DNA of 64,000 nt from Macrostomum hystrix. Taxonomy: Eukaryota; Animalia; Platyhelminthes. The stretch lies in NCBI GenBank assembly GCA_950097015.1, contig CATNEN010000030.1, positions 3,844,001 through 3,908,000 of the forward strand, read 5' to 3'. The stretch's first letter is position 1. The number at the start of each line of letters is the position of its first letter. The position numbers were made by a program, and so were the translations under genes. Shown here piece by piece: positions 1 through 64,000 of this stretch. The notes beneath the pieces are model-generated. The model saw only the letters and a list, made by a program, of their open reading frames with translations, was not told where the DNA came from and ran no database searches.

Positions 1-698
1 TTCCTCAGAGAAGGCGGCACCTCCCCCCCCTTGGCGGCCCCCGCCGCCGCATACCAAGTAGGAAGTTCTGGGAAATATGCGGGGAAACCCGCGCCTTCCT
101 CTACTCCCTCCTCTCTAAGTTGATAGACAGAAAAGGAGAGAAGTGGATTGAGAGACAGAGACAAGCTGAGAAGTCGGTGTTTTTGCTCCATAAAAACGGC
201 TCTTCTACAGATGGTTTAACCCAGAGACTAATCATTTCAGCTATTCTTCTCGCTTTCGTCGTATCATTTTGGAGGGATGTTTGTGAGAAGTACTAATGAA
301 GGCCGATTGTTGCACGCCTTGAATGTCTATGGCCATGGCTAGCTATCTCTTTCTTGCTTAACTACCCGTAGACTTTGGGCCATAGACATTTGGGGCGAGC
401 ACCAATAATTAATTGCTGAGCCCTATGACTACTGTCTATGGCCAAGAGGCGCCAAGAAACCATAAAACTCTATGGAGAATGTCTATTAGGGCACCTATGT
501 TTTTGTCTCAAACTATTCTTCAAGCCATTCTCTACTAGGCTCGTATACCAATCGTGTAAATTCCCACATAAGATTTAAAGATTTTTCCAGTTCTATAAAA
601 AACTTTTATTAGACTTTCGGTTTTTGAGATGATCATGTCTCTAAACGGCGTTGTGTCAGCGGACGGCCTGTAAGTTCAAAACTCACTGAAAAATAATT

Positions 699-1410
699 TG
701 TGTCCACTGACAAATAATTGTGTCCACTGACAAATAATTGTGTCCCCTGACAAATAAATGTGTCCAATGACAAATAAATGTGTCCAATGACAAATATATT
801 TGTCCACTGGCAAATAGATGTGCTCACTGACAGATAGATGTGTCCACTGTATCAGGATGTGTCCACTGACAGATAGATGTGTCCACTGTATCAGGATGTG
901 TCCACTGACAGATAGATGTGTCCACTGTATCAGGATGTGTCCACTGACAGATAGATGTGTCCACTGACAGATAGATGTGTCCACTGACAGATAGATGTGT
1001 CCACTGACAGATAGATGTGTCCACTGACAGATAGATGTGTCCACTGTATCAGGGTGTGTCCACTGAGAGATAGATGTGTCCACTGTATCAGGATGTGTCC
1101 ACTGACAGATAGATGTGTCCACTGACAGATAGATGTGTCCACTGACAGATAGATGTGTCCACTGACAGATAGATGTGTCCACTGACAGATAGATGTGTCC
1201 ACTGACAGATAGATGTGTCCACTGACAGATAGATGTGTCCACTGACAGATAGATGTGTCCACTGACAGATAGATGTGTCCACTGTATCAGGATGTGTCCA
1301 CTGTATCAGGATGTTCCACTGTATCAGGATGTGTCCACTGAGAGATAGATGTGTCCACTGTATCAGGATGTGTCCACCGACAGATATATGTGTCCACCGA
1401 CAGATTGAAG
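699..1410. repeat. Minisatellite, 19-20 bp unit (tgtgtccactgacagataga / tgtgtccactgtatcagga)
   Basis: Direct reading of tandem units; explains the repetitive ORFs at 633-1489. Confidence 0.95.
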
Positions 1411-4400
1411 TATCCACTGTCAAAATTATGTGGCGACTCCCAACTCCCTGCAGCGACTGACAACCCCATGTGTCCACAGACGAATCCATTCGGTGATTGA
1501 CAAGAGTCTGCTTTTGAGCCAGATAGCTGCATTTCGTTTTCTGATATTAGAAAGGCACTGCTTATAAGTAGTATATTGAAGATTCCACAAAATAATAGTT
1601 TTTTCAATAGTGATTTATTAATTTTTTTAACGCAAATACATTAACTTTTGAGCTTGAGAATACGATTATCTAAGGAAACAATATTGACACTATAGACTGT
1701 ATAGAGAATGTAGACTCAGCCCAACACATACTCCATCAAGCATTGCAGCATCCCATAGTGAAAGTTTGCTTAGGATTAGTCACTTTTGTTCCCTGTCTCC
1801 CAGCTTCATCCATCCCAGTTCGCATGTAGAAATTTGTTCAAAAAGCGCTCGCCAGTTTGGCCACAAAAATGATTTTGAGCGTGCGTGCGTGGTTGCAAGT
1901 GGCAAGTGATTGATGAAAGAGTAGGGGTGGGGCACAGTCTCCTGCTTTTGGTGCGTGACCCACTGTCCCTTTTCTTATTTGCTGCCACCACTCTCTCTGT
2001 CTGTCCATCCTGTACCTGCCCCCATACCTATATAGGCAGCGAGTGGGTCACGCAATTCAGTTGGCTGTCCGTGCTGCCCGTCACAGTGAATTAATGTCAA
2101 CCAGCGGCAGCCGCGCTAGTAGAATAAATTCGCCGCAGAGTTCGCTGAGTGTTGTTGGCTTTTGGCTGGCAGGCACTGGCTTATTGTCACGAGTCACTGT
2201 TGGTCTCTAAATAACAATCAACTATATAGCACCTTGCTTTATTAGCTATTGAGAACATTATCTTTTTTGCAGCAGCAGTTGGCATCAATCATTCAGATAT
2301 TTTTTAGGAGATAAAGGGAAAAGAAACTAATGATCCCAGATTGAGCTATGAGGATTTCTGGTTCTCGAATATGGCGAAAAATAATTCTACAAAAAACGGA
2401 ATAAAAAAGACTCACATCGATAGGTGAACAAGGTGAGCAGGGGTCGATTCTACTCACCTTGAGCAAATGTGTGGATTTGTGTCTGGCTGTGATTTGGGAA
2501 TGACTGCACTGGGGGGTGAGGCGGCGGGGCATTGATTTCTGCTGCTGCTGCTGCTGCTGCTGCTGCACAGTTTCATTTATTATTTTCATATATGGGACTG
2601 TGAGTGCGCCACTGTGCTTTATGGTATAAAGTCGGCCAATTTTCGATCGGCCACAGCTCGGCCCCCCTTGTCCCCTAATGGACACTTGACTGGGGCGGCC
2701 CTGCACCCCCATAGAGCCTGCCCGCTTCTGCTTCTGCTCAGCAGCAGAAGGCCCAGATGAGATGATCTGGTGCAGGTAGGATGAGGGATGATCGCTAGTC
2801 AGAATATAGCCCAGGTTGACTGGATAGTTAAAGCTTAGCTGCAGGATTTGCTTGCTTTTTAGGCCACCTCTGGGATAGAGTTATGGAGGCTAAACTCAAC
2901 CCCCAAGCTCTGATCCCAGCTCGCATAGCTGTAGGAGGAGGTAGAGGCAGAGAGAGGAGCGCTGATTGCAGTGCCGCACGCTAAAAATAATAGTTATATA
3001 CTCGTATTCATACGCAGGTATAAGCCCCGACCTGGGAAACAGACATAAAGAAATACAGGCAATTGGGAGACGAGGAGTGGAGAAAATTTGTCCAAGCACT
3101 TGCCTAACACGTCATTCGCATTGCATTGTGTTCCAGAACTGCATGGAGCACAATGTGCTATATGCCTTTTGCCAGACATTGCAGATAGGATCTCCAGGGA
3201 TTAGTGACTGAAGAGGAAATGCAAATCAGGTTGTCAGCTTTTCAGTTTTTTTCTGACACCTGAGTTGATGAAATTGCAAAATTAAATTTCCTCAATTTAC
3301 AAGCCGCCAAAAATGGTCTAACCCCGTATCAGAATAAGGAATCGCAGCGAGTTTTCGCAGATCAAAGTGTCTTCATACTTGTCTTGACGGAAAGCCGTCT
3401 CGTGATTCTCCGTGACAAGGTTGTCGTTAAAAAATCCGGAAATTCTGCGCCCTCGAAACCTGTCGGAAATCAGCATCAGATATTGTCAGTAGGATTTCTA
3501 TCTTTTGTCAACAATGCTGTCGAGAAAGATGAATTCAGGAAGATTTTTTTAAAAGAAAAAGTTTCGTCGATTGAAGGCTTTTAAAAACTAAGTTGTTTTT
3601 CTGTCGGCAAAAAAGACGAATAAAGCATTCTATCGTGTTTTTGTGTTTTGAGACTAAAATAGCTCGTACAATGAATTTTTTAGGACTGGGTGAGAAGATC
3701 TTGCTCTCTATAAAAAAAATCAGCCGCCACAAACGCATCTCCTGGGTTGATGTCGAATTCTAAAAACCCTGCTGGAAGTCTTGAAATTAATTTTTTGACC
3801 GCATCGTGAATTCATTGTTTCACATCATAGCCTGTCTGTCCCAGCCAGCTCCACTCCCGCAGCTCTTCAGCACTCTCGCCCTCGCCGTCATCGAGTCCCA
3901 TTAGGTGTTGAAGAGGGCTACTTCTGAAAGTCACTCGTAGGTTTTTGAGCACAGCTCAACGCCATTGGGATCCATCAGTTTGGCTGCTGGACATTTCGGG
4001 GGACAACTGAGCAGAGCTTCAAATGATGAAGTAGGCGAATGGAGGTGAGATGGCCACTAAACTCGTATAGTCTAAGTTGCAGTTTTAAAGGCGGCAATGG
4101 CCAATGGCTCTCAGCGCAAGCTTTTAATATAATAAGCAGTTTTCAAGTATTAATTACGGAGGCGGCCTGGAATTACGGCCGAGCCTCATTCCCTAACTGG
4201 GGCGCGGCACGTGTCACCAAACTGACCTCACCTACAGTCTCTGCGCCCCGCAATCTATAAGAGGAGCATTCCACACAAATACAGTATCGTGAAATCCCGT
4301 ACAGCCTCCCGAGTGCTCGGAATGCCCCAGGCCAGTTCCATCCTCATCAATGCTACTCCACGCCCCGTCAGCGCCGCCTGCATCACGAGCTTTGGGGAGA

Positions 4401-6837
4401 CACACTTTTCAGAAATCATGCTGGCGGAAAATTCTATTAAACTTGGCTTAAAATTCTTGATATTCAACATCGAATATTTGTCTTTGGCTGCATCATCCAT
4501 GCTCTAATTCGTGATCGAGTGAGCTGCACAGCAGAAAAAGCAGAAAACTGCTTCAGTCTTTAGTAAATTGCTCTGAAGATATCTACTAAAATTGTTTGAA
4601 AAAGAAATGCGGCAATTTTTTCCTAGTCAAAGAACGGAGAGCTGCTTTTTGAGGCCTGGTAACTCACTAGACTCCGGCAATTAGGCAGGGCCTGGCACCC
4701 GGTAGGGTTAGTGAGGCTGCGGGCGCAGTGGGTCTTGTTATTCTGGGCTTGTCTCCACGCTTAATTACACCGATAAGTCACCCGGCTGAGCACAGAACTC
4801 AAGGACCTTCCTATTTCTGTGCCTTTGCTGAAAGTTAATCAGCATCAGAGCTCAAGGATAATAAACTTCCGCTCCTAGGGAAATGAAGAGTCGCTTTGTG
4901 CTCCTTTCATCCTGTCTTTGAAAAATTTTGTCTTTCACAATTTTGCCAGCTTCCTGGTCTAGGGGTAGCGGTTGCAAAACAAGACAAACCTGATTAGCGG
5001 AAACGGTCAGGTGTGTCGCTAAACAGGATGCCAGAGATTTCCAGCCGCTCTTAATTAGATCTTCCAGGTGAGCTTCCAAATTTCCTGGCTTTCTGCTTCA
5101 GCCGACGGAAACAAAAACAAATAGAGAAACAACGCTGACCAGATCTTAGATAACTCAAAATTCGACTCATCCGTTAACCGAATGTTTCCAGCATGTTGGG
5201 TTGTCAACTCCTTCTAAAAACAAACAAGCTTTCATTGCTAGGCAACAGTTTTCTATAAAGATTTTAGCCGAAAGCTGAACGTGTCCCTCCTAGTCACGGC
5301 CTAGTTTTGCTTGGCACACACACGCTAGGCATTTTCGGCTGCCGTTATCCCCAGATCCCATCTGTTGCCTCCCTAAAGTCCCAAACCCACGCCCACTATG
5401 GCACCGATAAAAACTAGTTAGGGAGAGAAACTTTGAGCAGCCTTATCTAACTCACTATTTAGCCAGTGGGCAATAGGTCTTAGCGTGTGCCAGGATTAAA
5501 ACAAACACTGACCCGTCTGCTGCCGCTTTTGCTGGGGCTCCGTGAGGTATCGGGTGGCAAGGAGTGGGGACAGATCAAAAGAGGATCTGAGGAGATTTTT
5601 GGCATAGCCACGAGCCAAATATTGCCCATTGGACTGGTTGGCCGGCTTTTTATTGAATTCCTCGCCTTATTCAAACTTCCGTCAGTATCCAATGTCCCTC
5701 ATTGTTGTTATTATTTTTATTGTAATGATTTCCCATTCGGAGTTGTCTGCTCACTGGCCAGACCCCCTCTCTACGAGTTCCATTCTCCCCGGAAACTTCG
5801 ATAGGGCCGCGTGCGTCCGGTTGCTGTGGGCGATTTGCATAAATTATGCACAAGGGGTTCTGCAGGCGGTTCGGTGAGTTGCAGAAAACTTCGGACTTCT
5901 CATTTCCTTTCTACTTGTTTTCTCCCCTAAAGACGGACAGGACTGGGCAGGCAAGGCTTTGAAGCCCGGAAGGATAGCTGGAAGTTGCAACAATAGGCCC
6001 TGCTCCATTGTCTGAAAGCGAAGGACGACTGAAAGCTCTAGGCGCATTGTTGTGCCTCTGTTTTGTTTTTGTTAGATCAGTTTTTCATTTTATTTCATTC
6101 CATTGCCACTCGCCAGGCGCCAATACGAGAAACTCCCGGTTGAAAGAGACAGAATCGACTGTCATCAGCTTTAGATCGGAAGTGGCCCCGTGGCCGATGG
6201 AGTTAGAGGATCAATCTCCCGATAGCTTTTTGCAGCTATTCTGCCACCAACAGGCTGCATTTCTCTAACTGTTTCTTTTTCACGGAATGGGGTTGGGGTC
6301 AACTCGCAGACTGTCGCATACCCGTTAGGACTGAGCATGCTACTCAGGGCCGGAGCCTTGAGCCTGCTTCAGTGCCACTTCAAGCAGTTGAAGAGGCCAC
6401 TGAGGCAGGCACGGAGAAGAAAGGAAGAAAGGAAGGAAGAGAAGCGTTTTAAAAAAATATAAAAATCTTTGAACGATCTGTTGCTTCTGTGGAGAATTCG
6501 ATGTTATTCTTTTCTGGCTGAAAACTCTCTTTAACAATGGGGTGTTTCTGCTCCCGGCACACACCTCATCAAGTTTGTCTGTCTGCTGAAAAAAACTGCA
6601 TGGATGATCAAAAGACAAGTTTTCTGCATCAGCATTGTAATTGGCTCATGGTACAGTTTTTTACAGCCCATTTCAATTGAATGACCGTTTTTGTAGTTTT
6701 TCTGTGGAATCGAAATAATAAAAAATAAGTTAAAGCGTGTGTAGAGTGTGTAGAAAAAATTAATTTACGGATATTCAAAAAATATAATACAGAAACTAGG
6801 TGAGGATAGAGCAAAGATAACAGAGATAAGAGACGGT

Positions 6838-7352
6838 TGATAGGGACAGGGAAGATTGATAGGGACAGGGAAGATTGATAGGGACAGGGGAAGATTGATA
6901 GGGACAGGGGAAGATTGATAGGGACAGGGAAGATTGATAGGGGCAGTGGAATATTGATAGGGGTAGTGGAATATTGATAGAGACAGGGAAGATTGATAGA
7001 GACAGGGAATATTGATAGGGGTAGTGGAATATTGATAGAGACAGGGAAGGTTGATAGAGACAGGGAAGATTGATAGGGGCAGTGGAATATTGATAGGGAC
7101 AGGGAAGATTGATAGTGACAGTGGACGATTGATAGGGGCAGGGGAAGATTGATAAAGACAGGGGAAGATTGATAGGGACAGGGAAGATTGATAGGGACAG
7201 TGGAATATTGATAGGGGTAGTGGAATATTAATAGGGACAGGGAAGATTGATAGGGACAGTGGAAGATTGATAGGGGCAGGGGAAGATTGATAAAGGCAGT
7301 CGAATATGGATAGGGGTAGTGGAATATTGATAGGGACAGGGAAGATTGATAG
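6838..7352. repeat. Purine-rich minisatellite, 19-20 bp unit (gatagggacagggaagatt)
   Basis: Tandem units with variants such as gggtagtggaatatt. Confidence 0.95.
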
Positions 7353-8259
7353 GGATCATAGGTATATACTATACATGGGTATATTGATAGAGACAGTGAA
7401 AGATTGATAGGATGATATTGATTGAGCTAAATAAAGACATGAAGGAAGTAAGGATTTGGGCTAATTCAAAAGCAGACACAGAACCTGGGAATTAAGCAAA
7501 GATCGGAAACCAGTCCCTTTGGGAGGCTCAGACATTTAAAATGCTATCCACTTGTATCGCTATCGAATTAATCGCGTTGAAATTTTGAGCAGTCTCATTG
7601 TTCACAAACTCGAACGCGCGCGCGCGCCCACACGCCGCTGCGCAAAGTGGTTTTGTTTCAAAATTTTTCTACCGAAAGATTCAGGAAACGCCTTGCTGAC
7701 GGTGTGGAAAATGGCAATTCAATCTTGGCCAAAAGCAGCGAGGAGAAAGGCTGGGGTAAGAGAGACTCTTGGGAGTCAACTGGGCTGGGGATAATTTGGG
7801 AGCTGCTCTAGAGTAATTAGCTCAGGCAGCGTAATTCTGTTAAAGACAGTTGAAGAGCTGCCGAGCAGTCTCACCGCACTCCCCTGTCACTTCGTCGCCC
7901 TCCTGGCCGCAAAAAAAGCTCGTGCAAAGGTGGCACAGCTTCCAGGACATGCTTAGCTGGCTGGCAACAGGTGCAACAGTGGCGTCTATTCGAGATAAAG
8001 ACACTTATTTTTCGCTGCACGGAGCAGGGGCTTGGCCTGTGGATCTTGAACTCTCTCTACCGCTCCCTAGGATGGGATCATAGGTTGAGAGGACGCGAGA
8101 GTCACCTGTCGGTGCCATGGTTTCGTTAGGGAATTAGCGTTAACACGCTCGCCTCCCTGATGAGTGGATTGTATAGCAGCCTCTGTGTTCAGGCTTGACA
8201 TGGCTGGCAACAGAGTTTGGAGGCTGAGAAGGCAGTGATATGCCCGAACTACGGACAAA

Positions 8260-9140
8260 GACATCACAAACCAGAGACATCACAAACCAGAGACATCACA
8301 AACCAGAGACATCACAAACCAGAGACATCACAAACCAGAGACATCACAAACCAGAGACATCACAAACCAGAGACATCACAAACCAGAGACATCACAAACC
8401 AGAGACATCACAAACCAGAGACATCACAAACCAGAGACATCACAAACCAGAGACATCACAAACCAGAGACATCACAAACCAGAGACATCACAAACCAGAG
8501 ACATCACAAACCAGAGACATCACAAACCAGAGACATCACAAACCAGAGACATCACAAACCATAAACAAAACAAACCATAAACATCACAAACCAGAGACAT
8601 CACACACCAGAGACGTCACAAACCATAAACATCACAAACCAGAGACATCACACACCAGAGACGTCACACACCAGAGATGTCACACACCAGAGACGTCACA
8701 CACCAGAGACGTCACACATCAGAGATGTCACACACCAGAGACGTCACACACCAGAGATGTCACACACCAGAGACGTCACACACCAGAGACGTCACACACC
8801 AGAGACGTCACACACCAGAGACGTCACACACCAGAGATGTCACACACCAGAGACGTCACACACCAGAGACGTCACACACCAGAGACGTCACACACCAGAG
8901 ATGTCACACACCAGAGACGTCACACACCAGAGACGTCACACACCAGAGACGTCACACACCAGAGACGTCACACATCAGAGATGTCACACATCAGAGATGT
9001 CACACATCAGAGACGTCACACACCAGAGACGTCACACACCAGAGACGACACACACCAGAGACGTCACACACCAGAGACGTCACACACCAGAGACGACACA
9101 CACCAGAGACGTCACACACCAGAGATGTCACACACCAGGG
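8260..9140. repeat. Minisatellite, 16 bp unit (cacaaaccagagacat changing to cacacaccagagacgt)
   Basis: About 19 identical units followed by a block of the second variant. Confidence 0.95.
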
Positions 9141-10130
9141 TCATCACAAACCAACATAACCAACTTATATGCGCTATTTACACTATACGCTCATATATAC
9201 GAATGAAATAACTCGGTCAAAATCGCTTTTGAAAGCTTTTGAAGTCAGATTTTTGCTATGAAGTTGGGAGGCGCAAGCAAAGGTCTGGGCCGTCCCGAAA
9301 TTTCCAGCGACTTTTAGTATATTTGTTTCACTACCAGTACTGCATAATGCACACTTAAGCTATGGTAACAAATATATTTAAACACATGTATAAATTTATT
9401 CATCGAAGGAGCCACGGAACAGCTCCGCAAAGTATTTACAAGCAAACTCAAGCTGTTCGAGCCCAAAATTCACAATTCTCCGCTCCTAGTCAGGTATAGA
9501 GTACAAACAGGAACAAACTTATCGGAAAATTGGGTTGCATGGGATTCGGAAACAAATGTATTAACAATTGACCGACGAGCAGACAAGAAAAGTTTCGTGT
9601 ATCACAAAATTTCATCTGTGCTGAAGTGCATCGTCTATACGCTGGTATCAGCCTACGAATTTCCCAATATTGGTGACTGAATCACTTTTTTGTAATAACA
9701 ATTTAGCCAAAAACAATTGATTGTCAATGGGGAATCATTCCGACTTGAACAAATTATGAAACCCGGTTGAGATACACGGAAAACAGACAGGCAAAAGGTT
9801 CTATATTTACCAGGGACGACAGGAAAACCAGTTGTAGTACTCAAGCAAGCACACGAGGGTCAGTTGAACAATGAGAGACAGACAGAATTGCACAATAGTT
9901 AACATCAATCAATTGTCGTGCGCGCGTGAACAAAACTAAATAATATTATAGAAATCCTAGACTATAGGCTCTTCGTTACCTTATTCAACTATTTCAACAG
10001 AAACAATGTTAATAGCTGACTAAAATAGAGCAAAAAGAATGCCAATCTCCGCTAGCCATTATCTGTCCGAGCTCAAAGTCAACCCAGCTCAGTTGGTTCA
10101 TCGTTGAGTACACTATCTACTCAGCGCTCT

Positions 10131-10744
10131 TCAATTGTAATAGTGCGCACTGCTCAGGTGAGAAGCGGCTGCGGTGTGGCTGGGCATGTTTGAGTACAAG
10201 GAGCCGGGGCCAGGCGGCGGGGGCGGCGGCGGCGGGATGTTGGGATAGATCGAGGCGCTGCTTGGCTGCGAGCTCCAGTAGTGATGATGCCCGGCTGAGG
10301 CTTGGAACAGGCCGTTGCCAGCCGGCGGGCCGGCCATAGCAACCGCGCTGTGCATCTGTGCGTTCATCAGATTGAACTTGGAGTTGGCCGCGGTGAAGTA
10401 GCCGGAGCTCAGCAGGTCCTGCTGGTACTGGTACTTGTAGGCGGCCGGGTCGGCTGTGGCGGGCTGCATCGCCTGAGCCAGGCCGGCAAAGTCGAACTTG
10501 TAGGCGTAGCGCTTGCCGTGCACCTTCGACATGATGTTCTTGTCGTAGTAGTAGCGCAGGGCCCGGCTGAGCTTGTCGTAGTTCATGTTCGGCTTGGACT
10601 TGCGCTCGCCCCAGCGTCTGGCCACTTCATCCGGGTCGGACAGCTTGAATTCGCCGTTGGTGCCCTCCCAGATGATGCAGCTGGAGTTGCGGCTGTCAGA
10701 CAGCAGCTCGAGTAGGAACTGCCACAGCTGAATCTGACCGGAGC
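10131..10744 (-). CDS. ETS transcription factor, ERG/FLI1/FEV subfamily: terminal exon with the complete ETS domain
   Basis: Acceptor atgcag at 10746-10745, phase 1, reading (G)[16 protein letters not shown]...[42 protein letters not shown], nearly identical to ERG/FLI1/FEV; TGA at 10133-10131. The intron sits at the G|SGQIQ position known from ERG/FLI1. Confidence 0.95.
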
Positions 10745-13700
10745 CTGCATAGGGGCGAAATTTCAGAGAAAAAAATCCTTCAATTATGGCCCGCTGGTCG
10801 ACCCGCAGAACTTGAGTGCTTTAGAAAATGTCCAATATTGTGTTTTATAATTTTTCCTGGGACGCGTTAACCACTAATTGATTTGGGTACATCAGAAATT
10901 ATGCAATGCCCTTTGCCCGCATTCAACTATCTCAATCAGATCTGATTATCGGCAATAAAGGTGAATTCTTATGTCTAATTAAAAGCCTGATAGCCCTAAA
11001 TAGCTTGCGCCAGCAGCTGCACTGAGATGGCTTTGCCTTCTTGCCGCATGACACAATCCATTTTCGATACAGTCTTGTATTGCCAAGAGCACACACACAG
11101 CGTAACCGAAATAACGGAAATAAGAGGAGCCAGGTAAAACAAAAAAGGCTGCGATCTTTTTGCCCCGGAGAGAGAGAGTTAAGATCAACAGAAGAAAAAC
11201 TGAACTCAACAAAGCCAACAATGGAGGGAGTTTGCTTGTTGAAGAAAGCAACATCCATGGAAGTCTGTCTTTGGCGGAAGCCGCGCATGCGACGGAAGCG
11301 AATCCACCCGAGCTCCGCAGGCCCGAGTCTCCTCCCCTCCTTGAGCAGCGGGGTGGAGTGGCGGGCATAAGGATGAGAGGCCAGGCAATGAGATCAAGTG
11401 AGCAGCAGGAAGACAAAATCTGGGCGACACTGCCAGGCATATAGGCAGAAAAAGAAGCGAGAACTGAGGTGGTGGGGTGGAAATCAGAAATTTGCTCTGT
11501 CTAACAAAGTCTGCCTGACTGCGGGCGGGCATCTTGCGCTGGGTCAACACGCGCTCCCAGCAGCAGCTGAGGCCGAACGACCTGGCCGCCTCCACCGCTG
11601 TTTGCCAAGTTTTCTGCGGATGCGACTGCAGCTCTCGCGGAGGAGGCCGACGGGACTCGGCCGCGGCTGGGGCGGCTGCTGAATGGCAAGAGAAATCACT
11701 GGACACCCAACCCTCGAGGCTGTGCAGTTGTGTCTCCCCAGCACACAGAACATTAAAGCTAAGGCAATAAGCCATATTTATATATATATATGTATAGTTA
11801 TAGTGTACAGCCCAGACTCACATCCCAAAATCAGAGTCTCCCAATCTCTCTGTCTCCCAGTCGTCAATTAAGGGGTCAGAGGAGAGCGGAGTGAAGGATG
11901 AAATAAAATTTAGTGCTACTCCGGCCTCACTCTCCTGCAACCCTACAATAGATGGCCAGGTGAGCAAGAACTGTCCCGCTTTGCTGACATTTGTGGCCTA
12001 GATGCGCCATGAAAATGAAATTATTGGCCTTCGGCTGGGCACTCTGTGCATGGGCGCACAAGTTATGAAAGTGAAATAGCCGATAATTACAAGCTTTGTA
12101 GGCCAAATCAGTGCGGGATGTCCTGTTTTACGACTGGCTGATTGTCTGCTATTCTGTCGACTGTTCCGCTTTCGCAATAAATTTCAACCGAAGCTGCAGC
12201 ATGCAAGACTCTGGCACGCATTCATTATTGAATGTTTATGAGGCCATGTAAACGGCATATAATACGTCAAATATGCCGTGTCGCAATCGTTCATAATTTC
12301 AACCAACCAAACCGAAAGGACAAGAAATCAAAGAAATCTAACTGAAAAGTTAAGACGCATTTTTAAATATTTAGCTTCTGGAGTGGCACGCGCTCTCTGC
12401 TGGCAGTCGGGAAGGTCACGAACTGCGCCGAACTGTTGCGCAGGCTGGAGCGCCAGGTGGACACCAATGCAGATATGATGATGCCACAGGATTGCATGAT
12501 GCTCGAGAATTCAAAATAACACCCACTCCAGAGCCTCACAGCGATGGATTTCGCAATGCCCTCCGCCCACCACATGAGACATAGGTTCTTAGCTTCTCTC
12601 TTCCTTGCACACAAGGTGCTGTTGACACTTGCTAACAACATTCTCGTGCTCCGCTGTCTGAGTTAAAAGCATCCAGGACTTGTGGAATCCGAAGCTACGC
12701 ACGATCATTTCACTCTTTAGTAAAAAAACAAAGGATTCAATTTCGCTGTCACTTTGTCCTGCACCGACTGGTCTCTCCGTCGCTACGGGCTCGGCAACAC
12801 AGGGGCTTATAATCGTAGATAGTGAAATAACGACACGCAAATTAATGTTGCTTCTTTGTTGCTTGTGTTGCTGTCATACTAAAAGCAATTCTGAGATATA
12901 ATTTGTGTGTGTGTGTTTCGGCCCTGCTGGAATTCAAATATAGGCGGGCCCACAATGGGCTGATGGGACAGCCCCTCCCCATGCAGCCCCTCCCCGCTGG
13001 GTGTCAATTAAAATATTTTTTTGTTCTTCGCCATGGATACAAACCGCGTGAGGCGCTGGGAGCTGGGAAGAATGGGAGAATCGGGAGAATCGGGAGCAGA
13101 GCGCCCACCATTTCTAAACTTCCGTCTCATCGATTACACGCATGCTATATTCCTTAGTTGGCCTTTCTCATATATTCTTCAATTCTTCAAGTCATTGTTT
13201 CATTTCTATTCCGCCGTTAAAAGCATAACCAACCAAACAACCAATTTAGTCCGTGAAAGAAATCAAAGAAAATAAACAATTCAAAATTAGCTATCTAAAT
13301 GGAAAACTAAAGAATAATTTCTACATACAATTAGGATGGATGGATGGGGGTGCAATCGAAGATGACTCGGAGGCTCTAAGTCAATTTCGGGTGAGACGTC
13401 AGTGGCACGAAGGACTCGAGTTATATAGGGGCCCGAATATTTTTTGCCACCGCCGGTCAGTCAGGGATTGTTAATGAATTTTTCATGTTTTTGTCGCAAG
13501 ATTCGAGGCCCAGATTAGGGGGGTGGGTGGTTTGGCCGATCCAATGCTCGGGCCAGACCAATATTCGAAGGCCGTCAAGCAGAGTTGCTTTTCCAGGTCC
13601 TGCAGCGAGCGGCTAGTTTTGGGCTGGTCGAGCTGTCAGACTCAAAGATTGGGATCAGAGCTTATATAGATTGATTGTTCATTGTTGACAGGAGGAGATC

Positions 13701-14602
13701 TTCTTTTGCTTCTTCTAGCAGCATGGCGGGTCAATTTATCTTGATTCGCAATTCTCGTTAGTCTCCTCAATCCTGTCTCCCCTCCTACACAGCAATGTTG
13801 TTTGTTGGGGGAACAAAGTTTGACCACAGCGGGGGAGAGCAGAGCAGATTTTTGTGATTAACTTAATTGCGTGCCTTGCGGTGCTTCACTTAGCTCGGTG
13901 GAGATTCCACGCCATGGAAAAAATATCAAAAAATTTCCCTAAATCTGTCCTTCCTGGGATCAGACAGCACAGCAGGTTGAGGACAGGTGAGGGGTCCTCT
14001 TAGGTGGACAAAAAATCTGCCACAATATCAGCTCAGGACTCAGGGACTCCAGAATCTCTGTTTTGCCTGATCCCAACGGCATAGTCTGGACCCCCCGCCG
14101 GCGCATCAAGAGCCCCCCCGAGCGTTTAACCTGCAGTTATGAGCCTCGCAATGGCCACTCGACAGTTCTCAACACGCACTCCAAAGCAGTTGCCTCACTC
14201 TTTGCTGGCGCTCCGACTGCAGGATGTGCGGAGGGAGGATGGGGTGGGGGAGCGGCTGGAGCTGCGCGCCACTCCCCGCCGAGCGCTGCTGACGCGGAGC
14301 CAACTTTCAGTGCGGGTTGGGGAGGCCTGATGCTGGGGCTGGGGAGGGCGGACTCTTCAGCATATGCCGCTCCTTCCCAATCTGTGTCTACAGCCGCAAA
14401 ATTTCAAGTAAACTTGAATTTACTCTTGCTAGATGCTGTCTAATCGTTATTTTGGGAGATCGAATTCTTGCTGTTGAGTCATATGCCACTGTCATCCAAA
14501 GAAGATCCCATTAAAAATCACCCTAATCCCATAGCGTCCTGTATCGCATTAACACCTATTCAGATCCCAATTGCGCACAGCAGGGGTTAAACAGCCGCTC
14601 AC

Positions 14603-14646
14603 CCTGCGGTCTCCAGTGCGTGGCCTGGCTTCCAGCGTTGCCACCG

Positions 14647-14689
<43 letters not shown>

Positions 14690-14770
14690 AGCCGCCGCCG
14701 CTGCTGTGGTCCTTCTGCGGCTGCGTCGAGTAGGGCGTCAGCGATGAAGCCAGCGGGCTGCTGCCGTATC
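14603..14770 (-). CDS. Probable upstream exon of the ETS gene (168 nt, phase 1-1, Gly-rich)
   Basis: Acceptor ctag, donor CAG G|gtgagc; open frame GYGSSPLASSLTPYSTQPQK...HWRPQ joins the ETS exon in frame. An in-frame ATG at 14783 is an alternative start. Confidence 0.7.
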
Positions 14771-15095
14771 CTAGCGTCGCCATGGAGACGAAAGTTTAAG
14801 GGGCTTTGCATTTTTCGAAAAACCATGAAAATATTGGCGCCGGAAATGGCGTGATCTTTTTCGGACGGCGCATTCTAACAGCTTTTGGGCTTTTTTGAGT
14901 CGGTTCTCAGCTGTATAGCAGATTTGGTTGCTATGCTAAAGTATTTTTCTTCTGCAGAACCCTACAACAATTCGCTACTTTAGCGCTTCGATTGTGAGGC
15001 TGCGAATCAAACCCTTTTTCCGCTCTAGCATGCGCTTGTGTGCCATAAGGCTGAGGTGAGAAAATATAGCTGAAAGAGTGAAGAGTTGAGCTTAC

Positions 15096-15146
15096 CTGGC
15101 GTTGGCGTGCCTTGCCGACCCCAGCTAGTCTTAGAGTAGGCGTTGT
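15096..15146 (-). CDS. Probable 51-nt exon of the ETS gene (phase 1-1)
   Basis: tttacag|...|gtaagc; reads DNAYSKTSWGRQGTPTP, loosely like the ERG cassette segment SAWTGHGHPTP. Confidence 0.55.
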
Positions 15147-16108
15147 CTGTAAATGCGAGAATGTGTCGAATAGGTTGTGGGTCAAATTTGATGAATCAGA
15201 GGGCAATAATGATCATTAAAAATGATTCAAGAATGAGTCGGTGTCTGTCAGTCAGTTTTTTGTCGGAAAAAGTCTTGGTCGGCAATTGTTTGACCCAAAT
15301 TCCCAATCTCTGCCTCTTTGACTCTTAACACTTCACGTGTCCTTCAACCCGGTACTCTGATTTCCAACCCACCCCATCCCCAACACAATGATGCGGGGCC
15401 GGCCACAAATCATGGGGCCAGGGATGCGGGACCCGCTGAGATTTCCAGCACTGAGGATCAGGGATTTAGGGAGTGGGAGAGATTAAAGTTGAATGCTGCA
15501 GCCTCGGGAAAAATGGAGAGAAGAGAGTCAAAAATATGAAAAAAATTGATGAGAAGAATTTCTGCGGGCAGTTACAATAGGGGAACTGCGCGGGTAGAGC
15601 AAGTTTGAGTTCTGCTGTGCGACAACTTTTTCTCTGTCGGCCTTCGCGTGCAAGCCAAGTTTGGCTCGGATCTCATCTGCCCCCGGCTCCATCATGCAGA
15701 CTCATAATGCCCCAGCTTCATCCCGAGTAACTTTACTGCGTCATTGTTGGTGGCTTTTGGGAGAACTGAATGATTTCCTATAATTCTCTCCCCTACGAAT
15801 TCTTCCCTAAAAAATCCCCCGAGGCGAAATACCTCCCTTTCGTGCGTTAGAGGGGCAAGCAAAAAGACAACAAAAGCTGCTGCTGCTGGTGCTGTTTATG
15901 AGTGAGACAAGGCCCTGAAGGTTTTGTTGCTAAGGCGACTAGCAATGCGGAGAAAAACTTCACCTATTTTTCTCAGTCGCTTCAAATAAAATTGTAGTGA
16001 ATTAACTTCGCATCACCGAAACAAAAGTGTTTGTTTAAAACGTCTGTTGGTGTTTTAAAACAAGGAAAAAATAGATCTCAGTCAATTGAATGAAATTTTG
16101 CAACTTAC

Positions 16109-16243
16109 CCGGAAACATGACGGGAGGCAATGGTGCTGTTGCCAGCGAGCAGGCCCTGTAGTATTCTTCCTGTTTAATGTTCTGCATTGCCTGCATGCTT
16201 TTGCCAAGAAAATGCCTAGCTTTCAGATTTGCTGCAGCTCTAG
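16109..16243 (-). CDS. Probable 135-nt exon of the ETS gene (phase 1-1)
   Basis: aacttag|...|gtaagt; reads ARAAANLKARHFLGKSMQAMQNIKQEEYYRACSLATAPLPPVMFP, with an IKQE SUMO-type motif. Confidence 0.55.
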
Positions 16244-16779
16244 CTAAGTTTGAAATATTTTGCTAAAAAGCGGGCGGGGAACTGTTGCTGATAGACTGCT
16301 ACGGCTGCTGGGTGCGCTGAGGTGGCGGGAGCTTCCTTCCTAACGGCAGATTTCCTCGAGAATGTTTTTGAGTTGCTTGGCGCGTCTGCCGCCAACCCCA
16401 ACCTCCCTCCTCCCCGCCCCCTCTCACCCGCTCACCCTGATCACTCCTTGAGCATTGGGCGATCTGGCCTCCCAGACTCCCCACTGATGAGGCTTCCTTG
16501 GCGGGGTGGCGGGTACCGGACTCACTCTCCACCTGCTCAACCAATGGGAAGGAAGGAAGCTCGGATGACATTGGTCCGGAATGACTTCCCGGCCCCGGCA
16601 TTGTGGGCTGCTGAGTCGCAAAGCTGTTATTTCCCCGTCCACCGGCGACTTCATTCCTTCTCCCGGGGAGAATCTTTGCTCTCCCCCCCTAGTCCAGTAG
16701 CGGCAGAGAGGAGCGGTACTGGAAGACAGGAGAAACATTGCCATTGCCAAAGATGCTTTCTGATTCCGTCTTGACTTAC

Positions 16780-16815
16780 CCCAGACTGCCGTCTGGATTG
16801 TCATGTCTGGGATGT
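16780..16815 (-). CDS. Possible 36-nt exon (or first coding exon from ATG 16804) of the ETS gene
   Basis: cattag|AC ATC CCA GAC ATG ACA ATC CAG ACG GCA GTC TGG G|gtaagt; strong donor, phase 1. Confidence 0.4.
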
Positions 16816-16865
16816 CTAATGATTGGGAGTGAAATACCAATGGGATCAGAATCTAGGCCTGGGAT

Positions 16866-17427
16866 CTCTTACCTGTCTCATCTCTTACCTGTCTCATCTC
16901 TCACCTGTCTCATCTCTTACCTGTCTCATCTCTTACCTGTCTCATCTCTCACCTGTCTCATCTCTTACCTGTCTCATCTCTTATCTGTCTCATCTCTTAT
17001 CTGTCTCATCTCTTATCTGTCTCATCTCTTATCTGTCTCATCTCTCACCTGTCTCATCTCTTACCTGTCTCATCTCTTACCTGTCTCATCTCTTACCTGT
17101 CTCATCTCTCACCTGTCTCATCTCTTACCTGTCTCATCTCTTACCTGTCTCATCTCTCACCTGTCTCATCTCTTACCTGTCTCATCTCTTATCTGTCTCA
17201 TCTCTTATCTGTCTCATCTCTTATCTGTCTCATCTCTTACCTGTCTCATCTCTCACCTGTCTCATCTCTTACCTGTCTCATCTCTTACCTGTCTCATCTC
17301 TCACCTGTCTCATCTCTTACCTGTTTCATCTCTTACCTGTTTCATCTCTTACCTGTTTCATCTCTTATCTGTCTCATCTCTTATCTGTCTCATCTCTTAT
17401 CTGTCTCATCTCTTACCTGTCTCATCT
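16866..17427. repeat. Minisatellite, 16 bp unit (ctgtctcatctcttac and variants), about 35 copies
   Basis: Direct reading; the minus strand reads gagacag-gtaaga-gat. Confidence 0.95.
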
Positions 17428-18924
17428 CTTGCCTGTTTCATCTCTCCCGTGTCAGACCAACCCAGATCTAGGACTAAGTCTAGGAAAGAAATTAAAATGA
17501 TTGTCAAAGTTGATGGCAATTTTTCTTATCTGAGAGTTTCGTAACAAAATGCGACTGAGACTATCGTATGAAAACTTGCATATGTGAGTAGCCAGAATTG
17601 GCTAATCACCCAAATAATTGAAGCACTTTTTTTCCTCAGAAAGCTGCTCACTAAATGGAAATTCAATCTTTGCTAACCAATGATCATTATTACCTATGAA
17701 TATTTGCGTTATTAAACTAGCAGCGGGCCGGTTGAATCAACAAATCAGTATACTAAGTGGAAACGAACACGCCACCACTGCACCACTCGAGTTTTGTTGT
17801 GAGGTGGGGCGCCAGTGACTTCAGTCTCAAGTTGGGCAGCTGCAAATTGTCTATGAAGGTAAATTGGCCTCTATATGTAATCAAAATAGGTAATTCTACC
17901 CCAACTTTGATTGCTGCCTTGTCTCCGGGTGGGGGCGGATGCGGCTGTGTTTTAAGTAGGAACACGGAGATAGGGGGAAACTGGAGCTGCTGCTCTGCCC
18001 CCATGGGGAATTGGGAAAAGTTTTGTTGAACATCTCTGAAATACTGAGTCCACCCCAATGCCCCTGAAATCTATTGTTGACGCAGCCCCCCCGGCTCAAA
18101 CAAGACTGTGTTTTCCACAGTTATTGCCAGTGATATTGTTGTAAGCTGAGAATAATTCACTTTTTTTATCCCAATTTCCCCTATGTCTCTAAACTCAGCA
18201 CCGAAACCAAAACATTGCGGCTGAGACGGGCACCTGGGACAGAAATGTCCGACTCGCTGTCAAAGCCCGAGCCCAGCTTGTTGTATAAAATCATCTCCAG
18301 TGATAATATACCTTGGCCAGCCACGCCGTGAGTAGAAATACGGGTCGCGTGCCTCATCAACCCGCTGCTCCAAGGTGCTCGGACACGCGACTTTGGCGGC
18401 TGCTAAAGAATGTGGCTTTAGAGTTGGAGTGAGCGCAGTCGAGTATGTTTGTAGATTTTCCTGGACCGATGATTAGGCTTGGCACCAAAAGCAGTTCTTC
18501 CTGTTGTATATAGAAAACAGTCTTGAGAAAACAGAAGATCATATATCACTGTTCACTGATCAGGGGCACGCGACTAGATTTTCATTTCTCCCGCCGAGAT
18601 TTTTTTAGGAAGTTAAACTTCAGCAGAACGGACGGCTCGCTTTTATCTTCTGCGCACAGTCTGAGCTAATTATGACAGTTTCTACATAACGCGGTGTGTT
18701 CCAGTTTGTTGATCTGGCTGTCATAAAATATACAATTCCTTCCTCAATAGAATAGATTTTGTATTACTATGAGTGCCTTCACATGGTCGGGAAGTCATCA
18801 TTTGTGGTACTTATATATTACCTATATATTACAATTACCTATATATCTCTTTCTAGGACTGATTTATCATATTTCCTAAGCTCATTTATCTAAGTGCAGA
18901 AAGAGACCATTGCCATTGAAAAGC

Positions 18925-19555
18925 ATCTGGGATTCTACGAATCTGGGATTCTACGAATCTGGGATTCTACGAATCTGGGATTCTACGAATCTGGGATTCT
19001 ACGAATCTGGGATTCTACGAATCTGGGATTCTACGAATCTGGGATTCTACGAATCTGGGATTCTACGAATCTGGGATTCTACGAATCTGGGATTCTACGA
19101 ATCTGGGATTCTACGAATCTGGGATTCTACGAATCTGGGATTCTACGAATCTGGGATTCTACGAATCTGGGATTCTACGAATCTGGGATTCTACGAATCT
19201 GGGATTCTACGAATCTGGGATTCTACGAATCTGGGATTCTACGAATCTGGGATTCTACGAATCTGGGATTCTACGAATCTGGGATTCTACGAATCTGGGA
19301 TTCTACGAATCTGGGATTCTACGAATCTGGGATTCTACGAATCTGGGATTCTACGAATCTGGGATTCTACGAATCTGGGATTCTACGAATCTGGGATTCT
19401 ACGAATCTGGGATTCTACGAATCTGGGATTCTACGAATCTGGGATTCTACGAATCTGGGATTCTACGAATCTGGGATTCTACGAATCTGGGATTCTACGA
19501 ATCTGGGATTCTACGAATCTGGGATTCTACGAATCTGGGATTCTACGAATCTGGG
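18925..19555. repeat. Homogeneous minisatellite, 16 bp unit (atctgggattctacga), about 39 copies
   Basis: No variant unit seen along the array. Confidence 0.97.
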
Positions 19556-21039
19556 CCCAGCTTTGAGATGAAGAAATCCCTAAGGATTGGCATTTACGGC
19601 ACTTCTAAAATGTGGCGCGTTGAATGGATTGCAGTATAGAAGAAGGAAGTTGGGCATTGCTTGGCTCTGACTACGGATTGGGATTTGGGGGGAAGTTTTG
19701 GGTGGCGAGCCGCTAGATCCTCTACAATAACTCCTGCGTGTGCGGGAGAAGAATAGCGATGAGGGATGGATTCGTGTGTGTGTGTGTGTGTGTGAGCAGA
19801 AAAAAATAAAACTGCTTTCCTGGCCCCATGCATGCTTCTCTCACACATACGCCTATATACACACATATATATATAGCGCAGAGCCTTTGTTCCAGAGCGG
19901 AAGTGCAAAGTCTTGGCCAAGGAAGCTGCAATCTCCTCTTTATTGGGGAGCATTTCCTGCGCTGGGACCCAAGGAGGAGAAAGAGCCTGAGAGGGGGGAG
20001 AGGGAAGAGAGGGAGATGGTGAAGGGGAGAACTGGTCTCCCAGACAGTTGGGCTAAGACGCAGCAGCCAGGTTAGGTGGCCCCGGCTCCAGGTAGGCCAG
20101 ACCAGCACCTTGGTCCGCTGGTCTGTAGGGGGATTTCGGGATGAGGAGGGAGGAGGGGGGCGGTCGGCAACTTCCGTTCCGCGAATAATGCGGCAGCAGG
20201 CGAGGCCATTATCCCCAGCCGGGTTGGAGATAAAAGCCAATCATTCTTTCCAATTATTCAGGGCGGGCGCCTTAGCGATGGCCTGCGATCAGTCGGGAGT
20301 CAGTCAGTCAGCGACCACTCAACCACTGGCGTTGCAGAGTAAGAAACTCGCAGTCAGAGGAGACACTGCAGGGTGGAGCATTAAATAGCCAGTTGGAAAC
20401 GGGATCAGTCTTGATCTTGAGACCGGGTCTCAATCTTCTCACTTTTTCCTCACCCTTTTTCCTCCCGCATTTCCTATAATGTCACTCTCAGTGTTTTTAT
20501 TTGAACTGGATGAAATCAAATCAACGAATTTGTTCAAATACCCTGCTCCCACTTAGCAGGGCCCTATCCGAGTCACCTGCCACACCTGCTGATTGCAAAA
20601 TCGAGGGATCCTGAAGAATTGCGTAGTTGATTAGATTTCTCTCCTTCCCGACTTTCAGTCCGTGTCAAGCGCAGGTTTTTTGGCACCCATCTGCGCGGAG
20701 ATGAATCGGAAGATGTGAACTAATTGAATTTATCTCATTTTATTAGCTTACTGAAGCAGCGATCTACGGATTAACAGCGGACCGCTTTTGAGAAGGCCAT
20801 GATGGATCTTACCTGATAGACCTGAAGGTAAAGTGTTTATACAGGCCTGCTAACGCATTTTACTAATTTATAATTTACTTGGTATTTTTATGTTTAAGCT
20901 AAGCTTATTAGTTGATTTCGAGTTTAAAAGAATATTTTTTGAAAGGCCACTGTTAGGGGCCCTTGAGTCAGGACTTTGTGGGTTCGAAGTCTCCTGAAAA
21001 TATTTCATCTCACTCTATCATATTTCGATCTACTTCTCC

Positions 21040-21345
21040 CCCTCTCACTCTACTTCTCTCCTTCTCAATTTACTTCTCTCCCTCTCGCTCCTCAACTTCT
21101 CTCCCTCTCGCTCTACTTCTCTCCCTCTCGCTCTAATTCTCTCCTTCTTAATTTACTTCTCTCCTTCTCACTCTACTTCACTCCCTCTCACTCTACTTCT
21201 CTCCCTCTCACTCTACTTCTCTCCCTCTCACTCTACTTCTCTCCCTCTCGCTCTACTTCTCTCCCTCTCGCTCTACTTCTCTCACTCTCGCTCTACTTCT
21301 CTCCTTCTTACTTTACTTCTCTCCCTTTCACTCTATTCTCTTCTA
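21040..21345. repeat. Pyrimidine-rich minisatellite, about 20 bp unit (ctctacttctctccctctca)
   Basis: Direct reading. Confidence 0.9.
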
Positions 21346-22054
21346 CATCTCTTTGTGTGCCTCTACCCCTCAACCACACAATCTACAAGCTCATAGATCC
21401 CACAAAAGTTTTTATTATTTGAATCATTAATTTCGAAAGATCCCTTTGCAATTCTTTCTTCCGTATCCGACCAGTTGATTTTCACTCCAGACAACAAAAT
21501 CGCATTGAAATTTTAGCTCCTTTTAGGGATTATTATTTCCTGAGAGAGATGGCTAACAATATGATGCCCGGCTTTCTCACGGTAAGTAGCGGGGTCGATC
21601 TTCGCCCAGCAACCGCTCAGCTGGGAGGGATTGGGAAAAGGGGAAGATTATAGTGGGAAGACTCATTAGCCTAGGGATGGCATGGGAGTTGGCCTCGCAG
21701 CATTCTCCCACCGATCTCAGCAGCTGAGGCAGTGCGGAGGTGACGCTGTGGGGGGTGCTACTCTGCGGATCAGCTCAAAGTTAACCCGGGAACTGCCGCT
21801 GAGCACAAAGAGTTTGTCTCTTTGCACCCTCCCTTCTGCCTTCTGCCCCCGGTTTCTCAGCCAGTGCCCTGAGGCGATTCGATCAGCCCTGAGCACAGCT
21901 CAGAAACTGGGGCACACTGAATTATATGCTTCGTAAAATTGGTTTGGTAGGTGAAAAGTGGTGGGTCGATTGTTAGTTCAAGGGGTTAAATTCTGGCTTT
22001 TAAATGCTGGGTCAGGTTAACAGGCAGGGCCCAATTTAGTTACGACTCATCCAT

Positions 22055-22762
22055 CAGTGAGCTACCTCCCATCCTTCAGTGAGCTACCTCCCATCCTTCA
22101 GTGAGCTACCTCCCATCCATCAGTGAGCTACCTCCCATCCATCAGTGAGCTACCTCCCATCCTTCAGTGAGCTACCTCCCATCCTTCAGTGAGCTACCTC
22201 CCATCCTTCAGTGAGCTACCTCCCATCCATCAGTGAGCTACCTCCCATCCTTCAGTGAGCTACCTCCCATCCATCAGTGAGCTACCTCCCATCCTTCAGT
22301 AAGCTATTTCTCATCCATCAGTGAGCTATTTCTCATCCATCAGTGAGCTATTTCTCATCCATTAGTGAGCTATTTCTCATCCATCAGTGATCTACCTCCC
22401 ATCCATCAGTGAGCTACCTCCCATCCATCAGTGAGCTACCTCCCATCCATCAGTGAGCTACCTCCCATCCATCAGCGAGCTACCTCCCATCCTTCAGTGA
22501 GCTACCTCCCATCCATCAGTGATCTACCTCCCATCCATCAGTGAGCTACCTCCCATCCATCAGCGAGCTACCTCCCATCCTTCAGTGAGCTACCTCCCAT
22601 CCTTCAGTGAGCTATTTCTCATCCATCAGTGATCTACCTCCCATCCATCAGTGAGCTACCTCCTATCCTTCAGTGAGCTACCTCCCATCCATCAGTGATC
22701 TACCTCCCATCCTTCAGTGAGCTACCTCCCATCCTTCAGTGAGCTATTTCTCATCCATCAGT
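22055..22762. repeat. Minisatellite, 22 bp unit (tcagtgagctacctcccatcc[a/t])
   Basis: Direct reading, about 32 copies. Confidence 0.95.
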
Positions 22763-23253
22763 GCACTATGACGTCAGTCTCAATGGACATTCAAGTACGT
22801 CATCAAGCGCATTTTGCCCACTATTCCGTGATTTTACCCTGTCAAGGTCACCCGAGACAAAAGAAAACATTTTCGGGAAGGAAATTATTGAGCACGCCAA
22901 AGTGTAGCACAATATTCTCGATTTGTTACATGCTCTGATAATTGTGGGCAAGCATTAACCGCATTCTAGGAGCCTCCTTTGATCATTGCAACCTCAAACA
23001 AACGATCGCTAGCTTGAGGTGATAATGCCTGACGCACACGTCTCCATTTTAGTTCGAAGATTATTAAGCAAGTAAAGTCGCTTTTGCTACAGCATTGCCG
23101 CGCTGATTGCGAGATTAAATAAGATGACGGATCTCTACTTGAAGTAGTAATATTCGGACCTCATTTTAGATTCGCTGAAATTAATAACGGAGAGTTATGG
23201 AAACCTCGGACAATATATTATTGAGGATTATAAAAATTGGGATCTGAGATTGT

Positions 23254-23749
23254 CCAAGAATCTGGGATTCTCCAAGAATCTGGGATTCTCCAAGAATCTG
23301 GGATTCTCCAAGAATCTGGGATTCTCCAAGAATCTGGGATTCTCCAAGAATCTGGGATTCTCCAAGAATCTGGGATTCTCCAAGAATCTGGGATTCTCCA
23401 AGAATCTGGGATTCTCCAAGAATCTGGGATTCTCCAAGAATCTGGGATTCTCCAAGAATCTGGGATTCTCCAAGAATCTGGGATTCTCCAAGAATCTGGG
23501 ATTCTCCAAGAATCTGGAATTCTCCAAGAATCTGGGATTCTCCAAGAATCTGGGATTCTCCAAGAATCTGGGATTCTCCAAGAATCTGGGAACCTCCAAG
23601 AATCTTGGATTCTCATAGAATCTGGGATTCTCCAAGAATCTGGGATTCTCCAAGAATCTGGGATTCTCCAAGAATCTGGGATTCTCCAAGAATCTGGGAT
23701 TCTCCAAGAATCTGGGATTCTCCAAGAATCTGGGATTCTCCAAGAATCT
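23254..23749. repeat. Minisatellite, 18 bp unit (aagaatctgggattctcc), about 27 copies
   Basis: Direct reading; shares the core gaatctgggattc with the array at 18925. Confidence 0.97.
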
Positions 23750-24542
23750 TGACAGAACAAGCCAAACTGAAAGGTAGCGTTGTTTTATATTCCTTATTAA
23801 TTATTGCAATAAATTCCATGGGAACAGAAAAAACATTTCAAAGTGTTTCAAGGTGAAAAGGTGAGGTCAGAAGTTAGACCGAGCAGTCACTCACTCACTC
23901 CGACCGCAGAATTAATTTTAGTGGCTGCGGTTAAAAAGCCGACTAGTTGTCAGTCAAAAAACACTCAGTGGTCACTTAGGCGCCAAGGCTTCGTGCCAGA
24001 GCAGACAGCGGGCTTGGATTATCTCGCCTCTCTAACCTCTCATATCTCACCTGTTAGGCTGGTCAGTCCGTCACTGCAGTTGCGAGGGCCTATCAATCTT
24101 CTATCTCACTGGCAAACATGACCACTCTGTAGCTGAATACTCAAATTTGAATTAATTTCGGACGCATGTTCGCTCAAAGAAAAAGAATTTTTTAGTACTG
24201 TTATCAAATTAAACTTTGCAAAGCAAACGCTGATTTGGATATTCGAAAATGGCTGATGAGCTAACCTGATTGGCTGTTCCCAAAATGGGATATTTCTCGT
24301 GTATCATTGTTTCGAAATGAATAACAGGGATAGAAGAGTAAGACGATGATTTTGCATTTCAGACAGTTTTCAACCCTATAGATGATGGAGATGTACAAAT
24401 GCACTGTTTAATTTTCTGCACTTTGCAAAGTGTATTACAGGGCGGCAGGTGTGATTGTTATAATCTGCTTAAAACAAACATTTCCCTTATATCCACCGGT
24501 GCACACATTCTGTATTTTAGCCAGCAAGCTTAAATTCTATAG

Positions 24543-25935
24543 TCAGTAGACCCCAGCTCCGAGTTCTTCTTTGGCGCCCAGGTTGCTTAAAAAATTCTGC
24601 AACCTCTCCAGGGTTGGCATCTCAGTTGATGCCGGATGTTGAACACTCGGCATCTCGCCGCAGCCGCTGTCTCCACAGAAGATCTTCACGGCGTCCATGT
24701 TGCCAAGGAAACGCGAGAACATCTCAGCATCGAAGCAGTCGAAATCTTCGTCGAATCGGGTCGCAACACCCACCTCCGTTACAGATGAGTGCTGACAATG
24801 GACCCGCTGGTGCTGATGATAAGGCTGATGATTTGACCAGTTGCAGCTGTCAGTGCTTGATGCGGATTGCTGCCAGTTGCAGCAGCAGCAGCAGCAGCAG
24901 CTGTAACCGCTGTTGTAGGCTTGGCCACTGGCACTGGTCCACGAACTCGCGGTCCAGCTTTGGTGATGCTGGTGATTTTGCTGATGCTGATGTGGATGCT
25001 CTTCGAAACACCTTTGTTGGTTCCTTGGTTCCAGCTGTTGCTTAGCAACGACTGGCTGGGGGTCGGGACGTTTCGTATCGTCTGCCAAGCTTCGCTTCTT
25101 GCGTCGCGGCTGGTATTTGTAGCCCGGATGATCAGCCGCGTGCTGCCGCTTCAGCCGCTCGGCTTCCAGCACGAACGGCTGTTTCTGGAAGTCGCTCATT
25201 GACTTCCATCTGTCGCCTGTATCGGAAATGAGCGGAGTGGAAATTTTCTCCTTGGATATTGTTGCCTGATTTTCAGTTATGTCTAATGCAATGTGGGAAA
25301 CATGCGTGTCTAACACCCCTGGTTACTAAATTACTAGAAACTCACAAAATAAATCAACAAGTTCCAGTGGACAATGAGGCACGCCATTCTCATTATGACA
25401 ATCTTTTAAAGAAATGAAGTTATTTATTTGCATTTCATAATAGTATTACAACAACTGCAGCATTATTTGTAACACAATGTGCGAGCTTTGTCAAAGACCG
25501 AAGACAGTTTCCCACAGACTGCTGCCAGAATTAGCATAGTCAAACTGATCAACTGCCAACTGCCATCGAATGGAGGTATTGTGAACTAGCCATTATATCA
25601 AAGGGCTGCATTTATTGTACTTTTAGCTCTGTGCACTTATAGAGTTTATCCGGGATCAACTCACCCAGCAGTCTACTGAGCTCGACATTGTGCACATCTG
25701 GGTTGGCCTTCGACAGCAGCCTGCGCTCGGCCCTAGCCCACACCATGAACGGGTTCATTGGTCGCGGAATGTGATTCCTTCGACGCCGCCTCCCGCCTCC
25801 GCCGCCGCCGCCGCCTAAGCTGCTGCTGCTGCTGCCTCCGCTGTGACTGGGCCCAGCCGCGTAGCTGCTGTCGGCGCTGCTTGCCGAAGTGCTTGGCCGG
25901 TCCCAGCTGTAGTCGGGAATGTCAAAGCTGGCCAT
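24543..25935 (-). CDS. Sox HMG-box transcription factor, group E/F type; join(25935..25665, 25216..24543), about 314 aa
   Basis: HMG box [37 protein letters not shown]|[40 protein letters not shown]. The phase-1 intron (G|gtgagt...tacag|GC) is at the LG position typical of Sox[12 protein letters not shown] resembles the SoxE/F FDxxEFDQYL motif. Confidence 0.9.
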
Positions 25936-27416
25936 TTGTTTGAATACACCGATCGATTCCGTCAATCACAATCGCATCAGAGCCCGTTGCCAGCCAGTCG
26001 GTTTTGCCGTTTATATACTCCTGCGGCAGTCTGGCTCTATCGAAAAGCACCCTCTTCATTTTCTTGTCGCGATTAGATGCGGGGAGGGTGTCGAAGCGAA
26101 CGGTGTGAAGGCTCGGGGTGGCTGGGTCTGAGTGATTAGATAAGCTTTTCACCTGCGACTGGGTGCTGGGGTGGGATTGGGTTTGAAGGCCAGGAGCGCA
26201 CCCAGACATAGTAAGCTCCAGGTGTTAAAGGGACGATTAGCTTAAAATCTTTAAATTGAAAAGGAACCAATTCTCTGCTTCCATTATTTTTTTAACGGAA
26301 ACCATCATTGTTGCTTGTATTTTATTTCGTTTCAGACACTGGGTCGTTGCAAATACGTTCCGACAAGCCTTTCACACTGTGCTTGCTTTGATAGTAACGA
26401 AAGATAAATCAGCATTCGAAACAAGATCTGAAATTACAGAAACAGTAAAAATCTGGCATGGAATTTCGGGTCATCACTTTCGGGTTTCACAAAGTTCATT
26501 CATCTTAAAGTGTGCTCCGGGAGCAGTGTACTAAAGTGTGAATTTCTCCACGCGGGACACAGTGCAGCGGCCCTTTGATCACCACGCGTGCTCGAAGTTT
26601 TTGGCCCCTAACCAAATGTTTGCTGGATTCTAGTTCAATACTTAAAAAAGCCAGAGTTTTTATGCTGACCTCATCAATAAAAAGGCCTCTCCTAGTGCTC
26701 AGACTCGATTCGCTTTGGCTTGAGTTTGTCAATAAGTGAAATAGCATGCATGCATGCATGCCGCTAGTCTGGTCTAAAGGCGGCGCGGCATTTCATGTCC
26801 ACATGGAGCGCCCTTTCTCACCTTGCCACCAGCCACTTGAAAGGTGTCTGGGTGGCTTTTTGTAAAATGCCGCCTGTCTAGGTGAGCCAGAGCAGGTAGA
26901 AAAATATTTTTTTCGGCAGCCGGTACTCGCAATAGGTTTTAGGCGGCACATTGCAGTGCAAGGTTGTAAAACCACCCCCCCAGTGGTTCGGTAATGATTT
27001 TGCTGTTTTTCTCTTAAAGTTCATTTCAGCAAGACTCGTCATGATGTGATTATTTAGAGCAACGCACTTTCGAAAAATAGTTACGACAACATGCAGTTCC
27101 CAAGCAGTTAATTTTTTTGAAAGCCTTCTTTGCGCAACGTTTCCCAGCCATGATGCACAGTCCTCTAATTCTTAATCGTTTTTTCAGAAGTTTACGAGAT
27201 CGATTCTTTTTAAGATGTATAAAACATTTAAGATTTAAGAATTTTGTCACAATGCATACTTATAGTAGCCGACTATGCGACGTTATTAAACAGTTTTGAA
27301 ACTGCATGTGTATGCACATACTGGCTAAAATTTGACTATTTATTTCTTTTAGCGTTGACTAAAGCATAGAATTGTGTCTAATCAGTATTATGAACAAATT
27401 CGTTTCAAAATCCTTT

Positions 27417-29290
27417 CTTTGATCAGGACCATAAATCCTGTGGTCTTTGATCAGGGACATCACTCCCGTGGTCTTTGATCAGGACCATCAATCCCGTGGT
27501 CTTTGATCAGGACCATAAATTCTGTGGTCTTTGATCAGGACCATCAATCCCGTGGTCTTTGATCAGGACCATCAATCCCGTGGTCTTTGATCAGGAACAT
27601 TAATCCTGTGGTCTTTGATCAGGACCATTAATCCTGTGGTCTTTGTCCAGGACCATCAGTCCCGTGGTCTTTGATCAGGACTATCGATCCCGTGGTCTTT
27701 GATCAGGACCATCAGTCCCGTGGTCTTCGATCAGGAAAATCAGTCCTGTGGTATTCGATCAGGAACATCAATCCCGTGGTCTTTGATCAGGACCATCAGT
27801 CCTGTGGTCTTTGATCAGGACCATCAATCCCGTGGTCTTTGATCAGGAACATCAGTCCCGTGGTCTTTGATCAGGAACATCAGTCCCGTGGTCTTTGATC
27901 AGGACCATCAGTCCCGTGGTCTTTGATCAGGAACATTAATCCTGTGGTCTTTGATCAGGACCATTAATCCTGTGGTCTTTGTCCAGGACCATCAGTCCCG
28001 TGGTCTTTGATCAGGACTATCGATCCCGTGGTCTTTGATCAGGACCATCAGTCCCGTGGTCTTCGATCAGGAACATCAATCCCGTGGTCTTTGATCAGGA
28101 CCATCAGTCCTGTGGTCTTTGATCAGGACCATCAATCCCGTGGTCTTTGATCAGGAACATCAGTCCCGTGGTCTTTGATCAGGACAATCAGTCCTGTGGT
28201 CTTTGATCAGGACCATCAGTCCCGTGGTCTTTGACCAGGACCATCAGTCCCGTGGTCTTTGATCAGGAACATCAGTCCCGTGGTCTTTGACCAGGACAAT
28301 CAGTCCTGTGGTCTTTGATCAGGACCATCAGTCCCGTGTTCTTTGATCAGGAACATCAGTCCCGTGGTCTTTGATCAGGACCATCAGTCCTGTGGTCTTT
28401 GATCAGGACCATCAGTCCCGTGGTCTTTGATCAGGACCATCAGTCCCGTGGTCTTTGATCAGGAACATCAGTCCCGTGGTCTTTGATCAGGAACATCAGT
28501 CCCGTGGTCTTTGACCAGGACAATCAGTCCTGTGGTCTTTGATCAGGACCATCAGTCCCGTGTTCTTTGATCAGGAACATCAGTCCCGTGGTCTTTGACC
28601 AGGACAATCAGTCCTGTGGTCTTTGATCAGGACCATCAGTCCCGTGGTCTTTGATCAGGACCATCAGTCCCGTGGTCTTTGATCAGGAACATCAGTCCTA
28701 TGGTCTTTGATCAGGAACATCAGTCCTATGGTCTTTGATCAGGAACATCAGTCCCGTGGTCTTTGATCAGGACCATCAGTCCTGTGGTCTTTGATCAGGA
28801 CCATCAGTCCCGTGGTCTTTGATCAGGACCATCAGTCCCGTGGTCTTTGATCAGGAACATCACTCCTGTGGTCTTTGATCAGGACCATCAGTCCCGTGTT
28901 CTTTGATCAGGAACATCAGTCCCGTGTTCTTTGATCAGGAACATCAATCCCGTGGTCTTTGATCAGGAACATCAGTCCCGTGGTCTTTGACCAGGACAAT
29001 CAGTCCTGTGGTCTTTGATCAGGACCATCAGTCCCGTGTTCTTTGATCAGGAACATCAGTCCCGTGGTCTTTGATCAGGACCATCAGTCCTGTGGTCTTT
29101 GATCAGGACCATCAGTCCCGTGGTCTTTGATCAGGACCATCAGTCCCGTGGTCTTTGATCAGGACCATCAGTCCCGTGGTCTTTGATCAGGAACATCAGT
29201 CCTATGGTCTTTGATCAGGACCATCAGTCCCGTGGTCTTTGATCAGGACTATCAATCCCGTGGTCTTTGATCAGGACCATCAGTCCCGTG
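27417..29290 (+). repeat. Minisatellite, 28 bp unit (gtcccgtggtctttgatcaggaccatca), about 65 copies
   Basis: Direct reading; core tggtctttgatca. Confidence 0.97.
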
Positions 29291-29867
29291 TTCCTCGTTT
29301 GTGACGTTACAAAACACCCTTACAAAACACATAGCGCTAAAAACTAATATTTAAATCTGCAGAATGAATCGATACTATAGACGCAAAAAGTACACAGAAA
29401 CCAAATTTAGTATAAGACTGTTGCCAGAAGTGATTTCGAATGTTGATTTTAGATTGAACCAAATGCAATGCAATTATGTTCTCCGTTTACATACATGTAG
29501 CTAGAATACTCTGCTAGGACAATAAATAATTGCCTAATACTGTCAACTACGAAATTTAGTCTTCGCATCAGGGCGAGAGTTCATGTTATTAAAAAACCGA
29601 AGCCAAAACAACTTTGCTAGCTCAATTGGGGGTCTTGAAGCATTAAATCAGCTACATTTAAGTGTGTATCTAACAAAACTAAATATTACTCCTGAAAAAT
29701 CTATGCTCAATAAAAAATAAGCGCGACAACTACACTGTATATTAAACAAAATGTGTTTACTGCCACTATAGCACACTCTTTCCAATTCGTCCGTAAAAAC
29801 ACAATATCTAGGAAAAATTGATGGATAGTTAAAATTCTCATTTCGACTAATTTACGTCTTCGACATT

Positions 29868-32168
29868 CAGGAGACTGAGGGTGATCAAAGACCAGGAGAC
29901 TGAGGGTGATCAAAGACCAGGAGACTGAGGGTGATCGAGGACCAGGAGACTGAGGGTGATCAAAGACCAGGAGACTGAGGGTGATCAAAGACCAGGAGAC
30001 TGAGGGTGATCAAAGACCAGGAGACTGAGGGTGATCAAAGACCAGGAGACTGAGGGTGATCGAGGACCAGGAGACTGAGGGTGATCAAAGACCAGGAGAC
30101 TGAGGGTGATCAAAGACCAGGAGACTGAGGGTGATCAAAGACCAGGAGACTGAGGGTGATCAAAGACCAGGAGACTGAGGGTGATCAAAGACCAGGAGAC
30201 TGAGGGTGATCAAGGACCAGAAGACTGAGGGTGATCAAGGACCAGGAGACTGAGGGTGATCAAGGACCAGGAGACTGAGGGTGATCAAAGACCAAGAGAC
30301 TGGATCAAAGACCAGGAGACTGAGGGTGACCAAAGACCAAGAGACTGACTGTGATCAAAGAACAAGAGACTGAGGGTGATCTGCAAGGACCAGGAGACTG
30401 AGGGTGATCAAGGACCAGGAGACTGAGGGTGATCAAAGACCAGGAGACTGACTGTGATCAAAGACCAAGAGACTGACTGTGATCAAAGACCAAGAGACTG
30501 ACTGTGATCAAAGACCAGGATACTAAGGGTGATCAAAGACCAGGAGTCTGAGGGTGATCAAAGATCAAAGGGTGATGGTGATCACCAGGAGACTGAGGGT
30601 GATCAAAGATCAAAGGGTGATGGTGATCACCAGGAGACTGAGGGTGATCAAGGACCAGGAGACTGACGGTGATCAAGGACCAGGAGACTGAGGGTGATCA
30701 AAGACCAGGAGACTGAGGGTGATCAAAGACCAGGAGACTGAGGGTGATCAAGGACCAGGAGACTGAGGGTGATCAAAGACCAGGAGACTGACTGTGATCA
30801 AGGACCAGGAGACTGAGGGTGATCAAAGACCAGGAGACTGAGGGTGATCAAGGACCAGGAGACTGAGGGTGATCAAAGACCAGGAGACTGAGGGTGATCA
30901 AAGACCAGGAGACTGAGGGTGATCAAGGACCAGGAGACTGAGGGTGATCTAAGACCAGGAGACTGACTGATCAAGGACCAGGAGACTGAGGGTGATCAAA
31001 GACCAGGAGACTGAGGGTGATCAAAGACCAGGAGACTGAGGGTGATCAAAGACCAGGAGACTGAGGGTGATCAAGGACCAGGAGTCTGAGGGTGATCAAA
31101 GACCAGGAGACTGAGGGTGATCAAAGACCAGGAGACTGAGGGTGATCAAGGACCAGGAGTCTGAGGGTGATCAAAGACCAGGAGACTGAGGGTGATCAAG
31201 GACCAGGAGTCTGAGGGTGATCAAAGACCAGGAGACTGAGGGTGATCAAAGACCAGGAGACTGAGGGTGATCAAAGACCAGGAGACTGAGGGTGATCAAA
31301 GACCAGGAGACTGAGGGTGATCAAGGACCAGGAGTCTGAGGGTGATCAAAGACCAGGAGACTGAGGGTGATCAAAGACCAGGAGACTGAGGGTGATCAAG
31401 GACCAGGAGTCTGAGGGTGATCAAAGACCAGGAGACTGAGGGTGATCAAAGACCAGGAGACTGAGGGTGATCAAGGACCAGGAGACTGACGGTGATCAAG
31501 GACCAGGAGACTGACGGTGATCAAGGACCAGGAGACTGAGGGTGATCAAAGACCAGGATACTAAGGGTGATCAAGGACCAGGAGACTGACGGTGATCAAG
31601 GACCAGGAGACTGACGGTGATCAAGGACCAGGAGACTGAGGGTGATCAAAGACCAAGAGACTGAGGGTGATCAAAGACCAGGAGACTGAGGGTGATCAAG
31701 GACCAGGAGACTGAGGGTGATCAAAGACCAGGAGACTGAGGGTGATCAAAGACCAGGAGACTGAGGGTGATCAAAGACCAGGAGACTGACGGTGATCAAG
31801 GACCAGGAGACTGAGGGTGATCAAGGACCAGGAGACTGAGGGTGATCAAGGACCAGGAGACTGACGGTGATCAAGGACCAGGAGACTGAGGGTGATCAAG
31901 GACCAGGAGACTGAGGGTGATCAAGGACCAGGAGACTGAGGGTGATCAAAGACCAGGAGACTGAAGGTGATCAAAGACCAGGAGACTGAGGGTGATCAAG
32001 GACCAGGAGACTGACGGTGATCAAGGACCAGGAGACTGAGGGTGATCAAAGACCAGGAGACTGAGGGTGATCAAGGACCAGGAGACTGACGGTGATCAAG
32101 GACCAGGAGACTGACGGTGATCAAGGACCTGGAGACTGAGGGTGATCAAAGACCAGGAGACTGAGGGA
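29868..32168 (-). repeat. Minisatellite, 25 bp unit (tgagggtgatcaaagaccaggagac), about 90 copies, inverted homologue of the preceding array
   Basis: The reverse complement gtctcctggtctttgatcaccctca aligns with the 28-bp unit. Confidence 0.95.
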
Positions 32169-32706
32169 AGCTAAATAAAAGCTATATATTTAGCTTATAA
32201 GAAAATATAAGCTAAATTAGTCTATTTCTTATCTCCGCTTCGTAATTCTTAACTTATACACGAAACAAAAAAACAGGAAAACTGCATGGATTTTAAAAGC
32301 AAAGGAATAGGAAGATAGAAAATTTGTTGAAGTGTCAAGATGATGCAAATGGTCAATCGGCCCTGTGCTTTATTTCAGTCATCCGAAAATTATGCAGCTG
32401 AAAACGTGATTGTGATGGGTCACAAATGCGAAAATATGCAACAGAAAAATACATACATTCAGACTGCGTTTTAATCATAATATTACTCGTACATAGTGGA
32501 TTTCCGAGCATAAAAGTACAATGGAGTTGATTATAAAAAATAATAATTGTCAGTTTTTTATGAAACTGTAAAGCTAAGAATCAGAAACAGTGATACAGTA
32601 GTGGCTTCACCAATTGCAGCTAAATATAGAATGAGAATTCAAAACAGTTTAAATTGACTCGTTAGTACACACTGGTACAATCAGCAGTTCGTAATATACT
32701 GGATAA

Positions 32707-33295
32707 TTACGACTCGAAAGCCTCCTTGTCGTACACAAACTCGCCCAGGCCAGTTCCGACGCGCTTCAGATTAGTCACGTGACCGGACAGCTCCTTGATG
32801 GCCTCGACCTGCTCCTGGAGGTATTCGGTCTCAATGAAGTCGCACATCTGTGGATCACCGTGACTATCAGCCACCTTGTGCAAATCGAGCAGACTCTGAG
32901 GGCAAATAAACAAGTTCATAAATTAAAACTTTTGTTATTACAATTATTATTTGTTCAACTAATTATCTTACCTGATTGACAACTTTCTCGAGTTCTAGAG
33001 CATCAGTCACGGCTTCCAGCATGCTGCCCCAGGTCTGCTTGACAGGCTTTTGAATATCCTGAAGCACGATAGTGCCGCCACGCATATTCTGGTACTTCAT
33101 CAGCTTCTCGGCGTGCTCGCGTTCCTCCTTGGAGCTCTTGTTGAAGAATTCAGCAATGCCTTTCAGAGCCACGTCGTCGCGGTTGAAGTGAAAGTACATG
33201 GCTTGGTAAGTGTAGGAGGCGTATAGCTCCATGTTGATTTGCTTGTTGACGCCAGCCTCGCAATTTTCGTGGTAGTTTTGACGAACTCGGCTCAT
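32707..33295 (-). CDS. Ferritin, heavy-chain (ferroxidase) type; join(33295..32972, 32895..32707), 170 aa
   Basis: [30 protein letters not shown]...[10 protein letters not shown]...LELEKVVNQ|SLLDLHKVA...[11 protein letters not shown]. Ferroxidase ligands present; 76-nt phase-0 intron (gtaaga...ctcag). Confidence 0.97.
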
Positions 33296-36200
33296 TTTTA
33301 GTCTACTCAGTAAGCAAGTGAGTTAGGGGTCAAATCGGTCACTTTACTTAGCTTAAGAATTACTGTCAATAGCCCATAGGTACCATGATTTATACACAAA
33401 AACTCTATGTGAATTGCGCATTTAGGCTCTTTCCATTACCACTCCTCTCTGTCTGAACCAATAGCGTTACAGACTGGCTTGTTTAGCAACTTTCACATTA
33501 ATGTGAAAAATTTCCTAACACAAGTCACATGGCCAGACACTCAACGGCCAACCCCAGCTCCTCCTATCCTATGATTTACACAGTGTGTCCAAAGCAGAGC
33601 TTAAAACATATAACAATGTACTTTTATTTGTAAGACCTTCATAATGTAACTCTTCCATTTGTTGACTAGCAATTTTTACTTTCAGAAGAAAAAATATTTT
33701 TATGTAATTTAAGTAATTTCAGTTTCGGAATCAAATGTTAAAAAGGTAAATTTTATAACTAATAACTTATGCCTTGATGTATATAAGTTAAAATTGTACT
33801 TATAAAATAGTAAAAGCAAAAGTATAGGGTAAGGGTAAGGGTAGATAATATAGTTTATGGGGAAGTGTAGCTGGGGGTAGCTGTAGCTGTAGTAGATGGA
33901 TAGGGGGATACCGTGAACCGTATCGCTGAGCTGTCGGACGAAACGGGACAATCGCGTCTAAATATGTCGGAACGGGCGAAAACGGCCACAACAGTAGAAC
34001 GTGTAACGAAAGGCGAGGACACAGCGCGAACGTTTGAATTTTTGGGAGGAAGAATTCGATCGACGAGATTATAATGGAGAAGTCACGCATCACGCGCGTA
34101 AACCATAATGGAAAGCCTTCGTTGACTCAGCCTTGACCCTGCTCACAGCCTCATCTCTCCCCTGTTTCGTCTCTCCAGTTTACAACCGAGCTGCCCTGCC
34201 GCGCTCTGATTGGCCCGATGTTGTGCTGTAACTGTAAGCTTAGGAGGAGGTGAGGCGGGTGATATTATATAATAAGTTGGGAAATGGCTCATTATTTATG
34301 CATTTGTTTAACTAAGAGGAAATTTGAATGTCAAGCTTCCGTCACGCTTGAGTGAACCAGAACGATGAAGTGGAGCTGAGGTCGGGTGGGCGTTTTGAGG
34401 GGTCTAGCTGGTCCATTGGTGATGAATGATCGAGTCAAATTATGATCGTCAAGTGATGACGATCTGGGCTGGCCTCAAGACTCACTTAAAATTCTATGGA
34501 GGAAACCGGTAGGTAATGGGGATTACAAGAGTAAAATAACATTCAGTGGCCGTGGGATCGCTAGTTTGGACACATATCGATGGGCCACTGAGGATTTGGG
34601 ATTACTTTTTTATTTGCCGTCGCCGCCGGCTATCCTTTGCCCCTTGGAATACGCCATTGTGTAATAATACAATATACTTCGTGCATGTAGCAGCACAGCG
34701 CATCAAATGAAGGCTCATGGTACGTGGAGGCGTCACGTACTAATCATTTAAGTGGTATTATTGTTAGACTTTTATTATATTATCAAAATCGTTGTTAAAA
34801 TCAAGGAGGGGAGAATAAGATAAAATTTTTGTCCTTCTCCCTCCTTGACTTTCATAAGTTTCATGTGCCTTACGAAATGTGTGCTAGTCGCGCATATACA
34901 ACCTACGTAGTTAAGTGGATTAAATAAGGAACTAATTTGCGGTAAAAATTACGGTTTTAAAGCATTGACAAATAACAAATAATATTTATAATATTTCAAC
35001 TATTATTTGTAAAGTGCAACTATGTCATCTCCGATATAACTTTATACAAAAAACTAGATGAATTCACTAAATGTGCACAAAAAACTAACTAGTTCTTTAA
35101 AACGTACAGAATTCTTTTTTTTCTAAAAAAAGGTTGCAACATTATTCGTAGTACAGATAGAAGTTTGTCTAGGCCTATTATTGATTGCTCACGCGTGCCT
35201 GTGTCAGGTCCTGAAATGTTCTATGCGTCGATTATATTTCTAATATATTTAATAAAATTAGTCTTAACCATTCCATCGTACAGCTTTGTACGAACTTGTT
35301 ATTTGAATTATGTATTTACTAATTGACCTGACCTTAGACTTAGCTCTTCTGAAATGAAACCAAATGCTTCTTTAAATATCAAGTATGTTACTCTATGTAG
35401 TATTTAAAACATAATTCTTTTTTACTAAATGTACTCAACACTATACCTGTATCAAGGGTTGCTGCACAAATTCGAATTTGGTGGCACATTTAGCTTTTGG
35501 TTGCTGTGGATGGTGAAAGCCTAGTGTCTTTACCATTACACCATTTACCATTTATACCATTACCAGATTAATGTAGTCTCCTTGGCAATATGTTAATGGC
35601 AATCAGATCATTATTTATATTCATAATATATATTTATAGGCCTATATATAGGCCTACTCTTTATATACCCTATGGATTGCATTTAACCCATATTTAGGAA
35701 TATGGTACTTGTAGGCTGTGGTGCATTTAGCATATACCATACATAGTATACATAGTCTGGATCATTTAGTGCAGTTTGAACAGTTGGCATGCATTTGTGT
35801 GCAAAAGAAATTGTGTGGCATACACTGGCATGTAGCAGGGTTGGCAATGATGTGCATAACAATTGGCAATGGTTGGTATGCTATCATTAGTCTGCCTACA
35901 GACAAAATGACTATTTTGAAAAAGGATGAGAAGTGTAAGAATATATTATCCTAAAACATTTATTTTATTACAAAATTTGTCTTTTTGATGATGAATGATT
36001 ATATAGTTTTATTAAATATAAAATTTTTGTTTAATAGGCCTAGCATCATTAATAGAAATATTTGAATTTTGAGTCTTTTAAGAAGAATATTTTAGTCCTC
36101 ACGACTTTAGCTTTAGCTTTAGCTTTCATGGATGATTGGGTTGTTTGCTATGCTGTAGTTACAGCTAAGCAGCATGCCCTTCAGTATGACAGATGAAACC

Positions 36201-38676
36201 ATTGGCGTTGGCAATGTTTAGAAATGGAAATCCATAGTCAGGATGATGTACGTTACGCCGGAAATTTCTGGTGTACAATTGAAAATGTAAATTTTTTGGT
36301 GTACAATTGACATAAAAAATGAGGCAAAATATACGCTAAGCAGCGTATGCCAACTCCAACCTTCATGCCAAAGTTAATATTAACAATTGTATGGCATAAT
36401 GCCATAACCTCAGAATCTTATTATAAAATCATAAAAACTGTAAAACTTGTAAGATGAAATGAAAGTTCATAACTATTCGTGATTTAAAAAAATTTAAAAT
36501 TGTATGCAAACTAATCGAGTAATTTTCTAAAAAAACTTAAACAAAAAATTGATTTTTGTTGGCAGTATGTCTAAGCCAATTTACTTTAAATGAAAACCAC
36601 ACATGGTAAATAATTTTTTTGAAGAAGAAGAAATCATTTACTTGTAATCTTTGTGAAGTTCATGGAACATAATTTGACTTTGACATAATTGTCAAATTTA
36701 AATGATCTATTTGTTCGCGACCATTTCGACGCCAGCATTGTGACTATAGATTTTTTGAATTCATGTCCCTGTCTCAGAAGTGAAAAAAATGTACAATATT
36801 ATGTTATCTAGTGCCTTGTATTTGGTGAGTGAAGCGTGTTAAGTAGAGGTGTTTATAAAGTAGGCAAAAATGTGTAACACACAAAAAAGGTCATTTATTG
36901 TCGCAAAGCCTAGAAAACCTAGCGTAAGTTCCTAGGACCTTGGCGTATGTTTCAGTATGAAGTGGCGTAGATTTTTTAGGGGACTTTATTCCTGCGTATA
37001 CCATGACATGATCCTGACTATGGATGGAAATGTTTGGTTCTCACTTTGTGCATTTATAACTTATTAACTCCCAAACTTTCAGAAAAATCCTAGAAGTCTA
37101 ACAAAGTATAAATTATAAGACCTTTACATAACATTTAAATACAAAGCTTGATGACATAATTAGTTATTCTAACTAATGTCTATGTTAGCATATGAAAGAC
37201 TATATCATATACTAGTAGAAAAATCAGCTATATTGTATATTGGCAAACAAAAAGGAGGCAGACAAAATGACAGTCAACCTGCATGAGTCCACCATGCAGT
37301 GCTTTGGCATGTGCATTTGCATATAAAATATACATAATGTTAAATATACACAAAATATGCAAAAAATACAAAGACTTATAATCAGTTCAAAGAGATTTAT
37401 CTGTTGAATGCCTTGAGCAATGCATCATGGAATGTAATATTTTTGTAGATTAACTTTTTCATGTAACTATTCAAAGTTATATAGTCAAAATAATATGCTA
37501 TTTCTACTCAGTTAAGTTTGTGAAAAATGCTGAATACATTAAAATATTTAAACAAATGTATGTCTTGGCATGCATCTGCTTGGCATCAGCATACAAAAAG
37601 TCATCAAATGTCTTAGTGTGCATCTGCTTGGCGTTGGCGAGCAAAAGAAAAACTCTATAATTTTGTTCTGGCTTGCACCTAGCATGATCCAGACTATGGA
37701 GCATAGAATATGTCCAAATTTCTGGCATGGATTTAAGCAGAAAAATGTGCATATCAGTATGATTTTTTATTAATCTTTTTTGGTGAATATATATATATAT
37801 ATTCATATTCATATCATATATATATATATATATATGGAATATCAAATCATATCATAGTTAATGCAATAAATGCATACTATAATAAAACAAATAAAAAATA
37901 AAAGTTTTAACTGCAATAGTTCACCACTGCAGGTGGGCAGCAGGCCACGGCATAGCATTTGGTGATAAGTTTGTAAACCTGCGACTAGCAAGGAGGCAAT
38001 TCTGCCAATTTTTCTGACTCGAGCACAAGCACATGCGCACAAATACTGTACACAGGCACACACTCACAGGAGTGTACATCTGCATTTTCTAATTTTTAGA
38101 CAGGGTACACTTTCACAGTGCCTTGAAGGTTGGCACTAAAGGGCATAAATTGAACAAAAAACACCAAAGCCCTCTCTCTGCAGCTGCACCACAATTGAAT
38201 GTGGCCTTGCTGCAGAATTCAGATCAGGGACATTGGTGCAGGAGGCAAATGTGTTAAACACTTTTGCCACTCCCCCCAGAAAACAAAACTAATTTAACAG
38301 AAAGCTGAATGCTTGGTCTAGCTAATAGCTACATGTACTGCTATTTGTTTGAACTCAAAACATATAATAAAGTTATGTTATGTATGCCACATAAAATATT
38401 TTTACAGGCCCAGGGCTAAGGTATCATAGGCATAAAACAGATTACAACTAAAAAGAAAAGCAAAAGAAGCAAATATATCTGTAATTGCCACATTTAGTTT
38501 TGTTACAGAATCAAACTCTTATATTTCAGCGAGTGTCCGTTTTGCCAGATCAAGCAAGACTAAGAGAGTCAAATATTAAAAGAGTGAGTGTGTGCGTGAG
38601 AGAGTGAGTGAGAACCTTTTTTTCACAGGCTTAAACAGCGTTTTCTTTCATTCAAGAAGCCGTAAAAACGCTTTTA

Positions 38677-40315
<1,639 letters not shown>

Positions 40316-42626
40316 GAGAAGCCCAGCGAACTAACAATGTTGTTGTCATTTTTTGTGGTTAGCTTCGTTTGATAAATTGGTTTTGAATTTGTGCGAAAAA
40401 ATGTTAAAATTGACACTCAATACTAGATTTTTTTTTTATGTCTGAATTTAGACTGCGAAAAATTGAAATTATTAACAAATATTTTCGCGCCAATTTAAAA
40501 CTATTTTTACTTGACGAATGTTAAACGTGGCCCAATGCGTTATCATCAAACATAGGTCAGTTGCCAGCTGTTTCTAAGAAAAAATTGAAGTGTAGCCAGA
40601 CTCCGACCGCAACTGTTGTGTTGCCAAGCAACCTGCTGTGCAAACTGAGATGTGCTGCTGTTGTTGTTTATATTGTTGTATTCTGTGCACTGTTGTCTTT
40701 TTATTTGCTGTCTAGATAAATGTGCTTTGTTGCTTGTCTGGTATGTTTTATTTGCTAATTATCCTTAGTGATTGTTTTTTGTTTAACTTATTATATTAGT
40801 AAGTTACTCAGCTTAAAAAAACTAATTATTTTGAGCGTTGGAGTTTCCCCACAGCGATGAAACTTTTTTCTAATGTTTTGTGCTAAAATTTATTTGCTTT
40901 TGTCCGCACCATATCTCGAATGTTTTAAATCATTTCTCTGCTAACTAAAATATGCTTCTTTGTTTGTGCTGTTCATATTTTTAGATTTCAGTTTTTCATG
41001 CCTAAATAAAAAGTAGCTTAACTTGTTTAACTGCCTACTGGAAGTAGCTGAAGAGCACCCAGAACTTATTGCCTGTTAATATTTAAATTGTTTGTGGTAA
41101 TATTTATATCCAGTCTAAAATAACTTTAATCTGTGTTATCATTCTGGCTTTATATCGAAATGTTTCTAACAATTTTTTGTAAAGAAATAGAGCATAATTG
41201 CTATGCTCTAGAATTGTTTAGCAAACAAATATATTCGCGCACAAGTTTATAGTCGTTGAGCTTTGAATTCGTGTTCTTTGTATAAGTTCTGATTGTTCGT
41301 GCAAAGTTAAACTTGCTTTAATACTACTACTGCTTATTACAACGAGTAGCAACGTTCGGAATAAACATTGTTAACTGTTTTAGAAATGACCAGCGGGCAG
41401 TGAAAGTCGCCTTATTGTGTATGCTTTGTTTGTTTTATTGCTAATTTTAGTTTGAGTTCCTATTTCTTAATAATGTACTTTTTCTTGGCTTCAAATAAAC
41501 ATTAGTTTCAGCTTGCTCACCTGCCTTGTTTCTTATTATTTTAAGATTATTTTAATATCGAATGACTTGCACCATATCAATGGCTGCGCTCAAGTCACTG
41601 TAATAAACCAAAATCCAGCTTTAAAACATATTTGTAGATCGCCTTTTCTTTGACCAGAGATGTCTTAATTAGAGAATTTGTATATTCGCTTTTATGCTGC
41701 TAATTGTCAATAAAATCTTCTGAAGATACAAAGCGTACTGTTTGGTATAGTACGACATTTTTGAACTGTATTTTTATTTTTTAGTTGCTTTCCTCACCCT
41801 TTCTACTGCTATTATATAATGTAAGAACCTTTTTTGCAGAGTTATTACTATTATTGTAATGCAAATTTCACCTTGGTGTTTCGCTCGTGTGATATCCTTC
41901 TCAGTTTTTCTCTCTGTACTGTCAGTATCTTATATCTCTCGATGTGTGTATATTTCGTGTATTTATAATAATATCAGTACAAATATTTGTAACTAAAGTC
42001 TGCAGATTCAATATTAATTCGTATTTCTTAATTTAATTGAATTGCAAGCCCTTTAGCTGTATTAAACTCTGAAACATGAGATGAATCTGAAAATGTGTGC
42101 GCATGCTGTTGAGAAACACAAGGCAGCCTTCCTTCCCTTCACCCCGAGTACAGTTTCTACCTGTTTCTGATTTTATTAGTTTACTAAATAGATTTGACTG
42201 GCTCAAGTTAACCCACCCTAAGCTTGTTTATAGTTCAAAAAAATTTAATTTGCACCCTAAAGTATAACAAAATGAACTCTCGCGAAGGTCTATTACTTTC
42301 TCCAGACTTGTTTGGCACCGATTTAAGTAAATATTTCAAATTATAGCGCTGGGTAGACGCGAGTTGTTTTTTAGCTTGTGTACACATTTGTGTGTTTGCA
42401 TAAATCATTATTAATATTTAACATGACAATACACACGGTTTTTCTTTTAAAGTATCTAAATATAATATTGGTTACGTTGAACTTGAAAGCCTTAAAAACT
42501 CCTTCCATTCGCAACTGCAAACGACTTTCGTCAATTTCCTCAGTGACATCGTACCAGAAAGCTCTGTCAGTAGTATAGCAGCGAAATGAAGGATGGAATA
42601 TGGCCAATCGCGGGAAGAGGATCGGG

Positions 42627-43215
42627 GTTGCTGACAACAGAAGGATCCGGGGAGCTGACAACAGAAGGATGGGGGAGCTGACAACAGAAGGATCGGGGGA
42701 GCTGACAACTGAATGATCGGGGGAGCTGACAACAGAAGGATCGGGGGAGCTGACAACAGAAGGATCGGGGTTGCTGACAACAGAAGGATCCGGGGAGCTG
42801 ACAACAGAAGGATGGGGGAGCTGACAACAGAAGGATCGGGGGAGCTGACAACTGAATGATCGGGGGAGCTGACAACTGAAGGATCGGGGGAGCTGACAAC
42901 AGAAGGATCCGGGGAGCTGACAACAGAAGGATGGGGGAGCTGACAACAGAAGGATCGGGGGAGCTGACAACTGAATGATCGGGGGAGCTGACAACAGAAG
43001 GATCGGGGGAGCTGACAACAGAAGGATCGGGGGAGCTGACAACTGAATGATCGGGGGAGCTGACAACAGAAGGATCGGGGGAGCTGACAACTGAAGGATG
43101 GGGGGGGGGCTGACAATTGAGGGATTGAGATGCTGACAAGACAACTGAAGGATTGAGATGCTGACAAGAAAACTGAAGGATCAGGGGCTGGCAACTGAAG
43201 GATCGAGAGGGAGAT
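42627..43215. repeat. Minisatellite, about 24 bp unit (gctgacaacagaaggatcggggga)
   Basis: Direct reading; degenerate beyond about 43100. Confidence 0.93.
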
Positions 43216-43562
43216 GACGGCGAAACAAAGATGAAGCAAAGGTCAAGAAGCATAAATTAATAAAGGCATTACAGTCAGCGTTATTAAAAGTTATTTAAAA
43301 AAACTACACCGAAGGAGACACTCCAACATTGCAGATTATTAGAATTTATTTTAGTGGGAATTTTTCGGCATTTCGACAAAAAACGCAGTCACAATTGAAA
43401 CTGTAGCAGAAAATGCAGGCTTTGAGAACGTTGAACATACGTGATTAAGAAAGAAATGCTACACCTGTATACGCTCGTATATATTAGACAAATAGTCCGA
43501 GTGAATATATTAATTGAATACGAGAAAGGATTAAAATGAGCGCAGAGCAGTAGTAAGCAGGA

Positions 43563-46495
43563 TCAGGACCTGGCCATGGCTATGGCGCACACGGCGCTGA
43601 GCTGCAGAAACTCGTCGGCACCGTCGGCGAGGGCCCGGTCGGCCAGGCCGATCTGCTCCAACACGCGCGGCTTCACCCGATCAGTCAGCAGGTGATCGTG
43701 CAGCTGGTTGAGCACCTGCTCACCTGAGTAGCCGTCCAATAGCAGGTCGCGAACAGCCTGGGTGACGGCATCGGTGCGTCGCTGCTCAAGGGCGGCTGTC
43801 AGCACGGCGAAGCGAGCTGGCGGCACAACGCCGGACATTTCGAGAACCAGGCCTACAGTCAGCTCTTGGCCAGGCCCGGCGTACCTGCGACAGATATTAA
43901 ACAGCTGGCACTAAGAATATGCGTAATATCTGCACATGACACAGTCCAGGAATCCTGCATGACACAATCCAGGAATCCTACATGACACAGTCCAGGAATC
44001 ATACATGACACAGTCCAGGAATCCTACATGACACAGTCCAGGAATCCTGCATGACACAGTCCAGGAATCCTACATGACACAGTCCAGGAATCCTGCATGA
44101 CACAGTCCAGGAATCCTACATGACACAATCCAGGAATCCTACATGACACAATCCAGGAATCCTACATGACACAATCCAGGAATCCTACATGACACAATCC
44201 AGGAATCCTGCATGACACAATCCAGGAATTATACATGACACAATCCAGGAATTATACATGACACAATCCAGGAATTATACATGACACAATCCAGGAATTA
44301 TGCATGACACAATCCAGGAATCCTGCATGACACAGTCCAGGAATCCTGCATGACACAGTCCAGGAATCCTACATGACACAATCCAGGAATCCTACATGAC
44401 ACTGTCCAGGAATCCTACATGACACAATCCAGGAATTATACATGACACAATCCAGGAATTATACATGACACAATCCAGGAATTATGCATGACACAATCCA
44501 GGAATCCTGCATGACACAGTCCAGGAATCCTGCATGACACAGTCCAGGAATCCTGCATGACACAGTCCAGGAATCCTGCATGACACAGTCCAGGAATCCT
44601 GCATGACACAGTCCAGGAATCCTGCATGACACAGTCCAGGAATCCTACATGACACAATCCAGGAATCCTACATGACACTGTCCAGGAATCCTACATGACA
44701 CAGTCCAGGAATCATACATGACACAATCCAGGAATCCTACATGACACAATCCAGGAATCCTACATGACACAGTCCAGGAATCCTACATGACACAATCCAG
44801 GAATCCTGCATGACACAGTCCAGGAATCATACATGACACAGTCCAGGAATCATACATGACACAGTCCAGGAATCCTGCATGACACAGTCCAGGAATCCTA
44901 CATGACACAGTCCAGGAATCCTACATGACACAGTCCAGGAATCATACATGACACAGTCCAGGAATCCTACATGACACAGTCCAGGAATCCTGCATGACAC
45001 AGTCCAGGAATCCTACATGACACAGTCCAGGAATCCTGCATGACACAGTCCAGGAATCATACATGACACAATCCAGGAATTATGCATGACACAATCCAGG
45101 AATCCTGCATGACACAGTCCAGGAATCCTGCATGACACAGTCCAGGAATCCTGCATGACACAGTCCAGGAATCCTGCATGACACAGTCCAGGAATCATAC
45201 ATGACACAGTCCAGGAATCCTGCATGACACAGTCCAGGGAATCCATGAAATCCCAAAAATGCTACATAAACATGAGATCGCACATACCTGGCGGCACTGT
45301 GCAGGTAGGTAAGCGCCTTGCGGAGGTCGCCGCCGCTGGCGCCAACCAGAGCCTCCAGGAAGCCGTCGGAGGCGGTCAGCCGTTCGGCGGCGCAGATTTC
45401 GCCGACGCGTCGCAGCAGAGCGACCTCTGGCAGGGGGCGGAATCGAAACTTGGCGCACCGGCTGCTGATTGGCGGTATGATCCGGGAGACGTAGTTGCAG
45501 ATCAGGCAGAACCGGGTGGTTTTGGCGCAAACCTCCATAGTGCGGCGCAGAGCTGACTGCGCGGCAGTCGTCATGTTGTCAGCCTCGTCCAGGATGATTA
45601 GCTTCAGTGGAGGGCACGGCTTTCCGCTGCAGAGGTGGTACAGCACGAAAGTTAATCATGACAAGGGAATGGTTTGCTGTGATTTTTCGGATTCAGGGAC
45701 TCCCGCTATTCAACTCACTCAGGTCGTTTAGCATTAGCCGTTAGCTGGGCGAAGGTTTTCACTTTCTCGCGAATGACGCCAATTCCGCGCTCGTCGGACG
45801 CGTTCAGCTCGAGCAGCCGGTCGCGAAGAAGCTCCGGGCCAAACAGGTCCCTGGAGAAAAGGAGGGATTTGGGATTTACGAAAATCGCTGAAATAGGGCA
45901 GTGTTGCAATGAGCAATAAGAATTGATAGGGTAGGCGCGATACCTCAAGGCACCACTAGAAACGAGTCACGTGATCTTGAAGAGCAGAATTGAGTCACGT
46001 GACCTTGAAGAATAGAATCGAGTCACGTGACCTTGAAGAATAGAATTGAGTCACGTGACCTTGAAGAATAGAATTGAGTCACGTGACCTCGAAGAACAAA
46101 ATCGAGTCACCTGACCTTAAGGAATAGAATCGAATCACGTGACCTTAAGGATGGAATTAAGGCTAGTGACAGAAAATTCAGAAAACGCACGAAAACGACA
46201 GAAAACGCACGTGACAAATAGGTGTTGCAAGGAGCCTAGCTCACCTGGCCAGGGCGAGAGCTGCTGAGGTTTTGCCAGTTCCCGGACTGCCATAGAACAG
46301 CAAATTAGGCAGGTCGGCGCCTTCAACGGCGCACTTTTTCAGCACGGCAACAGCCTCCTCCTGGTGGGAGACATCGTCCAGCGTGGCCGGCCGGTACTTC
46401 TCGACCCAGGGCGTGGGCCGCTTTGCCGAGGATGCGGAGCGCGGCTTGCCGACGGCTTCCGACTTCGGGCCGGCGTAGTTGAGAAGAAAGTTCTC
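43563..46495 (-). CDS. RFC4: Replication factor C subunit 4 (RFC37/Rfc2 type); join(46495..46245, 45850..45719, 45626..45288, 43884..43563), 347 aa plus a missing initiator Met
   Basis: PWVEKYRP, Walker [49 protein letters not shown] motif [16 protein letters not shown]. All three introns are GT-AG and phase-2 consistent. No ATG in frame before the first acceptor. Confidence 0.93.
43935..45240. repeat. Intronic minisatellite, 23 bp unit (catgacacagtccaggaatcct[a/g]), filling RFC4 intron 3
   Basis: Direct reading, about 56 copies. Confidence 0.97.
45964..46150. repeat. Short 28-bp tandem array with a GTCACGTGAC palindrome in RFC4 intron 1
   Basis: About 7 units of gagtcacgtgaccttgaagaatagaat[t/c]. 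Confidence 0.9.
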
Positions 46496-46513
46496 CTGGA
46501 AGCGATTGAAAGT

Positions 46514-47597
46514 TGGGATGATGGACTCAACTAGTGTCAGGCTATTGGAGTAGGGATGATGGACTCAACTAGTGTCAGGCTATTGGAGTAGGGATGATGG
46601 ACTCAACTAGTGTCAGGCTATTGCAGTAGGGATGATGGACTCAACTAGTGTCAGGCTATTGGAGTAGGGATGATGGACTCAACTAGTGTCAGGCTATTGG
46701 AGTAGGGATGATGGACTCAACTAGTGTCAGGCTATTGGAGTAGGGATGATGGACTCAACTAGTGTCAGGCTATTGGAGTAGGGATGATGGACTCAACTAG
46801 TGTCAGGCTATTGGAGTAGGGATGATGGACTGAACTAGTGTCAGGCTATTGGAGTAGGGATGATGGACTCAACTAGTGTCAGGCTATTGGAGTAGGGATG
46901 ATGGACTGAACTAGTGTCAGGCTATTGGAGTAGGGATGATGGACCCAACTAGTGTCAGGCAATTGGAGTAGGGATGATGGACTGAACTAGAGTCAGGCTA
47001 TTGGAGTAGGGATGATGGACTCAACTAGTGTCAGGCTATTGGAGTAGGGATGATGGACTGAACTAGAGTCAGGCTATTGAAGTAGGGATGATGGACTCAA
47101 CTAGTGTCAGGCTATTGGAGTAGGGATGATGGACCCAACTAGTGTCAGGCTATTGGAGTAGGGATGATGGACTGAACTAGAGTCAGGCTATTGGAGTAGG
47201 GATGATGGACTCAACTAGTGTCAGGCTATTGGAGTAGGGATGATGGACTCAACTAGAGTCAGGCTATTGGAGTAGGGATGATGGACTCAACTAGTGTCAG
47301 GCTATTGGAGTAGGGATGATGCACTCAACTAGTGTCAGGCTATTGGAGTCGGGATGATGGACTCAACTAGTGTCAGGCTATTGGAGTAGGGATGATGGAC
47401 TCAACTAGTGTCAGGCTATTGGAGTCGGGATGATGGACTCAACTAGTGTCAGGCTATTGGAGTAGGGATGATGGACTCAACTAGAGTCAGGCTATTGGAG
47501 TAGGGATGATGGACTCAACTAGTGTCAGGCTATTGGAGTAGGGATGATGGACTCAACTAGTGTCAGGCTATTGGAGTAGGGATGATGGACCCTACTA
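46514..47597. repeat. Minisatellite, 38 bp unit (gtagggatgatggactcaactagtgtcaggctattgga), about 28 copies
   Basis: Direct reading; lies between CNDP2 and the RFC4 acceptor. Confidence 0.97.
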
Positions 47598-48193
47598 GTT
47601 TTTCGGATATTGAAGTTGGGCTATTAGATAATTTAAAGACTAAATAAAAAATAAGCGAGGAATAAGTAGCTGTTTATGAGCATGGATTCTGAAATGAAAT
47701 TATTGATTTATTTAATTGGCAAACGGGGATACCTATAAAATCGAAAAACGGTTATCCTAATTGACTAATTTCATATTGGTCAGAAAACGATCGCTCATTA
47801 AATTGGCGTACCGAAAACAAAATTTGGAGCAGAAAGATCGGTTTAGGGTAAAGATCTTGGATAATAAATAAAAAATTACAGTGCAGAAAAACACCTGCAT
47901 CATTACTGACAATAGTAACGGAAAACGATTCAAACACCGGTTTTAATTAAAAAAAAGTTGAAAATCGAACCTTGTAATTAGCCAAAAAAGATAAGAAGTT
48001 GAACTGAATTCTTGAATAGTCATTGTTGGATAAAGTTAAACAAACAAAAATGACCATGATTAAAAATTGTTAGGACTAAAACAAAGGATTTATGAACTAG
48101 TGTTATCATAGTGAATCTGTATTTCTAGACAATCATAATGGAATTCAATAAACGTCACACTGCGATCAACTCATTGTAAACTGCGACTCAAAA

Positions 48194-51100
48194 TCACATC
48201 TGGCCAATCTCGTACAGATAGGCAGCCATCAGCTTGGTGCCCTGAATGTAGTTCCGCTTGGACAGCTTCTCATTCTGGCTGTGCGCGCCATCGTCAGCCT
48301 GGCCCATCGGCAGCAGCAGCACATTCTTGCCAGTGTTCTCCTGCAGGCTCAGCGTCACCGGGATGCTGCCGCCCTCGCGAGTCATGTCCGGCTCAACGCC
48401 GTAGACAGTCTTGGTGGCCTTGGCGGCCGCCTGATAGTGCGGGTGATTGAAGCTGCTGAACCAGTGCCGGCCGCCGTGAAATGGAGTGATGCGGCACTGG
48501 TTGGGGCTTGAGCGCTCGCGAAACAGGCGCTCGCAGTAGGCCACGACTTTGGCGTTAATCTCCTCAGGCGTCTGGTTGGGCACAATGCGAATGCTGAATT
48601 TGCCAATGACCCGACGAGGAATCACCGTCTTGGCGCCTTCGCCATAGAACGCTCCCTCGATGCCGTGAACGCTGAGCGACGGGAAGCGCCAGCGATGCTG
48701 CAAAGTCTTGGCCTGAAAGCAATTTGGTAGGCTTATTTAAAGATCATAGACAAATAATTAGGACCTGCAAAAGGCTGTTGAATACAATGGGCCGCGCAGT
48801 ATGACGGAGGACAAAGCTGAATGATTATAAGTGACGGAGGACAAAAGCTGAATGATTATAAGTGACGGAGGACAAAAGCTGAATGATTATAAGTGACGGA
48901 GGACCAAAGCTGAATGATTATAAGTGACGGAGGACCAAAGCTGAATGATTATAAGTGACGGAGGACAAAGCTGAATGATAATAAGTGACGGAGGACAAAG
49001 CTGAATGATTATAAGTGACGGAGGACAAATCTGAATGATTATAAGTGACGGACGACCAAAGCTGAATGATTATAAGTGACGGAGGACCAAAGCTGAATGA
49101 TTATAAGTGACGGAGGACCAAAGCTGAATGATAATAAGTGATGGAGGACAAAGCTGAATGATTATAAGTGACGGAGGACCAAAGCTGAATGATAATAAGT
49201 GATGGAGGACCAAAGCTGAATGATAATAAGTGATGGAGGACCAAAGCTGAATGATAATAAGTGATGGAGGACCAAAGCTGAATGATAATAAGTGATGGAG
49301 GACCAAAGCTGAAATTTCTTAAGTGTGACGGAGGAGCTGAAGGATTTTACTTCCTTAAGAGGATGAAAAGTTAAGGACAAAAATGAGCATGTAAATAAAC
49401 ACTAGGTAAAAAGCTATCTACCTTGGAGTCGTGCAACAGACCGTGAAGTCCATTGTCGGCCTTGAATTCTTCAACATCAAAGTCCATCTTATCGTAGAGA
49501 GCCTCCTCGTCGGCGGTCAGAGGGTCCACATTCTCATCAATACCGTCGATTAGGATGCGGCCATCCTTATCAGCTAGGCGGCCCAGGAACCAGACCAGGT
49601 CGTTCATGGCCTCGGGCACAGAGCCGCCGAACACGCCGCTGTGCAGGTCCTTGGCGGCGCAGCTGACCTCCAAGAAGAAATAGCAGATGCCGCGCAGGCC
49701 GTAGGTCAGGCACGGCTTGTCCTTGCCCAGCCAATAGTTGTCGCTGATGCAGACCAGGTCGACGCCCTTCAGGAAGCCGTCCCGCTCCTTAACCAGCAGA
49801 TCGTCGAGGCCTTCAGAGCCGCTCTCTTCCATGGCCTCCAGGCAGAATTTCAGGTTCACCGGCAGATCGACACCCTCCTAAGAATATAGCAAGCACTGAC
49901 TTGAAGACGCCTACTTATAACATTGACCTCAGGAAATTGGTCCCCGAGTTCGAATCCTCGACGAGGCCGAATTACAAAGAAAAAGAAAAAGTTGGGAGGC
50001 TTGTTGTGCAACTTAGGCACATAAAGATCACCTCTAAAGCAGGGGTCGGCAAACTTATTAGCTAGCGGGCCGAAGAGACAACCTAAAAGACGACCGCGGG
50101 CCGCATTGACTGTAGAAATATCGGATAGGGGAGAGATAGGACAGTGAAGAGATGAAAGGGGGAGATTAGACACGGGAGAGACGAGACCGAGGGGAGATGA
50201 GACAGGGGAAAGATGAGACAGGATACTGTAGGCGTCGAAAGGGGGCAACAAGGCCGGATTTGGTAACTTCGAGGGCCGCATCTGGCCCGCGGGCCGGAGT
50301 TTGCCGACCCGAGCTCTAGAGCAGCGATATTTTGTACCCGCGTAACGTATCCATGTGAGTGAGTGTGCTCAGGGTCACAGAAATAGACGGAATTGCCTCC
50401 TCGCTGGCTGCGGGTCGACTGTAGCCTAACTATGCGCCAGAGACCCAGGCCGCCACAACCTCAGAATCTTATTGGTAAGGTCCTGAGTTCAATACCGACA
50501 GTCAGCCACTTGCACTAGACGCACCTCCTTGTAGGCCTCGATGGCGTTAACCCAGCCCAGCACGGGTCCCTTGTCGTCGCTGGATCCGCGGCCGTACAAA
50601 TTGCCATTGCGCTCGGTTAGCTCAAACGGCTCCGTGTCCCAGCCGTCCTCCTTGATGGCCGGCTGCACGTCCAGGTGGCCGTAGACCAGTAGGGTCTTCT
50701 TGTTGGCGCTATCGGAAGCGCTTGGTAGGTCGGCCAGCAGACAGGGCGGCAGTGGAAGCGTCGTGCCGTCCGGCAGCTTCTGAAAGAACAAAGACTTATA
50801 ATGTGTACATTTGCCAAGTTGATGTCGTATCCTCAAATTATTTAGGCGTATTTTTATTAATAAATATATACAATCCAATGATCCTATGTCCAAAATCTTC
50901 AATCCTAGATCCAATGTCCAAAATCTTCAATCCTAGATCTAATGTCTTTCATAATTTTTATTATTTTATCTAGCCTATTCCAAGTCAGATTAGGATTTCG
51001 CACCTGGTCACCCAGTGGCGCTAGACGAACAGTGGCGCCCAGAGCTTTCAATTGATCAGCGGCCCGTTCAACCATGCGCACAACTTCTGGGCGATGATCG

Positions 51101-51225
51101 GGCCAGGCGCTGACAGACTTGACGGCCACAGCGTCGCGCAGACGATCAATGTAGCGCGACTGGTTTGCTTCGATTCGGTTGAAAATGCCCTGCAGGCTGG
51201 CGGTTGTGGCGGCGTTGGCAGACAT
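48194..51225 (-). CDS. CNDP2: Cytosolic non-specific dipeptidase (peptidase M20A); join(51225..51004, 50779..50525, 49877..49422, 48712..48194), 483 aa
   Basis: [65 protein letters not shown] metal-binding motifs; three phase-0 GT-AG introns. Confidence 0.95.
48801..49310. repeat. Intronic minisatellite, 30-31 bp unit (tgacggaggaccaaagctgaatgattataag) in CNDP2 intron 3
   Basis: Direct reading. Confidence 0.95.
50040..50313. mobile_element. Non-autonomous hAT (Charlie-like) MITE in CNDP2 intron 2
   Basis: TIRs caggggtcggcaaac ... gtttgccgacccgag (13/15 match); 8-bp TSD ctctaaag / ctctagag (7/8), matching the NTCTAGAN Charlie target; subterminal gggccgca and gcgggccg motifs. Confidence 0.85.
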
Positions 51226-51349
51226 TCTGCGCGCGAAGTGACTGAACAGCTGCAATTTCAGGACAGAACATTTTTTATACTGCTTCAAAGTGCTTTAGAT
51301 ATTCCTAAAAATAGATTAGTTGCATCTAACTTCGTTAGGCCAGGTGTAC

Positions 51350-51497
51350 AGCCAGTTGTAGCAGAGTGGTTAGAGCGTCGGACTCACGACTTGAAGGTCG
51401 GGGGTTCAATTCCCGACTCCACTGGAACAATTTGCGTATGTTAGCAAGACACATCTCTGTATTAGCTCGGTTCGGCAAGCTTTTAAATGGGTACCAG
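51350..51497 (+). mobile_element. tRNA-derived SINE copy between CNDP2 and the cyclophilin
   Basis: A box tagcagagtggttagagc, B box ggttcaattcc, tail actggaacaatttg...tagcaagacac...aaatgggtacc; homologous to 39105-39243. Confidence 0.72.
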
Positions 51498-52234
51498 TAT
51501 TAGCTAGGGTAATTAATATAGGGTGGTTGTGGCGTCCCCCAGTCCATGGACTGAAAAGCCGTACGCAGCCCTCAGATGCGCCGCGAAATAGCTGCAGCTG
51601 TGATTTCAAATTTGCACAAAGACAAATTATTTCCCTTGAGCAGAGATTCTGAATTCCTCAAAAATATCAAAGCTAAATTACAGATGTAACAGAGTTATAA
51701 CAACAAAACAATTTGGTTTGTGTTTTTTCATAGATTTAAGATTCTAAATTTTGTAAGAAAAAAACCAGAACTCAGCGCATTAGCTGGTCTGACGTGGCAC
51801 AGTCGTGGCTGCTTCGCCCAACGTCAGCACAACTGGAGCCACGCAGGAACCCAAGTAGGAAGAGAGCACTGCGTGGAAGCTTTAGATTAGATTAAAAAAC
51901 AACGCTGGAATTAACGATTGCTGACTGAATCTCCCCAACCATAGTAGACGCGGATTAAGAGGATTAAACAGTAAACACAATGCGATCGAGGTAAGGACAA
52001 CAGCTGGGCAGAACTTTGAAGACCCAATTTTCTTCAGAGACGCATACACGTGGCAGATAGGAGCACAGTGGCCAACAATCACTGATCGGGCTTGATGATG
52101 TGGCACAAGAAGAATCAAAGAAAAATTACAGCATAAAAGAAACTCAACAGGAGCAGAAGAAAGGCCACAATCCTTCTTAATCTAAGCAAGAAGAGCAACT
52201 CTGAGCAAACAGTCGAGAGAATCCAGCCTGAATC

Positions 52235-52942
52235 ATGCATCGGCTAACCGCAATTCTGCTGCTTGGTCTACTGTGCGTCACTGTGCCAGTCATGGCTAGA
52301 GACAAGAGCGACGACGAAGAACAGAAGCCAACCTACAAGGTGACGGAGGAGGTCTGGTTCGAAGTTGAAATCAAGGATCTAGATGGTCCTGGCGATGATT
52401 TCACTGGCAGGTTCACAGTTGGCGTGTTCGGTGAAGACGCACCAGCTACCAGTATGAACTTTGTGTCGCTGGCCAAAGGCTGGCGCTCGGCTAAAGGCGA
52501 TCATCTGCACTACAAGAACACACCCGTGCACCGAGTTGTGCCCGACTTTGTCATCCAGATGGGCGACGTGACGCGCAAAGATGGATCCGGCGGTGCCAGC
52601 ATCTTCGGCAAGACCTTTAACGACGAAGCCTTCCTCCTGTCGCATCGCAGCGCAGGCTGGGTGGCCATGGCCAACCATGGACCTGACACAAACGGCTCCC
52701 AGTTCTACATCACCCTGACTAAGGCGCGCTGGCTTGACCGGCATCACGTGGTGTTCGGCAAAGTCGTCCGCGGCTTCGACGTTGTCAACACCATCGGAGA
52801 AGTGCCAACAAACCCGAAGAACTCGCAGCCGAAGCGCAAGATTCGCATCATCGACTGCGGCATTGTTGGCATCAAGAAGCCGTACACGCTGAGCAAGGAC
52901 GATCTGGATTCCACTACGGACATCATCGCTAGAAGCGACTAA
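52235..52942 (+). CDS. Secretory-pathway cyclophilin (peptidyl-prolyl isomerase B/C-like), single exon, 235 aa
   Basis: N-terminal hydrophobic signal peptide; HRVVPDFVIQMGD, AMANHGPDTNGSQFYI, WLDRHHVVFGKV. Confidence 0.93.
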   Translation: MHRLTAILLLGLLCVTVPVMARDKSDDEEQKPTYKVTEEVWFEVEIKDLDGPGDDFTGRFTVGVFGEDAPATSMNFVSLAKGWRSAKGDHLHYKNTPVHRVVPDFVIQMGDVTRKDGSGGASIFGKTFNDEAFLLSHRSAGWVAMANHGPDTNGSQFYITLTKARWLDRHHVVFGKVVRGFDVVNTIGEVPTNPKNSQPKRKIRIIDCGIVGIKKPYTLSKDDLDSTTDIIARSD

Positions 52943-54314
52943 GTTTTCAAAGAGCAATAATTGCCACAATGACGCTCTAGTTTAGAAGCACTGACTCTGA
53001 TTAGCGCAAGCTTCGCTTACATATACTTAGCAGTTCGGTCACCTAAAATCACTCATACAACGACATTACGAGTAATGTTCTATAAACCTTTTGTGGCAAC
53101 AATTCTACACAGCTATTGGTAGAAAATGGTACAGACTTTTAAAGCCGAATGAAATAGACAAAAAAACTAATATTCAGTAGCTAGCTAGCAATATTGGACT
53201 ACTACATATTGTGCGCTGTTAATACATTTCTTTGCCTTAAAAATCTCTTATAACGCCTTAAAAAGGTGTTTTCGAAATAAATGAAAGAAAGCAAATAACG
53301 AATGAGTGCACCCACATCGTGATAGAAAATGTACTTTAAAAATGATCATACACATTTAAACGCATCGAAATTTGAAAGAAAACAGACACAACAGCCTAAC
53401 TAACTACTGAAGATAACAAATATTAAATATGTATTGCTAAAAACTACAGATTGAAAGAAATTAGCTGAAATCTGAACTGCATGAAATCATCAATATAAGC
53501 GACTCTAACGAGGAAATAAACAGGATTGAAACAAAACACCAAAACAACAGGAAATGTTTAACTTTCTATTCTGAAACATATTAAAATATTATAAATAAAA
53601 GGCAAACTACTGCTAATAGAAGAACAGCAATCGGTGCTAATAAAAATACACACTCAATAACATCAACCGATAGTGAATAAAGTCAGCAGGCGCACAAATG
53701 GTTGCTTTAGTAATTAGTCTTCTTTTTGGCCTTACACAATGCGAGCGAGTTGAATTAAACAGCAATGGATTATGTACTTATAGCTCATATGCTTATTCTA
53801 TGGCAGTAGATGGCACAATAATGACGATATGTAAGGTAACTAACACACTGCACAATGACAACAGTAACACTTTAGTAGTGAAAAGACACGGACATAAATG
53901 CCAAGACAAACTGGGCACAGGACAACAATGGGCTATAAAATGTTTATAGAGAAACTACCTTCATCTAACAGCTAAACTAAATGTATATATTGATATATAA
54001 AAAATGAATAATTAGCCAACAATTAAGAAGACAGCACTTAGTAACAGTGGATGAAATCAGAAAGTGCAAATTTATAAATCATAGATTAACAATGAATTTT
54101 GCGTAATCACAACATGATAACTGCATGTAGCCTAATACGAGCGTGTATACGCATACGGCGACCATATAATATGAACCAGATCTATACTTTGATCAATGCA
54201 AAGTGCTAGCCGTAATAACACTTGTCAACGATAAAACTAGCTAAAAGTGACGATTCCAAAACACTCATCAAAACTATAGAATATGGTGAGAGATATAAAT
54301 GGTATACCGAAACT

Positions 54315-55006
54315 TACTTTATCACTCACAAATTGGTGAATGAGTGCCCCCATTACCACTCACAAATTGGTGAATGAGTGCCCCCATTACCACTCAAATT
54401 AGTGAATGAGTGCCCCCATTACCACTCACAAATTGGTGAATGAGTGCCCCCATTACCACTCACAAATTGGTGAATGAGTGCCCCAATTACCACTCACAAA
54501 TTGGTGAATGAGTGCCCCCATTACCACTCAAATTAGTGAATGAGTGTCCCCATTACCACTCACAAATTGGTGAATGAGTGCCCCCCAATACCACTCAAAT
54601 TGGTGAATGAGTGGCCCCATTACCACTCAAATTGGTGAATGAGTGCCCCCATTACCACTCACAAATTGGTGAATGAGTGCCCCCATTACCACTCACAAAT
54701 TGGTGAATGAGTGCCCCCATTACCACTCAAATTGGTGAATGAGTGCCCCCATTACCACTCAAATTGGTGAATGAGTGCCCCCATTACCACTCAAATTGGT
54801 GAATGAGTTCCCCCCAATACCACTCAAATTAGTGAATGAGTGCCCCCAATACCACTCAAATTAGTGAATGAGTGCCCCCAATACCACTCAAATTAGTGAA
54901 TGAGTGCCCCCAATACCACTCACAAATTGGTGAATGAGTGCCCCCCATTACCACTCACAAATTGGTGAATGAGTGCCCCCATTACCACTCACAAATTGGT
55001 GAATGA
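54315..55006. repeat. Minisatellite, 33-35 bp unit (aattggtgaatgagtgcccccattaccactca[ca])
   Basis: Direct reading, about 20 copies. Confidence 0.95.
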
Positions 55007-55465
55007 GAAGGCATCCCCACAAATCCAACATTAGTGAATGAATGAAGTTGAACATACAAGAAAAGACTAACTGTACCTGTTGTTATAATAAAATCTAAAG
55101 CAGATCTCTAATACAAAAATTATGACATTGTGTATAAACGAAAAGTGTTAACGCTAAAATGGAGAGAAAGAACGTGCCAACATTGAATAAATTAGACGTC
55201 TGTTACAATAACGGGCGCACAGAAAATATAATGAATAACTACGAGAAACAAGCAATAAACGATAACTGCACGTCTATAAATACCAACTGCATTCAAAGCA
55301 CAAATATTAAGTTAGTAACAAAATAAATGAATACAATTGAAGATATGGAATTAGAAGAATGAAAAGTTTCAGACATTGGCAATAAACTGTTTTGACTTGT
55401 TAGTTTTTTTCTGTATCAGATAAGATGGCAATGTAATTCAAGCACTTAATGTTTTAAATGAATCG

Positions 55466-55671
55466 TTAGTAGTGTAGGCCGCCACGCATTTTAACATAAT
55501 TCTTTAATAGAGAACCAAAATTACTTGACGACGAGGAATATGAAGTTGAAGAGGCGCCAAAGCCCGTGTCGCTGTCTCGGCCAGAGCCAACGGTCTTCTT
55601 GCCGACATCAGACGCTTCAATTAGCAGGTCCTCAACTGGGCCAGATTCGGCCTCCACGCTGGGCAGCGAGT
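55466..55671 (-). CDS. Probable terminal exon of the RRM-protein gene
   Basis: Acceptor atatgcag, phase 1; (D)SLPSVEAESGPVEDLLIEASD...GGLHY-stop joins the 58721 donor in frame. Confidence 0.5.
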
Positions 55672-55903
55672 CTGCATATATATTGCGAGATAAAAAAATA
55701 TTGCTAAACCGTTACATTCCTACTGATGAGTAGCATAGTGATGAACATATTTATATTAAAAACTTTTTAAATTTAAATTTTTGTCATAATAATATATTCT
55801 GGAATAAATACAGTAATTTGATATAATAACAAAAACTAAATGCTGTCTAACTACATCTTTGCGCTAATGATTAGTCCATTAAAAAGTACAGACCCTGATA
55901 TTT

Positions 55904-57740
55904 TTGGCCCACGACCTACAGCTGGACCTCATAATGCTGCAGGAGGTCTCTATCGTGGCTGAGCCAGGCCTTCAACATGAGGACCTTGGAGCCGGATGGA
56001 GCCTCTTGTACACGTCGGCAGACGGCCGCGGGCGTGGTGGCGTCGGCGTGCTGATCGGACCGCGCCTTCGGCAGAGCGTGCACTGCGCCCCACTCTCCCC
56101 GCCTCTGCTGCGGGTTGACCTGTGCCTGTGCGCTCGCTGCATTCGGCTCTTCTGCGCGTACGCCCCTACGGCTGCCCACCCGGACGAAGCTCTCGCCTTT
56201 TTCGAGTTTCTGGCCGGACAGCTAGAAGAGGTGCCAAACCGCGACACGCTGGTGGTGCTCGGAGACCTAAACGCAGTTCCACGTAGGTCCGAGCGATCGC
56301 CTTTCGTCAAGGGACGCGAGAACACCAACACGGATGCGCTGGAGGACCTGCTAGAACGACTGGACCTGATGTCAATTAACACCCGTTTCCGCAAGCCTTC
56401 GGCCCGCCTGTTCATCTTCGCGGGCTGCAAGAGGAAACGACGGAACGCGCGTGGGCGGAATGCCACGAGGCGGCTGGCGCAACTGGATCATGTGCTGGTT
56501 CGCGCTCGCGAGCACCGCCGCGTCATCAACTGCAACACCATGGCTCCGCTGGCTCTCCGGTCTGACCACCGACTCCTGCTCTGCGACCTGCGGCTCAACG
56601 ACCCGCTCTACCGACCTCCGAAGCAGCGGCCACGGCGCTACTATCGTGCCTTGTTGGACCCCCGCGTAAAGTACCAATTCGCGGGCGCCTTCCGCGGTGT
56701 CATCGAGGAGGCGCGCGTCCGCCAGTCAACGCTGACTGTTGTGTTTGTCAACTTCCGCAAGGCGTTTGACTCAGTGTCGAGGGCCGCGCTCCCACTCGTC
56801 CTTCGTGCCTGTCCGACCTGTTTGCCACCTCGTCAGGAGTGCTGCAGGGTGACACGCTGGCCCCGTTCCTCTTCGTGTTTCTCCTGGACTGGGTGCTTCG
56901 GACTGCGCTCCCCTCGGCTGAAGACGGCTTCCTGCTGCGCAGACGCATCGGTCGCCGTCACGATGAGAAGCGCCTCAGTTTGTGCTTGGCTACGGCGACG
57001 ACCTCGCCTTCCTGTCCTCGACTGTCGAAGGTGCCCAGCGCCAGATTGACAGGTTGGCTGAGGTGGCATCAAGCGTCGGCCTAGTGATCAACACGCTTAA
57101 GACCGAGGTGCTGACCGTGCCGGCCGACATCCCAGCGGACCTGACGTGCCGCGGCGCAGACGGGCAGATCATCTCGCTCGCATGCTGCCAGCGGTTCATT
57201 TACCTCGGCGGTCTGGTGCCCAACGTGGAAGACGACATCCGACGGCGCAGAGGACTCGCATGGGCGGCCTACCGTTCGATCCGGGCCGTCCTCCAGTCCA
57301 CAGCGCTGCCTGACCGCCAGAGGGCTCGGCTGTGGCAGGCGGTGGTCGAGACCGTCCTGCTGTACAACGCCGAGTCGTGGACGCTGACGGCTACGCTGGA
57401 GCAGCAGCTGGACTCGGCGCACTCGGGGCTGCTCCGTTGCGGCTGCAACGCCCGTCCACCATCCTGCGCCAGCGGCGACTTCGACTAGCGGGCCACGTTA
57501 TTCGGGCTACTGCTACTGCCGCCAGCCCGCCCAGGACGTCCTGCTGCTCACCCTGCAGGGCCCATTCAGGCGCGGCCAAGCTCGGACCCACCGCTACGTC
57601 GACTGCCTGCTGAGCGACGCCGGGGCGCCCGACACTGCCACCGGCGCGGACCATGCTCGCGCGCTGGCTCTGCGGCGCACCATCTGACGCTGCCTCCCTG
57701 ACTTTTGGGGCTAGCGTATTTTGTTGTTGTTGTTGTTTGT
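55904..57740 (+). mobile_element. Degraded non-LTR retrotransposon (APE endonuclease plus partial RT, RTE-like), internally deleted and frameshifted
   Basis: Endonuclease motifs DLIMLQEV, CAYAP, VLGDLNA, QLDHVL, SDH; RT motifs FVNFRKAFDSVSR, GVLQGDTLAPFLF, GYGDDL in shifting frames; YLGG...RRGLAWAAY; (ttg)n 3' tail near 57720-57740. Confidence 0.88.
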
Positions 57741-57801
57741 GTGTAAAACTCTATGGCGAATCCAAATTGTTTCATAATCTAAGTACTTCTGTCGTAGCAT
57801 C

Positions 57802-57919
57802 ACCGTCTGGAGCACCGGCGGCGACCGTCGGGACCTTCAACAAAAGCAACCGATTGGCCTCTCAAAGACGGCTGCTTTTGTTGAAAGTTCTGACGATCGC
57901 CGCCGATGCTCCAGACGGT
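57802..57919 (-). other. 51-bp inverted repeat with a 16-nt loop (long RNA hairpin)
   Basis: Arms 57802-57852 and 57869-57919 pair at 45/51 positions. On the minus strand the six non-matches are 4 G-U wobbles and 2 A-C mismatches. Confidence 0.9.
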
Positions 57920-58720
57920 CCTGAAGGAGAATCGACTGGGATGCTGAAACCGAAAGTCCCTAGGATTGATTGACATAGATTTTGGAGCCGAGATGAAATT
58001 CAAGATGAAATTTTGTTACCTAAAACCCCGACGAGAATCGTTGAATATCTTTTCGATGCCGATTTTTTGTAATTCTGGAAGTTATTTCATCGGATAAAGC
58101 GGTACATTTTAGTCGGTGTTCCAGATTTTCATTGACATGAGTCGCCGACATGAATATTTTAGAAGACATAGAAAAAGTATAAAAATGTGGGCATTTACCC
58201 CCAGTCGTCTTTCTACATTCTAAGGCTTATGTTAGTCAAACTACAGACAGAAACAATGAACCAAATGAATATACACACGCATCATAAATTAAAAAGCATT
58301 GTAATAATGCTTGTACACTTTAATATTCAAAAGCAAAGCGCGGAAAATATAACCGGAGTATGCGAGAATACGTCTACTCTAATAACTAGCTAGTGTGATT
58401 CTATGGCACAAAAGAAAGGTATAGAGACTAGCATAAATAAGGTACTTGAGCTTGTCCAGAATCTAAGTTAGACACTCAAAATGACAATCTTAAAATGTGC
58501 TTGCCTCCTAGCAAAATTAATAATAGGAAAGTGGAACTTCGTCTTGAGTTCATTGGCCTGGCTATAACTCACAATCTAGCTACAACGCAGGGGTTATCGC
58601 GCAGAAAAATATATCTAGAAGGCCGCCTTAACTCTGACAAGACTAAGATCATATGACACACTATTCAGGCTTATATTCTAGAAAACAAATGTGCTGCAAC
58701 TGAATGCACGCTGCACTCAC

Positions 58721-58810
58721 CCAAGTCTGTATATTGCTGGCCCCTCAGATATTGCCATCGACCGCCAAAGCCAACGTTTAGTTGACGAAATTCTGCCGCC
58801 TTCTGCAGGT
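58721..58810 (-). CDS. Probable 90-nt exon of the RRM-protein gene (completes RRM helix 2 and beta 4)
   Basis: aatgcag|AC CTG CAG AAG...TTG G|gtgagt; reads YLQKAAEFRQLNVGFGGRWQYLRGQQYTDL. Confidence 0.6.
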
Positions 58811-59061
58811 CTGCATTGAATCAAGTTTATGAATCAATGAATCATAAAATCTGTGCAAAACAGAGAAAAACAAGGCCACCCATTGGATGAGTATGGATAC
58901 AAAAAAACCCATATTGAAGCGCTATTTTAAATAGAAACAGGTTATGCTAATTGCAGATATTTACGGAGTAAAGACTTGGCAGTTGAAAAGCACAAGTTTT
59001 TATGTCTCTCCATAAAAGTCTAGCATCCGAATTTTGGCAACCCACTGAGCATGAGTAACAG

Positions 59062-61420
59062 GTGAATCAAGGATCAGCGTACAGGTATAACAGGTGTATC
59101 AGCCGAATCAATGAAGGATCAGGGGACAGGTATAACAGGTGTATCAGCCGAATCAATGAAGGATCAGGGGACAGATATGACTGGTGTATCAGCCGAATCA
59201 ATGAAGGATCAGGGGACAGATATAACAGGTGTATCAGCCGAATCAATGAAGGATCAGGGGACAGGTATAACATGTGTATCAGCCGAATCAATGAAGGATC
59301 AGGGGACAGGTATAACAGGTGTATCAGCCGAATCAATGAAGGATCAGGGGACAGGTATAACAGGTGTATCAGCCGAATCAATGAAGGATCAGGGGACAGG
59401 TATAACAGGTGTATCAGCCGAATCAATGAAGGATCAGGGGACAGGTATAACAGGTGTATCAGCCGAATCAATGAAGGATCAGAGGACAGGTATAACAGGT
59501 GTATCAGCCGAATCAATGAAGGATCAGGGGACAGGTATAACAGGTGTATCAGCCGAATCAATGAAGGATCAGGGGACAGGTATAACATGTGTATCAGCCG
59601 AATCAATGAAGGATCAGGGGACAGGTATAACAGGTGTATCAGCCGAATCAATGAAGGATCAGCGTACAGGTATAACAGGTGTATCAGCCGAATCAATGAA
59701 GGATCAGGGGACATATATAACAGGTGTATCAGCCGAATCAATGAAGGATCAGGGGACAGGTATAACATGTGTATCAGCCGAATCAATGAAGGATCAGGGG
59801 ACAGGTATAACAGGTGTATCAGCCGAATCAATGAAGGATCAGCGTACAGGTATAACAGGTGTATCAGCCGAATCAATGAAGGATCAGGGGACATATATAA
59901 CATGTGTATCAGCCGAATCAATGAAGGATCAGGGGACAGATATAACTGGTGTATCAGCCGAATCAATGAAGGATCAGGGGACAGGTAAAACAGGTGTATC
60001 AACCGAATCAATGAAGGATCAGAGGACAGGTATAACACGTGTATCAACCGAATCAATGAAGGATCAGAGGACAGGTATAACACGTGTATCAGCCAAATCA
60101 ATGAAGGATCAGGGGACAGGTATAACAGGTGTATCAGCCGAATCAATGAAGGATCAGGGGACAGGTATAACAGGTGTATCAGCCGAATCAATGAAGGATC
60201 AGGGGACAGATATAACTGGTGTATCAGCCGAATCAATGAAGGATCAGGGGACAGGTATAACAGGTGTATCAGCCGAATCAATGAAGGATCAGGGGACAGA
60301 TATAACTGGTGTATCAGCCGAATCAATGAAGGATCAGGGGACAGGTATAACTGGTGTATCAGCCGAATCAATGAAGGATCAGGGGACAGGTATAACAGGT
60401 GTATCAGCCGAATCAATGAAGGATCAGGGGACAGATATAACTGGTGTATCAGCCGAATCAATGAAGGATCAGGGGACAGGTATAACATGTGTATCAGCCG
60501 AATCAATGAAGGATCAGGGGACAGGTATAACAGGTGTATCAGCCGAATCAATGAAGGATCAGCGTACAGGTATAACAGGTGTATCAGCCGAATCAATGAA
60601 GGATCAGGGGACATATATAACATGTGTATCAGCCGAATCAATGAAGGATCAGGGGACAGGTATAACAGGTGTATCAGCCGAATCAATGAAGGATCAGGGG
60701 ACAGGTAAAACAGGTGTATCAACCGAATCAATGAAGGATCAGAGGACAGGTATAACACGTGTATCAACCGAATCAATGAAGGATCAGAGGACAGGTATAA
60801 CACGTGTATCAGCCAAATCAATGAAGGATCAGGGGACAGGTATAACAGGTGTATCAGCCGAATCAATGAAGGATCAGGGGACAGGTATAACAGGTGTATC
60901 AGCCGAATCAATGAAGGATCAGGGGACAGATATAACTGGTGTATCAGCCGAATCAATGAAGGATCAGGGGACAGGTATAACTGGTGTATCAGCCGAATCA
61001 ATGAAGGATCAGGGGACAGGTATAACAGGTGTATCAGCCGAATCAATGAAGGATCAGGGGACAGGTATAACAGGTGTATCAGCCGAATCAATGAAGGATC
61101 AGGGGACAGGTATAACATGTGTATCAGCCGAATCAATGAAGGATCAGGGGACAGATATAACTGGTGTATTAGCCGAATCAATGAAGGATCAGGGGACAGA
61201 TATAACTGGTGTATCAGCCGAATCAATGAAGGATCAGGGGACAGATATAACTGGTGTATTAGCCGAATCACTAAAGCACCGGAGAACAGTTATAACAGGT
61301 GTATCACCCGTATCAGTGTAACACTGAAGGATCGGGGTACACGTATAACAGGTGTATCAGCTGAATCACTAAAGCACTGGAGGACGGGTACAACAGGTGT
61401 ATGAGTTGAATCAATGAAGG
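59062..61420. repeat. Intronic minisatellite, 45 bp unit (tataacaggtgtatcagccgaatcaatgaaggatcaggggacagg), about 52 copies
   Basis: Direct reading; the 45-bp unit keeps frames open and produces the 734/736-aa pseudo-ORFs. Confidence 0.97.
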
Positions 61421-61527
61421 ATCCGACACAGGTGTATTATCAGTTTCAGGTTAAGGTAACTATGATATAAAATAATTGTATGATATAAAAAGGTTACTAT
61501 GCTCAATACAGCAGTGCTCAAACCCAC

Positions 61528-61745
61528 AATCGTATGCAGCGTAGGCGTCCCTGCGGTGCAGAAAGTACACAAAGGCGTAGCTATCCAGGTGACGATGAAA
61601 TCGAGTCTTGACTGAGATCTCGCGAATTGGGCCGAGGCCTTGGCGTTTAAAAATAGCCTGCAATTCGCGCTCGGGATCCGCCCACTCCTTGGGCAGGTGG
61701 CCGATGAATAGAATGCGGCGCTGCTGCACCTCCTCTTCGTCGCCG
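61528..61745 (-). CDS. RRM (RNA recognition motif) exon of an unidentified RNA-binding protein gene
   Basis: Branch gactaac plus ttcag acceptor; RNP2-like ILFIGHL, RNP1-like SYAFVYF, then HRRDAYAAY. The donor gtgggt is chosen by phase. Confidence 0.75.
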
Positions 61746-62447
61746 CTGAATAATTTTTTTGGGTTAGTCGGGACGCAAGCATTAAATGTATAATGTATTA
61801 GGGAAAATGAAAATACGGCCACACGTTTTTTTAAAATAAATATGGCGCATGTCAATTTCTGCAATCAAACTGATTAAAACACAAATAATTCCTCTCGGAC
61901 GGGATTTAAGAAAACGATTTGCAGATTAAATTAACAGTAGGACCACCAAGTCATTTTCTGACTTCCAAGCCCCCCTCTGAAAACTGTTTGGCAGCACCCG
62001 AATGCTAAGTCAGTCTAGATAAAGGTAGGTGACCACCGAAGACGGAGATGATGCAGGCACATTCGGGTGACATGCTGATAAACTTTGGCGAGGCCGCACT
62101 GAGGCGCAGACCCCGGCAGTACTAATTCGTGTATAGGAGCATATGAAATACACTAGCGCTTATGGGAAAAATCTGAGCTTTCGGCCAGAACCATTGAATA
62201 TCTCGACGGTCTGAAGAGCTGGCGACTTGATTTTTGTTTCAGAAGATGCGCAACAAAAAGTTGGCCCGTTTTCTTGAGTTTTGTGTTTGCGTTGCTCCAT
62301 TTGGGTGCAGTACAAAATTTGTCAGGGGGAAATCCCCCTCGGTAGTTCTACTGTTAATTGAAAAATATGGCCATCCAGTCCCAGACAAGTCGCATAACAC
62401 TAATAAGATAGCGAGGCTTTAGACTATCGAAATGTACAGTTGCTCAC

Positions 62448-63189
62448 TGAATTGAATATTCTCGCTTGAAAATCGACCCGCTCTTATCCGGCTCAGTTGC
62501 AGACGACTCGGCTGACTCGGCCTGAATTGGCAGCTTTGAGCCGCTGTCGCCGTCCCACAGGGTTGAGTTAGTGAATTCTTGAGTGTAGCCGGGCAGGCGG
62601 GAGCAGGTGCCAGCTTCTGGCGCCTCCTCGGGTGTAGCTGACGTAGCCAAGCAGTAACTGGCTGTGCCATTAGCCCTGGAGATTGCCTGGTGAGTGAGCA
62701 CGGTCTTGTCATTGCAAGGGACCACCTTCGGACCGGTGCTTAGTGCGGTCAGGTAGCTGGGTACCTTGTCTAATAGATTTGCACCTGCATCATCGTCTGC
62801 TTCTTTTGATGACGCTGAATTAGACTTTGGAATAGTTGATGCGCCAGTCTTTCTGCGTCGCTGGTTGCTAGGCAACGAAGAAGTCGCCCGCGATCGTGAA
62901 GTGTCGATATCAGCTTCGCTGGCCGACTGCTGCTTTTTCTGCTGACACTTCATTGAAGGCTTTCGACGCTTCGGTGGTGGCTCCTTGAAGACTGACGCCG
63001 ATGCAACGTCGATAGCGTCGGCTCCAAAAGCGTCATCAGAAACAGACGCTGCCGAATACTGTTGCAGCGTTTTACCTAAGGCTGGAGGCGGCGACTCTGG
63101 CAGGCTTGGTCCACCGTCATCGTCGTCGAGAACGAATGCGCCAGGAAACAGTTCCGGATGCGTGGGCGGATCCCAGGTGGTGTCAATGT
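62448..63189 (-). CDS. Large low-complexity exon of the same RRM-protein gene (5' exons not identified, probably beyond the window)
   Basis: Branch ctaac plus gccag acceptor (phase 1); open for 247 codons (DIDTTWDPPTHPELFPG...PPPKRRK...SIFKREYSI); donor CA|gtgagc in phase 2 fits the RRM exon. Confidence 0.7.
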
Positions 63190-63240
63190 CTGGCGGGTGA
63201 AGATGTTAGGCGATTACAGACTTCATATAAAAATATCTAC

Positions 63241-63858
63241 ACTGAATCAGTCCTAAGGGAAAGGCTGAATCAGTACAGAGGGAAAGGCTGAATCAGTCCT
63301 GAGGGAAAGGCTGAATCAGTCCTGAGGGAAAGGCTGAATCAGTCCTGAGGGAAAGGCTGAATCAGTCCTGAGGGAAAGGCTGAATCAGTCCTGAGGGAAA
63401 GGCTGAATCAGTCCTGAGGGAAAGGCTGAATCAGTCCTGAGGGAAAGGCTGAATCAGTCCTGAGGGAAAGGCTGAATCAGTCCTGAGGGAAAGGCTGAAT
63501 CAGTCCTGAGGGAAAGACTGAATCAGTCCTGAGGGAAAGGCTGAATCAGTCCTGAGGGAAAGGCTGAATCAGTCCTGAGGGAAAGGCTGAATCGGTCCTG
63601 AGGGAAAGGCTGAATCAGTCCTGAGGGAAAGGCTGAATCAGTCCTGAGGGAAAGGCTGAATCGGTCCTGAGGGAAAGGCTGAATCAGTCCTGAGGGAAAG
63701 GCTGAATCAGTCCTGAGGGAAAGGCTGAATCGGTCCTGAGGGAAAGGCTGAATCAGTCCTGAGGGAAAGGCTGAATCAGTCCTGAGGGAAAGGCTGAATC
63801 AGTCCTGAGGGAAAGGCTGAATCGGTCCTGAGGGAAAGGCTGAATCGGTCCTGAGGGA
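63241..63858. repeat. Intronic minisatellite, 23 bp unit (gctgaatcagtcctgagggaaag), about 27 copies
   Basis: Direct reading. Confidence 0.97.
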
Positions 63859-64000
63859 TAAAAGGCGAAAAGACAAATCAGCCTGCAGTACAGCATTCTT
63901 TAGCATGAAAATATGTAGCCAATTTAATTTTTACTGCTAACATCATTTTTTAATTAACACTACACACCATAAGATGCAGCGCCGCAACTATCAGAATACT

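What the first reader, a model, noticed from the sequence alone, without database searches (positions are those of the whole stretch)
46245..46530. RFC4 has no initiator ATG: the reading frame begins exactly at a splice acceptor, suggesting the spliced-leader AUG supplies Met1
Seen: the minus strand reads ...actttcaatcgcttccag|GAG AAC TTT CTT CTC (ENFLL...), directly downstream of a 1.1-kb satellite whose minus strand has no ATG. I found no convincing ATG-containing phase-0 donor exon up to CNDP2, only a weak ATG|gtcatt at 48057-48053. Known: flatworm spliced leaders end in AUG, which can act as the initiator, and RFC4 orthologues begin M-x-x-F-L (human MQAFLK). Inference: SL-AUG plus ENFL gives M-E-N-F-L, so this essential replication gene would depend on trans-splicing to be translated.
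Basis: partly seen in the sequence, partly recalled or inferred. Interest (0 to 1): 0.75.

Follow-up and report, generated by a model that had tools for sequence, protein, structure and literature searches.

The report
Spliced leader supplies RFC4 start codon
In this Macrostomum flatworm the replication gene RFC4 has no start codon of its own, and assembled RNA shows the trans-spliced leader, which ends in AUG, joined in frame directly before codon 2; this is one more confirmed case of a mechanism already known in flatworms.

Summary

- **Gene:** an RFC4 orthologue lies on the minus strand in four exons: 46495-46245, 45850-45719, 45626-45288 and 43884-43563.
- **No genomic start:** exon 1 begins directly after a TTCCAG acceptor and encodes ENFLLNY... 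with no Met. An in-frame TGA lies 24 codons upstream. The minus strand has no ATG for about 1.18 kb upstream. The first genomic in-frame ATG (45574) lies after both Walker motifs.
- **RNA evidence:** spliced contigs from two runs, 100% identical to the window, carry 22 extra bases at their 5' end. With the shared G at 46496 these read GCGAAGACTCAATTTATTGCATG, the last 23 nt of the published 35-nt Macrostomum spliced leader. The leader is joined to 46495, giving AUG-GAG-AAC-UUU-CUU.
- **Not a cis exon:** this leader sequence occurs nowhere in the 64-kb window.
- **Orthologues:** metazoan RFC4 proteins start M-[E/D/Q]-x-F-L, so exactly one codon is missing. A trematode orthologue has ATG GAG ACC TTT in its genome.

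Translation from the leader AUG is inferred, not shown. The mechanism was described by Cheng et al. (2006, J Biol Chem) in schistosomes. Earlier notes of this scan report the same pattern on other DNA of this genome (NDUFA5, SFMBT, SIRT6, POLR3K). This is a new member of a known kind, of modest interest.

The parts
46496..46501 (-). SL trans-splice acceptor TTCCAG, with the AG at 46497-46496. It matches the published Macrostomum trans-splice acceptor motif [T/C]TNCAG.
   Evidence: Sequence. Contig pieces end at 46496 and continue into the SL tail. Motif from PMC8629364.
46245..46495 (-). RFC4 exon 1 (251 nt). It covers codons 2-84 (ENFLL...ALALA) plus 2 nt, has no Met, and contains WVEKYRP and Walker A (GSPGTGKT).
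   Evidence: (joint 46244/45849, GT..AG).
46565..46567 (-). In-frame TGA 24 codons upstream of exon 1. It closes the frame inside the satellite, with no ATG in between.
46511..47599 (.). 38-bp satellite of 28.7 copies (96% matches) in the presumed outron or intercistronic region. Its minus strand contains no ATG.
45851..46244 (-). Intron 1 (394 nt, GT..AG). It contains a 28-bp x 7.2 array (45957-46157) with four perfect GTCACGTGAC palindromes.
   Evidence: (joint in X5 and X6).
45719..45850 (-). RFC4 exon 2 (132 nt), encoding ...[43 protein letters not shown]...
45288..45626 (-). RFC4 exon 3 (339 nt). It holds Walker B (ILDEAD), the SRC arginine-finger motif and the lid domain. The first genomic in-frame ATG is at 45574-45572.
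   Evidence: Pfam DNA_pol3_delta2 3.1e-08 and RCF1-5-like_lid 4e-08.
43885..45287 (-). Intron 3 (GTATGT...CAG), almost entirely a 23-bp x 57 tandem array (43934-45244).
   Evidence: Loose end at 45285, which maps to 43852-43881..
43563..43884 (-). RFC4 exon 4 coding part, including the stop TGA at 43565-43563. It encodes the Rep_fac_C domain. The 3' UTR runs on to about 43324, just after AATAAA.
   Evidence: Pfam Rep_fac_C 5.8e-14. Human RFC4 residues 254-357, E 5e-15. Contig lengths.
48194..48196 (-). Stop codon of the upstream same-strand CNDP2-like gene. It lies 1,698 nt from the RFC4 acceptor, or 609 nt after subtracting the satellite.

Best explanation
RFC4 in this Macrostomum genome is an SL-AUG-dependent gene. 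Its pre-mRNA is made either from its own promoter or as the downstream part of a CNDP2-RFC4 transcript. That pre-mRNA has an outron ending in the acceptor TTCCAG at 46496. The spliceosome joins the 35-nt spliced leader, which ends in AUG, to base 46495. The mature mRNA therefore starts ...UUAUUGCAUG|GAGAACUUUCUU, and the leader's AUG is the only AUG before codon 146. Translation from it gives a 348-residue RFC4 whose N-terminus, M-E-N-F-L, matches the conserved metazoan M-[E/D/Q]-x-F-L. Shown here: the SL-exon 1 junction, the frame, the lack of any genomic start, and the gene model. Inferred: that ribosomes initiate at the SL AUG, and therefore that a functional RFC4 can only be made from trans-spliced mRNA.
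For: -: contigs of runs X5 and X6 are 100% identical to the window and spliced at GT..AG introns, so they derive from RNA. Both end 5' with ATGCAATAAATTGAGTCTTCGC on the + strand, just beyond 46496.
- this tail is an exact match to the 3' part of the published SL.
- the 23-mer is absent from the whole window even with 3 mismatches allowed, so it is not a cis exon within 17.5 kb upstream.
- there is no Met in exons 1-2, an in-frame stop lies 24 codons upstream, and the first genomic in-frame ATG is at 45574, after Walker A and Walker B.
- 42 of 102 homologous N-terminal fragments start MxxF[LFIM], and the window's E-N-F-L aligns to residues 2-5.
- each exon scores as RFC4, and the ORF is intact.
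- the acceptor fits the published motif [T/C]TNCAG, and 85% of M. lignano neoblast genes are reported as SL trans-spliced.
- papers citing Cheng et al. 2006 report that the flatworm SL AUG serves as initiator in vivo and that more than 40 S. mansoni cDNAs require it.
Against: - There is no direct evidence of translation: no Ribo-seq and no N-terminal peptide.
- The RNA evidence is assembled contigs from one study (two samples), not raw reads. Minor isoforms with a different 5' end would be dropped.
- The run kind is not on record. RNA origin is inferred from the precise removal of three GT..AG introns.
- The third informative run (X2) did not reach the 5' end.
Confidence: 0.9

Rival explanations
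1. A cis-spliced upstream exon carrying its own ATG (for example ATG|gtcatt at 48057, or an exon further upstream) is joined to the same acceptor in a significant share of transcripts. Under this reading the SL form is only one isoform.
For: An ATG followed by GT exists at 48057. Flatworm acceptors are reported to be shared between cis- and trans-splicing (PMC12582326). Contigs drop rare variants.
Against: Both contigs that reach the 5' end carry the SL and no cis exon. The donor gtcatt is far from the GT[G/A]AG consensus. It lies only 137 nt after the CNDP2 stop, probably within that gene's 3' UTR.
Confidence: 0.05
2. Translation starts at an internal AUG or at a non-AUG codon, and the SL AUG is not used.
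For: None specific. [quoted passage not shown]
Against: The first genomic in-frame ATG is codon 146, after WVEKYRP, Walker A and Walker B, so the product could not be a working clamp-loader subunit. The SL AUG is the first AUG of the mRNA and is in frame. The conserved residues 2-5 (E-N-F-L) would have no reason to be kept.
Confidence: 0.02
3. This copy is a decaying paralogue or pseudogene that lost its start codon, and another copy elsewhere in the genome supplies RFC4.
For: Macrostomum genomes contain duplicated genes (PMC10468722). Other copies could not be searched with these tools.
Against: The 347-codon frame is intact, with all motifs and correct GT..AG introns. It is transcribed, spliced and SL-capped in two samples at contig depth 22-35.
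Confidence: 0.03

Closest known systems
Flatworm SL 3'-terminal AUG used as initiator methionine (Cheng, Cohen, Ndegwa & Davis 2006, J Biol Chem 281:733; described for Schistosoma, extended to Echinococcus in PMC3510090)
   Same: The SL ends in AUG. It is joined directly in frame to codon 2 of a conserved protein that has no genomic start, and the N-terminus then matches the orthologues.
   Different: A different flatworm lineage (free-living Macrostomorpha) and a different gene (RFC4). No paper in the searchable library links RFC4 to the SL. Translation was not tested here.
SL trans-splicing in Macrostomum lignano, M. cliftonense and M. hystrix (Ustyantsev & Berezikov 2021, PMC8629364; Wiberg et al. 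2023, PMC10468722)
   Same: Identical SL 3' sequence. The acceptor matches [T/C]TNCAG. RFC4 is a conserved proliferation gene, a class reported to be enriched among trans-spliced neoblast genes.
   Different: Those papers count trans-spliced genes and note that the SL probably ends in a start codon. In the passages read they do not list genes that depend on it.
slORFs in nematodes, ascidians and euglenozoans (slORFfinder, PMC9851317)
   Same: A start codon is donated by the spliced leader.
   Different: Those cases mostly involve non-AUG (NUG) codons and new or alternative ORFs. Here a canonical AUG restores the ancestral Met1 of a conserved protein.
RFC4 (human) / Rfc2 (yeast) clamp-loader small subunit
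   Same: The best PDB matches for both the N-terminal and C-terminal exons are human RFC4. Walker A, DEAD, SRC, the lid and Rep_fac_C are all present.
   Different: About 15 residues shorter than human RFC4 in the N-terminal linker, and Met1 is not genome-encoded.

Membership tests
SL-AUG-initiated flatworm mRNAs (Cheng et al. 2006) | The mature mRNA carries the species' spliced leader at its 5' end. | tested here: met
   A 22-nt tail plus the shared G on two contigs equals the last 23 nt of the published SL. The sequence is absent from the window.
SL-AUG-initiated flatworm mRNAs (Cheng et al. 2006) | The SL ends in AUG, and that AUG is in frame with the main ORF with no intervening stop. | tested here: met
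   The junction reads ...TTGCATG|GAGAACTTT. The frame runs uninterrupted through the four exons to TGA at 43565.
SL-AUG-initiated flatworm mRNAs (Cheng et al. 2006) | No genomic AUG can give the conserved N-terminus. | tested here: met
   There is an in-frame stop 24 codons upstream with no ATG between, and the first in-frame genomic ATG is codon 146.
SL-AUG-initiated flatworm mRNAs (Cheng et al. 2006) | Alignment with orthologues places Met1 at the SL AUG. | tested here: met
   Orthologues start MEAFLK, MDAFLK, MQAFLK or METFLA. The window's ENFLL aligns at residues 2-6.
SL-AUG-initiated flatworm mRNAs (Cheng et al. 2006) | Translation demonstrably initiates at the SL AUG. | not testable with these tools
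   This needs Ribo-seq, N-terminal proteomics or a reporter assay.
RFC4 orthologue (RFC small subunit, AAA+ clamp loader) | Closer to RFC4/yeast Rfc2 than to the other RFC small subunits. | tested here: met
   Exon 1: human RFC4 E 1.9e-22, against RFC5 8e-13 and RFC2 3e-10. Exon 4: human RFC4 5e-15, with yeast Rfc2 next at 1e-4.
RFC4 orthologue (RFC small subunit, AAA+ clamp loader) | Walker A, Walker B (DEAD), the SRC motif, the lid domain and the Rep_fac_C domain. | tested here: met
   GSPGTGKT in exon 1. ILDEAD and SSRC in exon 3. Pfam RCF1-5-like_lid 4e-08 and Rep_fac_C 5.8e-14.
Macrostomum operon (Ustyantsev & Berezikov 2021 criterion) | Same-strand neighbours, downstream gene SL trans-spliced, repeat-adjusted intergenic distance under 1 kb. 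| tested here: inconclusive
   The CNDP2 stop is 1,698 nt from the RFC4 acceptor. Subtracting the 1,089-nt satellite leaves 609 nt, which meets the distance rule. Co-transcription was not tested.

The most novel reading that the evidence does not exclude
CNDP2 and RFC4 form a two-gene operon whose intercistronic spacer was expanded by a 1.1-kb ATG-free satellite. The AATAAA at 47712 would leave only about 100 nt of non-repeat spacer. Dependence on the SL AUG would also be a widespread, selectively maintained feature of Macrostomum housekeeping and proliferation genes, coupling their translation obligatorily to trans-splicing. Earlier scan notes list at least 11 candidate genes in this genome.
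Probability: 0.3. Interest if true: 0.45.

Novelty: new member of a known kind. Interest (0 to 1): 0.27.

Why it matters
**Annotation:** gene finders that require a genomic ATG will truncate this essential clamp-loader gene or call it partial, and other genes like it. Models for Macrostomum genomes should allow a start of "SL-AUG + acceptor".

**Biology:** production of a working RFC4 would depend entirely on SL trans-splicing. This fits the reported enrichment of trans-splicing among stem-cell (neoblast) genes and offers a simple test case for translational dependence on the SL in a transgenic flatworm model. The mechanism itself has been known since 2006, so the gain is incremental.

Tried and rejected
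- **Cis exon in the window:** I searched the window for the leader 23-mer with up to 3 mismatches and found nothing. The leader is therefore not a cis exon in the 17.5 kb upstream. No SL RNA gene or other Rfam family lies in the window.
- **Upstream ATGs:** I listed every minus-strand ATG between CNDP2 and the acceptor. Only 48057 is followed by GT, its donor is weak, and the contigs do not use it.
- **Comparative Macrostomum 5' ends:** the word-index protein search with exon 1 returned no near-identical Macrostomum fragment (best 69% identity). Comparative 5' ends from other Macrostomum species could not be obtained. Full-length relatives lie outside the tool's length window for an 83-aa query.
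- **Joined model not searched:** the four-exon protein has no reference, so it was neither searched nor folded. Every search was done exon by exon by reference.
- **Runs X1 and X2:** X1 laid nothing on the stretch. X2 covered only exons 1-2 and not the 5' end.
- **Stretch laid:** Transcription of the satellite and the intercistronic region was therefore not examined.
- **Literature:** a search for RFC4 together with spliced leader found no paper.

Full report
**Observation**

On the minus strand the sequence reads ...caactttcaatcgcttccag|GAGAACTTTCTTCTC. The AG lies at 46497-46496 and the first exon base is 46495.

Bases 46495-46245 translate as [83 protein letters not shown]. That is 83 codons with no methionine.

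Extending the frame upstream meets TGA at 46567-46565 after 24 codons, with no ATG in between. The nearest minus-strand ATG of any frame is at 47683. The gap is explained by a 38-bp satellite of 28.7 copies at 46511-47599, whose minus-strand unit has no ATG.

The same-strand gene upstream ends ...[35 protein letters not shown] at 48196-48194. Its other open stretches look like an M20 dipeptidase of the CNDP2 type.

**Gene identity and model**

Exon 1 best matches human RFC4 residues 33-91 (E 1.9e-22). Yeast Rfc2, its orthologue, comes next, and the other RFC small subunits score clearly lower.

The RNA contigs laid on 45280-46540 define these introns:

| Intron | Coordinates | Length / ends |
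|---|---|---|
| 1 | 46244-45851 | 394 nt, GT..AG |
| 2 | 45718-45627 | 92 nt, GT..AG |
| 3 | donor at 45287; the loose end maps to 43852-43881, giving the acceptor AG at 43886-43885 | - |

The resulting exons are:

| Exon | Coordinates | Length |
|---|---|---|
| 1 | 46495-46245 | 251 nt |
| 2 | 45850-45719 | 132 nt |
| 3 | 45626-45288 | 339 nt |
| 4 | 43884-43563 | 322 nt, including TGA |

Together they make 1,044 nt, which is 347 sense codons plus the stop.

Scanned piece by piece, exon 3 hits DNA_pol3_delta2 and the RFC lid domain, and exon 4 hits Rep_fac_C (5.8e-14). Exon 4 matches human RFC4 residues 254-357.

Walker A (GSPGTGKT), Walker B (ILDEAD) and the SRC motif are all present. The first in-frame genomic ATG is at 45574-45572, codon 146, after both Walker motifs. 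A protein started there could not be a functional clamp-loader subunit.

**RNA evidence**

The single run search returned four runs of one 2020 study that hold half the sampled words, and four weaker 2024 runs.

Laying X5, X6, X1 and X2 on 45280-46540 gave one contig each from X5 (1,306 nt) and X6 (1,278 nt). Both are 100% identical to the window and lack all three introns, so they derive from spliced RNA.

Both contigs stop matching the genome at 46496 and continue for 22 letters to their own end. On the + strand these letters are ATGCAATAAATTGAGTCTTCGC, which is GCGAAGACTCAATTTATTGCAT on the mRNA strand.

The G at 46496 is shared between the acceptor AG and the leader's final G. The mRNA therefore reads GCGAAGACTCAATTTATTGCATG|GAGAACTTT.

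The published 35-nt Macrostomum lignano spliced leader is CGGTCTCTTACTGCGAAGACTCAATTTATTGCATG (PMC8629364), so the tail is its last 23 nt exactly. The SL is reported to be highly conserved in M. cliftonense and M. hystrix (PMC10468722).

The 23-mer does not occur in the window even with three mismatches. It is therefore not a cis exon within 17.5 kb upstream.

A 22-nt tail is also what a k=31 de Bruijn assembly should leave before it branches into the shared leader. That point is my inference.

The acceptor TTCCAG fits the published trans-splice acceptor motif [T/C]TNCAG.

**Is Met1 really the only missing codon?**

Of 102 short RFC4-like N-terminal fragments found with exon 1, 42 start MxxF[LFIM]. 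These include nearly all of the best hits (MEAFLK, MDAFLK, MQAFLK).

In the alignment the window's E-N-F-L sits under residues 2-5 of the orthologues, and WVEKYRP falls at the usual distance.

The trematode Dicrocoelium dendriticum encodes METFLAAF... with a genomic ATG GAG ACC TTT (L001 at 3002). An unidentified AT-rich organism encodes ATG GAA GCC TTT (L002). The genomic ATG is thus the common state, and this Macrostomum gene has handed that codon to the leader.

**Mechanism**

Shown here:
- SL trans-splicing at 46495.
- The SL AUG in frame with the ORF.
- No genomic alternative start.

Inferred:
- Initiation at the SL AUG, which would give a 348-residue RFC4.
- Consequently, obligatory dependence of RFC4 synthesis on trans-splicing.

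The inference rests on precedent. Cheng et al. 2006 is cited as showing that the flatworm SL AUG can serve as initiator in vivo, that it is in frame in 28% of S. mansoni trans-spliced mRNAs, and that more than 40 cDNAs require it (PMC9851317). In E. granulosus, 10 of 15 orthologues of such genes keep the arrangement (PMC3510090).

**Origin of the pre-mRNA**

The distance from the CNDP2 stop to the acceptor is 1,698 nt, or 609 nt after subtracting the satellite. This is under the 1-kb repeat-adjusted threshold that Ustyantsev and Berezikov used to call operons.

Poly(A) signals lie at 47947, 47716 and 47712. If the last one serves CNDP2, only about 100 nt of non-repeat spacer would remain. An operon is therefore possible but untested.

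**Rivals**

- **Cis-spliced ATG exon (for example ATG|gtcatt at 48057).** It is not seen in either contig and has a poor donor. It cannot be excluded as a minor isoform, because contigs drop rare forms.
- **Internal or non-AUG initiation.** This would remove the ATPase core or ignore the first, in-frame AUG of the mRNA.
- **Pseudogene.** This is contradicted by the intact frame, the conserved motifs, the correct splicing and the expression.

**Comparison and novelty**

This gene meets every testable defining feature of the known class of flatworm mRNAs initiated at the SL AUG.

No paper in the library links RFC4 with the spliced leader. The Macrostomum papers I read note only that the SL probably ends in a start codon.

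Earlier notes of this scan report the same arrangement on other pieces of this genome for NDUFA5, SFMBT, SIRT6 and POLR3K, plus further unchecked candidates. One of those notes names the species as Macrostomum hystrix. I did not verify those notes or the species.

The finding is real and well supported. It is one more example of a known mechanism.

**Limits**

- The RNA evidence is assembled contigs from one study, not raw reads.
- The joined four-exon protein has no reference, so it was neither searched nor folded.

Noticed in passing
window 46210-46244 (minus strand): The X2 contig (labelled as a different organism but 100% identical to the window) joins 45849 to 46210 instead of 46244. This uses an alternative donor (cac|gtgcgt) that lengthens exon 1 by 34 nt and shifts the frame. 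It is probably a non-productive isoform.
   Followed up: no
window 45957-46157: Intron 1 of RFC4 holds a 28-bp x 7.2 tandem array with four perfect copies of the palindrome GTCACGTGAC. This is an E-box of the CLEAR/USF/Myc type. The window has 5 copies in total, against 0.04 expected by chance.
   Followed up: partly
window 43934-45244: Intron 3 of RFC4 is almost entirely a 23-bp x 57 tandem array (94% matches). It is open in all three frames and mimics long ORFs ([22 protein letters not shown]...).
   Followed up: partly
window 42618-43105: A 24-bp x 20.5 tandem array lies just downstream of the RFC4 3' end and gives long artefactual ORFs (SAPPILLLSAPP...).
   Followed up: no
window 46496-48196: CNDP2 and RFC4 are same-strand neighbours. 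After subtracting the 38-bp satellite the gap is 609 nt, under the published 1-kb operon criterion. AATAAA/ATTAAA signals lie at 47712, 47716 and 47947.
   Followed up: partly
L001 2985-3004 (Dicrocoelium dendriticum): The trematode RFC4 orthologue keeps a genomic ATG. A ttttcag acceptor-like site lies 10 nt upstream, and an SL AUG joined there would be out of frame.
   Followed up: no
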